From positions 1-47,495 of the IMG/VR virus record IMGVR_UViG_3300017705_001252: a stretch of 47,495 nt of DNA; one strand, 5' to 3'. Positions 1 through 47,495 of the stretch are shown here, one piece after another. Source of the DNA: a virus (Duplodnaviria > Caudoviricetes). The notes below the pieces were generated by a model. It made no database searches. It was not told where the DNA came from and saw nothing but the letters and a program-made list of their open reading frames with translations. Made by a program: the position numbers and the translations under genes. Numbering within the stretch: the first letter of the stretch is position 1; each line of letters begins with the position of its first letter.

Positions 1-1254
1 ATGGCAACAAGAAAATTAACAGATCCATTTATTCGAAACCTGAAAGTTGAATCTAGAACAGAAGTATTCGATAAAGACACTTCAGGATTAGCGCTAAGAG
101 TAACACCTACGGGTTACAAGAGTTTCTTTTATCGGTATAGATTCGGAGGTAAGATCAAGAGATTTACAATAGGTAAATATGAGCCTCCTACTTTAACTTT
201 AGCGACGGCCAGAGATAAAGCCAGAGAATTAAGAGTACAAGTATCAAATGGTCAAGATCCACAAGGGGAAAAACAACGTAGTAAATTCCAAGAACAACCA
301 AAGACAGTTAGTGAGTTAGTATCAATTTTTAAGGAGGATTATGTTAAGCAAAATTTGAAGTCATCGACTCAAAAAACATATACATCTCGCCTTAATAAGA
401 TTGAGAAAAAATTTGGTAGAGTTTCAATTGAAGAAGTGAATAGAAATGATGTAAAGCGATATCTTAAAAATCTAGCTGAATCACAACCATATAATGCGAA
501 TAGGATTCAATCAATCCTATCAAAGATGTATAGCTTTGCCATTAAGGAGGGGTATACTCAGAATCATCCTATTAAGAAGTTGGAAAAATTTGGCAAAGAA
601 AAAAGTAGAGAGCCAAATTACAATAGTAATGAGATAAAAAATATTTGGGATGCTTTTGAAACAGAAGAGCTTGTAGTACAAAGCGTACTTAAGATGCTGC
701 TAATTTGTGGACAACGGCTCGGCGAAACTTCTAGGATGAAATGGAGCGATATTGATACTGAAAGAGCGTTATGGATCATTCCCGAAGTAGAGACAAAGGG
801 AGGTAAGTCACATGTAGTTCCTCTTTCTAATTTAGCTATAAAAGTACTTGAAGGTCTTCATAGTATAACAGGTGGAAAGGAATATGTATTTAACTCAAGC
901 AAGAATGATGGCAACCCTTTGGTACATTTTGATTCTGTGGTTAAGAGAATTAGGAAGACTACAGGTTTAAGTGAACTTAAATTACATGATCTGAGACATA
1001 TAGTAATTACCGGTATGATTAGCTTAGGAATTGACTTTGTACATGTTGGAAAGACTGTAGCTCATAAAGGATTAGGGAAAGAGTTTATTATCACAAATAG
1101 ATATGCCCACTATGAATATTTAGAAGAAAAGAAGAGAGCATTACAACTTTGGAGCACTCATCTAAACGGAATTATAATTGGTGAAATGGACACGAAAATT
1201 TTTAAGATTGGTAGTAATTATAAGGGGGGTGATGGTATGAGAATTAATTGTTAA
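1..1254 (+). CDS. int: Tyrosine integrase (N-terminal arm-binding domain); last 11 codons come from the inserted prophage
   Basis: GLALRVTPTGYKSF arm-binding motif; catalytic R(GQRLGE)-K-HDLR-H-Y(NRY). In the empty site the gene ends ...KIGSN-TAA (406 aa). Confidence 0.95.
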   Translation: MATRKLTDPFIRNLKVESRTEVFDKDTSGLALRVTPTGYKSFFYRYRFGGKIKRFTIGKYEPPTLTLATARDKARELRVQVSNGQDPQGEKQRSKFQEQPKTVSELVSIFKEDYVKQNLKSSTQKTYTSRLNKIEKKFGRVSIEEVNRNDVKRYLKNLAESQPYNANRIQSILSKMYSFAIKEGYTQNHPIKKLEKFGKEKSREPNYNSNEIKNIWDAFETEELVVQSVLKMLLICGQRLGETSRMKWSDIDTERALWIIPEVETKGGKSHVVPLSNLAIKVLEGLHSITGGKEYVFNSSKNDGNPLVHFDSVVKRIRKTTGLSELKLHDLRHIVITGMISLGIDFVHVGKTVAHKGLGKEFIITNRYAHYEYLEEKKRALQLWSTHLNGIIIGEMDTKIFKIGSNYKGGDGMRINC

Positions 1255-1382
1255 AGGTAAAATGATCCCCAAAAAGCCTCTCTAGGTATAAATAAAGCCG
1301 AATATAGCCCAAAAGCCTACTTTGAGAATTTCTTCAGCAATTTCAGCATTTCTTCAGTCAATTGCACAATGGTTTGAGAAAA
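1219..1382 (+). repeat. Prophage left end with putative transposase-binding sites
   Basis: ATGGTATGAGAA (1232-1243), TTTGAGAA (1321-1328), ATGGTTTGAGAAAA (1369-1382); the last is the exact reverse complement of 37708-37721. Confidence 0.85.
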
Positions 1383-1478
1383 AAGAGAGCTTCGAAAAAA
1401 ACTTTAACTTTTTTTGTAAGGAATTGCTTACTTAACTGTCTAACTACAATAAAGTAGCTAAACTTAAATTATACAGTT

Positions 1479-1577
1479 ATGAATTCATTTAAATTACGAC
1501 ACGCAAACCTTGCTCCTGGACCAGATGATGATGAAGAAGATCCAGATGATAAGAATCCACCAACTGGAGGTAATTAA
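1479..1577 (+). CDS. Small acidic Pro-rich peptide, 32 aa (MNSFKLRHANLAPGPDDDEEDPDDKNPPTGGN)
   Basis: ATG 1479 after an A/T-rich leader; TAA 1575-1577, 4 nt before the next ATG; below the ORF-track cutoff. Confidence 0.65.
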   Translation: MNSFKLRHANLAPGPDDDEEDPDDKNPPTGGN

Positions 1578-1581
1578 CAGT

Positions 1582-2706
1582 ATGCAGATCCTTATTGTAA
1601 TAGCTTTTATTTTTCAAATGCAATCCAGTGAGGATCTGCACTCTTTAATTAATGAGGTTCGATCTATTCATAATTCGGGTGAATATTCTTCAGCTCTGTA
1701 TGAGTATGAAACAAAGATAGAGCCTTTATTATCTGAAGCCCCATTAAACCTGAGAATAAACGCCCAGCTACTTGAAGTACTGATAAACCGGAAACTTGGT
1801 AACACTACTGAGGCTTTAAATAATGTTACTAACCTGATCGAACATATCCCAGACAGCTTACCAGTTCATAAAATGCAGGCACTCTCTCACCAGGCGAATC
1901 TTTATTACGATGATTTGAAATTCCTGAAGTATTTTGAAACCCTGGACAAATTATATGACTATGCCAAAGCCCGGGGAGATGGAAATAGGATGAGCAGAGC
2001 GATCGGGAATATGTATTACTATTTCGATCAAACTAATGAGACGGATAGTTTAGAGACATATTTGAAACTACTCGAAAGTCACTTAATGGAATATCCCAGC
2101 AGAAAAAATGAAATAAGGTTCGAAATTTTAACAGGCCGTTACAGAAGAGATTATCTTCAAAAAAACCAATCTGCTTTAATCCATTTTGCCAATGCCAGAG
2201 ATCTAATAGATCCTGAAAATGAATACAGCTGGTATGAAACGGTGATTTATGAACGTGTAATTACTTGGTTATCCGATGGAAATCTGGTAAAAGCCGAGGA
2301 AGAATTAAAATCCTTGCTTGCCCTTCCCGGGACAAATCAAAACCCTAACGCATTATATGTAGCATATTCCAACATGGTGAGGCTTTATATGCTAAAAGGT
2401 GAGATCGAGCTTTCTGAGCAATATTTCGAGCTAATGAAATTGATCCCGGAGGATAATCTAAACTATTTATCTATTGAGGCCGGTGTATTTGCAAAAATAG
2501 CTCTTAAAGGCAATGGTAATGCCTGGGATACTGATCCTGTATTTAAGAATTACAAAAAGTCCGGACTTAGTGAAGCTGATTTGATCGGGATATTACTGGC
2601 AGTTTCAATGCTGTTTTACGGCGCTTTAATAATCTATAAAAGATGGTTTAAAGCCCGTTCTAATTCTGTTCTAAGCGATTCTTTGCGTTGGTCGCTTGTT
2701 GAATGA
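1582..2706 (+). CDS. TPR-like helical-repeat protein with hydrophobic N-terminus and C-terminal TM anchor (374 aa)
   Basis: ATG 1582 preferred over TTG 1510; MQILIVIAFIF leader; TPR-like repeats (GNTTEAL, GNLVKAEEEL, GEIELSEQYF); TM LIGILLAVSMLFYGALIIY followed by KRWFKAR. Confidence 0.8.
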   Translation: MQILIVIAFIFQMQSSEDLHSLINEVRSIHNSGEYSSALYEYETKIEPLLSEAPLNLRINAQLLEVLINRKLGNTTEALNNVTNLIEHIPDSLPVHKMQALSHQANLYYDDLKFLKYFETLDKLYDYAKARGDGNRMSRAIGNMYYYFDQTNETDSLETYLKLLESHLMEYPSRKNEIRFEILTGRYRRDYLQKNQSALIHFANARDLIDPENEYSWYETVIYERVITWLSDGNLVKAEEELKSLLALPGTNQNPNALYVAYSNMVRLYMLKGEIELSEQYFELMKLIPEDNLNYLSIEAGVFAKIALKGNGNAWDTDPVFKNYKKSGLSEADLIGILLAVSMLFYGALIIYKRWFKARSNSVLSDSLRWSLVE

Positions 2707-3178
2707 TTATATCCATCATTTTGTGCAGCACTTCCTTCTTTTGAGATTCCGGTAAGTGAACCCCCTCCTTTTGCCAGGCTAATTCAAAATCTTTAATTAT
2801 ATAGGACATCATTTTCACCGGGCTATTATATACTTCAGGGTTTAATTGGCTTAGTTTAAGCTCTTTAGGAGCTGATTTAGCAATTTCATCAATTCCCTTC
2901 TCTCCATATTTCTCTATATCTGCATTCGTAAACGAGATAACACCGGCTTCCTGAATATCAGATATTCTCATAGGAGGTATTCCTAATAAAATCCAATTAG
3001 CGTTTATATCAATTTCGACTAAACGTTTAAGAACTTTAACTCCTGGTATGCGATCACCTTGAAAATATTTATTCATGGCTTGCGGACTCATCCCCATTAC
3101 ACGAGCCATTTCGCTCTGATTACCTTTAAAAAGCTCATCTGATACCTTTTTTAACCTATCTGCTGTAGTGTCGCTCAA
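2660..3178 (-). CDS. CI-like prophage repressor (XRE HTH)
   Basis: NQSEMARVMGMSPQAMNKY HTH and INANWILLG motif; divergent from the cro/ner-like gene; no S24 peptidase domain seen. Confidence 0.85.
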   Translation of the reverse strand: MSDTTADRLKKVSDELFKGNQSEMARVMGMSPQAMNKYFQGDRIPGVKVLKRLVEIDINANWILLGIPPMRISDIQEAGVISFTNADIEKYGEKGIDEIAKSAPKELKLSQLNPEVYNSPVKMMSYIIKDFELAWQKEGVHLPESQKKEVLHKMMDIIIQQATNAKNRLEQN

Positions 3179-3212
3179 TAATACTATTGTTTAAATTTAT
3201 GAGACTAATGTC

Positions 3213-3241
3213 TTGACATGTAATCCCTTTTGTATTATAAT
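3213..3241 (+). promoter_or_regulatory. Early lytic promoter, perfect sigma70 consensus
   Basis: TTGACA (3213-3218), 17-bp spacer, TATAAT (3236-3241). Confidence 0.9.
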
Positions 3242-3288
3242 ACGTTCGTATTAAAAACTTTACAACTTAAAATTTAAGATAGGAAAAA

Positions 3289-3507
3289 ATGAAGAATATC
3301 AAACACCATCTTGAGGTTGCCTTATCTGTAAAAAGGATCAGCTGTAAAAAATTAGCTGAGGAATGGGGAGTAACTGATACTCATATATGGAATGTAGCTC
3401 GTGGCTTTACAAGGTCAAAAAAAATCAGAGCAAAAATTGTGAGCTATATAATTGATGCTCAAGATTCGAACCCTCTTTCAGAACTTCCTTCAGAAATAGC
3501 AGCTTAA
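3289..3507 (+). CDS. Cro/Ner-like HTH regulator
   Basis: 72 aa, KKLAEEWGVTDTHIWNVARG HTH; first gene of the early operon. Confidence 0.8.
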   Translation: MKNIKHHLEVALSVKRISCKKLAEEWGVTDTHIWNVARGFTRSKKIRAKIVSYIIDAQDSNPLSELPSEIAA

Positions 3508-3509
3508 TT

Positions 3510-3539
3510 AGTTCCAATAAGAAAATTCTTATTGGAACT
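3510..3539. repeat. Perfect 14-bp inverted repeat upstream of the transposase
   Basis: AGTTCCAATAAGAA-aa-TTCTTATTGGAACT. Confidence 0.8.
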
Positions 3540-3586
3540 CTGTTGGAACCGAATAAAACATTTAAACGCAACTCTTATTCAACTTA

Positions 3587-5566
3587 ATGGAACCAGAAAA
3601 CACAAAAGAATTCGTTGATAAAGTCACATTGTCGGAAGCAATTGGGATTTCACGGCGTGCGATTCAAAAGTGGATTGATGAAGGAAAAATTGAAGCTGAA
3701 TATTTAAAAAGAGTACCACATAAAGGACCAGGTGGAGAGAAAGTTTTAATAAGTCCTATGGGGATCAAAGAACCATATAGATCTCTATATATAAGAAAGC
3801 ATTTCAAAAGAGATTCCAACCAAGTTCAGCAAGCTATTGATGCTGAGATTTACATGAAAGCCCCTAAATATGCGAAGGAATATGTGAATTTATGGATCAA
3901 CCTAATTAAGCAATTTGGACACTTGGGAGGAAAAGAGCTGAAATGTGCTATTAAAGCGTACAAGCAAGCAAATCCTGATGACAAAGTTAGCTGGCAGACT
4001 TTTTATCGCAATAAGAAGAAGTATGAAGAGGAAGGAATTGCAGGGTTACTTCCTAATTATGGGAACCGGAAAGGATGTTCCAAAACGGAAGATGAAAATT
4101 ATAAACTATTTGAAGCCCTGTATTTAAAAGAAAGCCGACCGAGTGCCACAAGTTGTTGGAGTATAGTTCGGGGTGAGGCTTATAAGAAAGGCCAGGATGT
4201 GAAAGATTTTCCGGATTACCGAACCTTTTTATACAGACTGGAACGAGAGAATACGGAAAGCCACATTTACTTCTGCAGATATGGAGAAGAAGCCTGGAAT
4301 AAAAAGTTTGCTGATTATGTAGATCGAGACAAATCAAATATTGCTGCAGGTAGTTGCTGGGTGGGTGATCACCGGCAATTGGATATTTTTTGCAAGAATC
4401 CCGAAACCGGTAACATCTTCCGACCTTGGGCAACCGCTTGGTTCGATTTTAAAAGCAATAAATGGATGAGTGTGTATCTGCATGAAGATGCACCAAACTC
4501 TGATCACATCTTCCAAAGCTTTAAATGGGGAGTTGAACGCCACGGTAGGCCTGAAAGCATTTATATAGATAATGGTAAGGATTACCGAAGCTTGGATTTT
4601 GCCGGTGGCCGAAAGAATATAAAAGTAGAAGTTGAGGAAGCTTCAGCCAGATCACTGGTTAACTTTATGGACATTGACGCCTTCTTTTCACTGCCCTACA
4701 ACGCCCAAAGTAAGAATATAGAGCGTGGTTTTAAGGAGTTCATAAACAACTATGAAACTCATTTAGATGGGTATACCGGTTCGGGACCAAAAACCCGACC
4801 GACTGACACTAATTCCATGCTTAAGAAAGGTGAGGCAATAGATTTCCCAACTTTTGAAAAACTCTTTGAACGCTTTGTATTCAATGTAATGAATAAAAAA
4901 GCCTCTGATGGAAAAGAGCTTCAGGGTAAATCACCCGATGAATTATTCTACGCTGAGCATACCAAAATAGCAGTCAGACCGGAAGCTTTACGCATGTTAT
5001 GCATGAGAACATCCCGACCGGTTACCATTCGTAGAAATGGAGTTAAGGACGGACAACTTAAAAAGCATTATTACGCTGAATGGATGGTCGGATTTAAAGG
5101 CGTGAAAGTGTACATGCGCAGAGATCCTAAAGCCTACCAAGAAGCGTGGGTATTTCATGCTGAAACGGATGAATTTTTAGGAACCGCACAAATGAGCGAG
5201 CGCATTGCCGGATTAGCAGATACCGATATAGAGAAGCAAAAGCTTAAAGATCTGCAAGCTCGCAAAAACCGTGAAATGAAATTAAACAGACAGGCCAGAG
5301 ACGCTCGAAGAGAACATTATTTAGATGCGGAAGAGACGCTGGAGGCTCTGGAAGCAGACGCTGAATTAGAAACTGAAATCAGAAAAGCGTCAGGCGATTT
5401 TTGGGATTACAACGAGAGCTCACCAGTGATAGAAATGGACACCAATAAAATGGATGAAGTAATTCGCCAGGACGAGAAAATGAAGAGAACCGGTACTGAA
5501 GATTTAAGTGCTTTTGAGCCTGCAGAAACTAAGAAATCACCCCTGAAGACTATTTGGGATGATTAG
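3587..5566 (+). CDS. Mu-like DDE transposase (MuA)
   Basis: N-terminal HTH; WVGDH / IYIDNGKDY / SKNIERGF DDE triad; Mu transposase C-terminal RRDP..Q.AWVF motif. Confidence 0.93.
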   Translation: MEPENTKEFVDKVTLSEAIGISRRAIQKWIDEGKIEAEYLKRVPHKGPGGEKVLISPMGIKEPYRSLYIRKHFKRDSNQVQQAIDAEIYMKAPKYAKEYVNLWINLIKQFGHLGGKELKCAIKAYKQANPDDKVSWQTFYRNKKKYEEEGIAGLLPNYGNRKGCSKTEDENYKLFEALYLKESRPSATSCWSIVRGEAYKKGQDVKDFPDYRTFLYRLERENTESHIYFCRYGEEAWNKKFADYVDRDKSNIAAGSCWVGDHRQLDIFCKNPETGNIFRPWATAWFDFKSNKWMSVYLHEDAPNSDHIFQSFKWGVERHGRPESIYIDNGKDYRSLDFAGGRKNIKVEVEEASARSLVNFMDIDAFFSLPYNAQSKNIERGFKEFINNYETHLDGYTGSGPKTRPTDTNSMLKKGEAIDFPTFEKLFERFVFNVMNKKASDGKELQGKSPDELFYAEHTKIAVRPEALRMLCMRTSRPVTIRRNGVKDGQLKKHYYAEWMVGFKGVKVYMRRDPKAYQEAWVFHAETDEFLGTAQMSERIAGLADTDIEKQKLKDLQARKNREMKLNRQARDARREHYLDAEETLEALEADAELETEIRKASGDFWDYNESSPVIEMDTNKMDEVIRQDEKMKRTGTEDLSAFEPAETKKSPLKTIWDD

Positions 5567-5590
5567 TAACAATAACCAACACTGATACCG

Positions 5591-6040
5591 ATGAAAGATT
5601 ACACCATGAACAAAGACAAACTGAAGGAAATAGGCGCTTATTTATTTGGCGTGTATGAAAATAAGAAGTGGGAAACCGATGGTTTTAATAGCATGAATCA
5701 CTTTATCCGGTTTATTGCGGAAGCTTTTTGCAAGCAAAAGAATCTACCCATTGAAGATGTATATGCTGAGATGGTTAAAGCTTTTGAAAGTGAGAAAAAG
5801 CTTCATGAGATAGAAGCCGAGGTTGAAGAGTCAATTGAATTTGAAAAGAAGCTTTCTGACTACAGAAAAGACACTTTAACTGCTTTTCTGTCAAGTTGGT
5901 TTTCAAAAGAAGATCATGAAATAACCCTTCAACTACTTAATGGAATTGAAGGATGCTTAATTGCTGAAGACTATAAAAATAAAGCCGGCGCTGAGGTTAC
6001 CACACAACAACAGCCGGCTTCTAACCTGATGAGTAAATAA
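5591..6040 (+). CDS. Hypothetical protein between MuA and MuB
   Basis: 149-aa ORF in operon. Confidence 0.7.
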   Translation: MKDYTMNKDKLKEIGAYLFGVYENKKWETDGFNSMNHFIRFIAEAFCKQKNLPIEDVYAEMVKAFESEKKLHEIEAEVEESIEFEKKLSDYRKDTLTAFLSSWFSKEDHEITLQLLNGIEGCLIAEDYKNKAGAEVTTQQQPASNLMSK

Positions 6041-6053
6041 ACCCACCAAATCA

Positions 6054-6986
6054 ATGAAAAAACAAGATAAGTATATATCACTACAACGAGAAGCGCTTAA
6101 TGAATATCTAGAGCAAGCTTCAAAAGATCCTGATTCTAGGATTAGCGCAAATGCTGTAGGAAGGAACATTGGAGTAAGCCCAACGGTGATTTCCCAATTC
6201 GTAAACAATAAATATCCCGGAAAAAATTTACCGATCGCACAGAAGATTGAGGCTTTTTTAATCCGGGAAAAAGATCGAAAGAATCATAAAGAGATCTTCC
6301 CGGAAATATTGCTCACTAAGAATGTGAAACGATATGTAACAGTAGCCAAAATTTGCCACGCTGAAGGTGAAATTGGAGTAGTTACAGGAGAAGCCGGAGT
6401 TAGCAAAACCTGTGGTGCCAAATATTACGAACAGCAGAACCCGGGATCGGTAATTCTTATTGAAGTAGCTGTTGGAATGACCAGCAAAGTTCTTGCCTCT
6501 GAGATCCATAAAAAATGTGGTTTTGACGGAGCCGGAACATTGTATCAAATGTTTCTGGACATAATTGAGAAGCTTAAAAATACGAACCGGTTGATTGCGA
6601 TCGATGAAGCTGAGAATCTTCCAACTTCCGGATTGGAGCTTGCAAGGCGAATAAATGATATGGCACATGTTGGTGTGGTTCTAAGCGGCCTGCCACGGCT
6701 ACTTACCAATTTAAGAGGCTTAAAAGGCGAGTTTAAACAGCTTTCTTCCCGGATAGCAATTAAAGCCGAATTAAAAGATCAGACTGAGGAAGATTTTAGG
6801 CTGCTCATACAAACCGCAATTCCCGGAAGCAATGGTTTGTACCTGAAGTTTTACGACCGAACTCAAAACGCCCGAGAGCTGAGTAAGGTACTTAAGCGAT
6901 ATAAGCAACTGGCGCAATTAAATGCCGACATAGAGAAATCGGATGAAGATCTGATTGACGAAGCAATAAACATAGTACTCATATAA
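6054..6986 (+). CDS. MuB-like AAA+ transposition ATPase
   Basis: N-terminal HTH, Walker A GEAGVSKT, Walker B IAIDEAE, QLSSRI arginine finger. Confidence 0.92.
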   Translation: MKKQDKYISLQREALNEYLEQASKDPDSRISANAVGRNIGVSPTVISQFVNNKYPGKNLPIAQKIEAFLIREKDRKNHKEIFPEILLTKNVKRYVTVAKICHAEGEIGVVTGEAGVSKTCGAKYYEQQNPGSVILIEVAVGMTSKVLASEIHKKCGFDGAGTLYQMFLDIIEKLKNTNRLIAIDEAENLPTSGLELARRINDMAHVGVVLSGLPRLLTNLRGLKGEFKQLSSRIAIKAELKDQTEEDFRLLIQTAIPGSNGLYLKFYDRTQNARELSKVLKRYKQLAQLNADIEKSDEDLIDEAINIVLI

Positions 6987-6997
6987 AGGAGAAGGTT

Positions 6998-7354
6998 ATG
7001 GAAAGTTCAATTTTAATATTTCTGGCAGCATCACTTACAATTCTTGTACTCGCGTTGCTTGCCTCTGCACTGGAGAAAACCCTGAGTAGTAGTTTAGGAG
7101 CTACTATTCAAAATGGGATTAATGACATGAAAGCAAATGCTGCTTTCAGAGATGCCTGGGACGGAGATCCTAACTCCATCCTTTATACCTGGCGAGGGCT
7201 GCTTTTTGATATGCAGAATATGCAGTACCCAAAAGAGGAAATTGAGGCTGTAAAACGCCAATTAAAGCACTTTGAACGATCACTAAAAAAACCACAAACC
7301 CTTGTTAATCGCAATGGAATGGTTAAAAAAACGATAATTGGAGGAGAAGCGTAA
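6998..7354 (+). CDS. Hypothetical protein with N-terminal TM/signal
   Basis: Hydrophobic N-terminus; SD-like AAGGAG upstream. Confidence 0.7.
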   Translation: MESSILIFLAASLTILVLALLASALEKTLSSSLGATIQNGINDMKANAAFRDAWDGDPNSILYTWRGLLFDMQNMQYPKEEIEAVKRQLKHFERSLKKPQTLVNRNGMVKKTIIGGEA

Positions 7355-7623
7355 TGGCTGATTTTGAAATTAAAGGAACCGTACCAAAAGAGAATATCCC
7401 TACTTCGAGAGGACAAGGAAGCAGAAAAGACTACTCTGCGCTGTTTGATAAGTTTGATCGGATAAGCGATGGAAACAGCATCCATTTAACTACCACCAAG
7501 AAGCACTTGGCAACCGGTATTAAAAAAGCATTCCATAAAAAATATGGAAAAGCCAAAGTAACGGTTACCCAGCGCACTCAAAAAGGAAAGGAGGAGCTCG
7601 ATGTCTACATCATCCGAAATTAA
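7354..7623 (+). CDS. Small basic hypothetical protein (possibly DNA-binding)
   Basis: TAATG-coupled; Lys-rich. Confidence 0.7.
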   Translation: MADFEIKGTVPKENIPTSRGQGSRKDYSALFDKFDRISDGNSIHLTTTKKHLATGIKKAFHKKYGKAKVTVTQRTQKGKEELDVYIIRN

Positions 7624-8008
7624 AGAACGCCAACTAACCTTCCAGCTTGCTGTAAGTGAAATCGAATTTAAGAACTGGGGCTTTTTTATTGAGCGGAAAG
7701 GCGAAGTGCTTTATCTGCAGATAAAATTCCTGGCTCCTGATACAGACTCCGGTAAAGCGAATTTGCAGATTCAGAGTGGCAGAAAGTGGATGCTGAGTGA
7801 ACACATGACCAAGAGTGAGCTTATACAAACAGCACTGAAAGCAGTTTTAACCGCTGAAGAGCACGAAGCCCGGGAACAATTTCTGTATAAGAATAAAGCT
7901 GTTTTTGCACCGCATTTTAATGTGGATGTACTTCATGATCTCGATGAGAACGAAGCTCATGAAACAAGAACACCAATCGAAAAAAAAGAAGCCAATGGCA
8001 CGATCTAG
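7601..8008 (+). CDS. Conserved phage hypothetical protein
   Basis: GRKW.LS.HM..SE..QTALKA....EEHE.RE.F.Y motif recalled from phage proteins. Confidence 0.75.
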   Translation: MSTSSEIKERQLTFQLAVSEIEFKNWGFFIERKGEVLYLQIKFLAPDTDSGKANLQIQSGRKWMLSEHMTKSELIQTALKAVLTAEEHEAREQFLYKNKAVFAPHFNVDVLHDLDENEAHETRTPIEKKEANGTI

Positions 8009-8516
8009 TAAACGAGTAAAACCGGTGGTAAATATGGTTCCGGTAAAAACCATTGAAGAAGCAGATAACTCTCTTAAAGAGATTGCTCTGCGTAAAATTG
8101 AACTGAAACGCATTGATGCTGATGCCCAGGAAGCCATTGATTTGGTGAAAGAAGAGGCTGCAAAAAAAGCGGAGAAGTTCAAGAAAGAGATCAAGGAATA
8201 CGAGGAAGGTATTGTGGCATATGCCCAAACGAACCAGAATGAGTTATTCCAGAAAAAGAAAACGGTTACGCTGACCTTTGGTGAGTTTGGCTTTAGAAAA
8301 AGCACTTCCATTTATGTGAAGTCGCACGAAGCTACTGTAAACATGCTAAAAAAGCTTGGCAAGAAAGATGCCATCATCCTTACAGAGAAAGCCAATAAAG
8401 ACATCCTATCTACTTACAGCGACAAAGAGCTGGAGGAAGTTCACTGCAAAAGAAAAGTGAAGGACAGCTTCTGGTATGAAATTGACGAGGAAGAAATAAC
8501 CAATAAACCCAATTAG
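7995..8516 (+). CDS. gam: Gam-like host-nuclease inhibitor
   Basis: Coiled coil followed by KKTVTLTFGEFGFRKS and F.YE motifs; start ATG 7995. Confidence 0.88.
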   Translation: MARSSKRVKPVVNMVPVKTIEEADNSLKEIALRKIELKRIDADAQEAIDLVKEEAAKKAEKFKKEIKEYEEGIVAYAQTNQNELFQKKKTVTLTFGEFGFRKSTSIYVKSHEATVNMLKKLGKKDAIILTEKANKDILSTYSDKELEEVHCKRKVKDSFWYEIDEEEITNKPN

Positions 8517-9109
8517 TGTTGAAGTCCCTGATCCGGAGTTTGAAAGTTCCGGATCTATTTAAAACCAAACCCGATAAGATGTACACAAGCAATAAAATTG
8601 TTGAAGATTTTAAGCGATTGATGAGGTTCATCTATAAAGATGAAAGCTGGAAAGAACTCCAGAAAACGAGCATGGTTCCACATGTAATGTACCGGCATAT
8701 AGTGCGCACATTGATTTATACTCAACGTGAATGCACGTTAAGCGAACTTGGAATAGCGGAAGGCACAGCCCTTGGAATTACAGCTCGGGATCACAGTACG
8801 ATACACAACAGCCTTAATATTGTAAATAGACAGCTAAACCAAACTTGGAAAGCTTTTTATAAACGACTCGCTTTCTACTATCAGCTCCATATCTCCCGGG
8901 AAGAATCGAAAGAGAAAAAAGGACTGATCGAAAAAACCAAGGAACTGTTGAAAAACAGCCCGGAAATGAACGCTTTTATTCTGGCCAAAGTAAGCATGGC
9001 TTTTATGATAGATCCTGAAATGGAGAAGCTGTGGAAGGATTCAACCAAAGAGATAGAAGTTTCTCAGGATTTTTTAACTCAATTATTAAACGAACCGGAG
9101 ACAACCTGA
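8516..9109 (+). CDS. Protein with DnaA domain IV-like HTH
   Basis: TLSELG...RDHSTIHNS resembles the DnaA C-terminal SL.EIG..FGGRDHSTV motif. Confidence 0.6.
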   Translation: MLKSLIRSLKVPDLFKTKPDKMYTSNKIVEDFKRLMRFIYKDESWKELQKTSMVPHVMYRHIVRTLIYTQRECTLSELGIAEGTALGITARDHSTIHNSLNIVNRQLNQTWKAFYKRLAFYYQLHISREESKEKKGLIEKTKELLKNSPEMNAFILAKVSMAFMIDPEMEKLWKDSTKEIEVSQDFLTQLLNEPETT

Positions 9110-9627
9110 TGCCTTTACCAGTTCAAGTAACCAAAATTAAAATCGCTCAAAAAGAACTGTGTATGAGCGATGATGAATACCGAAGATTTTTAAGCAACTG
9201 GGGAGTGACAAGCTCTACTAAATTGACTATAGCCCAGGCGGATGAAGCGTTAATTCGACTCGAAGAACAAGGCTGGGTACCAAAGTCATCAAAGAAGAAA
9301 AAGAAGAGCAATTATGATCAGTATGCAAACCGATCATCTGAGTTTGCAGCTCCTAACCAGTTAAAATTGGCAGAGATTCTTTGGAAAATTGTGGCAAGAA
9401 ACCCAAGTGACGAAGCTCGGGATAAATTCATTTTCAGGCAAACAAAGATCCGGAAACTGGACTGGCTTAAAAAACCACACATTGAAGCGGTTCTATGTGC
9501 TTTGGAAGATATGTATCGAAAGCTACCGGTTGCCCAAATCGCCGAGAGAACTGATCTGCTCATTCCAAAGGATCAACAATTTGCAAAAGAGAATTTGATA
9601 AAAATACGAGAGGTAAAACATGGCTAA
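9109..9627 (+). CDS. gemA: GemA/gp16 (DUF1018) family protein
   Basis: KIKIAQKELCMSDDEYR.FL....VTSSTKL motif; start ATG 9109. Confidence 0.85.
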   Translation: MPLPVQVTKIKIAQKELCMSDDEYRRFLSNWGVTSSTKLTIAQADEALIRLEEQGWVPKSSKKKKKSNYDQYANRSSEFAAPNQLKLAEILWKIVARNPSDEARDKFIFRQTKIRKLDWLKKPHIEAVLCALEDMYRKLPVAQIAERTDLLIPKDQQFAKENLIKIREVKHG

Positions 9628-9952
9628 TAATTTGGACTGGATGCGTGATTTAGACGAGCCTGAAAAGTACTTGGATAAAGACATGAAGCTTGTATTCGAG
9701 AATTGCGGAATAGACACGGTTATTAGCCTCTTAGAGGGCTTACCATCCATAAATGTATATATAAGTTCAGCTTCGGTTACGAAGGCTCAGAAAGCGTATA
9801 TCGAGAAACATTTTGATGGCAATAACCAGAAAAAACTTGCGCTGGAAATCGGTTGTAGTGAACGGCTGGTATTCCAGACAACAAAAGAAGCTCAAAAAAA
9901 ACGTCACGAGGAAGTTCGGAAGAAGTCTCAAGCGGATTTATTTAATGAGTGA
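9620..9952 (+). CDS. mor: Mor/C-family transcription activator
   Basis: G.D....LL....S.NVYI and FDGNNQKKLALEIGCSERLV HTH; follows gemA. Confidence 0.85.
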   Translation: MANNLDWMRDLDEPEKYLDKDMKLVFENCGIDTVISLLEGLPSINVYISSASVTKAQKAYIEKHFDGNNQKKLALEIGCSERLVFQTTKEAQKKRHEEVRKKSQADLFNE

Positions 9953-9986
9953 TTAATTATCAATTAAGAATAGGAGAATTAGGAAT

Positions 9987-10247
9987 ATGAAAGATTTTGA
10001 TACATACACTAAAGATATGGATGAAAAGAAGGAGGCAGTTCTTAATGCTGAACCTGAAAAAATTCGCTTCAAGCACGGTTATGTGAGCTACTTGGCTCTT
10101 TATGAGATTGTGGCATTCATAAGTCGAGTTAATGTAAACAACGGGAAGCAGTCCTGGCAACGTATTTTTAAAACCTTCGATAAAGAAGAATATAAAGCCA
10201 AGGTAGATGAGCTGCTTTCTTCCGGCTGTTACGAGGAAGTGAAATGA
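9987..10247 (+). CDS. Hypothetical protein
   Basis: AGGA upstream; in operon. Confidence 0.65.
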   Translation: MKDFDTYTKDMDEKKEAVLNAEPEKIRFKHGYVSYLALYEIVAFISRVNVNNGKQSWQRIFKTFDKEEYKAKVDELLSSGCYEEVK

Positions 10248-10456
10248 AGCCTAAAAAAGTAGCCGTACTTGGAGATGCCGGAGCCGGACCTATTAGAGCT
10301 GCAGTACTAATAGAAAGTATCATGAGGGAAAGGGAGAATCCCGGGCTTTTAATCATACCAAATCTTAAGGATATAGATAAAAAAGCATTGGATGATATCA
10401 TTAAAGATATAAGAAATAATTCCCCACTAATTGTGGCAGGAATGGATATGGAATAA
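10244..10456 (+). CDS. Hypothetical protein
   Basis: ATGA overlap with the previous gene. Confidence 0.6.
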   Translation: MKPKKVAVLGDAGAGPIRAAVLIESIMRERENPGLLIIPNLKDIDKKALDDIIKDIRNNSPLIVAGMDME

Positions 10457-10485
10457 TTTTAACCATTAATTAACACACCAAATCA

Positions 10486-10980
10486 ATGAAAAACGATAAC
10501 GATTTACTTAAACCTGTCGAAGTTACCACTACCGACAAACAACTGATGGAGTCTCCTGAGCTGGGAAAAATAGCGAAGGATATGATCAAAAAGCACAATA
10601 TGGAATTTGGTCCCGCTGAGATCGGATACTTTCTGATCTACCCAAATATAAGCAAGCAACGAGTGGCCAAAGCCATGAAAGCAACTCGGGAAGTAAAATA
10701 TTATTCCGGAAACGATTATTTAATCGAGATCTCCGGTGAGCTTTGGGATATGCTGGACACCAAAACTAAAGAGATGGTTTTATATCATGAACTGCTACAC
10801 TTAGATCCTCGGTTTAAAAGCAAGACTCAGGAATGGAAAATGGAACTTAGAAAGCCCGATTTTGCGGATTTCTACACCATTAATGATAAGTATGGAAACG
10901 AATGGTACAAAACCGTTCAGGCTACAGCATCCTCGCTGTATGATTTAGATCCTCGCCAAGAAAGCAAGGTAAGCCTTTAA
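10486..10980 (+). CDS. Putative phage metallopeptidase
   Basis: HEXXH (YHELLH), DYLIEI..E.W and LRKPD..DF motifs. Confidence 0.8.
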   Translation: MKNDNDLLKPVEVTTTDKQLMESPELGKIAKDMIKKHNMEFGPAEIGYFLIYPNISKQRVAKAMKATREVKYYSGNDYLIEISGELWDMLDTKTKEMVLYHELLHLDPRFKSKTQEWKMELRKPDFADFYTINDKYGNEWYKTVQATASSLYDLDPRQESKVSL

Positions 10981-10985
10981 CCCAT

Positions 10986-11012
10986 ATTCACCCGGGTAAC
11001 TTCCGGGTGAAT
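10986..11012. terminator. Stem-loop (terminator or processing site)
   Basis: ATTCACCCGG...CCGGGTGAAT; weak U-tract. Confidence 0.5.
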
Positions 11013-11028
11013 TCTAATTCCTGATGAG

Positions 11029-11352
11029 ATGCATTATATAAAACACAATTCGCTTGGTTTCCACACCGGAAGATGGTACAAAATAGAGGAGCGCCGTTGG
11101 GTGCAGTTTAACATTGCCATGGATGGTAACTGCTATCGATTGATTATAAACAAAGGCTACGGACATCCAACCGGATCGGAAAAGCCAAGAGCAACTACCC
11201 AAATTGTAAGTGAACTCCGGGATAATTTAAAAGCTATTGAAAAGCTGTTTGATCGGCATGTAAAAGAGATGGAACATCGCTTCCCGGGATTGCGATCGAA
11301 CCTGCAGTTTGAGCTACAAAAATTAAGCTTAAAAGAACTTGGAGGTGTTTGA
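11029..11352 (+). CDS. Hypothetical protein
   Basis: 107-aa ORF in operon. Confidence 0.65.
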   Translation: MHYIKHNSLGFHTGRWYKIEERRWVQFNIAMDGNCYRLIINKGYGHPTGSEKPRATTQIVSELRDNLKAIEKLFDRHVKEMEHRFPGLRSNLQFELQKLSLKELGGV

Positions 11353-11353
11353 G

Positions 11354-11653
11354 ATGAAATACGTATCAAGAATTGGCCACCAACTGGTTAATAAAAACAA
11401 GCTCCATAAAGCGGTAAGTACCTATTTGAAATCTATCGATAGGATGTTAATCAATGATGAGAAGGAACTAGAACAATTCAAAGATCAAGTTCTATCTAAG
11501 ATATTGGAGCTTAATACGGATCATGCTCGCTGTAAACCACTTCATCCATCCTGGCATGAAATCAGCTATGACAATGATATCTATCTGTCCGGGGTAGAGT
11601 TCTGTTTATTTCATTTGCATCAAGTGAAGCAAGAATTCGAGGTTGAGAAATGA
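11354..11653 (+). CDS. Hypothetical protein
   Basis: GGAGG SD before ATG 11354. Confidence 0.7.
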   Translation: MKYVSRIGHQLVNKNKLHKAVSTYLKSIDRMLINDEKELEQFKDQVLSKILELNTDHARCKPLHPSWHEISYDNDIYLSGVEFCLFHLHQVKQEFEVEK

Positions 11654-12255
11654 ACAACGACCTAAAAATACGATTAGCCAAGCTCCGAGAACTTGCTGAA
11701 CGGGGTGCTACTGAAGGGGAAAAGAACGCAGCTCTGAAAGGCATGGAAAGATTAATTAAGAAACTCAATCTGGACGAGCAATTATTCCTGAACACTGGAA
11801 AGATGGATTATACTTTTCGTTATACAACCAATTTAGAAGTCTGGTTGTTAATTCAGATCACAGATGTACTCGTTGAGATCTCATACGATGACAAAATTAA
11901 AAGCCCAAGAGAGAAGATGATTTATATCAAGCTCAATTATCTCGATTACATCACTATTGAATGTGCCTACGAGTACTTTAGAAGGCATATGAAGAAAGAA
12001 TGGAACCGGACAGCCATTCCGGAGCTGAAGAAATGCAGGAAGGCTTCTACCAGGAATAAAAAACGTGCTGCACTTCAGAAAGCATTCTTTTCAGAATATG
12101 CGATCGCATCAGGATTAGTAAAACCATTTCAAATAGAGAAAGTGAAATTAACTTCACAGGAAGACCGAAAAAGAGCACGTTTATTTCGTGACATAGAAGG
12201 TGGAAAGTATAACCAGCAAGTAAATAACGGTTTATATTTGGAGGATGTGATATGA
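11650..12255 (+). CDS. DUF2786-like protein
   Basis: RLAKLRELAERGATEGEKNAA....RLIKKLNL N-terminal motif. Confidence 0.75.
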   Translation: MNNDLKIRLAKLRELAERGATEGEKNAALKGMERLIKKLNLDEQLFLNTGKMDYTFRYTTNLEVWLLIQITDVLVEISYDDKIKSPREKMIYIKLNYLDYITIECAYEYFRRHMKKEWNRTAIPELKKCRKASTRNKKRAALQKAFFSEYAIASGLVKPFQIEKVKLTSQEDRKRARLFRDIEGGKYNQQVNNGLYLEDVI

Positions 12256-12410
12256 AATACACCATCGAAGAGCTTAGTATTTGGAAAGAAAAGATCATGA
12301 ATGTGGAGCGTAGGCTACCGGCGATGTACTACACTCAAAGTACAAGGTTTGCCATGCCTCATCTTCTAAGAACTGAAGCTAGATATCGAATTAAATACGA
12401 TAGGAATTGA
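12252..12410 (+). CDS. Small hypothetical protein (52 aa)
   Basis: ATGA overlap and GGAGG SD; read manually. Confidence 0.55.
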   Translation: MKYTIEELSIWKEKIMNVERRLPAMYYTQSTRFAMPHLLRTEARYRIKYDRN

Positions 12411-12411
12411 G

Positions 12412-12561
12412 ATGATATATATAATTAAATACCACCCGGATTGGGCTCCCAAAGCGAATTTAAAAACAGAAGTTGAAGCTGATTCGAGAAAAGAAGCGAA
12501 AGAACACTTCGAAAAATACTATCCTCGTGGCGTTGCAAAATCAATTAGAAAAAAGAGATAA
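12412..12561 (+). CDS. Small hypothetical protein (49 aa)
   Basis: MIYIIKYHPDWAPK...VEADSRKEAKEHF; fills the gap between neighbours exactly. Confidence 0.55.
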   Translation: MIYIIKYHPDWAPKANLKTEVEADSRKEAKEHFEKYYPRGVAKSIRKKR

Positions 12562-12721
12562 TGAAAGATTTAGAAGTTATTTTGAGGAAAAGGATTTAGG
12601 AGATTATTCTCCCGGGCGGTTTGCCTGGTTAACGGATAACTGCAGGTCTGTGAAACCTTTTCCGGTAGTTGGCCAACAAGGGCTTTTTAATGTGGATGAT
12701 GAATTGATTGAGTTTTTGTGA
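12561..12721 (+). pseudogene. Remnant of an ASCH-domain gene
   Basis: GDYSPGRFAW...PFPVVGQQGLFNV resembles an ASCH C-terminus but is out of frame with the coupled ATG 12561. Confidence 0.6.
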
Positions 12722-12722
12722 G

Positions 12723-12890
12723 ATGAGAAAAATTGCCTACTTATTAAAATTTGAGCTCAAACCTAATTCTTGTGATGACTTAATTGTATTTGCTAGAAGT
12801 GAAGAAGCAGCGAAAAAAAAGGGGTATGATTATTACCAGAAGCGGGACATTTGGTTTGGTATTAAAATAGTAAGTGTGGTTAAATATTAG
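12723..12890 (+). CDS. Small hypothetical protein
   Basis: ATG 12723 right after the previous stop; IVFARSEEAAK. Confidence 0.55.
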   Translation: MRKIAYLLKFELKPNSCDDLIVFARSEEAAKKKGYDYYQKRDIWFGIKIVSVVKY

Positions 12891-12896
12891 GATCTA

Positions 12897-13604
12897 ATGA
12901 ATAAAATCCCACTTAAAATAGCACAACAAATAGCCTATCGATTAGGAAATTTAATGGCTCCGCATTGCTTAAGGGTTGAACTAGCAGGCTCGGTACGCCG
13001 AAAGAAACCTGAAGTTAGCGATATCGAAATGGTTGTTCATCCTAAAAAGTATTGGGTGGGCGTCGATCTTCCTCAGCAGGATATTTTTCAGCCTTCAAAG
13101 TCTCAAGCACACCGCAGTGAGCTGGTTGATCATTGCCTAATGAAACTCCCAAATACAACGTGGATTAAAACAGGCTTTAAGGATAGTTCAAACCCTATTA
13201 AACAGCATGGTAAAGAGGTATTAAAAGCCGTACCCGGAATGGCTCTGGATTTAGATGTTGCACTTAGCCCGGAGAAAAACTTCGGAGTCGATCGTAAGCA
13301 CTGGAAAGGATTGACCTGGTACAAAGATATACCGGTTAAACTCGATATCTTTCTGGCCGGATCAGATAACTTTGGAGCGATTCATTTTATCCGAACCGGT
13401 TCCAAAGAATTTAATCTTAAAATGATTGCTGCACTTAAAAAGAAAGGGTATGGATTTGAGGATGGATACTTAGTACATCTTTCCGGTAGCAAGCATGATA
13501 ATGGTAAAGCTCTGGGATTTGATCGTCAAGAATTTTGCTACGAAGAATCTATGATTTTTGAAAAAGCAGGAATGCCTTATATTGAACCAAAGAATAGAGG
13601 ATAG
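12897..13604 (+). CDS. Minimal family X (Pol beta-like) DNA polymerase / nucleotidyltransferase
   Basis: AGSVRRKKPEVSDIE, KLDIF, FGA..FIRTGSKEFN and EE..IF...GMPYIEP.NR motifs; no lyase or PHP domain. Confidence 0.88.
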   Translation: MNKIPLKIAQQIAYRLGNLMAPHCLRVELAGSVRRKKPEVSDIEMVVHPKKYWVGVDLPQQDIFQPSKSQAHRSELVDHCLMKLPNTTWIKTGFKDSSNPIKQHGKEVLKAVPGMALDLDVALSPEKNFGVDRKHWKGLTWYKDIPVKLDIFLAGSDNFGAIHFIRTGSKEFNLKMIAALKKKGYGFEDGYLVHLSGSKHDNGKALGFDRQEFCYEESMIFEKAGMPYIEPKNRG

Positions 13605-13607
13605 AAC

Positions 13608-13832
13608 ATGAATGAATTACAAAAACAGATTAAGATTCATTTTATAGATATTAATACGAAAAGCGACAAAGTAATAGCAATAAAAACTGAATATTATGTG
13701 CCTAGAGTTGGGGATGAAATAAGATTATCAGAAAACTTATTTTATAAAGTTGAAATGGTTGTTTGGATTTATGATGAACCCATGGAAAAATTTAGTCGTG
13801 TAAATATAGGTGTTTCAAAAGTGGAGTTATAA
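13608..13832 (+). CDS. Hypothetical protein
   Basis: VPRVGDEI...YKV..VVW small beta protein. Confidence 0.65.
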   Translation: MNELQKQIKIHFIDINTKSDKVIAIKTEYYVPRVGDEIRLSENLFYKVEMVVWIYDEPMEKFSRVNIGVSKVEL

Positions 13833-13833
13833 A

Positions 13834-14136
13834 ATGAAAAATCTAGATAATAAAATTCCGGAAAAGACAGAATATAAGTGGTTTCAAAAAGAGTCCTCAA
13901 ATCCCCGACTTAAAGAATTTGTTCTTTATGATCTGGAATCAGATCCTAAAAAATACTTTCCATTGGCAGAGGCTGACCAAAACCCGGGAGGTAGTTATTT
14001 CTGTACTGTCTGGAAATATGAAAATGGAGGTTTGTTTCCAATCCGAAGTTATGAACCAAATCAAAAGCATGCACTTGATTTTATATGGAAAAATCTAGAA
14101 ATGGAACCGATTGGTATTCCATTTCCACCCCAATAA
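13834..14136 (+). CDS. Hypothetical protein
   Basis: ATG 13834 right after the previous stop. Confidence 0.6.
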   Translation: MKNLDNKIPEKTEYKWFQKESSNPRLKEFVLYDLESDPKKYFPLAEADQNPGGSYFCTVWKYENGGLFPIRSYEPNQKHALDFIWKNLEMEPIGIPFPPQ

Positions 14137-14185
14137 ATTAGGGCGCCCCTGGAAGGACACCTAACCATAAATAAACAACAAACCG

Positions 14186-14680
14186 ATGATGAGAACTAAA
14201 ACTATACTACTAATTATTTGCACTGCCTTTCTTTATTCATGCGCAGCACCAGGAAGTTTAAATCTTCCAAAAGATGAAAATGGAAACTATGAATACCAAG
14301 GTGTTATAACTGTAGCTGATAAAACACAAGCTGAACTACACGATGCTGCCAAGGAATGGGTAGTGCTTAATTTCAGATCGGCTCAGGACGTTATTCAATT
14401 AGATGATCCTGAATCCGGTCAGCTTATAGCTAAAGGGTACTACGGAATCATGATGGTCGGTATGGAGCGCCAAATATATCACACATTAAGGCTTGAAAGC
14501 CGTGATGGTCGGTTCCGATATACGATTAATGATTTTGAGTATTATACACCCGGCCAACAAAGGATGTCTTTAGAGCGAACCACATTAACACAACAACAAG
14601 GTGATAAAATTGATGAGCGTGTAAAAGAAACCATTTCCAGTCTAGAGAAGGCTTTGAATACCGAAAGTGAAGACTGGTAG
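14186..14680 (+). CDS. Lipoprotein, DUF4468-like
   Basis: Lipobox FLYSC; AKEW....F.SAQDVIQLDD.ESG.LIAKG and RDGRFRY motifs. Confidence 0.8.
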   Translation: MMRTKTILLIICTAFLYSCAAPGSLNLPKDENGNYEYQGVITVADKTQAELHDAAKEWVVLNFRSAQDVIQLDDPESGQLIAKGYYGIMMVGMERQIYHTLRLESRDGRFRYTINDFEYYTPGQQRMSLERTTLTQQQGDKIDERVKETISSLEKALNTESEDW

Positions 14681-14703
14681 ATAATCTATTACCCCTTAAG
14701 CCC

Positions 14704-14738
14704 AAGCCCTGAGTAAGAAATTATTCAGGGCTTTTTTT
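14704..14738 (+). terminator. Rho-independent terminator
   Basis: GCCCTGAGTAA-GAAA-TTATTCAGGGC followed by T7. Confidence 0.85.
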
Positions 14739-14786
14739 ATGGCATTTAATGGTTGTTTAAATGCCAATGAAATTCGATTTTAAAGC

Positions 14787-14922
14787 CTCCCAAAATCACT
14801 AGAAGAAAATACCGGCTATGGTGTCGGTGTTCGTCACTTGGAGGCTTAGCGGTCGATCAGGTGGAGATTCTAGTGATCTTTGGGAGCGACCCGGCACCTT
14901 TTTTAAATTCCCAGAACACTAG
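14787..14922 (+). ncRNA. C4/CI-like antisense RNA leader with flanking target sites, upstream of the BRO gene
   Basis: TTCTAGTGATCTTTGGGAG (14868-14886) is complementary to 14787-14804 and to 14908-14922 just before the ATG; closing stem GGTGTCGG/CCGGCACC plus T-run. Confidence 0.7.
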
Positions 14923-14924
14923 CT

Positions 14925-15263
14925 ATGCCACATTCCCGAATTACTATTTCTTACCAAGATCAACCGATCCGAATATACGGCCTGCCCGATGAGCCGGTTT
15001 TCAGATATCAGGACATAAGTGCTATACTGACTTCAAAAGAAAATGTATCGGTACATTTTTCACTAATACCCGAACTTGAGATATTCAATATTGATATCAA
15101 TAAAGAAGAAGTGCCTGTAGTTAATAACGCTGGTATCTATAAAATGATTTTTAATCCTCGTATCGAAAAAAATGTATCAATACATTTTGAGCGTTATTTT
15201 ATTGAAGAAGTTGAACCGGCGCTTAGAAAGTACGGTTATCCTGCAGAGAACAAATCCTGTTGA
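14925..15263 (+). CDS. BRO-N domain antirepressor-like protein
   Basis: IRIYG..DEPVF...DI..IL, VVNNAGIYKMIF, F.RY..EEV.PALRKYG motifs. Confidence 0.8.
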   Translation: MPHSRITISYQDQPIRIYGLPDEPVFRYQDISAILTSKENVSVHFSLIPELEIFNIDINKEEVPVVNNAGIYKMIFNPRIEKNVSIHFERYFIEEVEPALRKYGYPAENKSC

Positions 15264-16000
15264 GGCTTCCGGTAGTTCATTACCAGGATCTCCATTCTAC
15301 GGTTGTTTAAATTTCTCCGTATGCCTATTTCTTCCACAATCAGATCTCGTTCTTCAGCCTGCTCTAAAATGAAAGGATGATCGAATTCACTCATTGCCCA
15401 TTTAATTCCGGAATCCTGCAGTGTTTCAAATAACTCACTGGATAGTTCTTCGCTAAAACCCTGTGAGTAATTATTGGATGTATCGAGGTATGGAGGATCT
15501 GCATATACAAATGCCTTATCCCGATTTCCTTTTTCAATCTTCCGGAACACTTCTTTAAAATCAGAGCACATAAAATCTACATCATAGATCTGTTCATACA
15601 CCTTACGTAATCTGGAGAGTGCCAATTTCTTTGTATTCTTTGACGGGAACGAAAGCGTCTGCATTTGGCCGAGATAAGAAAAGTTACTTAGTACCAGGAA
15701 TCTTACTGCTCTCCAGACGGGATCGATAGGAACTCCTTTTTTCCATTCTTCCCAAAGCTTCTCATGTATCGGCGTAAAGAACAGGCAATCGTAGAGATCT
15801 TCCCACCGGCGTTGAATCATAATAAATAGATTGTACACTTCCTCATCCAAATCATTGAGGATGTTAAATTTCGCTTTAGGCTTGCTGAAAAACATCCCTC
15901 CGGCACCAAAGAAAGGTTCTATGTACAGATCGTGCTTTGGAAAAAGTGGGATGATTTTATGAGCTAATGCTCTTTTATTACCTAATCTGGTTAAGATCAT
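15236..16000 (-). CDS. dam: Dam-like (D12 class) DNA adenine methyltransferase
   Basis: GNK..LA, YIEPFFGAGG, LNDLD, YADPPY. Confidence 0.92.
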   Translation of the reverse strand: MILTRLGNKRALAHKIIPLFPKHDLYIEPFFGAGGMFFSKPKAKFNILNDLDEEVYNLFIMIQRRWEDLYDCLFFTPIHEKLWEEWKKGVPIDPVWRAVRFLVLSNFSYLGQMQTLSFPSKNTKKLALSRLRKVYEQIYDVDFMCSDFKEVFRKIEKGNRDKAFVYADPPYLDTSNNYSQGFSEELSSELFETLQDSGIKWAMSEFDHPFILEQAEERDLIVEEIGIRRNLNNRRMEILVMNYRKPQQDLFSAG

Positions 16001-16458
16001 TTATCAACATGATTTAAAATTGCGTCTTTAATTTCTTCAGTAGCTTCTGAGCTTAAGTACGCCCAAGGTCGAGCGGGTATGGTTACCTTTTTACCTCTAC
16101 CGGCTTGCCCTCCAAAATGATGAATGGCAGCATATACTTTATTAGTAGAAACCCCGGCTTCGGTTTTAGTACTGTATTCCTGGAGCGATCCTAGCAAGCC
16201 TGAACCTCTACCTTGGCGCTGCAGTATTTTTCCCGGCCATTTGTTTTCTTTTTCCCGGTCTTCAATCGTTGCCGGTGCTAGTTCTAACCAAGGTTCATCA
16301 TTTGGTCCTACTTCATCTTCAAAATGTTGGCCAATGTCAGAAAGTATAATTTCGGAGATCTCTGAAGTCAACTCATCGGTATCTTCCAGATTCGTTACCA
16401 TATTTGTGAACCGGGTTAAGGTGGTACCTAAATCGACTTTAATTTCAGAATCGCTCAT
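15997..16458 (-). CDS. Phage virion morphogenesis protein (Mu gpG-like)
   Basis: GP.D.PW.EL, NKVYAAIHHFGG, IPARP motifs. Confidence 0.9.
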   Translation of the reverse strand: MSDSEIKVDLGTTLTRFTNMVTNLEDTDELTSEISEIILSDIGQHFEDEVGPNDEPWLELAPATIEDREKENKWPGKILQRQGRGSGLLGSLQEYSTKTEAGVSTNKVYAAIHHFGGQAGRGKKVTIPARPWAYLSSEATEEIKDAILNHVDK

Positions 16459-16460
16459 AA

Positions 16461-16489
16461 TTGTAGATGAAGTTGGTTTTAGTTATTTT
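16461..16489 (+). promoter_or_regulatory. Putative sigma70 promoter for the small RNA
   Basis: TTGTAG, 17-bp spacer, TATTTT. Confidence 0.5.
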
Positions 16490-16495
16490 TAAGCA

Positions 16496-16620
16496 ATGCT
16501 TGTGGGAAAGAATCTCTCGGCGAATGCAAAGGAGCGTAACTCGGCGCTCGGAAGTTCGACATTGGTGATGGGAGCCCAATGCACAAGTTTTATAAGGAGG
16601 CCTCGAGAGCCTCTTTTTTT
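16496..16620 (+). ncRNA. Putative structured small RNA (multi-stem plus pseudoknot) downstream of the MuF-nuclease gene
   Basis: Four helices, a possible loop pairing, G-U wobbles that only work on the + strand, and its own candidate promoter and terminator. Confidence 0.65.
16597..16620 (+). terminator. Rho-independent terminator antisense to the head operon
   Basis: GAGGC-ctcgaga-GCCTC followed by T7. Confidence 0.75.
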
Positions 16621-16621
16621 A

Positions 16622-17815
16622 TTACAGCTCATCTTTAATTACCTCGCCTCTTTTTCTGATATTATCCACGGATTGTTGCTCAGCTCTTCTGAATGTTGTT
16701 AAATAAAGCTCATCCTTTTTAAGTGTAGCTTTCACTACGGTATAAAATTCCCGATCGGCTTTGTAGTAAAATACCAACGTTCTATCCGAATCTTTAACTA
16801 CTAATTGAGCATCTCTGTAAATCTTTTGGAGCCTTCTATAATCGGCCAGCTCCAGATCCGGATGTCTGATCAATTGCTTGGCCAAAGTATCGGCACTTAA
16901 TATCACTGTATGAGCATCGGCATTGATTGCTTTACGATACAGCTCAGGAAGTACTGCAACCGGGAATTGCTCCCTCGGCATTCTCTTTCTGATCTGAGCA
17001 AGGCTCAATCCCTGAGTTAGCAGATCATCAACTAAACTTCTGCTACGGCTATACATCACACTCAAGCCCTGGCCTTCAAGTGCAGCACTTACATATTTTT
17101 CGGCTAACTCTACAGAGAATGCATTCAGATCCGGTTGCCAATAACTTTGTCCGGGATTGTAATCCCAACCTTCGCCTGCAAAGTTCGGAATTTGATCACC
17201 AGTGGAAACCGTATATCCCCGAGCTTCTAATTGTTTATCAGAAAGCGAATCAACCCCGCAGCGACACCCCCAATCGTTAGGTGGATAGTGTGTATCCCAA
17301 AAAGGATCATCATGCCTTACAACGGTATTATGAAGTGCCTCATGCGAAGGTCGGGTTGATGCATCCTGAACTGCACGATACACCCACCAAGGTCGCCGTT
17401 CAGCTGCAGCCTTTTGTGTTTTGAATCTACCTGCAGAGTAAGAAGTGCTTAAATTTGTTCGATAGATATTTTTTAAACGCCAGGCAGAACCAAGTTGAAC
17501 ATCGAGGATCTCTCCGGTTTCTTGATCAACGATTTCTTTTCTTCCCCACCAACCTAGTTCCTTTAATTTCGGCTCCAGGTTCTTTTGAAAGGTTTCAAAG
17601 GTGGTTCCGTTGGCCAAAGCACTTTCCACCTCTTCCCGGATAGATTTCAGCACATCAAGGTTAATGGCCTTTGCCACAGTAAACGCCCGGGCATGCGCCT
17701 CTCTCTGCATCTCTCGCCAGTTCCATGTAATCTGATATCCTTTCGATTCAAATTGATTTATGATTTCCTCCGGAGGAGAATTTAAAAGTGCTGCTATGTC
17801 AATTCCTTCAGGCAT
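16622..17815 (-). CDS. Mu gpF (gp30) head morphogenesis protein with C-terminal PBECR-like nuclease domain
   Basis: AFTVAK, RL.NIYRTN, D..TRPSH, PPNDWGCRC MuF motifs; ~120-aa extension with ADTLAKQ..RHP and ELYLTTFRR. Confidence 0.88.
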   Translation of the reverse strand: MPEGIDIAALLNSPPEEIINQFESKGYQITWNWREMQREAHARAFTVAKAINLDVLKSIREEVESALANGTTFETFQKNLEPKLKELGWWGRKEIVDQETGEILDVQLGSAWRLKNIYRTNLSTSYSAGRFKTQKAAAERRPWWVYRAVQDASTRPSHEALHNTVVRHDDPFWDTHYPPNDWGCRCGVDSLSDKQLEARGYTVSTGDQIPNFAGEGWDYNPGQSYWQPDLNAFSVELAEKYVSAALEGQGLSVMYSRSRSLVDDLLTQGLSLAQIRKRMPREQFPVAVLPELYRKAINADAHTVILSADTLAKQLIRHPDLELADYRRLQKIYRDAQLVVKDSDRTLVFYYKADREFYTVVKATLKKDELYLTTFRRAEQQSVDNIRKRGEVIKDEL

Positions 17816-18110
17816 CTTCTGTTTGGTGCTCCAGTATTTTTATGCAATGATTTGGCAACCGGTAGACGGTGATCAGTATATTATCTTTAAATATGAATAC
17901 GTTCTGGCCGTAGATCTTGGCATTATCAGCCTCACATTCTTTAGCATATTGAGCCTTTAAATATCTCTGTAAAGCTCCGGTGGTTTCGGTTTCATCAATG
18001 CCTTGGTAAAACGCTCTCCACATCATTTTTTTGAGCACACTTTTATTCCAGCCAAGTCTTTCCTTAGCTCTTTTTTTAGCGTGTTTAGTTGAGTAGAGAG
18101 GTTTCATCAA
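17808..18110 (-). CDS. Hypothetical protein, possible BECR/DUF4258-like fold
   Basis: TKHAKKRAKER...FIF....LITVY pattern. Confidence 0.7.
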   Translation of the reverse strand: MMKPLYSTKHAKKRAKERLGWNKSVLKKMMWRAFYQGIDETETTGALQRYLKAQYAKECEADNAKIYGQNVFIFKDNILITVYRLPNHCIKILEHQTEDA

Positions 18111-18113
18111 AGC

Positions 18114-18488
18114 TTACTTTTTGTAGGTACCTTGCTTTCCTTCTTTGGCTCGTAACTGGCCACGCCGTTGTTGCCAGAGTAATGCTTCCTCAAGCTTGGT
18201 AATTGTCTGGCTGGTTTCTCTGGAAGGAACAAGGCTGTTCTTATATTTGAGATCATGGATCATCATTTCCATCAGAGATTCGTGGGTGATACCAATGAAA
18301 CTTGGAACTACTTCTTCTGTGATTTTTGAACCTCTCACGAAAACAATATGCTTATCGTAATCTTTATTATGGACTAAACCTTCACCTTCAATAACTTCGA
18401 AGCTTGGCAGATAATAGCTTACTCCATTTAATTCAATTTCAAAATCTCCGGGTTTGGTACTTTTTTTATTTTCGTTTTTCATAATCAT
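18114..18488 (-). CDS. tad1: Tad1-like (Acb2/Tad1 family) immune-signal sponge protein
   Basis: I.FVRG...GITHESLMEMMIHDL......PSRETS.TITKLEEALLW..RR...R...G..GT matches the Tad1 C-terminal pattern as recalled. Confidence 0.75.
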   Translation of the reverse strand: MIMKNENKKSTKPGDFEIELNGVSYYLPSFEVIEGEGLVHNKDYDKHIVFVRGSKITEEVVPSFIGITHESLMEMMIHDLKYKNSLVPSRETSQTITKLEEALLWQQRRGQLRAKEGKQGTYKK

Positions 18489-18766
18489 CTAATGTGTGTG
18501 AATGTTATTGGTTTTATCTGAGCCATAACTTTGCAGGCTTTGCGGTGTACCTCTTCCCAGGTATCCAGAATATCATCGTTGAACTCGTCCAGCTCCCGGG
18601 CTTCATCTAGTCGGTTCCATATCCGATCAATTTCATTAAAGTAATTTTCGTATTCGGTGGGATCTGATTCTTCCGGAAGAAAGGAATCCATCAACTCATC
18701 GTACCATTGAGCTAATTGGTAGGAGTAATTCAACCCCCGGAGTAAGCTTTCGATCATTTTAGACAT
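18485..18766 (-). CDS. Acidic hypothetical protein
   Basis: Coupled to the portal stop codon; D/E-rich, 93 aa. Confidence 0.7.
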   Translation of the reverse strand: MSKMIESLLRGLNYSYQLAQWYDELMDSFLPEESDPTEYENYFNEIDRIWNRLDEARELDEFNDDILDTWEEVHRKACKVMAQIKPITFTHIR

Positions 18767-20481
18767 TAGTCGAGCTCCGAATTTTCTTCCTCGGTGATCC
18801 GTCCAATTACATCAGCTATGAAATAAGCTCTGGCCAGGCGTTCTTCGAGTTGCTCGGAATTCATATCCGGATAAAGTCCTGCTAATTTCTGTAGCACGTC
18901 TTCATAACTTCCGGAAGAATTAACGAGATCCAGTAACGGCTTCAGGAGCTCCTGAAGATGAGCTTGACTTTCCTCAGCTCCATCAACACCGGCACCGGCT
19001 TCAATTAATTGATCGATGAGATCCAACGAGTTATTCGAGTTCTCAAGAATGCCGTCTTCAGCAAAAGAATCTTCCTTTACTCCTAATAGCTTCTTAAAGA
19101 ACTCTTTCCATTTAGGTAGAAAGGATTTTTTATCCTCAGAAAAAAGTTCATTCTCTCCAAATTTATTAATCTTATAAGGTGGTTTCTTTTCCTTTCTTTG
19201 TCTCTCATTAAATTCTCGTATCGGGTCAATAAGATTTTCCCAAAATTCATCCTCTTCTTTCTTAGAGCGTCTTTCATATAAAGGTTTTGCTTCTGTCTTT
19301 GTCTCTGGATCTTTTTCAATCAACTCAAAGTCATCTTCGGCCAGAGCGTAGTTATCCATGTAATACTTCTTCGTGAACTTTACGCCGGTAGTCACAAGAA
19401 TGCTGTCACGATCTGCTCGTTCTTTCTGAACCTTTTTCGGTTCGTAGATTTTTACCCTTGGCGCTTTGCCGGTATAGTTTTGCGCCCACATTAAATCAAT
19501 AGCACAATTAATTACATACTCGGCCATTTGAGCAACCGAGCGAATTACCTTCTGGCTAACTTCCATTTGGGTTTGTCCGGAACCCCGAACATCCCCACCT
19601 TCTTTACTTACTGAAGTAGAAAGCTCGTTGGAAAGCAATGTTTTGTTAATTGCAGAATCGCAATAATGAATAAACTCAAGAAATGAACTGGAACCAGAAC
19701 CGGCACTGTTATTTTTCAGATCTACGGAACTGTCATCCGGAATAACTGCTACGGCATCCTGTACCATATTGTGAAGATCACCGAGAAGCTTGTTTGTTTC
19801 TTTATCTCCGGTACCTCTTGGCTGTTTACCAACAACCCACGGCATTCCGTATTTCTCCAAAAACTTTACCAGAAACTTTATCCCACCTCTTTTAAAGGTA
19901 ACCGGCCAGAAGCAACGGCTGTAATGAGACTCACCATACGGATTGTTATAGCTTGGTCGGTTTCTGGCCACAATGAACTTACCTTCCGGAACCGGCTTTC
20001 CCTGTGGGTGATCTTTAGAGATAAATTGTAGTTCATTATTGGTGGAATAATTAAACCATTCCGGTGGTTTGCTGATCAGCTCAGTAATAATCCACTTTTT
20101 ATCGAAGGTATTCCAAATAGCTTCAAACGGCTGATAGCCAAATCCCCGGGCTTCAATACATTGCGTCATGATGTTGTACACATCCCAGCTTTCAACCATT
20201 TCAGTAATAAAATCCACACCGCCTTGATCAGCATCGTTAGGATCTATCTCCCAAAGAAGATCTTTTAATCCGGAATGAATTAACTCAATAGCAGCGAACA
20301 CTTCCCAATCTGCAGTGAGATCTCTATACACTTGAATCCGTTGCCCTGCCTTTCGCAAAATAGGATCGGGATTAGGTAAGGAATTCAACATCGAGATATA
20401 GAACGTAGCATCCCGGGTTGCGAGTTCTTCCCCTAAGTTTGTGGCTACTACTTTAGACTTTTGATGGAGGTGATATTTCAT
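18766..20481 (-). CDS. Portal protein (Mu gp29/DUF935)
   Basis: LPNPDPIL, NPYGES, FLEKYGMPW motifs and Mu gp29-type C-terminus. Confidence 0.92.
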   Translation of the reverse strand: MKYHLHQKSKVVATNLGEELATRDATFYISMLNSLPNPDPILRKAGQRIQVYRDLTADWEVFAAIELIHSGLKDLLWEIDPNDADQGGVDFITEMVESWDVYNIMTQCIEARGFGYQPFEAIWNTFDKKWIITELISKPPEWFNYSTNNELQFISKDHPQGKPVPEGKFIVARNRPSYNNPYGESHYSRCFWPVTFKRGGIKFLVKFLEKYGMPWVVGKQPRGTGDKETNKLLGDLHNMVQDAVAVIPDDSSVDLKNNSAGSGSSSFLEFIHYCDSAINKTLLSNELSTSVSKEGGDVRGSGQTQMEVSQKVIRSVAQMAEYVINCAIDLMWAQNYTGKAPRVKIYEPKKVQKERADRDSILVTTGVKFTKKYYMDNYALAEDDFELIEKDPETKTEAKPLYERRSKKEEDEFWENLIDPIREFNERQRKEKKPPYKINKFGENELFSEDKKSFLPKWKEFFKKLLGVKEDSFAEDGILENSNNSLDLIDQLIEAGAGVDGAEESQAHLQELLKPLLDLVNSSGSYEDVLQKLAGLYPDMNSEQLEERLARAYFIADVIGRITEEENSELD

Positions 20482-20588
20482 GATTCAAATTTCGTTTCTA
20501 AGGCGTTCAAAGCTTAATTGGTTATAATGTGCGATAGCGAAGTATTAAAATGATTGTGAGTAAATTTAAACGGGGTTTCAGGTTAATC

Positions 20589-21953
20589 TTAGAAGCCAGT
20601 CAGATCAGATTCGAAACCTCTCAGTAAAGAATCTGATTCTCTTGTTCCGGAACTCGCAACCGATGGAATACCGGAAGCATTCTTAGCAGCATGAACTGAA
20701 AGCGCCGCCGCCCAGAATCTATCCGCATGTCCGGCTACAGATCCATCTACATCAAAGCGAATATTATTTGAAGTGGTAACTACCTTTCTAACAGAGTGGA
20801 GATCTTCACGAATAGCTTGGTTGGCCGGAATGATATTTCGCTTTTCTTCGATCTCTCTCCGGAAGTCATAAGCCAGCTCTTCTTTTACTGCAGCAGTAAA
20901 GTTTATCGCTTCCACTCTGAAAGAACCAAACCGAGCCTGAGCATCTTCAGCTAATTGCATTCCTAATCCGGTGGAATCGATACAAGCTCTTCGAAGTTTT
21001 GGATGCTCTAAATATTTGTATAGAGTTTCAGCTTGTGCTCTGAAAGCGGTTCGCTCTAAGACTTTTACAGCCCGGGTGAATTTCATAAGACCTAATTTTT
21101 CCACCACCCAGATAACGGTAAGATCTTTCTTTCGGCCAATATCCATTCCCAGATAAAGTTCCCCTTCAACTGTATCCGGAATACCGTTATTCCAAAGCAC
21201 ATGTTGATCTTCGCAAGCAGCTATCATTTCATACGGCAAGAAGGCGTTCGCTTCATCTACCGGTACGCACATATATTCCTGAAGCCACTGGTCTTCATCT
21301 ATACATTCAGATCTTAAGTCGGCCAACCATTGCTTTTGTTCTTCAGGAGTAGTTTTACGCTTAAAGATCTTATCAACGATTCCATCTTTTACAGCATCCA
21401 CAATAGAAGTGGTATGAATAGATCCCTTTGTTTTGCCTTCCCGAATCTTATCAATCAATCTTGAAAAAGTACTTTCACCAAGATGCGTTGAAAGCACCCG
21501 GATAGGATCTCCCCACATTGCTGAAGCCTGAAGTGCTTTCCACATTGCAGCTCCATCATTATGATGTGCTGCTTCATCCCATACAACTCGCCCACCTTTA
21601 GAACGGAAGCGCTTAGGGTTCGAGCTCATTGCTGTAATTTTGGCATTGTTTGGCAAAATCACTCTATATGCAGTTATGTTCTTTTCGAGATCTAATACGA
21701 TCTCTCCCATATTTTCAGCTACAACCTCTAACAACTCACACCAACCGGCTACGTAATCAATAAACTCTTTCGCAGCCGAATCATCTGCAGAAGAAAACCA
21801 AGTATCACGCCCTGTTTTAATTGACCATTTAGTAGAACACCAGGACTCTACATAAGTAGCCCCGATACGTCTGGACTTTTCCCAAATGGCTAACCGTGAA
21901 TCATCATTAATCCACTTGAGTTGATAATCCATAAAAAGACGTTCATCGGTCAT
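20589..21953 (-). CDS. Terminase large subunit (Mu gp28-like)
   Basis: YQ.KW..D.SR..IWEKSRRIG, VVWDEAA, GMDIGRKKD, HADRFWA. Confidence 0.95.
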   Translation of the reverse strand: MTDERLFMDYQLKWINDDSRLAIWEKSRRIGATYVESWCSTKWSIKTGRDTWFSSADDSAAKEFIDYVAGWCELLEVVAENMGEIVLDLEKNITAYRVILPNNAKITAMSSNPKRFRSKGGRVVWDEAAHHNDGAAMWKALQASAMWGDPIRVLSTHLGESTFSRLIDKIREGKTKGSIHTTSIVDAVKDGIVDKIFKRKTTPEEQKQWLADLRSECIDEDQWLQEYMCVPVDEANAFLPYEMIAACEDQHVLWNNGIPDTVEGELYLGMDIGRKKDLTVIWVVEKLGLMKFTRAVKVLERTAFRAQAETLYKYLEHPKLRRACIDSTGLGMQLAEDAQARFGSFRVEAINFTAAVKEELAYDFRREIEEKRNIIPANQAIREDLHSVRKVVTTSNNIRFDVDGSVAGHADRFWAAALSVHAAKNASGIPSVASSGTRESDSLLRGFESDLTGF

Positions 21954-21954
21954 G

Positions 21955-22356
21955 TCATCCCTCTAACTTTTTCTGAAGAACAACCATCATTTCGGCGAGT
22001 GACATTTTTTCTTTTTCAGTTTCCGGCTCACCTTCTACAGCTCCGAGTAAGTCCATGAAGTTCTTTTGTCCCATTTTTCCAACGGTAGCCATTGCAGCGT
22101 AGATCTTCTGCGGATCGGGATCATCGAGCGCTGCCTTTAAAGCGATCTTTGCCAAGTCGGTAACCATCCCTCTAATATCTTGTTGGTTCTCTTCGGCTTT
22201 TTTCTTCAGCTCATCCCAATTTCCTTTATCCTTCCAGGAGTCAAGCGTTCTTAGTGATACTCTCCCTTTGAAGTAATCCTCAAGCATAGATCTTGTATAA
22301 CCTTCATATACATATAATCTTTTGGCTTCATCATTATATAGAGCTTGCTTTCCCAT
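21955..22356 (-). CDS. Putative terminase small subunit (HTH)
   Basis: AKRLYV.EG...VSLRTL.SWK.KG.WD HTH, directly upstream of terL. Confidence 0.75.
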   Translation of the reverse strand: MGKQALYNDEAKRLYVYEGYTRSMLEDYFKGRVSLRTLDSWKDKGNWDELKKKAEENQQDIRGMVTDLAKIALKAALDDPDPQKIYAAMATVGKMGQKNFMDLLGAVEGEPETEKEKMSLAEMMVVLQKKLEG

Positions 22357-22604
22357 TACTTACCAATCCGTTGTTCGATCTCAGCTATCTTCTTTTGTTC
22401 GGCTTTGGCATTATTGATGATCACTTTTAAGCTAGTCATAGCTTGCTCAGCTCTCTCAATCTCTATATCAGTAAAGTGGATTAAAGGATCAGTGAGATCT
22501 CTGATTGTAATAATGTGGTTTTCAGCTCTAAAATTTAGTTTTTTAATTTCAGCCTCTGCCTCAAGCTTCATTCCACGGAGTTTTGAAAATTCTGATATTG
22601 ACAT
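22356..22604 (-). CDS. Hypothetical coiled-coil protein
   Basis: Translationally coupled ORF. Confidence 0.7.
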   Translation of the reverse strand: MSISEFSKLRGMKLEAEAEIKKLNFRAENHIITIRDLTDPLIHFTDIEIERAEQAMTSLKVIINNAKAEQKKIAEIEQRIGK

Positions 22605-22605
22605 G

Positions 22606-22950
22606 TTAGCCTTCCTTTAGTGATTGAGCCGGGCAACGAACCGGTTGATCAAGTTTCTCTTCCAGCCGGGTTAATATTCTAATGATCATATCCTGACGCT
22701 CACTATCGTCATCATGAAATTGCTGAGTCATATCCAGGATCTTGTCACTCAGTACTATATGAGCATCAAAGTTTTTATCGATTTGGGCATCTTTGCTGGA
22801 AGTAATTTTCTCAATGGCTTCAAAAGCGAGTGTACTACTCTTATTAAATTGAGTAAGCATACTTTTTACGACCCATATTAAAACACCTAATAAAGCTGCA
22901 CTTAATCCTGAGTCTACAATCCATTGAACTGATTCTGGTATTTCTGACAT
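22606..22950 (-). CDS. Single-TM membrane protein (possible holin-like)
   Basis: Start re-assigned to ATG 22950; TM GLSAALLGVLIWVV followed by coiled coil. Confidence 0.65.
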   Translation of the reverse strand: MSEIPESVQWIVDSGLSAALLGVLIWVVKSMLTQFNKSSTLAFEAIEKITSSKDAQIDKNFDAHIVLSDKILDMTQQFHDDDSERQDMIIRILTRLEEKLDQPVRCPAQSLKEG

Positions 22951-22985
22951 TTGGTTAATGATTTTGGGATTACGTATTATGCCCG

Positions 22986-23058
22986 AATATACCTGCCAAA
23001 CAGGGCGCTTATTTACTGAATGGTTCAGTAAGAATTCCCACCTTCGCCCACGTAGATT
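22986..23058. promoter_or_regulatory. Symmetric divergent late promoters around one palindrome
   Basis: TTACTGAA-tgg-TTCAGTAA (23013-23031); -10-like TAGATT (+, 23053) and TATATT (-, 22991), each 31 bp from the centre. Confidence 0.6.
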
Positions 23059-23095
23059 CGAGTCACTCAATTACACAAACCAAGTGACTGAATAG

Positions 23096-24007
23096 ATGAA
23101 AAAGTTTTATGAAATTATCAGAGCAGGTAAATACCCTCAGAAAAATTTAACTGAGCAGGACATTCAGGATCTGGCAAAGAACTATGATCCCAATTTCCAA
23201 GAGGCACCTGTAAAGATTGGTCATAAAGGCAATAATTTTGCTTACGCCTGGATTGATGAGCTCAAAGCTGAAGGTTCAAAATTGATGGCTTCATTCAAAG
23301 AAGTTACCGGGGAACTAAAGCAGCTTTCTGCGGAAAAGAAATTAAAACGCCACTCGGCGGAGATTTATAGCAATCTTCAGGGAAAAGGTATTTACTTAAA
23401 AGGTCTTGCTATGCTTGGAGCTGAAGCGCCGGCAGTAAAGGGGATGCAGCCTATCGAGTTTTCTGAAGGTGAATCAGAATCTATTGAATTTGAAGAAAGC
23501 CCTTCTTTTGTGGATGATTTTTCATTCGAGTTTTATAAAGAGAAAGCAGAAAGGCTATCAGGTGAAAATGAGCAATTAGAAGCATCGCTTAAGGAAGAGA
23601 AAAAGAAAACTAAGTCTTTCTCTGAAGAAAATGAAGCTATTCAATTTACTCAACGTCAGGCTGATTTCGAGGCTTTCCTTGATCAAGGAATAGAAGAAGG
23701 AAAGTTTAAGCCGGTGTTACGAGAAAAAGCAGTTGCCCTATTCGCTCATCTGGATTCCATCGAAGTTGATGAAGGCGAAGAATCTCCTCTGGATGCTTTC
23801 AAAGAGATTATTAAGGAATTTAAGGAGCAGATCCAATTCGGTGAGCAATTCACGGAAGGTGAAGGTGAAACTACAGAGTACACCGTTCATGAGCTTGCTG
23901 CAAAAGCAGCTGAATATCAGGAAGAGCAACGCAAAGCCGGCAAGGTGGTTTCTACCTCTGCTGCAGTAGAATATGTTAAAAACCAAAAGAATAAGGATTC
24001 AAAATGA
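23096..24007 (+). CDS. Prohead protease/scaffold (Mu gpI-like)
   Basis: EAPVKIGH, AYAWI, SAE, YL.GLAMLGA..PAVKGM; acidic coiled-coil C-terminus. Confidence 0.88.
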   Translation: MKKFYEIIRAGKYPQKNLTEQDIQDLAKNYDPNFQEAPVKIGHKGNNFAYAWIDELKAEGSKLMASFKEVTGELKQLSAEKKLKRHSAEIYSNLQGKGIYLKGLAMLGAEAPAVKGMQPIEFSEGESESIEFEESPSFVDDFSFEFYKEKAERLSGENEQLEASLKEEKKKTKSFSEENEAIQFTQRQADFEAFLDQGIEEGKFKPVLREKAVALFAHLDSIEVDEGEESPLDAFKEIIKEFKEQIQFGEQFTEGEGETTEYTVHELAAKAAEYQEEQRKAGKVVSTSAAVEYVKNQKNKDSK

Positions 24008-24381
24008 ACAACCCAGATTTAGTAAAAACTTTTGATGCCGGTGCAGATGCTGCTCGGCATAGAATCGCAAAATTCGGAGCTGACGATGATAAAGCTATTC
24101 AAGCTTCAGCAGTAACAGATGCATTAATTGGTGTATTTGCGGAGCTTGATATAGCAGAAGGCGAACGAGTTGATGTGATTATGTCGGGAATCGCTGAAGT
24201 AGAATACGGCGGTAATGTAGATCGTGGAGATTGGTTAACGGCTGATGCCGATGGTAAAGCAGTTGCTGCTGCACCGGCTACTGGTGTAAATAATTCTGTA
24301 ATTGGCCGAGCCGGTGAAAGCGGAGTTGATGGTGACATCGGAAGTGTGATCCTGGCACCAGGACAAATTCAAGGAGCTTAA
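24004..24381 (+). CDS. Capsid decoration/cement protein (DUF2190-like)
   Basis: VDV..SGIAEVEYGG.V..GD.LTADADGKAV. Confidence 0.8.
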   Translation: MNNPDLVKTFDAGADAARHRIAKFGADDDKAIQASAVTDALIGVFAELDIAEGERVDVIMSGIAEVEYGGNVDRGDWLTADADGKAVAAAPATGVNNSVIGRAGESGVDGDIGSVILAPGQIQGA

Positions 24382-24435
24382 TAATTCATTAAGCCCAACC
24401 AAATCAAATTTAAGTAATCATTAAAAATAAGTACG

Positions 24436-25377
24436 ATGCCTAAAACTAATTTTCCATTTGCCACCGAACCAGAACTAGTAGCAATTTCTATTGCATATCG
24501 AAATAAAGGACTGATCGCAGATTCAGTACTTCCAAGAACTCCGGTAGGTAAAGAGGAGTACCGTTACAATTATTACCCAAAAGGTACTTTCATTACGGTT
24601 CCTGATACCAAAGCAGGAAGAAAGAGCAAGCTGAATGAAGCGAATTTTGAATCTGATGAGCGTACCGGTGCTACTAAAGATTTCGGTTTACAATCATTAG
24701 TTCCTCAAAAAGATCTGGATAACGCTCCGGAAGGATTAAACCCATTAAGCACGACTACTGAGGGATTGAGAGATCTTATCATGCTTGATCGAGAGGTTAG
24801 AGTTGCAAATAAAGTATTTGATCCTGCGATCTATGACAATGCCAATAAAGTACAATTGGCTGGCAATGATCAATGGAGTGATTACGTAAACTCAGATCCT
24901 ATCGAGGATATTGAGGAAGCTCTTAACATTCCTTTCATGCGCCCAAATGTAATGACGATTGGTCAGGCAGCATGGAGTACTCTAAGGAGACATCCTAAAA
25001 TCTTAAAAGCTGTTCATAAAAATGATGGTGATTCAGGAATTGCTTCAAAAGAAGCAGTAGCTGAATTGTTTGAACTGGAAGAAATCAATGTTGGCCAGGG
25101 ATGGGTAAATATTGCGAAGCCAGGACAGCCGGTTAACCGTGCAAGAGTATGGGGTAAGCATTGCTTGCTTCACTACAAGAACACAACAGCCAGCATTAAT
25201 TTTGGAATGACCTTCGGCTTCACTCCTCAGCATGGTGATCCTGTAGCTGGAACTAGAAGCGCAGAGCCGGGCGAAGCTGGACTATCCGGTGGTACCTGGG
25301 TAGTAAACGGCGAGAAAGTGAATGAGGAGATTTCAGCTCCTGATCTCGCTTACTTCTTCGAAGACTGCGTAGCCTAA
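24436..25377 (+). CDS. Major capsid protein
   Basis: 313 aa; ISIAYRN..LIAD.VLPR.PV, LDRE.RVA, W.D..NSDP motifs; position after protease and decoration genes. Confidence 0.88.
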   Translation: MPKTNFPFATEPELVAISIAYRNKGLIADSVLPRTPVGKEEYRYNYYPKGTFITVPDTKAGRKSKLNEANFESDERTGATKDFGLQSLVPQKDLDNAPEGLNPLSTTTEGLRDLIMLDREVRVANKVFDPAIYDNANKVQLAGNDQWSDYVNSDPIEDIEEALNIPFMRPNVMTIGQAAWSTLRRHPKILKAVHKNDGDSGIASKEAVAELFELEEINVGQGWVNIAKPGQPVNRARVWGKHCLLHYKNTTASINFGMTFGFTPQHGDPVAGTRSAEPGEAGLSGGTWVVNGEKVNEEISAPDLAYFFEDCVA

Positions 25378-25394
25378 GAAATACAACCCCTGAA

Positions 25395-25431
25395 GGGAGA
25401 GCGAAACGGTCAAAGATCAAGTAGCTCTCCC
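25395..25431 (+). other. RNA hairpin with GAA/AGUA internal loop after the capsid gene
   Basis: GGGAGAGC-GAAAC-GGTC-AAA-GATC-A-AGTA-GCTCTCCC. Confidence 0.55.
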
Positions 25432-25465
25432 ACCGATTTTAATTACAATTAAACCCGATTTAACG

Positions 25466-25786
25466 ATGTCTAAAAACGAGAAAACATACAAAGTAACCTC
25501 TCCTATTAAATACAATAAGAAACGTTACGAAGTTGGCGATTCTATCCTTTTGGATGAAGAAACCGCTGAAGGCTTGCATGTAGAATTGGCAGATAACCCT
25601 TCCGGTACTGAAGCGGAGGCAAAAGCTAAAGCGGAAGCTGAGAAGAAAGTCCAGGCCGAAGCCGCTGCTAAGAAAAAAGCAGATGATGAAGCTAAGGCAA
25701 AAGCTAAGGCAGAAGCTGAGAAGAAAGATCCGGAAGAAACCGGAGCGAAAGCCAAAGGCAAGAAAACCACTTCTAACAAGAAGTAA
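25466..25786 (+). CDS. Small protein with Ala/Lys/Glu low-complexity tail
   Basis: YKV.SPIKY..KRY..GD.I N-domain plus EAKAKAEAEKK repeats. Confidence 0.8.
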   Translation: MSKNEKTYKVTSPIKYNKKRYEVGDSILLDEETAEGLHVELADNPSGTEAEAKAKAEAEKKVQAEAAAKKKADDEAKAKAKAEAEKKDPEETGAKAKGKKTTSNKK

Positions 25787-25802
25787 GAATCTCTCATCGG
25801 GA

Positions 25803-25855
25803 TCAGTTGCCTGGTAGTAGTTGAAGAAATTCAGCGATCTCTACCGGGCACCTGA
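25803..25855 (+). other. Long RNA hairpin with GAAA tetraloop
   Basis: TGCCTGGTAG/CTACCGGGCA outer stem; GTTGAA-GAAA-TTCAGC inner stem. Confidence 0.55.
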
Positions 25856-25887
25856 ACTCTATTAATCAAAACAAACCGGAGCACTTA

Positions 25888-26520
25888 ATGAAATCACTAT
25901 TTCGCCCTTTACTCTTACTGATGTTTAGCCTGTTGGCTTTTAACAGCATGGGGTTCAATGTAGTCCCTATTGCGCAAGAGCACCAATTAGAACAATCGAT
26001 CTTCCCTGTTGCAGTAGATCTCGAATTTACTGCAGTAGATGAAATTTTTATTGTTCGGAGTGAACGAGAATCAACCATACACCCGGAGCAACTTATGCCT
26101 TATTCAACCGACACTGATCTATATGATCGCATAGATCCTGCACTGGTTATCCAATTAACAGACGATGCCGGAGATGGAGTAGTCAACCAAACTAAGCTGG
26201 ATGCATTACGGGCAGATTGCCACGAACTAATAAATACCCATCTGAGAGGTAGGTACACGGTTCCACTGAATCCGGCTCCGGAGATCCTAACCATTATAGA
26301 AGCTGATCTTCTGGTCTACAAGGTGTACTCCAGGCGTGGTGATTATGAGATACCGGAATCGGTGGTCAAAGCTGATCAAAAAGCTATGGCCATGCTGAAG
26401 GATATTAATCGTGGAACGATCAAACTGGAAGATCAACCCGATGTGGGTGAAGCGTCCATTGTGACGAACAAAAAGAAATCCGATCGCATTTTTTCTGACG
26501 ACAACTTGGAGTCGTTTTAG
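25888..26520 (+). CDS. Mu gp36/DUF1320-like head-tail connector; core probably starts at ATG 26095, with an in-frame signal-peptide-like extension upstream
   Basis: MPYST..DL, LIQLTDD, IN.HL.GRY.VPL, L..I..G.I.L motifs. Confidence 0.8.
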   Translation: MKSLFRPLLLLMFSLLAFNSMGFNVVPIAQEHQLEQSIFPVAVDLEFTAVDEIFIVRSERESTIHPEQLMPYSTDTDLYDRIDPALVIQLTDDAGDGVVNQTKLDALRADCHELINTHLRGRYTVPLNPAPEILTIIEADLLVYKVYSRRGDYEIPESVVKADQKAMAMLKDINRGTIKLEDQPDVGEASIVTNKKKSDRIFSDDNLESF

Positions 26521-26555
26521 CTAAGAAAGTAGCGTTTGCATTATAGTTAGTTATT

Positions 26556-26587
26556 AAAGCGAGGGTTGATTCGCTCGCTTTTTTTTT
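26556..26587 (+). terminator. Rho-independent terminator
   Basis: AAAGCGAG...CTCGCTTT followed by a T-run. Confidence 0.75.
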
Positions 26588-26604
26588 AAAAACCAAATAC
26601 ACCG

Positions 26605-27102
26605 ATGAAATTAACGCTTGTTACATATAGCCCGGGTAAACATGATTCATTAGGAATCATGTTTATCGATGATCAAGCTCATTCATTCACATTAGAAGAT
26701 GAAGAGCGTTTGATCAAGGTTCCCGGAGAAACCAGAATTCCCCGGGATACTTATGAGATCAAACTGAGAACCTATGGAGGTTTTCATGAGCGTTATCTTG
26801 AAAGGTTTGGTCCTGAATTTCACAAAGGAATGCTCGAGCTGAAAGATGTTCCCGGATTTACAGACATCCTTATTCACATCCTTAATGATGAAAAAGAAAC
26901 CGATGGCTGTATTGGTGTTGGTGATGGCGCTTTTATAAATCGTAGAAAGAAAGGATCACTAAGAGATTCAACCTCTGCCTACAAAGACCTATACCAACAA
27001 GTTGCAAATGAGTTGCTTGATGGAAATCGAGTTTTTATCGAACTAACAGACAATCTCACAAATTTAATCAAGGAGCGGAGATGGGAAAACCAAGGCCTTT
27101 AA
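26605..27102 (+). CDS. DUF5675-like putative endolysin
   Basis: FTLED, GETRIP..TY, L.DVPGF..ILIH..N...T.GCI.VG. Confidence 0.8.
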   Translation: MKLTLVTYSPGKHDSLGIMFIDDQAHSFTLEDEERLIKVPGETRIPRDTYEIKLRTYGGFHERYLERFGPEFHKGMLELKDVPGFTDILIHILNDEKETDGCIGVGDGAFINRRKKGSLRDSTSAYKDLYQQVANELLDGNRVFIELTDNLTNLIKERRWENQGL

Positions 27103-27578
27103 GATTTTTAAAACGAGTATTTATCGATTCCTGGTCAAAGCCTGTGGGTGATACCTTACGTGGTGATAATGAACTTGGCCAGGAATTGAATAAGTACCTT
27201 CCTGCAAAGGAACTTCGAGAAATTGGCGGTTCTGTACTGTTTGGAATCAGAGATGTTATTACAGCTCCTCAAATCAAAGATGCGAAGCAACAAGCGAAGA
27301 TCGATGCGGTTCGTAATGCGATCAAAGAAAAGAAGATCACTAAGGAAGTGATTGAAGAAATGGATGCTAAAAGCCTGCAGGAACTTGGATATCAACTGTT
27401 CGACTTAGTGGATGACGGAAAATTGAATCAATCAGCTGATGCGCTTTCTCCGGAAACGAAATTAAAGATCCGAATAGGATCAGCAGCGCTTTTTGCTGTG
27501 TACACAATTTACGCTTTGATCACCGGTGATTTTACACTGATTGAAGCGGGCAAATTCTTTATGGGGTTTAACAGCTGA
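27081..27578 (+). CDS. Membrane protein (possible holin)
   Basis: C-terminal TM; follows the lysin candidate. Confidence 0.6.
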   Translation: MGKPRPLRFLKRVFIDSWSKPVGDTLRGDNELGQELNKYLPAKELREIGGSVLFGIRDVITAPQIKDAKQQAKIDAVRNAIKEKKITKEVIEEMDAKSLQELGYQLFDLVDDGKLNQSADALSPETKLKIRIGSAALFAVYTIYALITGDFTLIEAGKFFMGFNS

Positions 27579-27997
27579 TGGCTAACCAGAGTTTAGATAG
27601 CATTTCTAACGCATACATAGCAGCATTAAAAACTGCTTTTCCAGATCTGCAGGTTGAGCCTTATCCAGATGACTTGAAGTCTTATAACCTAGGCCATCAT
27701 AAAGGAGCTGTTCTTGTGGTGTATCAAGATAGAAAGTTTAAGGAAGGTCAAAACTCAGATGGATCTGGCCAGATAAACTATCCTGTCTTCCTGATCACTT
27801 ACGTTAGTCGATCATTGCTTGCTAAAAATAAAGCTCCTGGCGTGTATGGTTTACTCGATGCCGGTAGAGAAGTTTTGAAAGAATTGGATTTTGAAAGAAG
27901 TAAAGCCTCGATAGTTAGTGAGGGTTTTCTGGACATAAAGCAAGGCGGTGTATGGATGTACGGCCAATATTGGAAACACACAGATTATTTTGAATGA
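27578..27997 (+). CDS. Mu gp37-like tail terminator
   Basis: L..AFPDL.VEPYPD, H.KGAVLV.Y, GVW.Y motifs. Confidence 0.75.
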   Translation: MANQSLDSISNAYIAALKTAFPDLQVEPYPDDLKSYNLGHHKGAVLVVYQDRKFKEGQNSDGSGQINYPVFLITYVSRSLLAKNKAPGVYGLLDAGREVLKELDFERSKASIVSEGFLDIKQGGVWMYGQYWKHTDYFE

Positions 27998-27998
27998 T

Positions 27999-28313
27999 AT
28001 GGCAAAGAAAAAGAAACAAACTGAATTTTTAGCAGGCGACAAAGTAAAGCTGGAGCGCAAATCTTCTAAGAAAGAAGAGCCGCTTCGTATTGGATCTCCG
28101 GAAAAACCGGCAACCTTTCCGGTAGCTTTTGAAGGAGCTTCAGCACAGATCGTATTCAATAAGGTGTATGAGGTTTCCGGTAAAACAGATTTGCCCGTGG
28201 CAGATAACCAGGCAAAGCCTCTGCCATTAATTGCCAAAGTTTTTATTAACAATCCTGTCTATCACTCTTTATTCACAAAAGTGAAAAGCAGCACAAACGA
28301 CAATGAGGAATAA
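27999..28313 (+). CDS. Hypothetical protein
   Basis: ATG 27999, just after the previous stop. Confidence 0.65.
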   Translation: MAKKKKQTEFLAGDKVKLERKSSKKEEPLRIGSPEKPATFPVAFEGASAQIVFNKVYEVSGKTDLPVADNQAKPLPLIAKVFINNPVYHSLFTKVKSSTNDNEE

Positions 28314-28318
28314 CAGAT

Positions 28319-28726
28319 ATGTCAACAAGAAATCAACGAATTAAAAGATGCGGTTACGATGATGATGGAGCCGGGTTAAACAAGACATGGATCGCAGGAA
28401 AAGTCCATACCAATGGCTCAACCATTACTGTAGATAATATCAAGAATCAAACCCCGGGTGGTAATTCTTATGGCGGTTCCATGGTTGGCTGCGATCTTGC
28501 ATTTGAAGACCACGCATCCTATCAAGCTATTGAGGATTTCATGACTTCGAATACAGAAAAATATTTCTATTTCGAATACAACGATGGACGTGAGTATAAA
28601 ACTCAGGAACCTGTTCAACCATTTGCAAAACTAAAGCCCGGTATCGATGCCAGAGAAGGTAACGAGCCATGGGGATTAGATTTTGAAGCCCATAGCGGAA
28701 TTCCATTATTAGCGGTAGAACCATAG
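28319..28726 (+). CDS. Putative tail tube-like protein 1
   Basis: Position; shares GIDAREGN with the next gene. Confidence 0.55.
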   Translation: MSTRNQRIKRCGYDDDGAGLNKTWIAGKVHTNGSTITVDNIKNQTPGGNSYGGSMVGCDLAFEDHASYQAIEDFMTSNTEKYFYFEYNDGREYKTQEPVQPFAKLKPGIDAREGNEPWGLDFEAHSGIPLLAVEP

Positions 28727-28733
28727 GAGAATT

Positions 28734-29444
28734 ATGAGTAGAGTAGCATCCGGCTGGAAAAAAAGCGCAGCATTTAGAAGAAGTACCGGGGATAAAGTTC
28801 AAATGAACATTTTATCTACGGAATATTCTGATCTGGCTTACGACAATATTAAAAAGCCAACCCCTACAGGGAATGCCTTTGGTGGAAAAATATATCCACT
28901 GGTTGTTGGCTTCCAGGAATCAGCCGGGTTAGCTACTCTCGAGGATTGGATGGATAATAACTATCCGGTTGGTTTGGCTATTTATGCCAAGCATGGCCGA
29001 CACTTTATCTCTTTAGAAGATGAAGAGATGCAAGTTGTTCCCGGTTATGGAATTGATGCCCGGGAAGGAAACGACATCCATCGAATAGAAACTGAAATAG
29101 CCGGCGGTAACCCTAATGTAATCTGGAAGCAAAATATTGCTGAAGGAATTACTTTCGCTGCTAAAGAAGGATCTATCATTCTTCCTATTTCCGGAGTTAA
29201 GTGGAAAGTGGCTGCTGATTATTCCGCTTCCGGAGGAACCTTAATAGTTCGCTGCAAAAACTTTGCAGGAACTACGGTGGCAACCGCAAGCACTACCATC
29301 AATGCAATCGATCGTTTCTCCGCTGAAGTAGAAACAACTGCAGATACCTGGACAATTGAAATTGAACTGGATAACGGTGGAGCTGCTGCAGTTACGAATA
29401 TATCGATGCGAAGTGATGGCAACGATGAATACATAGATTACTAA
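28734..29444 (+). CDS. Putative tail tube-like protein 2 with C-terminal beta domain
   Basis: Paralogue of the previous ORF. Confidence 0.55.
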   Translation: MSRVASGWKKSAAFRRSTGDKVQMNILSTEYSDLAYDNIKKPTPTGNAFGGKIYPLVVGFQESAGLATLEDWMDNNYPVGLAIYAKHGRHFISLEDEEMQVVPGYGIDAREGNDIHRIETEIAGGNPNVIWKQNIAEGITFAAKEGSIILPISGVKWKVAADYSASGGTLIVRCKNFAGTTVATASTTINAIDRFSAEVETTADTWTIEIELDNGGAAAVTNISMRSDGNDEYIDY

Positions 29445-29449
29445 CTGAT

Positions 29450-29914
29450 GTGGCTACACTACTTGAAACTTTTGACGTTAAAGAAATTGCCTTTGAATGG
29501 GATGCTGTAAAGCGTGTATTCCGGAATAATGAATTAATTATTTTAGGTGACGAGGATACCCAAATATGGATGTCAGCTTCCAGAAAACGAAAGCATGAGT
29601 TTTTAGGAGTTTGGTTAATTTTTCAAATAGCCTCTCCTTTTCTACAAAGAGTTTCTCCGGAAGCAGCGCCCGGTAACGATTGGATCGACGTAAAAAATGC
29701 AGTGCTAGATAGCTCTAAAGAAGTAAAGTTCTTTCCTATTTACAGTTTAGATCCAGCGTTGAGTTATACCGTTGTTCCTGAGAAAAAAGAAAAACCGGAA
29801 GTGTTTAGAGTAAACCGGGCACTTACGTATCCGGAAGCGCAATTAACCATTGTAACTGAAGATCAACTGGATGAATATCCATCCTGGTTGAGACAAACCC
29901 GAACCCGAGGATAA
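29450..29914 (+). CDS. Hypothetical tail protein
   Basis: GTG start; tail module position. Confidence 0.6.
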   Translation: MATLLETFDVKEIAFEWDAVKRVFRNNELIILGDEDTQIWMSASRKRKHEFLGVWLIFQIASPFLQRVSPEAAPGNDWIDVKNAVLDSSKEVKFFPIYSLDPALSYTVVPEKKEKPEVFRVNRALTYPEAQLTIVTEDQLDEYPSWLRQTRTRG

Positions 29915-29915
29915 C

Positions 29916-30482
29916 ATGGATTTTGATACCTACAATATTATAAGTGGACATGACAAGGAATTTGAATTAATCACTACCACTAATCAGAATATTCAAACAG
30001 TTTGTCAGGTACCTGCAAATACTAAATTCAAGCATCAAAAAGAGCGTATTTATTACGCTGATATTGGTGAGATAGAGCCTACAGAGATTGATGAAGCCGG
30101 TAATAAAGTATTCGAATTTGAAAATCTGTATAACTCTAAATCGGTGTACTATGCCGGTTTAGCTGAAGTTCTCTTTTATGATTTTCCGAAGATTCTAAAA
30201 AGGACCAAAAACGGTTTCGAAATTGAGAATAAAAAACTGAATGATAAGATCGACCGTGGCCAAGTAATGAAAGCCTTTGAGGATTGGCTGGGAAAGTTCG
30301 GCGAGAATCCTTACGAGGTCAAAGGATTCTTGAGCTTGCTGGCAGGAAGCCCACAATTAGCGACTATGTTGATGAGTCAGGTAACCGATCAACATCTGGC
30401 TTCGACTCTGCCCGGTATGAACGAGACCTCAAAAAATGGCGAAGAGATCTCTTTAGAACAAACGGATACTGGAGGCAATTAA
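29916..30482 (+). CDS. Tail assembly chaperone (gpG-like)
   Basis: Directly upstream of the tape measure gene; contains a slippery site. Confidence 0.7.
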   Translation: MDFDTYNIISGHDKEFELITTTNQNIQTVCQVPANTKFKHQKERIYYADIGEIEPTEIDEAGNKVFEFENLYNSKSVYYAGLAEVLFYDFPKILKRTKNGFEIENKKLNDKIDRGQVMKAFEDWLGKFGENPYEVKGFLSLLAGSPQLATMLMSQVTDQHLASTLPGMNETSKNGEEISLEQTDTGGN

Positions 30483-30589
30483 TACTAGTAACCAGTGAAG
30501 GCAATCCGCAAACATATCACTATCTCCAACAGCAATGCAATCGTGTTGAAGTGGCCGAACTATATAAGGTTAAAGTAAACGATGGCTGA
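30290..30589 (+). other. -1 programmed frameshift site G GGA AAG and gpGT-like extension
   Basis: In-frame G-GGA-AAG at 30290-30296, same heptamer as lambda G-T; -1 frame open to 30589. Confidence 0.8.
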
Positions 30590-33377
30590 AAAGGTAAAAA
30601 TAGCGGTTTATCTAGATCCTTCTGATGCAAAGAAAGGTGGAAAGGAAGTTATTCAGGTTCTAAATGAAACTGAGGAATCAGCAGCCTCTGCCGGTCGTAT
30701 TCTAAAGGGAGCATATCAGGTTGGTAACACCGGTACAAAAGATCTGATAAAGCAAAAGAATTCGGTTGAAGATCTCAACGATCGTATTAAAGATTTAACC
30801 AAAGCCCGGGATAAATGGGCAGATCCTTCAGTAGTAACTCGTTATAATCGTAAGATCGATGAATTAAATCGTCATAAAAGTGAATTAACGGGAACTACAA
30901 AAAAACTTACTCAAGCAACAAATGATGGTAATAGTTCATGGAGAATTGGAACCATTGCAGCAGGTAATTTAATAGCAAAATTATATCAGGAAATAGCTTC
31001 CAGAGCTTTGGATGTAATTAAAGCCAGCAGACAGATGGCTTTTGAGGTAGAAGAGACAAATAGTAAATATGAAACGGTTGTTGGATCCTCTATAAAAAAG
31101 ACTAATAAGTTCATTAATGAATATAGATCCTTACTCGCCTTAACTAAGAGAGAATCGAAAGAATATGTATCTCAGGCTGTTCAGGTTGGAAAGTCGTTGG
31201 ATATGCAAGGTGAAAAAGCAGCTGAATTCGGTATTAATTGGGTGAAATTAGCTGGAGAATATCAATCATTTTTTGACATCCCGTTTGAACAAGCTTTTAC
31301 TAAAATAAGATCAGGAATTACTGGTCAATTCACCCCTCTCAAACAGTTGGGAATAGCTATTACTGAGAATGAAGTAAAAGAGAGGGCTTTACTTCAGACC
31401 GGAAAAAATAGAATTGATGTTTTAAGTGAAGCTGAAAAAGCCCAAGCAAGATATTCCTTAATTCTTGAGAAGTCTCAGGACGTTCTCGGAAACATGGAAC
31501 GAAGCCAAGAACATGCTGCAAGCAAAACCCGGGAAATGGAAGCTGCTTTCCGTGATATAGCAGAGGAAATGTCAACAAAAAGCATTCCTCTTTGGAAAGA
31601 AATCGCTATGGCTGGGTTGGAATTTTCCAAAGTGCTTAAAGACATTTTAGGAATTAGTATTGTTGATAAGATTCAAGATGAGCGTTTAGAGTTAAATCAA
31701 TTAGCAAATCAATTGATTGATGCGGTAAACAATGGAAAAGATCGATTAAGCTTAATCTCTGAATTGAATGAAAAATACCCTGACTATCTTAAATTTTTAG
31801 ATGAAGAATCGTTAGTTGCTAACGATCTGGCCGATAGACTAAGGGAACTTAACAATGCTTATCAAGAAAAGAGTGTACTTCAACTAAAACAAGAGGAGCT
31901 TGCTAAATTAACAGCCACCAGATCAAAAATTGAGAAAGCTCAGGCAGAAGTACAAGTTGAAGCTGTGCGCGAGTTAATAGAGGCAGAAAGAAAACTGGGT
32001 GTTGAAGTTGATTATTCCAGCTCATTTTGGGAGCGAAGAAACAAAATGATGGAGGAGGCTAACAAACAGGGCGCCGTAATGACTAAGCATAAATTTAGTC
32101 AGTTTAGCCAGGAAATGTTTGAAGGAACAGGTTTAAATGAAGAGCTTCAAGATTTAAATTCACAGATACAGGAAACTCAAGAACTATACAGTCAGTTAGA
32201 AAATCAATTCAAGGAAACTAAAGTAGAAGTTGGATTTGAATTAGATGTTTCTGAAGAGAAAGCTCCTGAAATCCCGGTAAAGCCTGTTATTTCTACAGAG
32301 AAACCTATTGATCAATTACTAGAAGAATCCCTTCCGGGAGAAGTTCCGGAATTCAAAGTGGCTCCAAAAATAGAGCTTGGTAGCCTTTCCTTTATGAGAG
32401 ACCAGCTAGCAAATGAGGAGGCTTTATATACTGCAGCTGCAACAGATGAGGAAAGAAAGCGGCATCAGGTTAGAATTGAGTTTTTAGAAAAAAGAATACA
32501 GGCTACAGAAGAAGGAATTACCTATGAGCAACTGAAGGACAGAGAAGCTCATCAGGAAAAAATGCAACAAGCGGCTGAATACTTTGAAATGCTGAATCAA
32601 GGTTACCAGCTGGTTGCTGAATTTATGGGTGCCCAGACTGAGCGTAGAATTCATAACATAGAACGGGAGCAAGACAAAGCGTTATCCTCAATTGATGCTC
32701 AACTTAATAATGACAAGTTAACTGAGCGCCAAAGAGAAAAGCTGTTAAAAAAGAGAGAAAAAACAGAGGCTGAATATCAAAAGAAAATTGACAAACTGCA
32801 GCATGAACAATTTGAGCGTGAACGTATAGCAAAATTAGCTGAAGTAGCAGCTAATACAGCTGTGGCGGTTTCAAAAGTTTGGGGACAGACTGGGATTTTT
32901 GGTTTAGCAGCTCAGACAGCCCCTCTTATAATGGGTGGCATCCAAGCAGCCACTATCTTAGCACAACCTAATCCCTATATAGAGGGCGGAATGATTGAGG
33001 AAAGGTTGAGATCCGGAATGAGCTCTCCGGGAAAGAAACTGATTTCTATTAATGAGAATGATCAGCCTGAATTCATCTTGAACGCAGTAAGTACAGCAAG
33101 GTCTTTACCACTTATGAATAGAATGAATAAAGATCCTGAATTCGCTGACCGGATTAATAAGGCTTATTTATCTCAAAAACCACCAAGCTTTTCAAAGCCG
33201 GATGTCACAAATTTAAAAGCCGGCATCGATAGCAACGCAATCAGTGCTGCAGTTGGATCAGCTATTAGTGAAGCGATGAAAGATGTGAAGCTATATCCAA
33301 AAATCACATATAGCGAGATTTTGGAAGCGCAGCGACAGTATGAACAAAATAGAGAAGCTGTGGGGAATCAGTCATGA
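30582..33377 (+). CDS. Tail tape measure protein
   Basis: 931 aa helical; I.SG.TGQ..PLKQLGI motif and C-terminal A.I.AQP...GG. Confidence 0.9.
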   Translation: MAEKVKIAVYLDPSDAKKGGKEVIQVLNETEESAASAGRILKGAYQVGNTGTKDLIKQKNSVEDLNDRIKDLTKARDKWADPSVVTRYNRKIDELNRHKSELTGTTKKLTQATNDGNSSWRIGTIAAGNLIAKLYQEIASRALDVIKASRQMAFEVEETNSKYETVVGSSIKKTNKFINEYRSLLALTKRESKEYVSQAVQVGKSLDMQGEKAAEFGINWVKLAGEYQSFFDIPFEQAFTKIRSGITGQFTPLKQLGIAITENEVKERALLQTGKNRIDVLSEAEKAQARYSLILEKSQDVLGNMERSQEHAASKTREMEAAFRDIAEEMSTKSIPLWKEIAMAGLEFSKVLKDILGISIVDKIQDERLELNQLANQLIDAVNNGKDRLSLISELNEKYPDYLKFLDEESLVANDLADRLRELNNAYQEKSVLQLKQEELAKLTATRSKIEKAQAEVQVEAVRELIEAERKLGVEVDYSSSFWERRNKMMEEANKQGAVMTKHKFSQFSQEMFEGTGLNEELQDLNSQIQETQELYSQLENQFKETKVEVGFELDVSEEKAPEIPVKPVISTEKPIDQLLEESLPGEVPEFKVAPKIELGSLSFMRDQLANEEALYTAAATDEERKRHQVRIEFLEKRIQATEEGITYEQLKDREAHQEKMQQAAEYFEMLNQGYQLVAEFMGAQTERRIHNIEREQDKALSSIDAQLNNDKLTERQREKLLKKREKTEAEYQKKIDKLQHEQFERERIAKLAEVAANTAVAVSKVWGQTGIFGLAAQTAPLIMGGIQAATILAQPNPYIEGGMIEERLRSGMSSPGKKLISINENDQPEFILNAVSTARSLPLMNRMNKDPEFADRINKAYLSQKPPSFSKPDVTNLKAGIDSNAISAAVGSAISEAMKDVKLYPKITYSEILEAQRQYEQNREAVGNQS

Positions 33378-35449
33378 GTTATACTGTAATAGCCCAAGAA
33401 AATATTCGCGTGGCCAACGCTACTTCTTCCGGAAGTAAAGAGGAACGAACCTTTGTTATCCTGGAGCGATTTTCTGAAGAAGAAACCGTTACTGAAATCG
33501 GAATCTCCGGAGAGCCTCTGTTTGTTATGGGCTCTCGTGGGAATGATATGTTTTATTCATTCTCACCAATTCAGATCCAGTTCTCGATTGTAGATCAATT
33601 TGGGTTGCTGAAAAAATTCTCAAATCGTAATAAGAAAGATTTTAAGCTACAGGTGAAAAATGGAGCGACAGTTGAGTATGAATTCTACCTCTATTTGCCA
33701 TCTAATAATTCCGAATATTACGAGACGAATCCTGAGATCGATCTTGTGGCCACGAATGCGATCGGGCTCCTGAAGGAAGAATATTTTAAACCGTCCGATA
33801 CTCTGATTGAAATCAAAGATTTTCTCTTTGAATGCCTGAACCGGTTAGGTTTTGATTATGATATCGAGGTTTATTCGTTATGGTCATCAGCTGATAACGC
33901 CAAAACTTTTCCACTCGGGTACCGGGTTAATCGCTCCCATCAAGTGCGTTTTAAGGATTCCGATCGAGTGTCTTTTTATGAGGTTCTTGAGAATTTTTGC
34001 CAACAATTTAATCTACAGTTAAAACAGATTGATAATACTTGGGTTTTTCTCGAGCGAAAGCGTGTACTTAATGCCCCTGTTACATTGAATGGTATTGATC
34101 TTGAAACAGAGCTGCCGGTGTCAAGATCATTTGCAGCGGTACTTAATGCCGATACTGTTTTACGTAAGCCAAAAAGCCAATTTAAACCGGGTTTAAAGGA
34201 GATAAAAACAGAGTTTAAATTATTCGATGAATTTTTAGTTAATGCTGATTTTTCGGACAGCAATTTTAAGAATCAAATTGCTGTCGGTTGGGAACAGCCT
34301 GCCATTAACGACTATTTAATTGCTTCAACAAGCACTCCTGAAAAGTTAGTAATTCCTAACCTAAATGCTTCCAATAACATTTCAATTATTGTTCTTCAGT
34401 CTAATGATTATGACGACTTAGATGGAAATCCAGTAGGTTATTTGAATGGATATGTAAGACAAGAAGCAAAAAAGAGTGTAACAGATGAAGATATCTTATC
34501 TATTTATTGGTCGGCATTTACGAATAGCGGTGGAACTGGAAATACAAAATATGCGCAAATAAAGTTCAGGTCTCTGGATGGTTTGATATACACTTTGGAT
34601 AACAATCTGGCTGATTGGAATCAAAATGATACTTCATTTATTCTTGATACTGGTTTTGTGAACAATGAAGGATCTGTAGATATTTATTTATCCGCACCAA
34701 CAGGGAAAATTGGATTCATCACCGTTGAGTTTACATGCCTTCCTGTAGAACCCGGAGTAAATGGATATGTATCTGTTTATGATATAAATATTGATTTTAA
34801 GTCAACTATTGAGAGGGATTCAAAGTACTATATTAATTCCCGGGGATTAAAAAATACACAGGTTGATAACAGAATATTTGGAGTTGGTGATTTAGATGAT
34901 GATTCCGATCTATTTGTAATCGAATATTTCGACACTAATAATGAGTGGATTCCGGCTGAATACATTTCAAACGATGGCTCTGTAAGAAGCATCTTTCAGG
35001 TAGCTCCGTACCAACGAATGTGTCAGGCCAATAAAGACCAGATCGAATATTCAACCATCCGCTCCTGGAAATATCTGTATCAAGACTTTCTAAAAACCAT
35101 CAAGTTAGAAAGAGATTCAGAACCTGATTTATATACCATTCATATCGAGATAAAATGGAACATGGTTACCGGCGAAATTGAAATATTTTCTGCTGAAGCA
35201 TTTGAGGATACTACAGGAGTAACTCAACTCCAGTTCTATTCTGAAGAAGAATACGATGCAATAGACTCAGAAACGGTGATCACTGATGAAGGAGAGGTAG
35301 TTACCGGTTTTACACGTAGAACAGATAGTGTTGATGGTAGAGGATTTGAAGTAGAATTTGAAGCTCCTGAAGCTGTAACTGCAAGTTCAGCGGTTGTTGA
35401 AGTTGGTGGAGTAAATTATGAACTAGATACATTGATTCTGGAGAATTGA
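33374..35449 (+). CDS. Tail tip/hub protein
   Basis: Follows tape measure; beta-rich, 691 aa. Confidence 0.7.
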   Translation: MSYTVIAQENIRVANATSSGSKEERTFVILERFSEEETVTEIGISGEPLFVMGSRGNDMFYSFSPIQIQFSIVDQFGLLKKFSNRNKKDFKLQVKNGATVEYEFYLYLPSNNSEYYETNPEIDLVATNAIGLLKEEYFKPSDTLIEIKDFLFECLNRLGFDYDIEVYSLWSSADNAKTFPLGYRVNRSHQVRFKDSDRVSFYEVLENFCQQFNLQLKQIDNTWVFLERKRVLNAPVTLNGIDLETELPVSRSFAAVLNADTVLRKPKSQFKPGLKEIKTEFKLFDEFLVNADFSDSNFKNQIAVGWEQPAINDYLIASTSTPEKLVIPNLNASNNISIIVLQSNDYDDLDGNPVGYLNGYVRQEAKKSVTDEDILSIYWSAFTNSGGTGNTKYAQIKFRSLDGLIYTLDNNLADWNQNDTSFILDTGFVNNEGSVDIYLSAPTGKIGFITVEFTCLPVEPGVNGYVSVYDINIDFKSTIERDSKYYINSRGLKNTQVDNRIFGVGDLDDDSDLFVIEYFDTNNEWIPAEYISNDGSVRSIFQVAPYQRMCQANKDQIEYSTIRSWKYLYQDFLKTIKLERDSEPDLYTIHIEIKWNMVTGEIEIFSAEAFEDTTGVTQLQFYSEEEYDAIDSETVITDEGEVVTGFTRRTDSVDGRGFEVEFEAPEAVTASSAVVEVGGVNYELDTLILEN

Positions 35450-35450
35450 G

Positions 35451-35705
35451 ATGCCTGAAAATGAAGTCCTGAAATTATCGAGCGTGCAAAATTTAATTAC
35501 AGCTCAAAAAGCTCAGATAGCATTAACTAAGGAAGCTGAAGAAGATGCTAAGGCTGCAGCAATAGCACTTGGTGGTAATATATTTGTGGTTTCTGAAGAT
35601 GAAACCTCTGTTAAAATAAGCTCAGTCGAACCAGCCACTCAATTTAAAGAAAAAACAGTTCATTCAGGTGGTATAAATTTAGAAATCATAACAATTACAG
35701 TTTAA
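35451..35705 (+). CDS. Small tail-associated protein
   Basis: 84-aa ORF between tail genes. Confidence 0.6.
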   Translation: MPENEVLKLSSVQNLITAQKAQIALTKEAEEDAKAAAIALGGNIFVVSEDETSVKISSVEPATQFKEKTVHSGGINLEIITITV

Positions 35706-35709
35706 TATT

Positions 35710-37482
35710 ATGGCGACATTCGATTTAATTAAGAGAGAAGCATTTGAAGAAGTAGTTAACACTCTAGAAACCAATGACGCGCAAGTTCAATCAGCCATTG
35801 CTCTGGCAGCTGCTTTAGCACCTGTTAATGTTCCAAGATCCGGAGGCGATGATCTTTCTGCGAAGCCAGGAACCGGCGGAGCTTCGTTAGATGATGTAAG
35901 TTGGTGGTTAAAAGACGGTGAAGACTTTCAATTGCTAACCTTTGATGGTTCTGCTTGGCAGGAGTTCGGCAACCCTTTGTTGACTATCAGGAGTAACGCT
36001 GAAGGTTTGCTGTCGGCTATTTTACGTGGAACCGGTAATTATATTGATCCAAACGCAGATTACGCTTTTATTGGAGCCGGTGAGAACAACAGGATTGAGA
36101 AAGACGTTAAAAGAGATTCAAACCCATCCTGGGGGTCAGCACCCGGAGGTTTTGGGAACAAAAACTATGAATACGCAGGCGCTCTTCTTGGTGGGTATGG
36201 AAATATAAACGATGGTAAAATTGGAACCGTCGGCGGCAACACCTGCATGAACAGTTCCAATGATGGTTCTGCTTTAGGAAATAGAGTAGTTTCAGGCCGT
36301 CGCAGATATAATGTTACATCCACCGGAGTTGATACTGATGGCGATGTAGGTGAAAAGCCCTTTGTAATTATCGACGGCAGGTTTGGAGATCAGACCAGCT
36401 ACTTCCCAAATGAGCTCACCGACAACATCACAACTCGCTATGGAGCCGGTGCTACTCAGGACGCGAAAGGAAATATTTACTCAGCATCTCATACAGCAGC
36501 GACTTGGGTTGGTGATGATGTAGATGTTGCAAATGATCTTAGATGGGCGCTTCATTCAATCTGTGTGCTCAAAGGTAATGCAGAGTCTTCTATTGGATAT
36601 TTCCCGATCCTTAAAGCAATTTGGGATGGCTCAAATACGAAGATCTATTACGATAATGGAGGCGAAGCTTATGGCGGAGCAATCGAAAGTATTTATAGTT
36701 CATATGCGCCTACTGTTCCAATTAATGGATATCCAATGGGGAATGGTTCAGGAGCTCGTGGATTTAAGAACTCTGCAAGTGGATACGGTGCAGGAGTAGA
36801 TGGCTATTTAGTGAATGTTTGGGCTCGCGGTGCTTATGGGGCAGGTGAATCGGTTACTATATTTGAACAAGCTTTAGCTTCTATTGCAGCTGGATTCAAT
36901 ATCGATCAAAAAGGAAAGTATGCTGCTGTATTTGGTGAGATTATAAAAAATTTGGGCAGGGCTACATTTGGCGGTGGTCGTGAAATGGAGTATTTGAATG
37001 ATTACCAGCACGGGCATGGTTATAAAGCAATAGCTGATTTCCTTGGGCAGTCAGTGTATGCAGTAGATGATTTTGCAAATCCCGGAGATTCGCAGCACTC
37101 AAAGCTGAACTTAAAGCGATTTGCATCCGGAAACTCATTAAGGGAGCTTACCATCCAGGGAGGAAATCCAACGGCAAATAATCAGATCGTTCTTAAAGAT
37201 GATACTGCTTACTTCTTCACCGTGAACATGGTAGGCCGTGAGACCGGTGGAGATTATGGAGCAATCACTTTACAGTTTATAGCTAAAAGAGATACAGGTG
37301 TTGCAACTGTAGCTGTATCGGGAGTAACCAAGACTTACGATTCAACTCCTGCTAATTGGGATGCTGATGCTGTAGCTAACACGACAGATGGTTTAGTCTC
37401 TATCCGGGCTAAGTGCAATAACGGTGCGGATGCCTATTGGCAAGCAACCGTTTTTTGGGAACAAATAACCCCAGCTACTTAA
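35710..37482 (+). CDS. Tail fibre / receptor-binding protein
   Basis: Gly/Asn-rich beta-solenoid repeats (IGAGENN, GGFGN, GGYGN); last gene before the right end. Confidence 0.75.
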   Translation: MATFDLIKREAFEEVVNTLETNDAQVQSAIALAAALAPVNVPRSGGDDLSAKPGTGGASLDDVSWWLKDGEDFQLLTFDGSAWQEFGNPLLTIRSNAEGLLSAILRGTGNYIDPNADYAFIGAGENNRIEKDVKRDSNPSWGSAPGGFGNKNYEYAGALLGGYGNINDGKIGTVGGNTCMNSSNDGSALGNRVVSGRRRYNVTSTGVDTDGDVGEKPFVIIDGRFGDQTSYFPNELTDNITTRYGAGATQDAKGNIYSASHTAATWVGDDVDVANDLRWALHSICVLKGNAESSIGYFPILKAIWDGSNTKIYYDNGGEAYGGAIESIYSSYAPTVPINGYPMGNGSGARGFKNSASGYGAGVDGYLVNVWARGAYGAGESVTIFEQALASIAAGFNIDQKGKYAAVFGEIIKNLGRATFGGGREMEYLNDYQHGHGYKAIADFLGQSVYAVDDFANPGDSQHSKLNLKRFASGNSLRELTIQGGNPTANNQIVLKDDTAYFFTVNMVGRETGGDYGAITLQFIAKRDTGVATVAVSGVTKTYDSTPANWDADAVANTTDGLVSIRAKCNNGADAYWQATVFWEQITPAT

Positions 37483-37685
37483 AAAATAAGATTAAAAACG
37501 CTCTAAAGATTATATTAATCTATGCCAGATTGTAAATAAAATACCTGTACTAGGTTTATTATTAGTTTGTAAACCCCACTTTAACCACTATTCAAATAGT
37601 TTTAAATTTAAAATGCATTTCCCACGTCATGGTTTGTTGCCTTGCATGTTTTGTGTAGATTATTACAAAAAGAGCGGGGAGTTTA

Positions 37686-37734
37686 TTTTCTCAAACTATA
37701 TTTACTATTTTCTCAAACCATTTCGCGAGTTATA
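37686..37734 (-). repeat. Prophage right end with two transposase-binding repeats
   Basis: TTTTCTCAAACTAT (37686-37699), TTTTCTCAAACCAT (37708-37721), terminal TTATA. Confidence 0.85.
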
Positions 37735-37768
37735 GTAATTAATTATTCTTTTAATATAAAATATAAAT

Positions 37769-38533
37769 ATGGGTGAACGAATAGATGAACTTGAAAGTAT
37801 TACAAGGAGTCAAAGTCGAGAATCAGAACACCTTCATAGAGAGTATTATGAGATATTCATAAAAACCTACAATGAAAACCCCTTATCTGCTTTTTCAACT
37901 TTTGTTAGCATCAGAGATGAATCCAAAAGGAGACTAATAGAAAAAGAGAATGATCTTAAAAAAAGGATTCATGAATTTATAAAAGAATTAGAAAGATTTT
38001 TTTTAGATGATTCACTGGAAGAGCTTGTATTTGAGATTGAAGATTTATTAAAAGGTCAGTTAAAAAAGCTAAACTTCAATCTTTACAAAGACATTATATC
38101 TTTAGTCGATATGGAGGTTTCGAACGATGCAAGAATTTCAAATAAATTTAGTACTGACTATTCTTATGACATTGATGAAATATTAGGTGAGTCAAGAACA
38201 CTTAACCGCATTCGTGTTATTATTTACGTAACCTCATTCCTAATTGATAAAATATTAGATAATGGGTTTCCCTATGAAATCTCCACAGATCTAAACACAG
38301 TAGCAATAGATGTCTTTAAAGTTGAAATACCAATTGAAAAGCCAGATAAACTTCAAAAATATCTTTGGTATGAGAAATTTTATCAAGAGACAGAAAACGT
38401 AGTAGAGTCATTTAATCTATTAATAAAGAAGATTGAGGATCTTGGAATGTTGCCATCTGATTTTGATATTACTACAACAGATCCAATGAATTTTAAGCGT
38501 TCTTATACCAAATGGTTTACTTCGAGGAACTAA
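37769..38533 (+). CDS. Hypothetical protein (directly downstream of int in the empty site)
   Basis: 254-aa AT-rich ORF. Confidence 0.75.
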   Translation: MGERIDELESITRSQSRESEHLHREYYEIFIKTYNENPLSAFSTFVSIRDESKRRLIEKENDLKKRIHEFIKELERFFLDDSLEELVFEIEDLLKGQLKKLNFNLYKDIISLVDMEVSNDARISNKFSTDYSYDIDEILGESRTLNRIRVIIYVTSFLIDKILDNGFPYEISTDLNTVAIDVFKVEIPIEKPDKLQKYLWYEKFYQETENVVESFNLLIKKIEDLGMLPSDFDITTTDPMNFKRSYTKWFTSRN

Positions 38534-38627
38534 GGTTCCGGAAAATTCAGAACAATAGTTCATAGTTATTAGAATTTTCTTTCTAGACATTTGTCATCAA
38601 TTACTTAACTAAACAAAGGTAAACAAG

Positions 38628-38816
38628 ATGACAAATAGAATAATACGCTTTCCTGAAGTATGTGAAATCCTCGGAGGTGTTAGTAGGCAAACAGTCTACG
38701 ACATGATAAAACGAGGTGATTTTCCACCAAGTTTTAAAATCTCTAAGAATGGTAGAGCAGTCGGTTGGTTAAAAACTGATATAGAATCTTATTTAGCGGA
38801 ACAGAAGCCATGCTAA
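38628..38816 (+). CDS. alpA: AlpA-family regulator / excisionase
   Basis: IIRFPEV....GVSRQTVY..IKRGDFP...KI...AVGW...DIE.YL. Confidence 0.92.
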   Translation: MTNRIIRFPEVCEILGGVSRQTVYDMIKRGDFPPSFKISKNGRAVGWLKTDIESYLAEQKPC

Positions 38817-39808
38817 ACAAACTACCTAAAAGTACAATACCCCTACATGGTAACTATGTATTAAGGACAGAATCTGTCCAGATGTTCGATACTATCTCGC
38901 TTTTTCTTCCAATCAATTTTATAAAGGATACTGATGCACTAGAAAAATGTTTGGAAGCATATGAAGATTCAAAGTTTATAATCGATAAAAACGGTGAAAT
39001 TCTAACTGAACAGTATTTTAATAATGGGATTCAACTAAAAATGTTTAAGAGTGGTTTAAAAATATCTGGAAGTGTTCCAAGATTCCTATATGGGAATAAT
39101 TACCGTTTTGCATCAATAGAAGATTTAAAATTGTTTAAGAAATCGTTGGAAGAGTTGCATAACATCTCTCTAGATAACGCAATAGTTAGAAAGTTAGATT
39201 TTGGTCTGGACATCAATGTTCAAAATAATCCCAAGCATTACTTTCGTCAATTACAAAGTTCAAAATACTATACTGGCTTACTTATCTATCCAAATAGTAT
39301 AACATTTTGTAATTCGAATAGGAGAAAAATATTATATGATAAATCACTCAAGGGTCTAAGTAGTAATAATAGAATACGATTTGAAATAAGGTATAAAAAG
39401 AGATATTTGGATAGGATTTTCAAAGAGGACATGAGCTTGAAAGATCTATTCAAACATAACAATCAAAGAATATTTATTGAATGCATTGATGATGAATTTA
39501 AATCTATCAATAAACTAGCATCCGTTTCTTACAACCCTACTGAGATATTAACTCCTAAAGATTTTAATAAGTTAGTCTTGGGATATTTTATTGAAAATAG
39601 AGGTTTAAAAAATGTCGAGCATTTAATTGAAGAGATATTTGAAACTGGGGGTCTTAATAATGTTAAGAATGTATACAGGCTAAAGTCTAAGTATAGAAGA
39701 ATAGCCAATAGTATTGGAAGAGATAAAAGTACTCAATCATTGTATGATGAGTTATATAGCAAGATGATCACAAACATCGAAACTGCTAAAACAAGAATAG
39801 TCAATTAA
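38810..39808 (+). CDS. Phage/plasmid replication protein, gpII/X family
   Basis: ISGSVPRFLYGNN, VRKLDFG, LYDK, RFEIR motifs. Confidence 0.75.
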   Translation: MLNKLPKSTIPLHGNYVLRTESVQMFDTISLFLPINFIKDTDALEKCLEAYEDSKFIIDKNGEILTEQYFNNGIQLKMFKSGLKISGSVPRFLYGNNYRFASIEDLKLFKKSLEELHNISLDNAIVRKLDFGLDINVQNNPKHYFRQLQSSKYYTGLLIYPNSITFCNSNRRKILYDKSLKGLSSNNRIRFEIRYKKRYLDRIFKEDMSLKDLFKHNNQRIFIECIDDEFKSINKLASVSYNPTEILTPKDFNKLVLGYFIENRGLKNVEHLIEEIFETGGLNNVKNVYRLKSKYRRIANSIGRDKSTQSLYDELYSKMITNIETAKTRIVN

Positions 39809-39822
39809 TACCCAACACTTAA

Positions 39823-40299
39823 ATGAAAAAAGAAAATAGAGAAACAAAACCCTGGTCTCGCCTTAAACAAGAAAGTGATATTGCATTCCATGCTTTTACA
39901 ATCTACCGGGACCTAGGTGGTCATAGATCACTTGCTAAAACTGCAAAAGAACTAGGTAAAGAACCTCATTACAAAAGCCAACTCGAGAAGTGGAGTAAAA
40001 CATATGAATGGGTTCGAAGAACTATATCATTTGATGAACACTTGGATTTCCAAAAAATAGAGCTCGCTAGTCAGCGCTTAGTTGATTTGCATAATCATGC
40101 ACTTGATTCGGGAAAAAAGGTAATAGATGAATTAGTAGGAATTATAACTGGAAATTGGTGTGAACCACAAACATTAAAGGCAATAGAAGTCTATTTAGAG
40201 ACTATAGGGCTTAAAAGAAAGAACTATACTGAAGATGTTAATTCACAAATAGACTGGCAAAAAAGGGACGAAGAACTGGCAAGAATTCTTAACCCTTAA
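39823..40299 (+). CDS. Terminase small subunit-like HTH protein
   Basis: ES..AF.AF.IYRDLG..RSL.K.A..LGK.....LEKWS....W..R...FD. Confidence 0.65.
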   Translation: MKKENRETKPWSRLKQESDIAFHAFTIYRDLGGHRSLAKTAKELGKEPHYKSQLEKWSKTYEWVRRTISFDEHLDFQKIELASQRLVDLHNHALDSGKKVIDELVGIITGNWCEPQTLKAIEVYLETIGLKRKNYTEDVNSQIDWQKRDEELARILNP

Positions 40300-40366
40300 A
40301 ACACTCAAAGTTATTCAAACTTTAAGGAAATCATACTTGACTATAGGTCAGGTAAACGTCAGGTAT

Positions 40367-40417
40367 AGGTCGGTAAAAGGTCGGTAAAAGGTCGGTAAAA
40401 GGTCGGTAAAAGGTCGG
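40367..40417 (+). repeat. 11-bp tandem repeat AGGTCGGTAAA, 4 copies plus a partial
   Basis: Read directly. Confidence 0.95.
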
Positions 40418-40540
40418 GTATTATGTACGGATTTAGATGGTTAAATAGTATGGTGAAAGTATGACAAAAGTATGGTAATACAGCACATCGTTAAGATCGG
40501 TAATTACTAGAGAGTTAGAAACTTTGTTGGAAGAATTATG

Positions 40541-40595
40541 GCATTACGAAAGCATTACGAAAGCATTACAAAAGCATTACAAAAGCATTACGAAA
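40541..40595 (+). repeat. 11-bp tandem repeat GCATTACRAAA, 5 copies
   Basis: Read directly. Confidence 0.95.
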
Positions 40596-40679
40596 GTATA
40601 CCGACAATATGGATGTTCCATCAAAGATTTTAAGGAAGAAAAGTTCAAAATCACATCAATATCATATGATTATTCAATC

Positions 40680-41165
40680 TCAATTAGCAATACAGACCTT
40701 GTTTACAAATTGTTTAATCTTCGATTGTTCAAAGTCTTGTTTAATTAAATCACCATATCCTAAACCTTCTTTTTCATATATATCATGAGCGCATTTACAT
40801 TGTTCAGGTGTCGCATTAGTTAATTCAGAACATTGTACTACCATAGTAGCTTTTAGTGCCTTGTAAAACTTCCTTCCATTATCTGAGAACTTAATATCAG
40901 TTTGATTGTTTTCCATTAATGGAAGAAGACACACATCTCCAATATCCTTTTTTGGTTTTATATCTTTGTTGCTATAATTATACTTATAGACATCATAGCC
41001 ACAATCATAAAACGTATCCGGAAGCGAAATTATATTTAATTGAACTCGATAACTATCTTTGATGTATTCGACTACTGATTTCTTTGATTCTTGTGCTTTC
41101 AATATGTATGGAATTAAAATCAGTACTACTAAAACTAAATAGAAGCTTTTTATATCTACTCTCAT
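40680..41165 (-). CDS. Secreted hypothetical protein with Cys motifs
   Basis: Signal-peptide-like N-terminus. Confidence 0.65.
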   Translation of the reverse strand: MRVDIKSFYLVLVVLILIPYILKAQESKKSVVEYIKDSYRVQLNIISLPDTFYDCGYDVYKYNYSNKDIKPKKDIGDVCLLPLMENNQTDIKFSDNGRKFYKALKATMVVQCSELTNATPEQCKCAHDIYEKEGLGYGDLIKQDFEQSKIKQFVNKVCIAN

Positions 41166-41662
41166 GATGTAGTGTCATTGGATTTAAATTTATACACCAT
41201 TAGCCAACCTGATAGAGTGATTATAGTTGGTAATAAATACATCCCTACCACAAATCCAGTTGTCGCTTCAAAATCTAAGTTGGCTAAAGAATTAGTTATG
41301 TATATAAATGCTACTCCACCTAAGCATAAAATTATATACCCAAATATTGACATAAAATTAAATTTCCAAGCAGAATTCGGATCCTTTAATCTGTAGAAAA
41401 GAAGCCCGGATATTAGTATTAAAAATGATGTACATAAAATAATTCTAAAAAGATCTACCCTGATCTCTTGAACCACCAAACGTTTAGATTCTAGTATTGG
41501 AGGAGTTATAAACAAAAAATAATGACCAAGATTTTTTACTTCTGTGATTTCCGGTTCATAATTAATGATAGAAACGTATTGCCAATTAGGAAACAGAACA
41601 ATAATCATCAATAATACTATTGTGAAATTCAGTATTACTTTTTGCTTAGAGTTTAATACCAT
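41162..41662 (-). CDS. Membrane protein (about 4 TM)
   Basis: Hydrophobic segments. Confidence 0.7.
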   Translation of the reverse strand: MVLNSKQKVILNFTIVLLMIIVLFPNWQYVSIINYEPEITEVKNLGHYFLFITPPILESKRLVVQEIRVDLFRIILCTSFLILISGLLFYRLKDPNSAWKFNFMSIFGYIILCLGGVAFIYITNSLANLDFEATTGFVVGMYLLPTIITLSGWLMVYKFKSNDTTS

Positions 41663-41739
41663 ATTGCTATAAATAGTTTAAATATTGTGGGCTATAGCCC
41701 GTAGCTCTAAGATACTGATTCCCGCATCTTTGTCAAGCG

Positions 41740-41970
41740 ATGAAAGACGGGAACGACATAGAAAAAAGTTTTGGTGAAGTAATAAAAAGACTTCGCAAGC
41801 AAAAGGGCATTTCTCAAGAAAAGCTTGCTGAATTATCTAACTTAGACCGTTCTTATCTCTCAGAACTTGAACGTGGTGAGAAAACAGCTTCCCTACGTAC
41901 TATCTTTAAATTATCAAATGGACTAGAAGTTGCTGCATACATTCTACTGAAAAGTATGGTAGATAATTAA
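41740..41970 (+). CDS. XRE HTH, R-M controller (C-protein)-like
   Basis: ISQEKLAELSNLDRSYLSELERG; upstream GGGCTATAGCCC palindrome (41689-41700); precedes the R-M gene. Confidence 0.8.
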   Translation: MKDGNDIEKSFGEVIKRLRKQKGISQEKLAELSNLDRSYLSELERGEKTASLRTIFKLSNGLEVAAYILLKSMVDN

Positions 41971-42067
41971 CACAAATCAAGAGTTAGAATATTTACAATG
42001 TTATTCAAATTATGATTGTACTTAAATACTGATTTTGTTAGTCTAAGCGCAAACCTCTATATGGCTT

Positions 42068-45000
42068 ATGACTCTACTACAATACATTGATAATCTGAAC
42101 AAACAGTTTTCAACCGGAAGAGCACGAGAACATAGCTATCGCTCTGATTTACAAACACTGCTTAGTACGTTGTTACCTGAAATTTTGGTAACTAATGAAC
42201 CTTCCAGGAGTGAAGTGGGTGCTCCTGATTACATCCTCACAAAAGGAAATATTCCGGTCGGCTATATAGAAGCAAAAGATATTGATGATGGGGATCTGGA
42301 TGGAAAAAAGAAAAATAAAGAGCAATTTAATCGCTACAAATCCGGATTACCGAATTTAATTTTTACCGATTATCTGGATTTCCATTTCTACAAAGATGGG
42401 GAGAAAACTACAACCATTAAAATTGCTGAAGTTGTTGATGGTGAAATTGTTGCGATACCTAAAAACTTCGACACTTTTAAAAATCTGATCAAAGATTTTT
42501 CTCAACAAGTAAGCCAAACTATACGCTCTTCCTCACGACTTTCTAAAATGATGGCGGGGAAAGCACGGATTCTTGCTGATGTAATTGAAAAGGCATTAAA
42601 TGTTGATGAAGAATCGCAAAAGAATCAGGTTAATTCTGCAGCTAACAACACACTCAGAGAACAGCTTACCGCTTTCCAAAATGTACTGATTGCCGATATT
42701 AAACCGAAAGAGTTTGGAGACATCTACGCCCAAACAATTGCCTATGGAATGTTCGCCGCACGCTTGCACGATCCGACTTTGGAAACCTTCTCCCGACAAG
42801 AAGCCGCCGAACTGATTCCGAAATCTAATCCTTTTTTGCGGAAGTTATTCCAATACATTGCAGGCTATGATCTGGATGATCGAATTATTTGGATAGTGGA
42901 TGGTTTGGCTGATATTTTCAGAGCTACGGATGTTGAAGGCTTGTTGAAAAATTTTGGGAAAAGTACTCAGCAACACGATCCTATCATTCATTTTTACGAA
43001 ACCTTTTTGGCAGAATACGATCCCAAACTTCGTAAAAGTCGTGGAGTGTGGTACACGCCCGAGCCGGTAGTAAATTTTATAGTACGTGCCGTTGATGATA
43101 TTCTTAAAGACGAATTTGGATTGAAAGATGGACTGGCCGACACTTCTAAAACTAAAATTAAAGTAAAAGTACCAACACACGACAAGCGCCATAAAGACGG
43201 AATGGTGGAAGAAGAGCGAGAAGTACACCGTGTGCAAATTTTAGATCCTGCTACCGGTACAGGAACCTTTTTAGCCGAGGTGATCAAACAGATTTATACC
43301 AAGTTTGAAGGACAGCAAGGCATCTGGACTAAATATGTAGAAGAGCACTTAATTCCTCGATTGAATGGCTTTGAAATTTTAATGGCGAGTTATGCCATGG
43401 CACATTTAAAGCTGGATTTGCTGTTGCAAGAAACCGGGTACAATGCTTCTGCCTCCGGAGCTTCAAACCAGCGTTTTAAGGTTTATCTCACCAATTCTTT
43501 AGAAGAACACCATCCCAATTCGGGAACTCTATTTGCCAATTGGTTGAGTGAAGAAGCCAACGAAGCCAATCACATAAAACGGGACGCACCTGTAATGGTT
43601 GTAATGGGAAATCCGCCTTATTCTGGTGAAAGCTCCAATAAAGGAGACTGGATTATGGATTTAATGGAGGACTATAAAAGAGAACATACTGGTGCTAAGC
43701 TAAAAGAGCATAATATTAAATTTGTAAATGATGACTACGTAAAATTTATAAGATACAGTCAATCGGTTATTGACAGAAATGAAGATGGTATTTTGGCTTT
43801 TATAACAAATCACAATTTTCTAAATAATCCCACATTTAGAGGTATGAGGTGGAGTTTAATAAACTCATTTAATGACATATACCTTATAGATCTTCATGGG
43901 AATTCATTCAGAGGGGAAATTATACCAGATAACATCAATAAGGATGAAAATGTATTTGATATTAGAACCGGAGTATCAATTATTATTGCTGTAAAAAGAA
44001 AAAAAGATAAGAAATTAGCAAAAGTAAGATTATTAGATTTGTATGGTTCAAGAGAAATAAAGTATAATTTTTTAATTAATAAAGATTTAAAAAAGATTGA
44101 ATTTGAAAACATTGATCTAAATAAACCCAACTTTTATTTCAAAAAATTTAATCAAAACTTAAAAATTAGGTATCAGAAAGGACTAAGTGTTATAGATTTT
44201 TTTAAAACTTATTCGCTTGGTATTCTTACAAAAAACGATTCAATATGTATTTCCTTTTCGAATCAAGAATTGATTAAAACCTTAACTGATTTTAAAGAAA
44301 TAAATTCTGACGAGTTAAGAACAAAATACAACATTAAACCAGATTCTAGAGATTGGAAACTTAACAATGCAATTGAAGATGTAATAAAAAATTGGAATAA
44401 AGACTCTATTAAAAAGGTATCATATAGACCATTTGATGATCGATATACATTTATAAGTGGGGAATCAAAAGGTTTTATTGCATATCCACAGAAGAAAATT
44501 TCTTTACCTATTGAACAAGAAAGCAATCTTGGTTTAATACTTACAAGGCAACTTGCAAGTTTACCTTTCTATCATGCTTTTGTTGCTAATAAAATTTCTG
44601 AGCAATGCTATATGTCGGGAAGGTCAAGAGAGGGTGGTACTGTTTTTCCACTCTACCTCTATCCCGAAGAAAGCGGGCAACAAACGTTGGCTGGGAAACC
44701 CGAACGTATTCCCAATTTAGATAAGAAAATCCTTAAAGACATTGAAGAGAAGTTAGGATTGAAGTTTGTTCCTGAGAAAGAAAAAGACAAATCTACTTTC
44801 GCTCCTATCGACTTGCTCGATTATATTTATGCGGTACTACATTCCCCGAGCTATCGAGAAAAGTACAAAGAATTTCTAAAGATCGACTTTCCCAGAGTTC
44901 CCTATCCGTTAGAACAAGATAAATTTTGGGAGTTAGTAAAGCTGGGAGGTGAGCTTCGTCAAATTCATTTATTGGAAGCCGAGGTAATTGAAAAGCCTAT

Positions 45001-45328
45001 AACATCTTATCCAAAAGATGGGGATAATGTAGTAACCAATCGTATTACAAAGAATGATCCGGGATTTGTAGAAGATGAAAGTAATCCCGATTTCGGTAAA
45101 GTTTGGATTAATGAGACACAATATTTCGATAAAGTACCGCTCTTAGCTTGGGAGTTTTATATTGGTGGTTATCAACCTGCTCAAAAATGGCTCAAAGATC
45201 GTAGAGATAGAGAACTCAGCATTGAAGATATTATGCACTATCAGAAGATTATTGTTGCATTGACAGAAACTGATAGAATAATGAAATTGATTGATGACAT
45301 TGGAGTAGTTATTACGAATGAATCATAG
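42068..45328 (+). CDS. Single-chain type IIG/ISP-like restriction-modification enzyme (PD-ExK nuclease, N6-adenine MTase, specificity domain)
   Basis: PDY...GYIEAK, LDPATGTGTFL, GNPPY, FLKIDFPRVP, IGGYQP..KWLKDR. Confidence 0.9.
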   Translation: MTLLQYIDNLNKQFSTGRAREHSYRSDLQTLLSTLLPEILVTNEPSRSEVGAPDYILTKGNIPVGYIEAKDIDDGDLDGKKKNKEQFNRYKSGLPNLIFTDYLDFHFYKDGEKTTTIKIAEVVDGEIVAIPKNFDTFKNLIKDFSQQVSQTIRSSSRLSKMMAGKARILADVIEKALNVDEESQKNQVNSAANNTLREQLTAFQNVLIADIKPKEFGDIYAQTIAYGMFAARLHDPTLETFSRQEAAELIPKSNPFLRKLFQYIAGYDLDDRIIWIVDGLADIFRATDVEGLLKNFGKSTQQHDPIIHFYETFLAEYDPKLRKSRGVWYTPEPVVNFIVRAVDDILKDEFGLKDGLADTSKTKIKVKVPTHDKRHKDGMVEEEREVHRVQILDPATGTGTFLAEVIKQIYTKFEGQQGIWTKYVEEHLIPRLNGFEILMASYAMAHLKLDLLLQETGYNASASGASNQRFKVYLTNSLEEHHPNSGTLFANWLSEEANEANHIKRDAPVMVVMGNPPYSGESSNKGDWIMDLMEDYKREHTGAKLKEHNIKFVNDDYVKFIRYSQSVIDRNEDGILAFITNHNFLNNPTFRGMRWSLINSFNDIYLIDLHGNSFRGEIIPDNINKDENVFDIRTGVSIIIAVKRKKDKKLAKVRLLDLYGSREIKYNFLINKDLKKIEFENIDLNKPNFYFKKFNQNLKIRYQKGLSVIDFFKTYSLGILTKNDSICISFSNQELIKTLTDFKEINSDELRTKYNIKPDSRDWKLNNAIEDVIKNWNKDSIKKVSYRPFDDRYTFISGESKGFIAYPQKKISLPIEQESNLGLILTRQLASLPFYHAFVANKISEQCYMSGRSREGGTVFPLYLYPEESGQQTLAGKPERIPNLDKKILKDIEEKLGLKFVPEKEKDKSTFAPIDLLDYIYAVLHSPSYREKYKEFLKIDFPRVPYPLEQDKFWELVKLGGELRQIHLLEAEVIEKPITSYPKDGDNVVTNRITKNDPGFVEDESNPDFGKVWINETQYFDKVPLLAWEFYIGGYQPAQKWLKDRRDRELSIEDIMHYQKIIVALTETDRIMKLIDDIGVVITNES

Positions 45329-45339
45329 TGTTAATTTAT

Positions 45340-45606
45340 ATGAAAACAGATAGAGAAATATCGTCAGGTAAAACTGACGGGGAATACTACTGGTGTATAC
45401 ATTGTGAAAGAGCATACGAGAAAGTAAACGTAAGAACTGTGGTTACTGAAGAAGCTAATATGCTTGAAATGTGTGCTTACGAAGATTGTGATGGAGATGC
45501 TTTTCTAGACGTATGGGACTGGGAAAGCATCCGTGAGGGTAATCCGGGTTATCCTGAGATTCCTGAAATCGATAAACATTATCCGATGTATCCTAAAAAA
45601 AAATAA
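45340..45606 (+). CDS. Small Cys-rich (putative Zn-binding) protein
   Basis: WCIHCERAY...CAYEDCDG. Confidence 0.7.
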   Translation: MKTDREISSGKTDGEYYWCIHCERAYEKVNVRTVVTEEANMLEMCAYEDCDGDAFLDVWDWESIREGNPGYPEIPEIDKHYPMYPKKK

Positions 45607-45616
45607 AACTATTAAT

Positions 45617-46327
45617 ATGTGCGGACGATACGCCTTCTTTAAAAAAATAGATGAAATAGATCACTTTCTAGGTACACTTGAAAGAAAGGGTGAACTCAGA
45701 CCAAACTACAATGTAGCACCAACATCAGTCATGCCTGTATGTAGAGTAAATGAAGATGGTAATCGAGTATTGGAAGATATGTACTGGTGGTATATGAAAT
45801 GGTTGCCTAAGGATGGAAAACCAAACTTTAAATACTCTACCTTCAATACCAGAGACGATCGTATTTTAGACAGTAAAATGTGGGGGAAGGATTTTAAAGA
45901 GAAGCAGATCCGATGCATTGTGCCCATGAATGGGTTCTTTGAATTTACTGGGGCGAAGGGAAGCAAATCTGCTCATTACTTCTACCCTAAGAGTACAAAC
46001 TTTTGGGGAGCAGCCGGAATTTATTCTAAGGTTAGCCCTAATGAAGGAATGAGCTCCTTTTCAATTATAACTACTGATCCTAATTCAATGGTAGAAAAAG
46101 CACATGATCGAATGCCTGCTTTTTTACATCCGAGTGAATTTGAAGATTGGCTCAACCCCGAGCATTCTGCTGAATATTTGTTAGATATGCTGAAGCCCTA
46201 TCCGGTAGATGACATGGAAACCTATATCGCATCTGATAAAGTTAGTAACTCAAGGAATAATGGTCCTGAACTATTAGAGCCTTCTACTCTATTTGGTTCA
46301 AGTTCGGCAGAGAAGAATGTAGGCTAG
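45617..46327 (+). CDS. SRAP (YedK/HMCES) abasic-site protein
   Basis: MCGRY start at 45617; YNVAP, GFFE, HDRMP motifs. Confidence 0.93.
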   Translation: MCGRYAFFKKIDEIDHFLGTLERKGELRPNYNVAPTSVMPVCRVNEDGNRVLEDMYWWYMKWLPKDGKPNFKYSTFNTRDDRILDSKMWGKDFKEKQIRCIVPMNGFFEFTGAKGSKSAHYFYPKSTNFWGAAGIYSKVSPNEGMSSFSIITTDPNSMVEKAHDRMPAFLHPSEFEDWLNPEHSAEYLLDMLKPYPVDDMETYIASDKVSNSRNNGPELLEPSTLFGSSSAEKNVG

Positions 46328-46366
46328 AGTTGATCAGATGTGAGTTTTAGAAAACCCAACATTGTT

Positions 46367-46849
46367 TTAAACTAGTCCATATTCCGGAGGTGAATGCATT
46401 AATGCCTTTGCTTCATATACCTTGAACAATGAAGCTAAAATAAGATCGATTTGAATTGTATTTATTTTAACGTTATTTGCTTCTTCTCGATCTAAGAATT
46501 CCTGAATTCTCTCTATCATTTCTTTTAATGCAAAAGTATATAGGTTAAAAAAGAACCTATGGTGCTCATAATTATCGAGTCTGACCTCTAAGTCTTCTCT
46601 AGTTTCAATTAAATTCTTTAAATAGTTATCTAGAACTATTAAATCCTCTTTCAAATAATCCAAAGGATTTTTCGGGTCTAAATCATTTACACTTATTACA
46701 TAAGAAGAACGTTTTTCATAATAGACTACATCTTTGAATTCTGCTACATCAAAAAGTCTTTTCTTCATGACATGAAGCAAAGAACTGATGTCATCTGGTA
46801 CTATTGTTTTGAGTGCTAATTCTAAATTATGATGGTTTGATTTTTCCAT
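46367..46849 (-). CDS. Hypothetical protein
   Basis: 160-aa ORF. Confidence 0.65.
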   Translation of the reverse strand: MEKSNHHNLELALKTIVPDDISSLLHVMKKRLFDVAEFKDVVYYEKRSSYVISVNDLDPKNPLDYLKEDLIVLDNYLKNLIETREDLEVRLDNYEHHRFFFNLYTFALKEMIERIQEFLDREEANNVKINTIQIDLILASLFKVYEAKALMHSPPEYGLV

Positions 46850-46889
46850 TTAAGCAAAATATGTTTTATCAAGTTAATAACAATACTTA

Positions 46890-47495
46890 TTACCTAACAA
46901 ACAAAAACTCCCTGTCTACTTCTTGCATGAATCTCCAATCTAATTGATCTAAGGTATAGACTAAATGATAAAATCGTTGCTCGGTATCTTCCACTAAATA
47001 ATTAAGATGCTTGGTGATCATTGTATTCTCCATATGAGTCGTCTCAATCTGACTTACCTGAATGGAACCATGCTTACTTCTTTTAAAGCGGTAAGGACGC
47101 AATCTTTCAATAAGTGCAAACTCTATAGTAGTAGTTCTTTCTATAAGCTCTTTAGGAAACACTTCAAACCGTATAGGGGTCATTCTATGTGCATCCGAAG
47201 GCTGATGCTTATGTCTTTTCATATGAACTAATACTCGGTCAATGACCACGTTCTTTTGGGTATCATTTTGCACTAAAGACCACAACAGTTCTTCTTGATC
47301 GAATTCTATGTCAAAGATCTTTCCGCTCTTTGTTTCAATGCTGTAGTATGACTTTTTTATGCCACCGATAACTTTACTGTGGCAAGATCTCACTCTCTTT
47401 AATTGGTGCGTATACTCTTTTCTCCAGGAAGGCTTAGCGAGCCTGCTATGCCTGCAAAAAAAGACGAGTATTTCTATGAGTGGATATTTATTCAT
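46890..47495 (-). CDS. Hypothetical protein with two similar small beta domains
   Basis: YYSIETKSGKIFDIEFDQEELLW vs NYLVEDTEQRFYHLVYTLDQLDW; start codon sits at the window edge. Confidence 0.65.
   Translation of the reverse strand: MNKYPLIEILVFFCRHSRLAKPSWRKEYTHQLKRVRSCHSKVIGGIKKSYYSIETKSGKIFDIEFDQEELLWSLVQNDTQKNVVIDRVLVHMKRHKHQPSDAHRMTPIRFEVFPKELIERTTTIEFALIERLRPYRFKRSKHGSIQVSQIETTHMENTMITKHLNYLVEDTEQRFYHLVYTLDQLDWRFMQEVDREFLFVR

Follow-up and report, generated by a model that had tools for sequence, protein, structure and literature searches.

Behind 89.4% of MuF polymorphic toxin genes lies a downstream immunity ORF (PMC5576092), and the locus studied here raises the question of what may take its place where such a gene is missing. 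In the window, as we call the whole stretch of 47,495 nucleotides that was analysed, the gene of a MuF head protein ends in a predicted nuclease domain. Unlike in the MuF polymorphic toxins, no conserved immunity ORF follows, and the slot holds a non-coding RNA. A sequence-only reading of this DNA had suggested that the RNA is the antitoxin or partner of the nuclease domain.

Setting of the gpF gene

The window represents a Mu-like prophage region with genes for a Mu transposase, an AAA protein, Gam, GemA, terminase, Portal_Mu, gpF and gpG, and the closest named relatives of its gpF come from Balneola/Balneolaceae. The minor head protein gpF (397 amino acids; 16622..17815, minus strand) matches Phage_Mu_F at residues 58-187 (PF04233, E 1.6e-27), and gpG (15997..16458, minus strand) was assigned to Phage_tail_S by Pfam. 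Between the two genes lies a gap of 163 nt which carries the structured RNA on the plus strand, the predicted RNA promoter being located just upstream of the gpG start on the opposite strand. A MuF domain with a C-terminal extension, accompanied by portal, terminase, Mu transposase, Gam and GemA genes, resembles the MuF polymorphic toxins of Jamet et al. (2017, PMC5576092), which combine a MuF N-terminus with a variable C-terminal effector in the head module of temperate phages. The Ct_MAD extensions described in that article were left without explanation (PMC5576092).

A structured RNA with two pseudoknots

The RNA of about 123 nt (16498..16620, plus strand) is defined by covariation. Its closing helix P1 (16498-504/16582-88) is stacked directly on P4 (16560-65/16576-81), and two further helices, P2 (16521-25/16554-58) and P3 (16532-36/16545-49), are followed on the 3' side by a hairpin (16594-16616) with a U7 tail, the whole 3' element extending over 16594..16620. 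Two pseudoknots are present: PK1 pairs CUCUC with GGGAG (16514-18/16570-74), and PK2 is a kissing loop between the P3 loop CUCGG (16540-44) and the loop UCGAG of the 3' hairpin (16603-07). All of these elements are on the plus strand. On recheck, the helix, pseudoknot and gap coordinates of the sequence-only reading were all correct; PK2 is a second pseudoknot that was missing from it.

A protein search gathered 203 loci, 13 of which carry the RNA subfamily of the window (subfamily B). When these 13 loci and the window (14 sequences) were aligned plainly with MAFFT, unfitted to any structure, 98.8% of the 168 cells in P1 and PK1 were paired, compared with 20-68% in slid controls; this signal was reached by none of 500 shuffles, which ignore relatedness. 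The covariation sought for the RNA is thus present, with nine of the 12 P1 and PK1 pairs being compensatory. Over all helices, 93.7% of the cells were paired and 23 of 36 pairs were compensatory in an alignment of 14 distinct sequences that had been fitted to the nested helices and not to the pseudoknots. PK1, initially described as a possible pseudoknot, is 100% paired and occurs with the compensatory variants CUCGC/GCGAG and CUGGA/UCCAG. PK2 is also 100% paired, both among the 14 distinct sequences, where three of its five pairs are compensatory, and in a set of six sequences; its variants are CCCGG/CCGGG, CCUGG/CCAGG, CCUGA/UCAGG and CCCGA/UCGGG. The nested helices fared unequally in the covariation alignment: P1, P3 and P4 hold, but P2 is weak (71.7% paired) and has one pair broken in a close relative, in which a U-G pair of PK1 is changed to C-G and the 3' end of gpF has diverged. 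Likewise, the hairpin and U7 stretch named as a terminator are there and may serve as an intrinsic one, but the hairpin is part of the fold via PK2 and the U-tract is absent from several relatives.

Single-sequence folding of the window RNA was no better than that of shuffles on either strand (z -0.5). Rfam gave only chance-level matches in the window and none at gathering score there or in 20 related loci, so that no characterised family with another role, a possibility considered at the outset, was matched. A literature search yielded no paper describing these RNAs; subscription literature was thinly covered in it, so an earlier mention is possible. We conclude that the structured RNA family is real and is without a prior description that we could find.

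Model R1 recovered eight members outside its training set (above 22 bits), all of them at gpF 3' ends and on the opposite strand. A second subfamily, A, shares P1, P4 and PK1 with subfamily B, contains a CUCCC loop closed by a stem and is devoid of the 3' hairpin. A third type of RNA, unlike A and B, was seen behind own-family domains at eight loci (L002, L032, L100, L101, L104, L105, L107, L114). At another locus (L286:1482-1665) two RNA variants stand in tandem behind one gpF gene, which is frameshifted or mis-assembled; the pseudoknot of the second variant is compensated (CUCCG/CGGAG).

Orientation and promoter of the RNA

Read on the plus strand, P1, PK1, P3, PK2 and P4 comprise 19 G-U cells and only five unpaired cells in 14 sequences, and relatives possess GAAA, GCAA or cUUCGg loops on the same strand. 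Because of these G-U cells and stable tetraloops, the RNA is assigned to the strand opposite to gpF, as had been proposed. A strand count in alignment A9 gave 66 G-U versus 12 A-C, a ratio dominated by one invariant U-G pair and given no weight here.

The claim of a promoter TTGTAG-17-TATTTT (16461..16489, plus strand) stands in part. The position of its -10 box TATTTT is homologous to that of the TATAAT/TATACT boxes of relatives, but the predicted promoter is weak (7.3 bits) and was missed by a promoter scan, which flagged TCGACT-17-CATAAT (16433-16461, plus strand) as an alternative. With a sigma-70-like matrix, and with intergenic base composition contributing to the scores, the best antisense signals behind intact domains averaged 9.0 bits in the own family, 10.1 bits in the MuF_C clade and 9.4 bits for PBECR2 domains, as compared with 4.8 and 4.1 bits behind short and decayed gpF, respectively.

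The gap had been described as lacking a credible ORF, and no conserved ORF was found in it. A peptide starting from ATG 16496 (68-codon ORF) was considered and rejected, as the frame is open for only 24 codons in L111, the closest relative, and L088 does not have it.

The C-terminal domain of gpF

Residues 281-397 of gpF (117 amino acids; 16625..16975, minus strand) are predicted to form a BECR-fold domain whose active site would consist of His318 and a Thr/Ser of the last strand. In Pfam, the match to PBECR3 (PF18812) is weak and fails the test (E 2.8e-4, 21.2 bits, curated cut-off 30 bits), the relatives of the domain score 20-26 bits, and the LPD13 score is also weak and below cut-off. The AlphaFold model of the domain (pLDDT 93.5) displays the pre-alpha helix, helix and meandering beta-sheet of the colicin-like BECR fold and aligns with BrnT (Z 7.3, rmsd 2.6, 74 residues aligned), CdiA-NC101 (Z 6.4, rmsd 2.8, 76 aligned) and colicin D tRNase (Z 5.8, rmsd 3.4, 84 aligned). 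These structural matches agree with the BECR-type fold assigned earlier, the support being moderate because all Z scores are under 8. Foldseek gave no match for the domain at E up to 0.001, the best being BrnT (E 2.7e-3), and the domain profile had no meaningful match among the sequences of solved structures.

Both H318, located in the pre-alpha helix, and T373 are retained without exception in 10 homologues, as is typical for colicin-like BECR active sites. This pattern fits the active site of PBECR domains, which is formed by a His in the pre-alpha helix and a C-terminal Thr/Ser (PMC5512222). By fold, by these residues and by the fusion to MuF, the domain is like the PBECR/MuF-C domains of Iyer et al. 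(2017, PMC5512222); it differs from them, as described in the part of that work available to us, by its partner RNA and by scores under the Pfam cut-offs. PBECRs have been placed in the colicin-like BECR group, whose characterised members usually target tRNA (bioRxiv 10.64898/2026.08.28.747851). In one subclade Arg substitutes for the His, with L007, L173, L093 and L102 being Arg members that bear the RNA. Among isolated phages, four records were weakly matched by the domain of the window and none by that of L096; in B23, an isolated phage with a weak domain match, the His is absent and no RNA-like element is evident by eye.

The last 176 nt of gpF (16657-16834) have strongly diverged in a close relative, the flanks being about 95% identical, and P0003 looks alike. 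This suggests that the C-terminal half of the gpF domain has been swapped.

The RNA accompanies intact predicted nuclease domains

Among dereplicated rows with approximate gene starts, a gap of at least 79 nt from gpF to gpG was found in 37 of the 39 measurable own-family rows; in 11 further rows gpG was not found. The two gapless rows (L108, L110) have neither His nor Arg at the active-site position. Short gpF genes were followed by a gap of that size in seven of 31 rows and by less than 50 nt in the other 24, so that the gap is mostly missing behind short or decayed gpF. When the search started from the RNA pattern, 80 of 120 viral loci were examined and 50 were confirmed by model R2 (at least 33 bits). 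The domain was present within 1.5 kb at 42 of these, three were truncated, one had a PBECR2-type gpF and four had no nuclease nearby. The expected co-occurrence with BECR-type gpF was thus seen from either side. The same pattern gave four new matches in 802 genomes, three of them adjoining a gpF with the domain and one an orphan. Behind ADP-ribosyltransferase-type and other non-BECR gpF tails the gaps measured 216-819 nt and read as coding, or gpG was not found, and the antisense promoter signal was absent from these gaps.

Four subfamily-A RNAs on viral contigs (L232, L244, L279, L305), near which a nuclease gene was not found, are possible cases of orphan immunity carried by phages.

The pairing of RNA and domain is not exclusive. 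Domains that are 64% identical (L008 and L009) carry RNAs of different subfamilies, A and B, and at L290 a subfamily-A RNA is paired with a PBECR2 domain. Cognate specificity therefore looks loose, which argues against a strict lock-and-key relationship.

The RNA is kept where gpG is absent or inverted (L092, L095, L096, L099, L009), and a cis element of gpG is rejected on this ground. This distribution also bears on the idea that the RNA controls its neighbours in cis or as an antisense transcript, by silencing gpF and gpG, whether through converging transcription or through annealing to the late mRNA, or by acting as an element on that mRNA itself. The promoter is indeed convergent to the late operon, at the start of gpG, and complementarity between the RNA and the intergenic mRNA is complete. 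We nevertheless regard such control as very improbable: besides persisting with gpG missing or inverted, the RNA occurs as orphans far from gpF, its overlap with the reading frame of the toxin is minimal, and antisense action would not need two covarying pseudoknots. At three loci (L009, L198, L202) the inverted gpG converges on gpF across the RNA.

The MuF_C sister clade, PBECR2-type gpF and phage Mu

The MuF_C domain is homologous to that of the window (hhalign probability 93.8%, with the His aligned). Its 45 rows fall into 33 with a gap and 12 with none, and the HADSxKH motif is decayed in 12 of 12 gapless rows, L031 keeping the second of two His residues. A tree of the 45 rows from which the domain was excluded requires six changes, at least four of them forced by strong branches; with the domain included, five changes are needed. 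RNA and predicted active-site motif appear to have been lost together four to six times independently in this clade, phage Mu included. In Mu itself, gp30 overlaps gp31 by 4 nt and the HADSxKH motif is absent; gp30 has been classed as an inactive PBECR (PMC5512222). That the RNA is kept together with the predicted catalytic residues, and has repeatedly disappeared with them, indicates that it is needed only as long as the domain is active.

The RNA on the antisense strand of the MuF_C loci resembles tRNA (RF00005) in having an acceptor stem, a D arm and a T arm, and is unlike it in its aberrant anticodon arm. Copies are found behind intact gpF on the minus strand (L017:3832-3910, L065:3829-3901, L134, L159 and about 30 more) and are lost in decayed lineages. 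At a 90% threshold, ARAGORN called 24 of 33 antisense sequences, none in sense direction, none after shuffling and none of 15 decayed loci; with default settings two of 21 loci were called. The T-loop motif is present in 31 of 33 intact versus none of 12 decayed loci, and the Rfam tRNA model (RF00005) scores 35-46 bits in four of 12 MuF_C loci. In the RNA family of the window, ARAGORN found none of 47 gaps to be tRNA-like at the 90% threshold, so that substrate mimicry there would be a matter of topology only: the window RNA shares with tRNA at most a closing stem stacked on a short 3' arm and a loop-loop contact, and is not recognised as a cloverleaf with D-loop and T-loop consensus.

The tRNA mimicry of the MuF_C clade would also suit a sacrificial substrate or timer, that is, an RNA which is cleaved by the domain in the course of competition or processing and forms no stable inhibited complex with it. 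The 3' U-tract is missing in many members, whose 3' end may accordingly arise by processing. The aberrant anticodon arms and the burial of the P3 loop in PK2 rather resemble protection from cleavage, and we hold this explanation to be improbable. It overlaps with that of an antitoxin, and the two are inseparable by sequence.

Of the PBECR2 rows, 14 of 15 have a gap of at least 79 nt. The gapless exception (L067) appears by eye to be without the PBECR2 motif, and at L062 an intact-looking PBECR2 domain is followed by an ORF instead of an evident RNA. An antisense promoter together with an apparent structured RNA of other folds was observed behind PBECR2-type gpF genes at L022, L041, L057, L116, L117, L122, L148, L152, L169, L178 and L179.

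Phage phi29 possesses a packaging RNA (pRNA) whose kissing loops form a ring on the portal. The two loop-loop pairings of our RNA and its position in the head module, beside a portal-associated protein, bring a comparable role in packaging or assembly to mind. This is hardly credible, given that the RNA is missing from Mu and from short-gpF phages, which still package their DNA, that it tracks nuclease residues and not portal or terminase, and that orphans exist in hosts.

Orphan RNAs beside bacterial defence genes

Model R1 matched three of 151 genomes in a phylum sample and five of 151 in a family sample around genome G002. Apart from the prophage copies, RNAs without gpF occupy six independent sites, five of which adjoin defence or TA genes, a count made with no background control and in genomes that are perhaps incomplete. 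One orphan (L210:1501-1624, in G002) immediately follows the degenerate repeat that closes a type I-B CRISPR array and lies on the sense strand of this repeat; 41 repeats were counted, and cas4, cas1, cas6b and cas3 adjoin. The same genome also holds two prophage copies of the matching gene pair. Other copies are situated behind an MmeI-like gene (L213), ahead of a type III Mod gene (L227), at the end of an island that contains PAPS-reductase and AAA genes (presumably Dnd-like) as well as HNH and Fic genes (L212), and, for a subfamily-A RNA, in front of HicAB (L375). L211 and L226 share one common site behind a gene named ribonucleotide-reductase-like from its sequence; the gene beside them, for which Pfam gave no match, we take from its sequence to be a RAYT. 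Neither the domain nor Phage_Mu_F was found in the possibly incomplete assemblies of G050, G066, G231, G237 and G818; G001 and G002 were positive in the same search. Subfamily-B orphans have retained both pseudoknots, some through compensatory changes. The location of orphan copies beside host defence genes supports action in trans, which is also indicated by the existence of orphans together with the independence from gpG.

The orphans are likewise relevant to the possibility that the RNA is a cofactor or guide, and that domain and RNA are packaged and delivered as an active ribonucleoprotein directed, for example, against crRNA or defence RNAs. Strict co-retention and co-loss would suit any obligate partnership, crRNA has been proposed as a possible PBECR target (PMC5512222), and those members which have Arg instead of His but still carry the RNA may be binding proteins and not nucleases. 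However, a variable guide segment is not evident, the pseudoknot partners covary internally, hosts retain orphan RNAs without the protein, and the promoter points away from the late operon. We therefore consider a cofactor or guide unlikely.

Relationship to known systems

A predicted endoribonuclease with an adjacent pseudoknotted RNA, here with two covarying pseudoknots, is reminiscent of type III TA systems such as ToxIN, CptIN and TenpIN or, in a wider sense, AbiF and AvcID (PMC12283969). In classical type III systems the antitoxin consists of tandem repeats, flanked by promoter and terminator, that precede the toxin gene within the same operon (PMC12283969). By contrast, the present RNA is single-copy, lies downstream on the opposite strand and has its own predicted promoter. 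Furthermore, the predicted toxin, a BECR domain joined to a virion head protein, is related by Pfam to MuF and, weakly, to PBECR3/LPD13, with BECR proteins as best folds, and does not belong to the ToxN, CptN or TenpN families. Finally, different domain families are accompanied by RNAs of several unrelated folds. The analogy with type III TA thus seems good for the mechanism, not for the gene layout.

The DUF3800-, drum- and skipping-rope RNA motifs (Weinberg et al. 2017, PMC5737381) offer another parallel, as many dissimilar RNAs occur per domain, in either orientation and frequently with a terminator. The protein partner described there is a different one, and the RNAs reported here are without an Rfam match.

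Proposed function

The loss of the RNA with decay of the domain, and its presence on its own beside defence genes, make an RNA antidote likely, and a decoy is suggested by the combination of tRNA mimicry with a colicin-like fold. Judging from the sequence comparisons, we consider it probable that the RNA is a trans-acting antitoxin, most likely a substrate decoy, which replaces the protein immunity gene of a predicted virion-borne nuclease. With the same degree of confidence we favour an antitoxin over a cofactor, a cleaved substrate, antisense control or a packaging RNA. Several findings weigh against it: the loose cognate specificity, the RNA-bearing members with Arg, the cases of L062 and L031, the lack of tRNA likeness in the RNA family of the window, the modest fold scores, the PBECR3 score below cut-off and the weak promoter.

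According to this model gpF would be contained in the head and enter the cell along with the phage DNA, as is established for MuF/PBECR proteins (PMC5512222). The colicin-like BECR domain would then cut host RNA, most likely tRNA. Having a promoter of its own on the other strand would make the RNA independent of late transcription; as this predicted promoter is of host type and opposite to the late operon, the RNA may be present in the lysogen, just after DNA entry and during virion assembly. We envisage a compact RNA with P1 on P4, locked by PK1 and PK2, that would act as a decoy by filling the active site; in the MuF_C clade the decoy would be recognisable as a tRNA mimic whose anticodon arm is aberrant. 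Bacteria capturing the RNA alone may gain immunity to the delivered nuclease.

More tentatively, and with somewhat greater doubt than belief on our part, these elements may be combined into a form of addiction on entry. Mu-like phages would inject a tRNA-cutting head protein that is disarmed only by a decoy RNA encoded on the incoming DNA, so that destruction of this DNA by CRISPR or restriction would leave the nuclease live. Decoys would have evolved on several occasions, in one case out of a genuine tRNA and in another as an RNA with a double kissing loop, and bacteria would capture orphan decoys next to CRISPR or restriction loci as RNA-only immunity.

If true, the antitoxin model would account for those C-terminal extensions of Mu-type gpF proteins that are unassigned, the missing immunity ORFs and the inactivity of phage Mu's own domain. 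The range of RNA antitoxins would then reach beyond cytoplasmic TA operons to polymorphic toxins delivered by virions, natural inhibitors of tRNases that mimic tRNA would become available, and orphan copies would constitute a class of defence genes that is invisible to protein-based searches. The domain/RNA pair is small (117 amino acids and 123 nt).

Other features of the window

The head genes are on the minus strand, and the protease and capsid genes from 23096 onwards run the opposite way. A D12-class adenine methyltransferase gene (15236-16000, minus strand) immediately follows gpG. The Mu-like genes are flanked by a tyrosine integrase and a type ISP restriction-modification gene (1-1251 and 42068-45325, plus strand), so non-Mu DNA is probably included at both ends of the record. 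Between portal and gpF, a small gene (18114-18488, minus strand) is bordered on both sides by ORFs of unknown kind (17808-18110 and 18485-18766). Its product shows a weak match to the Acb2/Tad1 hairpin (E 0.008) and is possibly an anti-defence nucleotide sponge.
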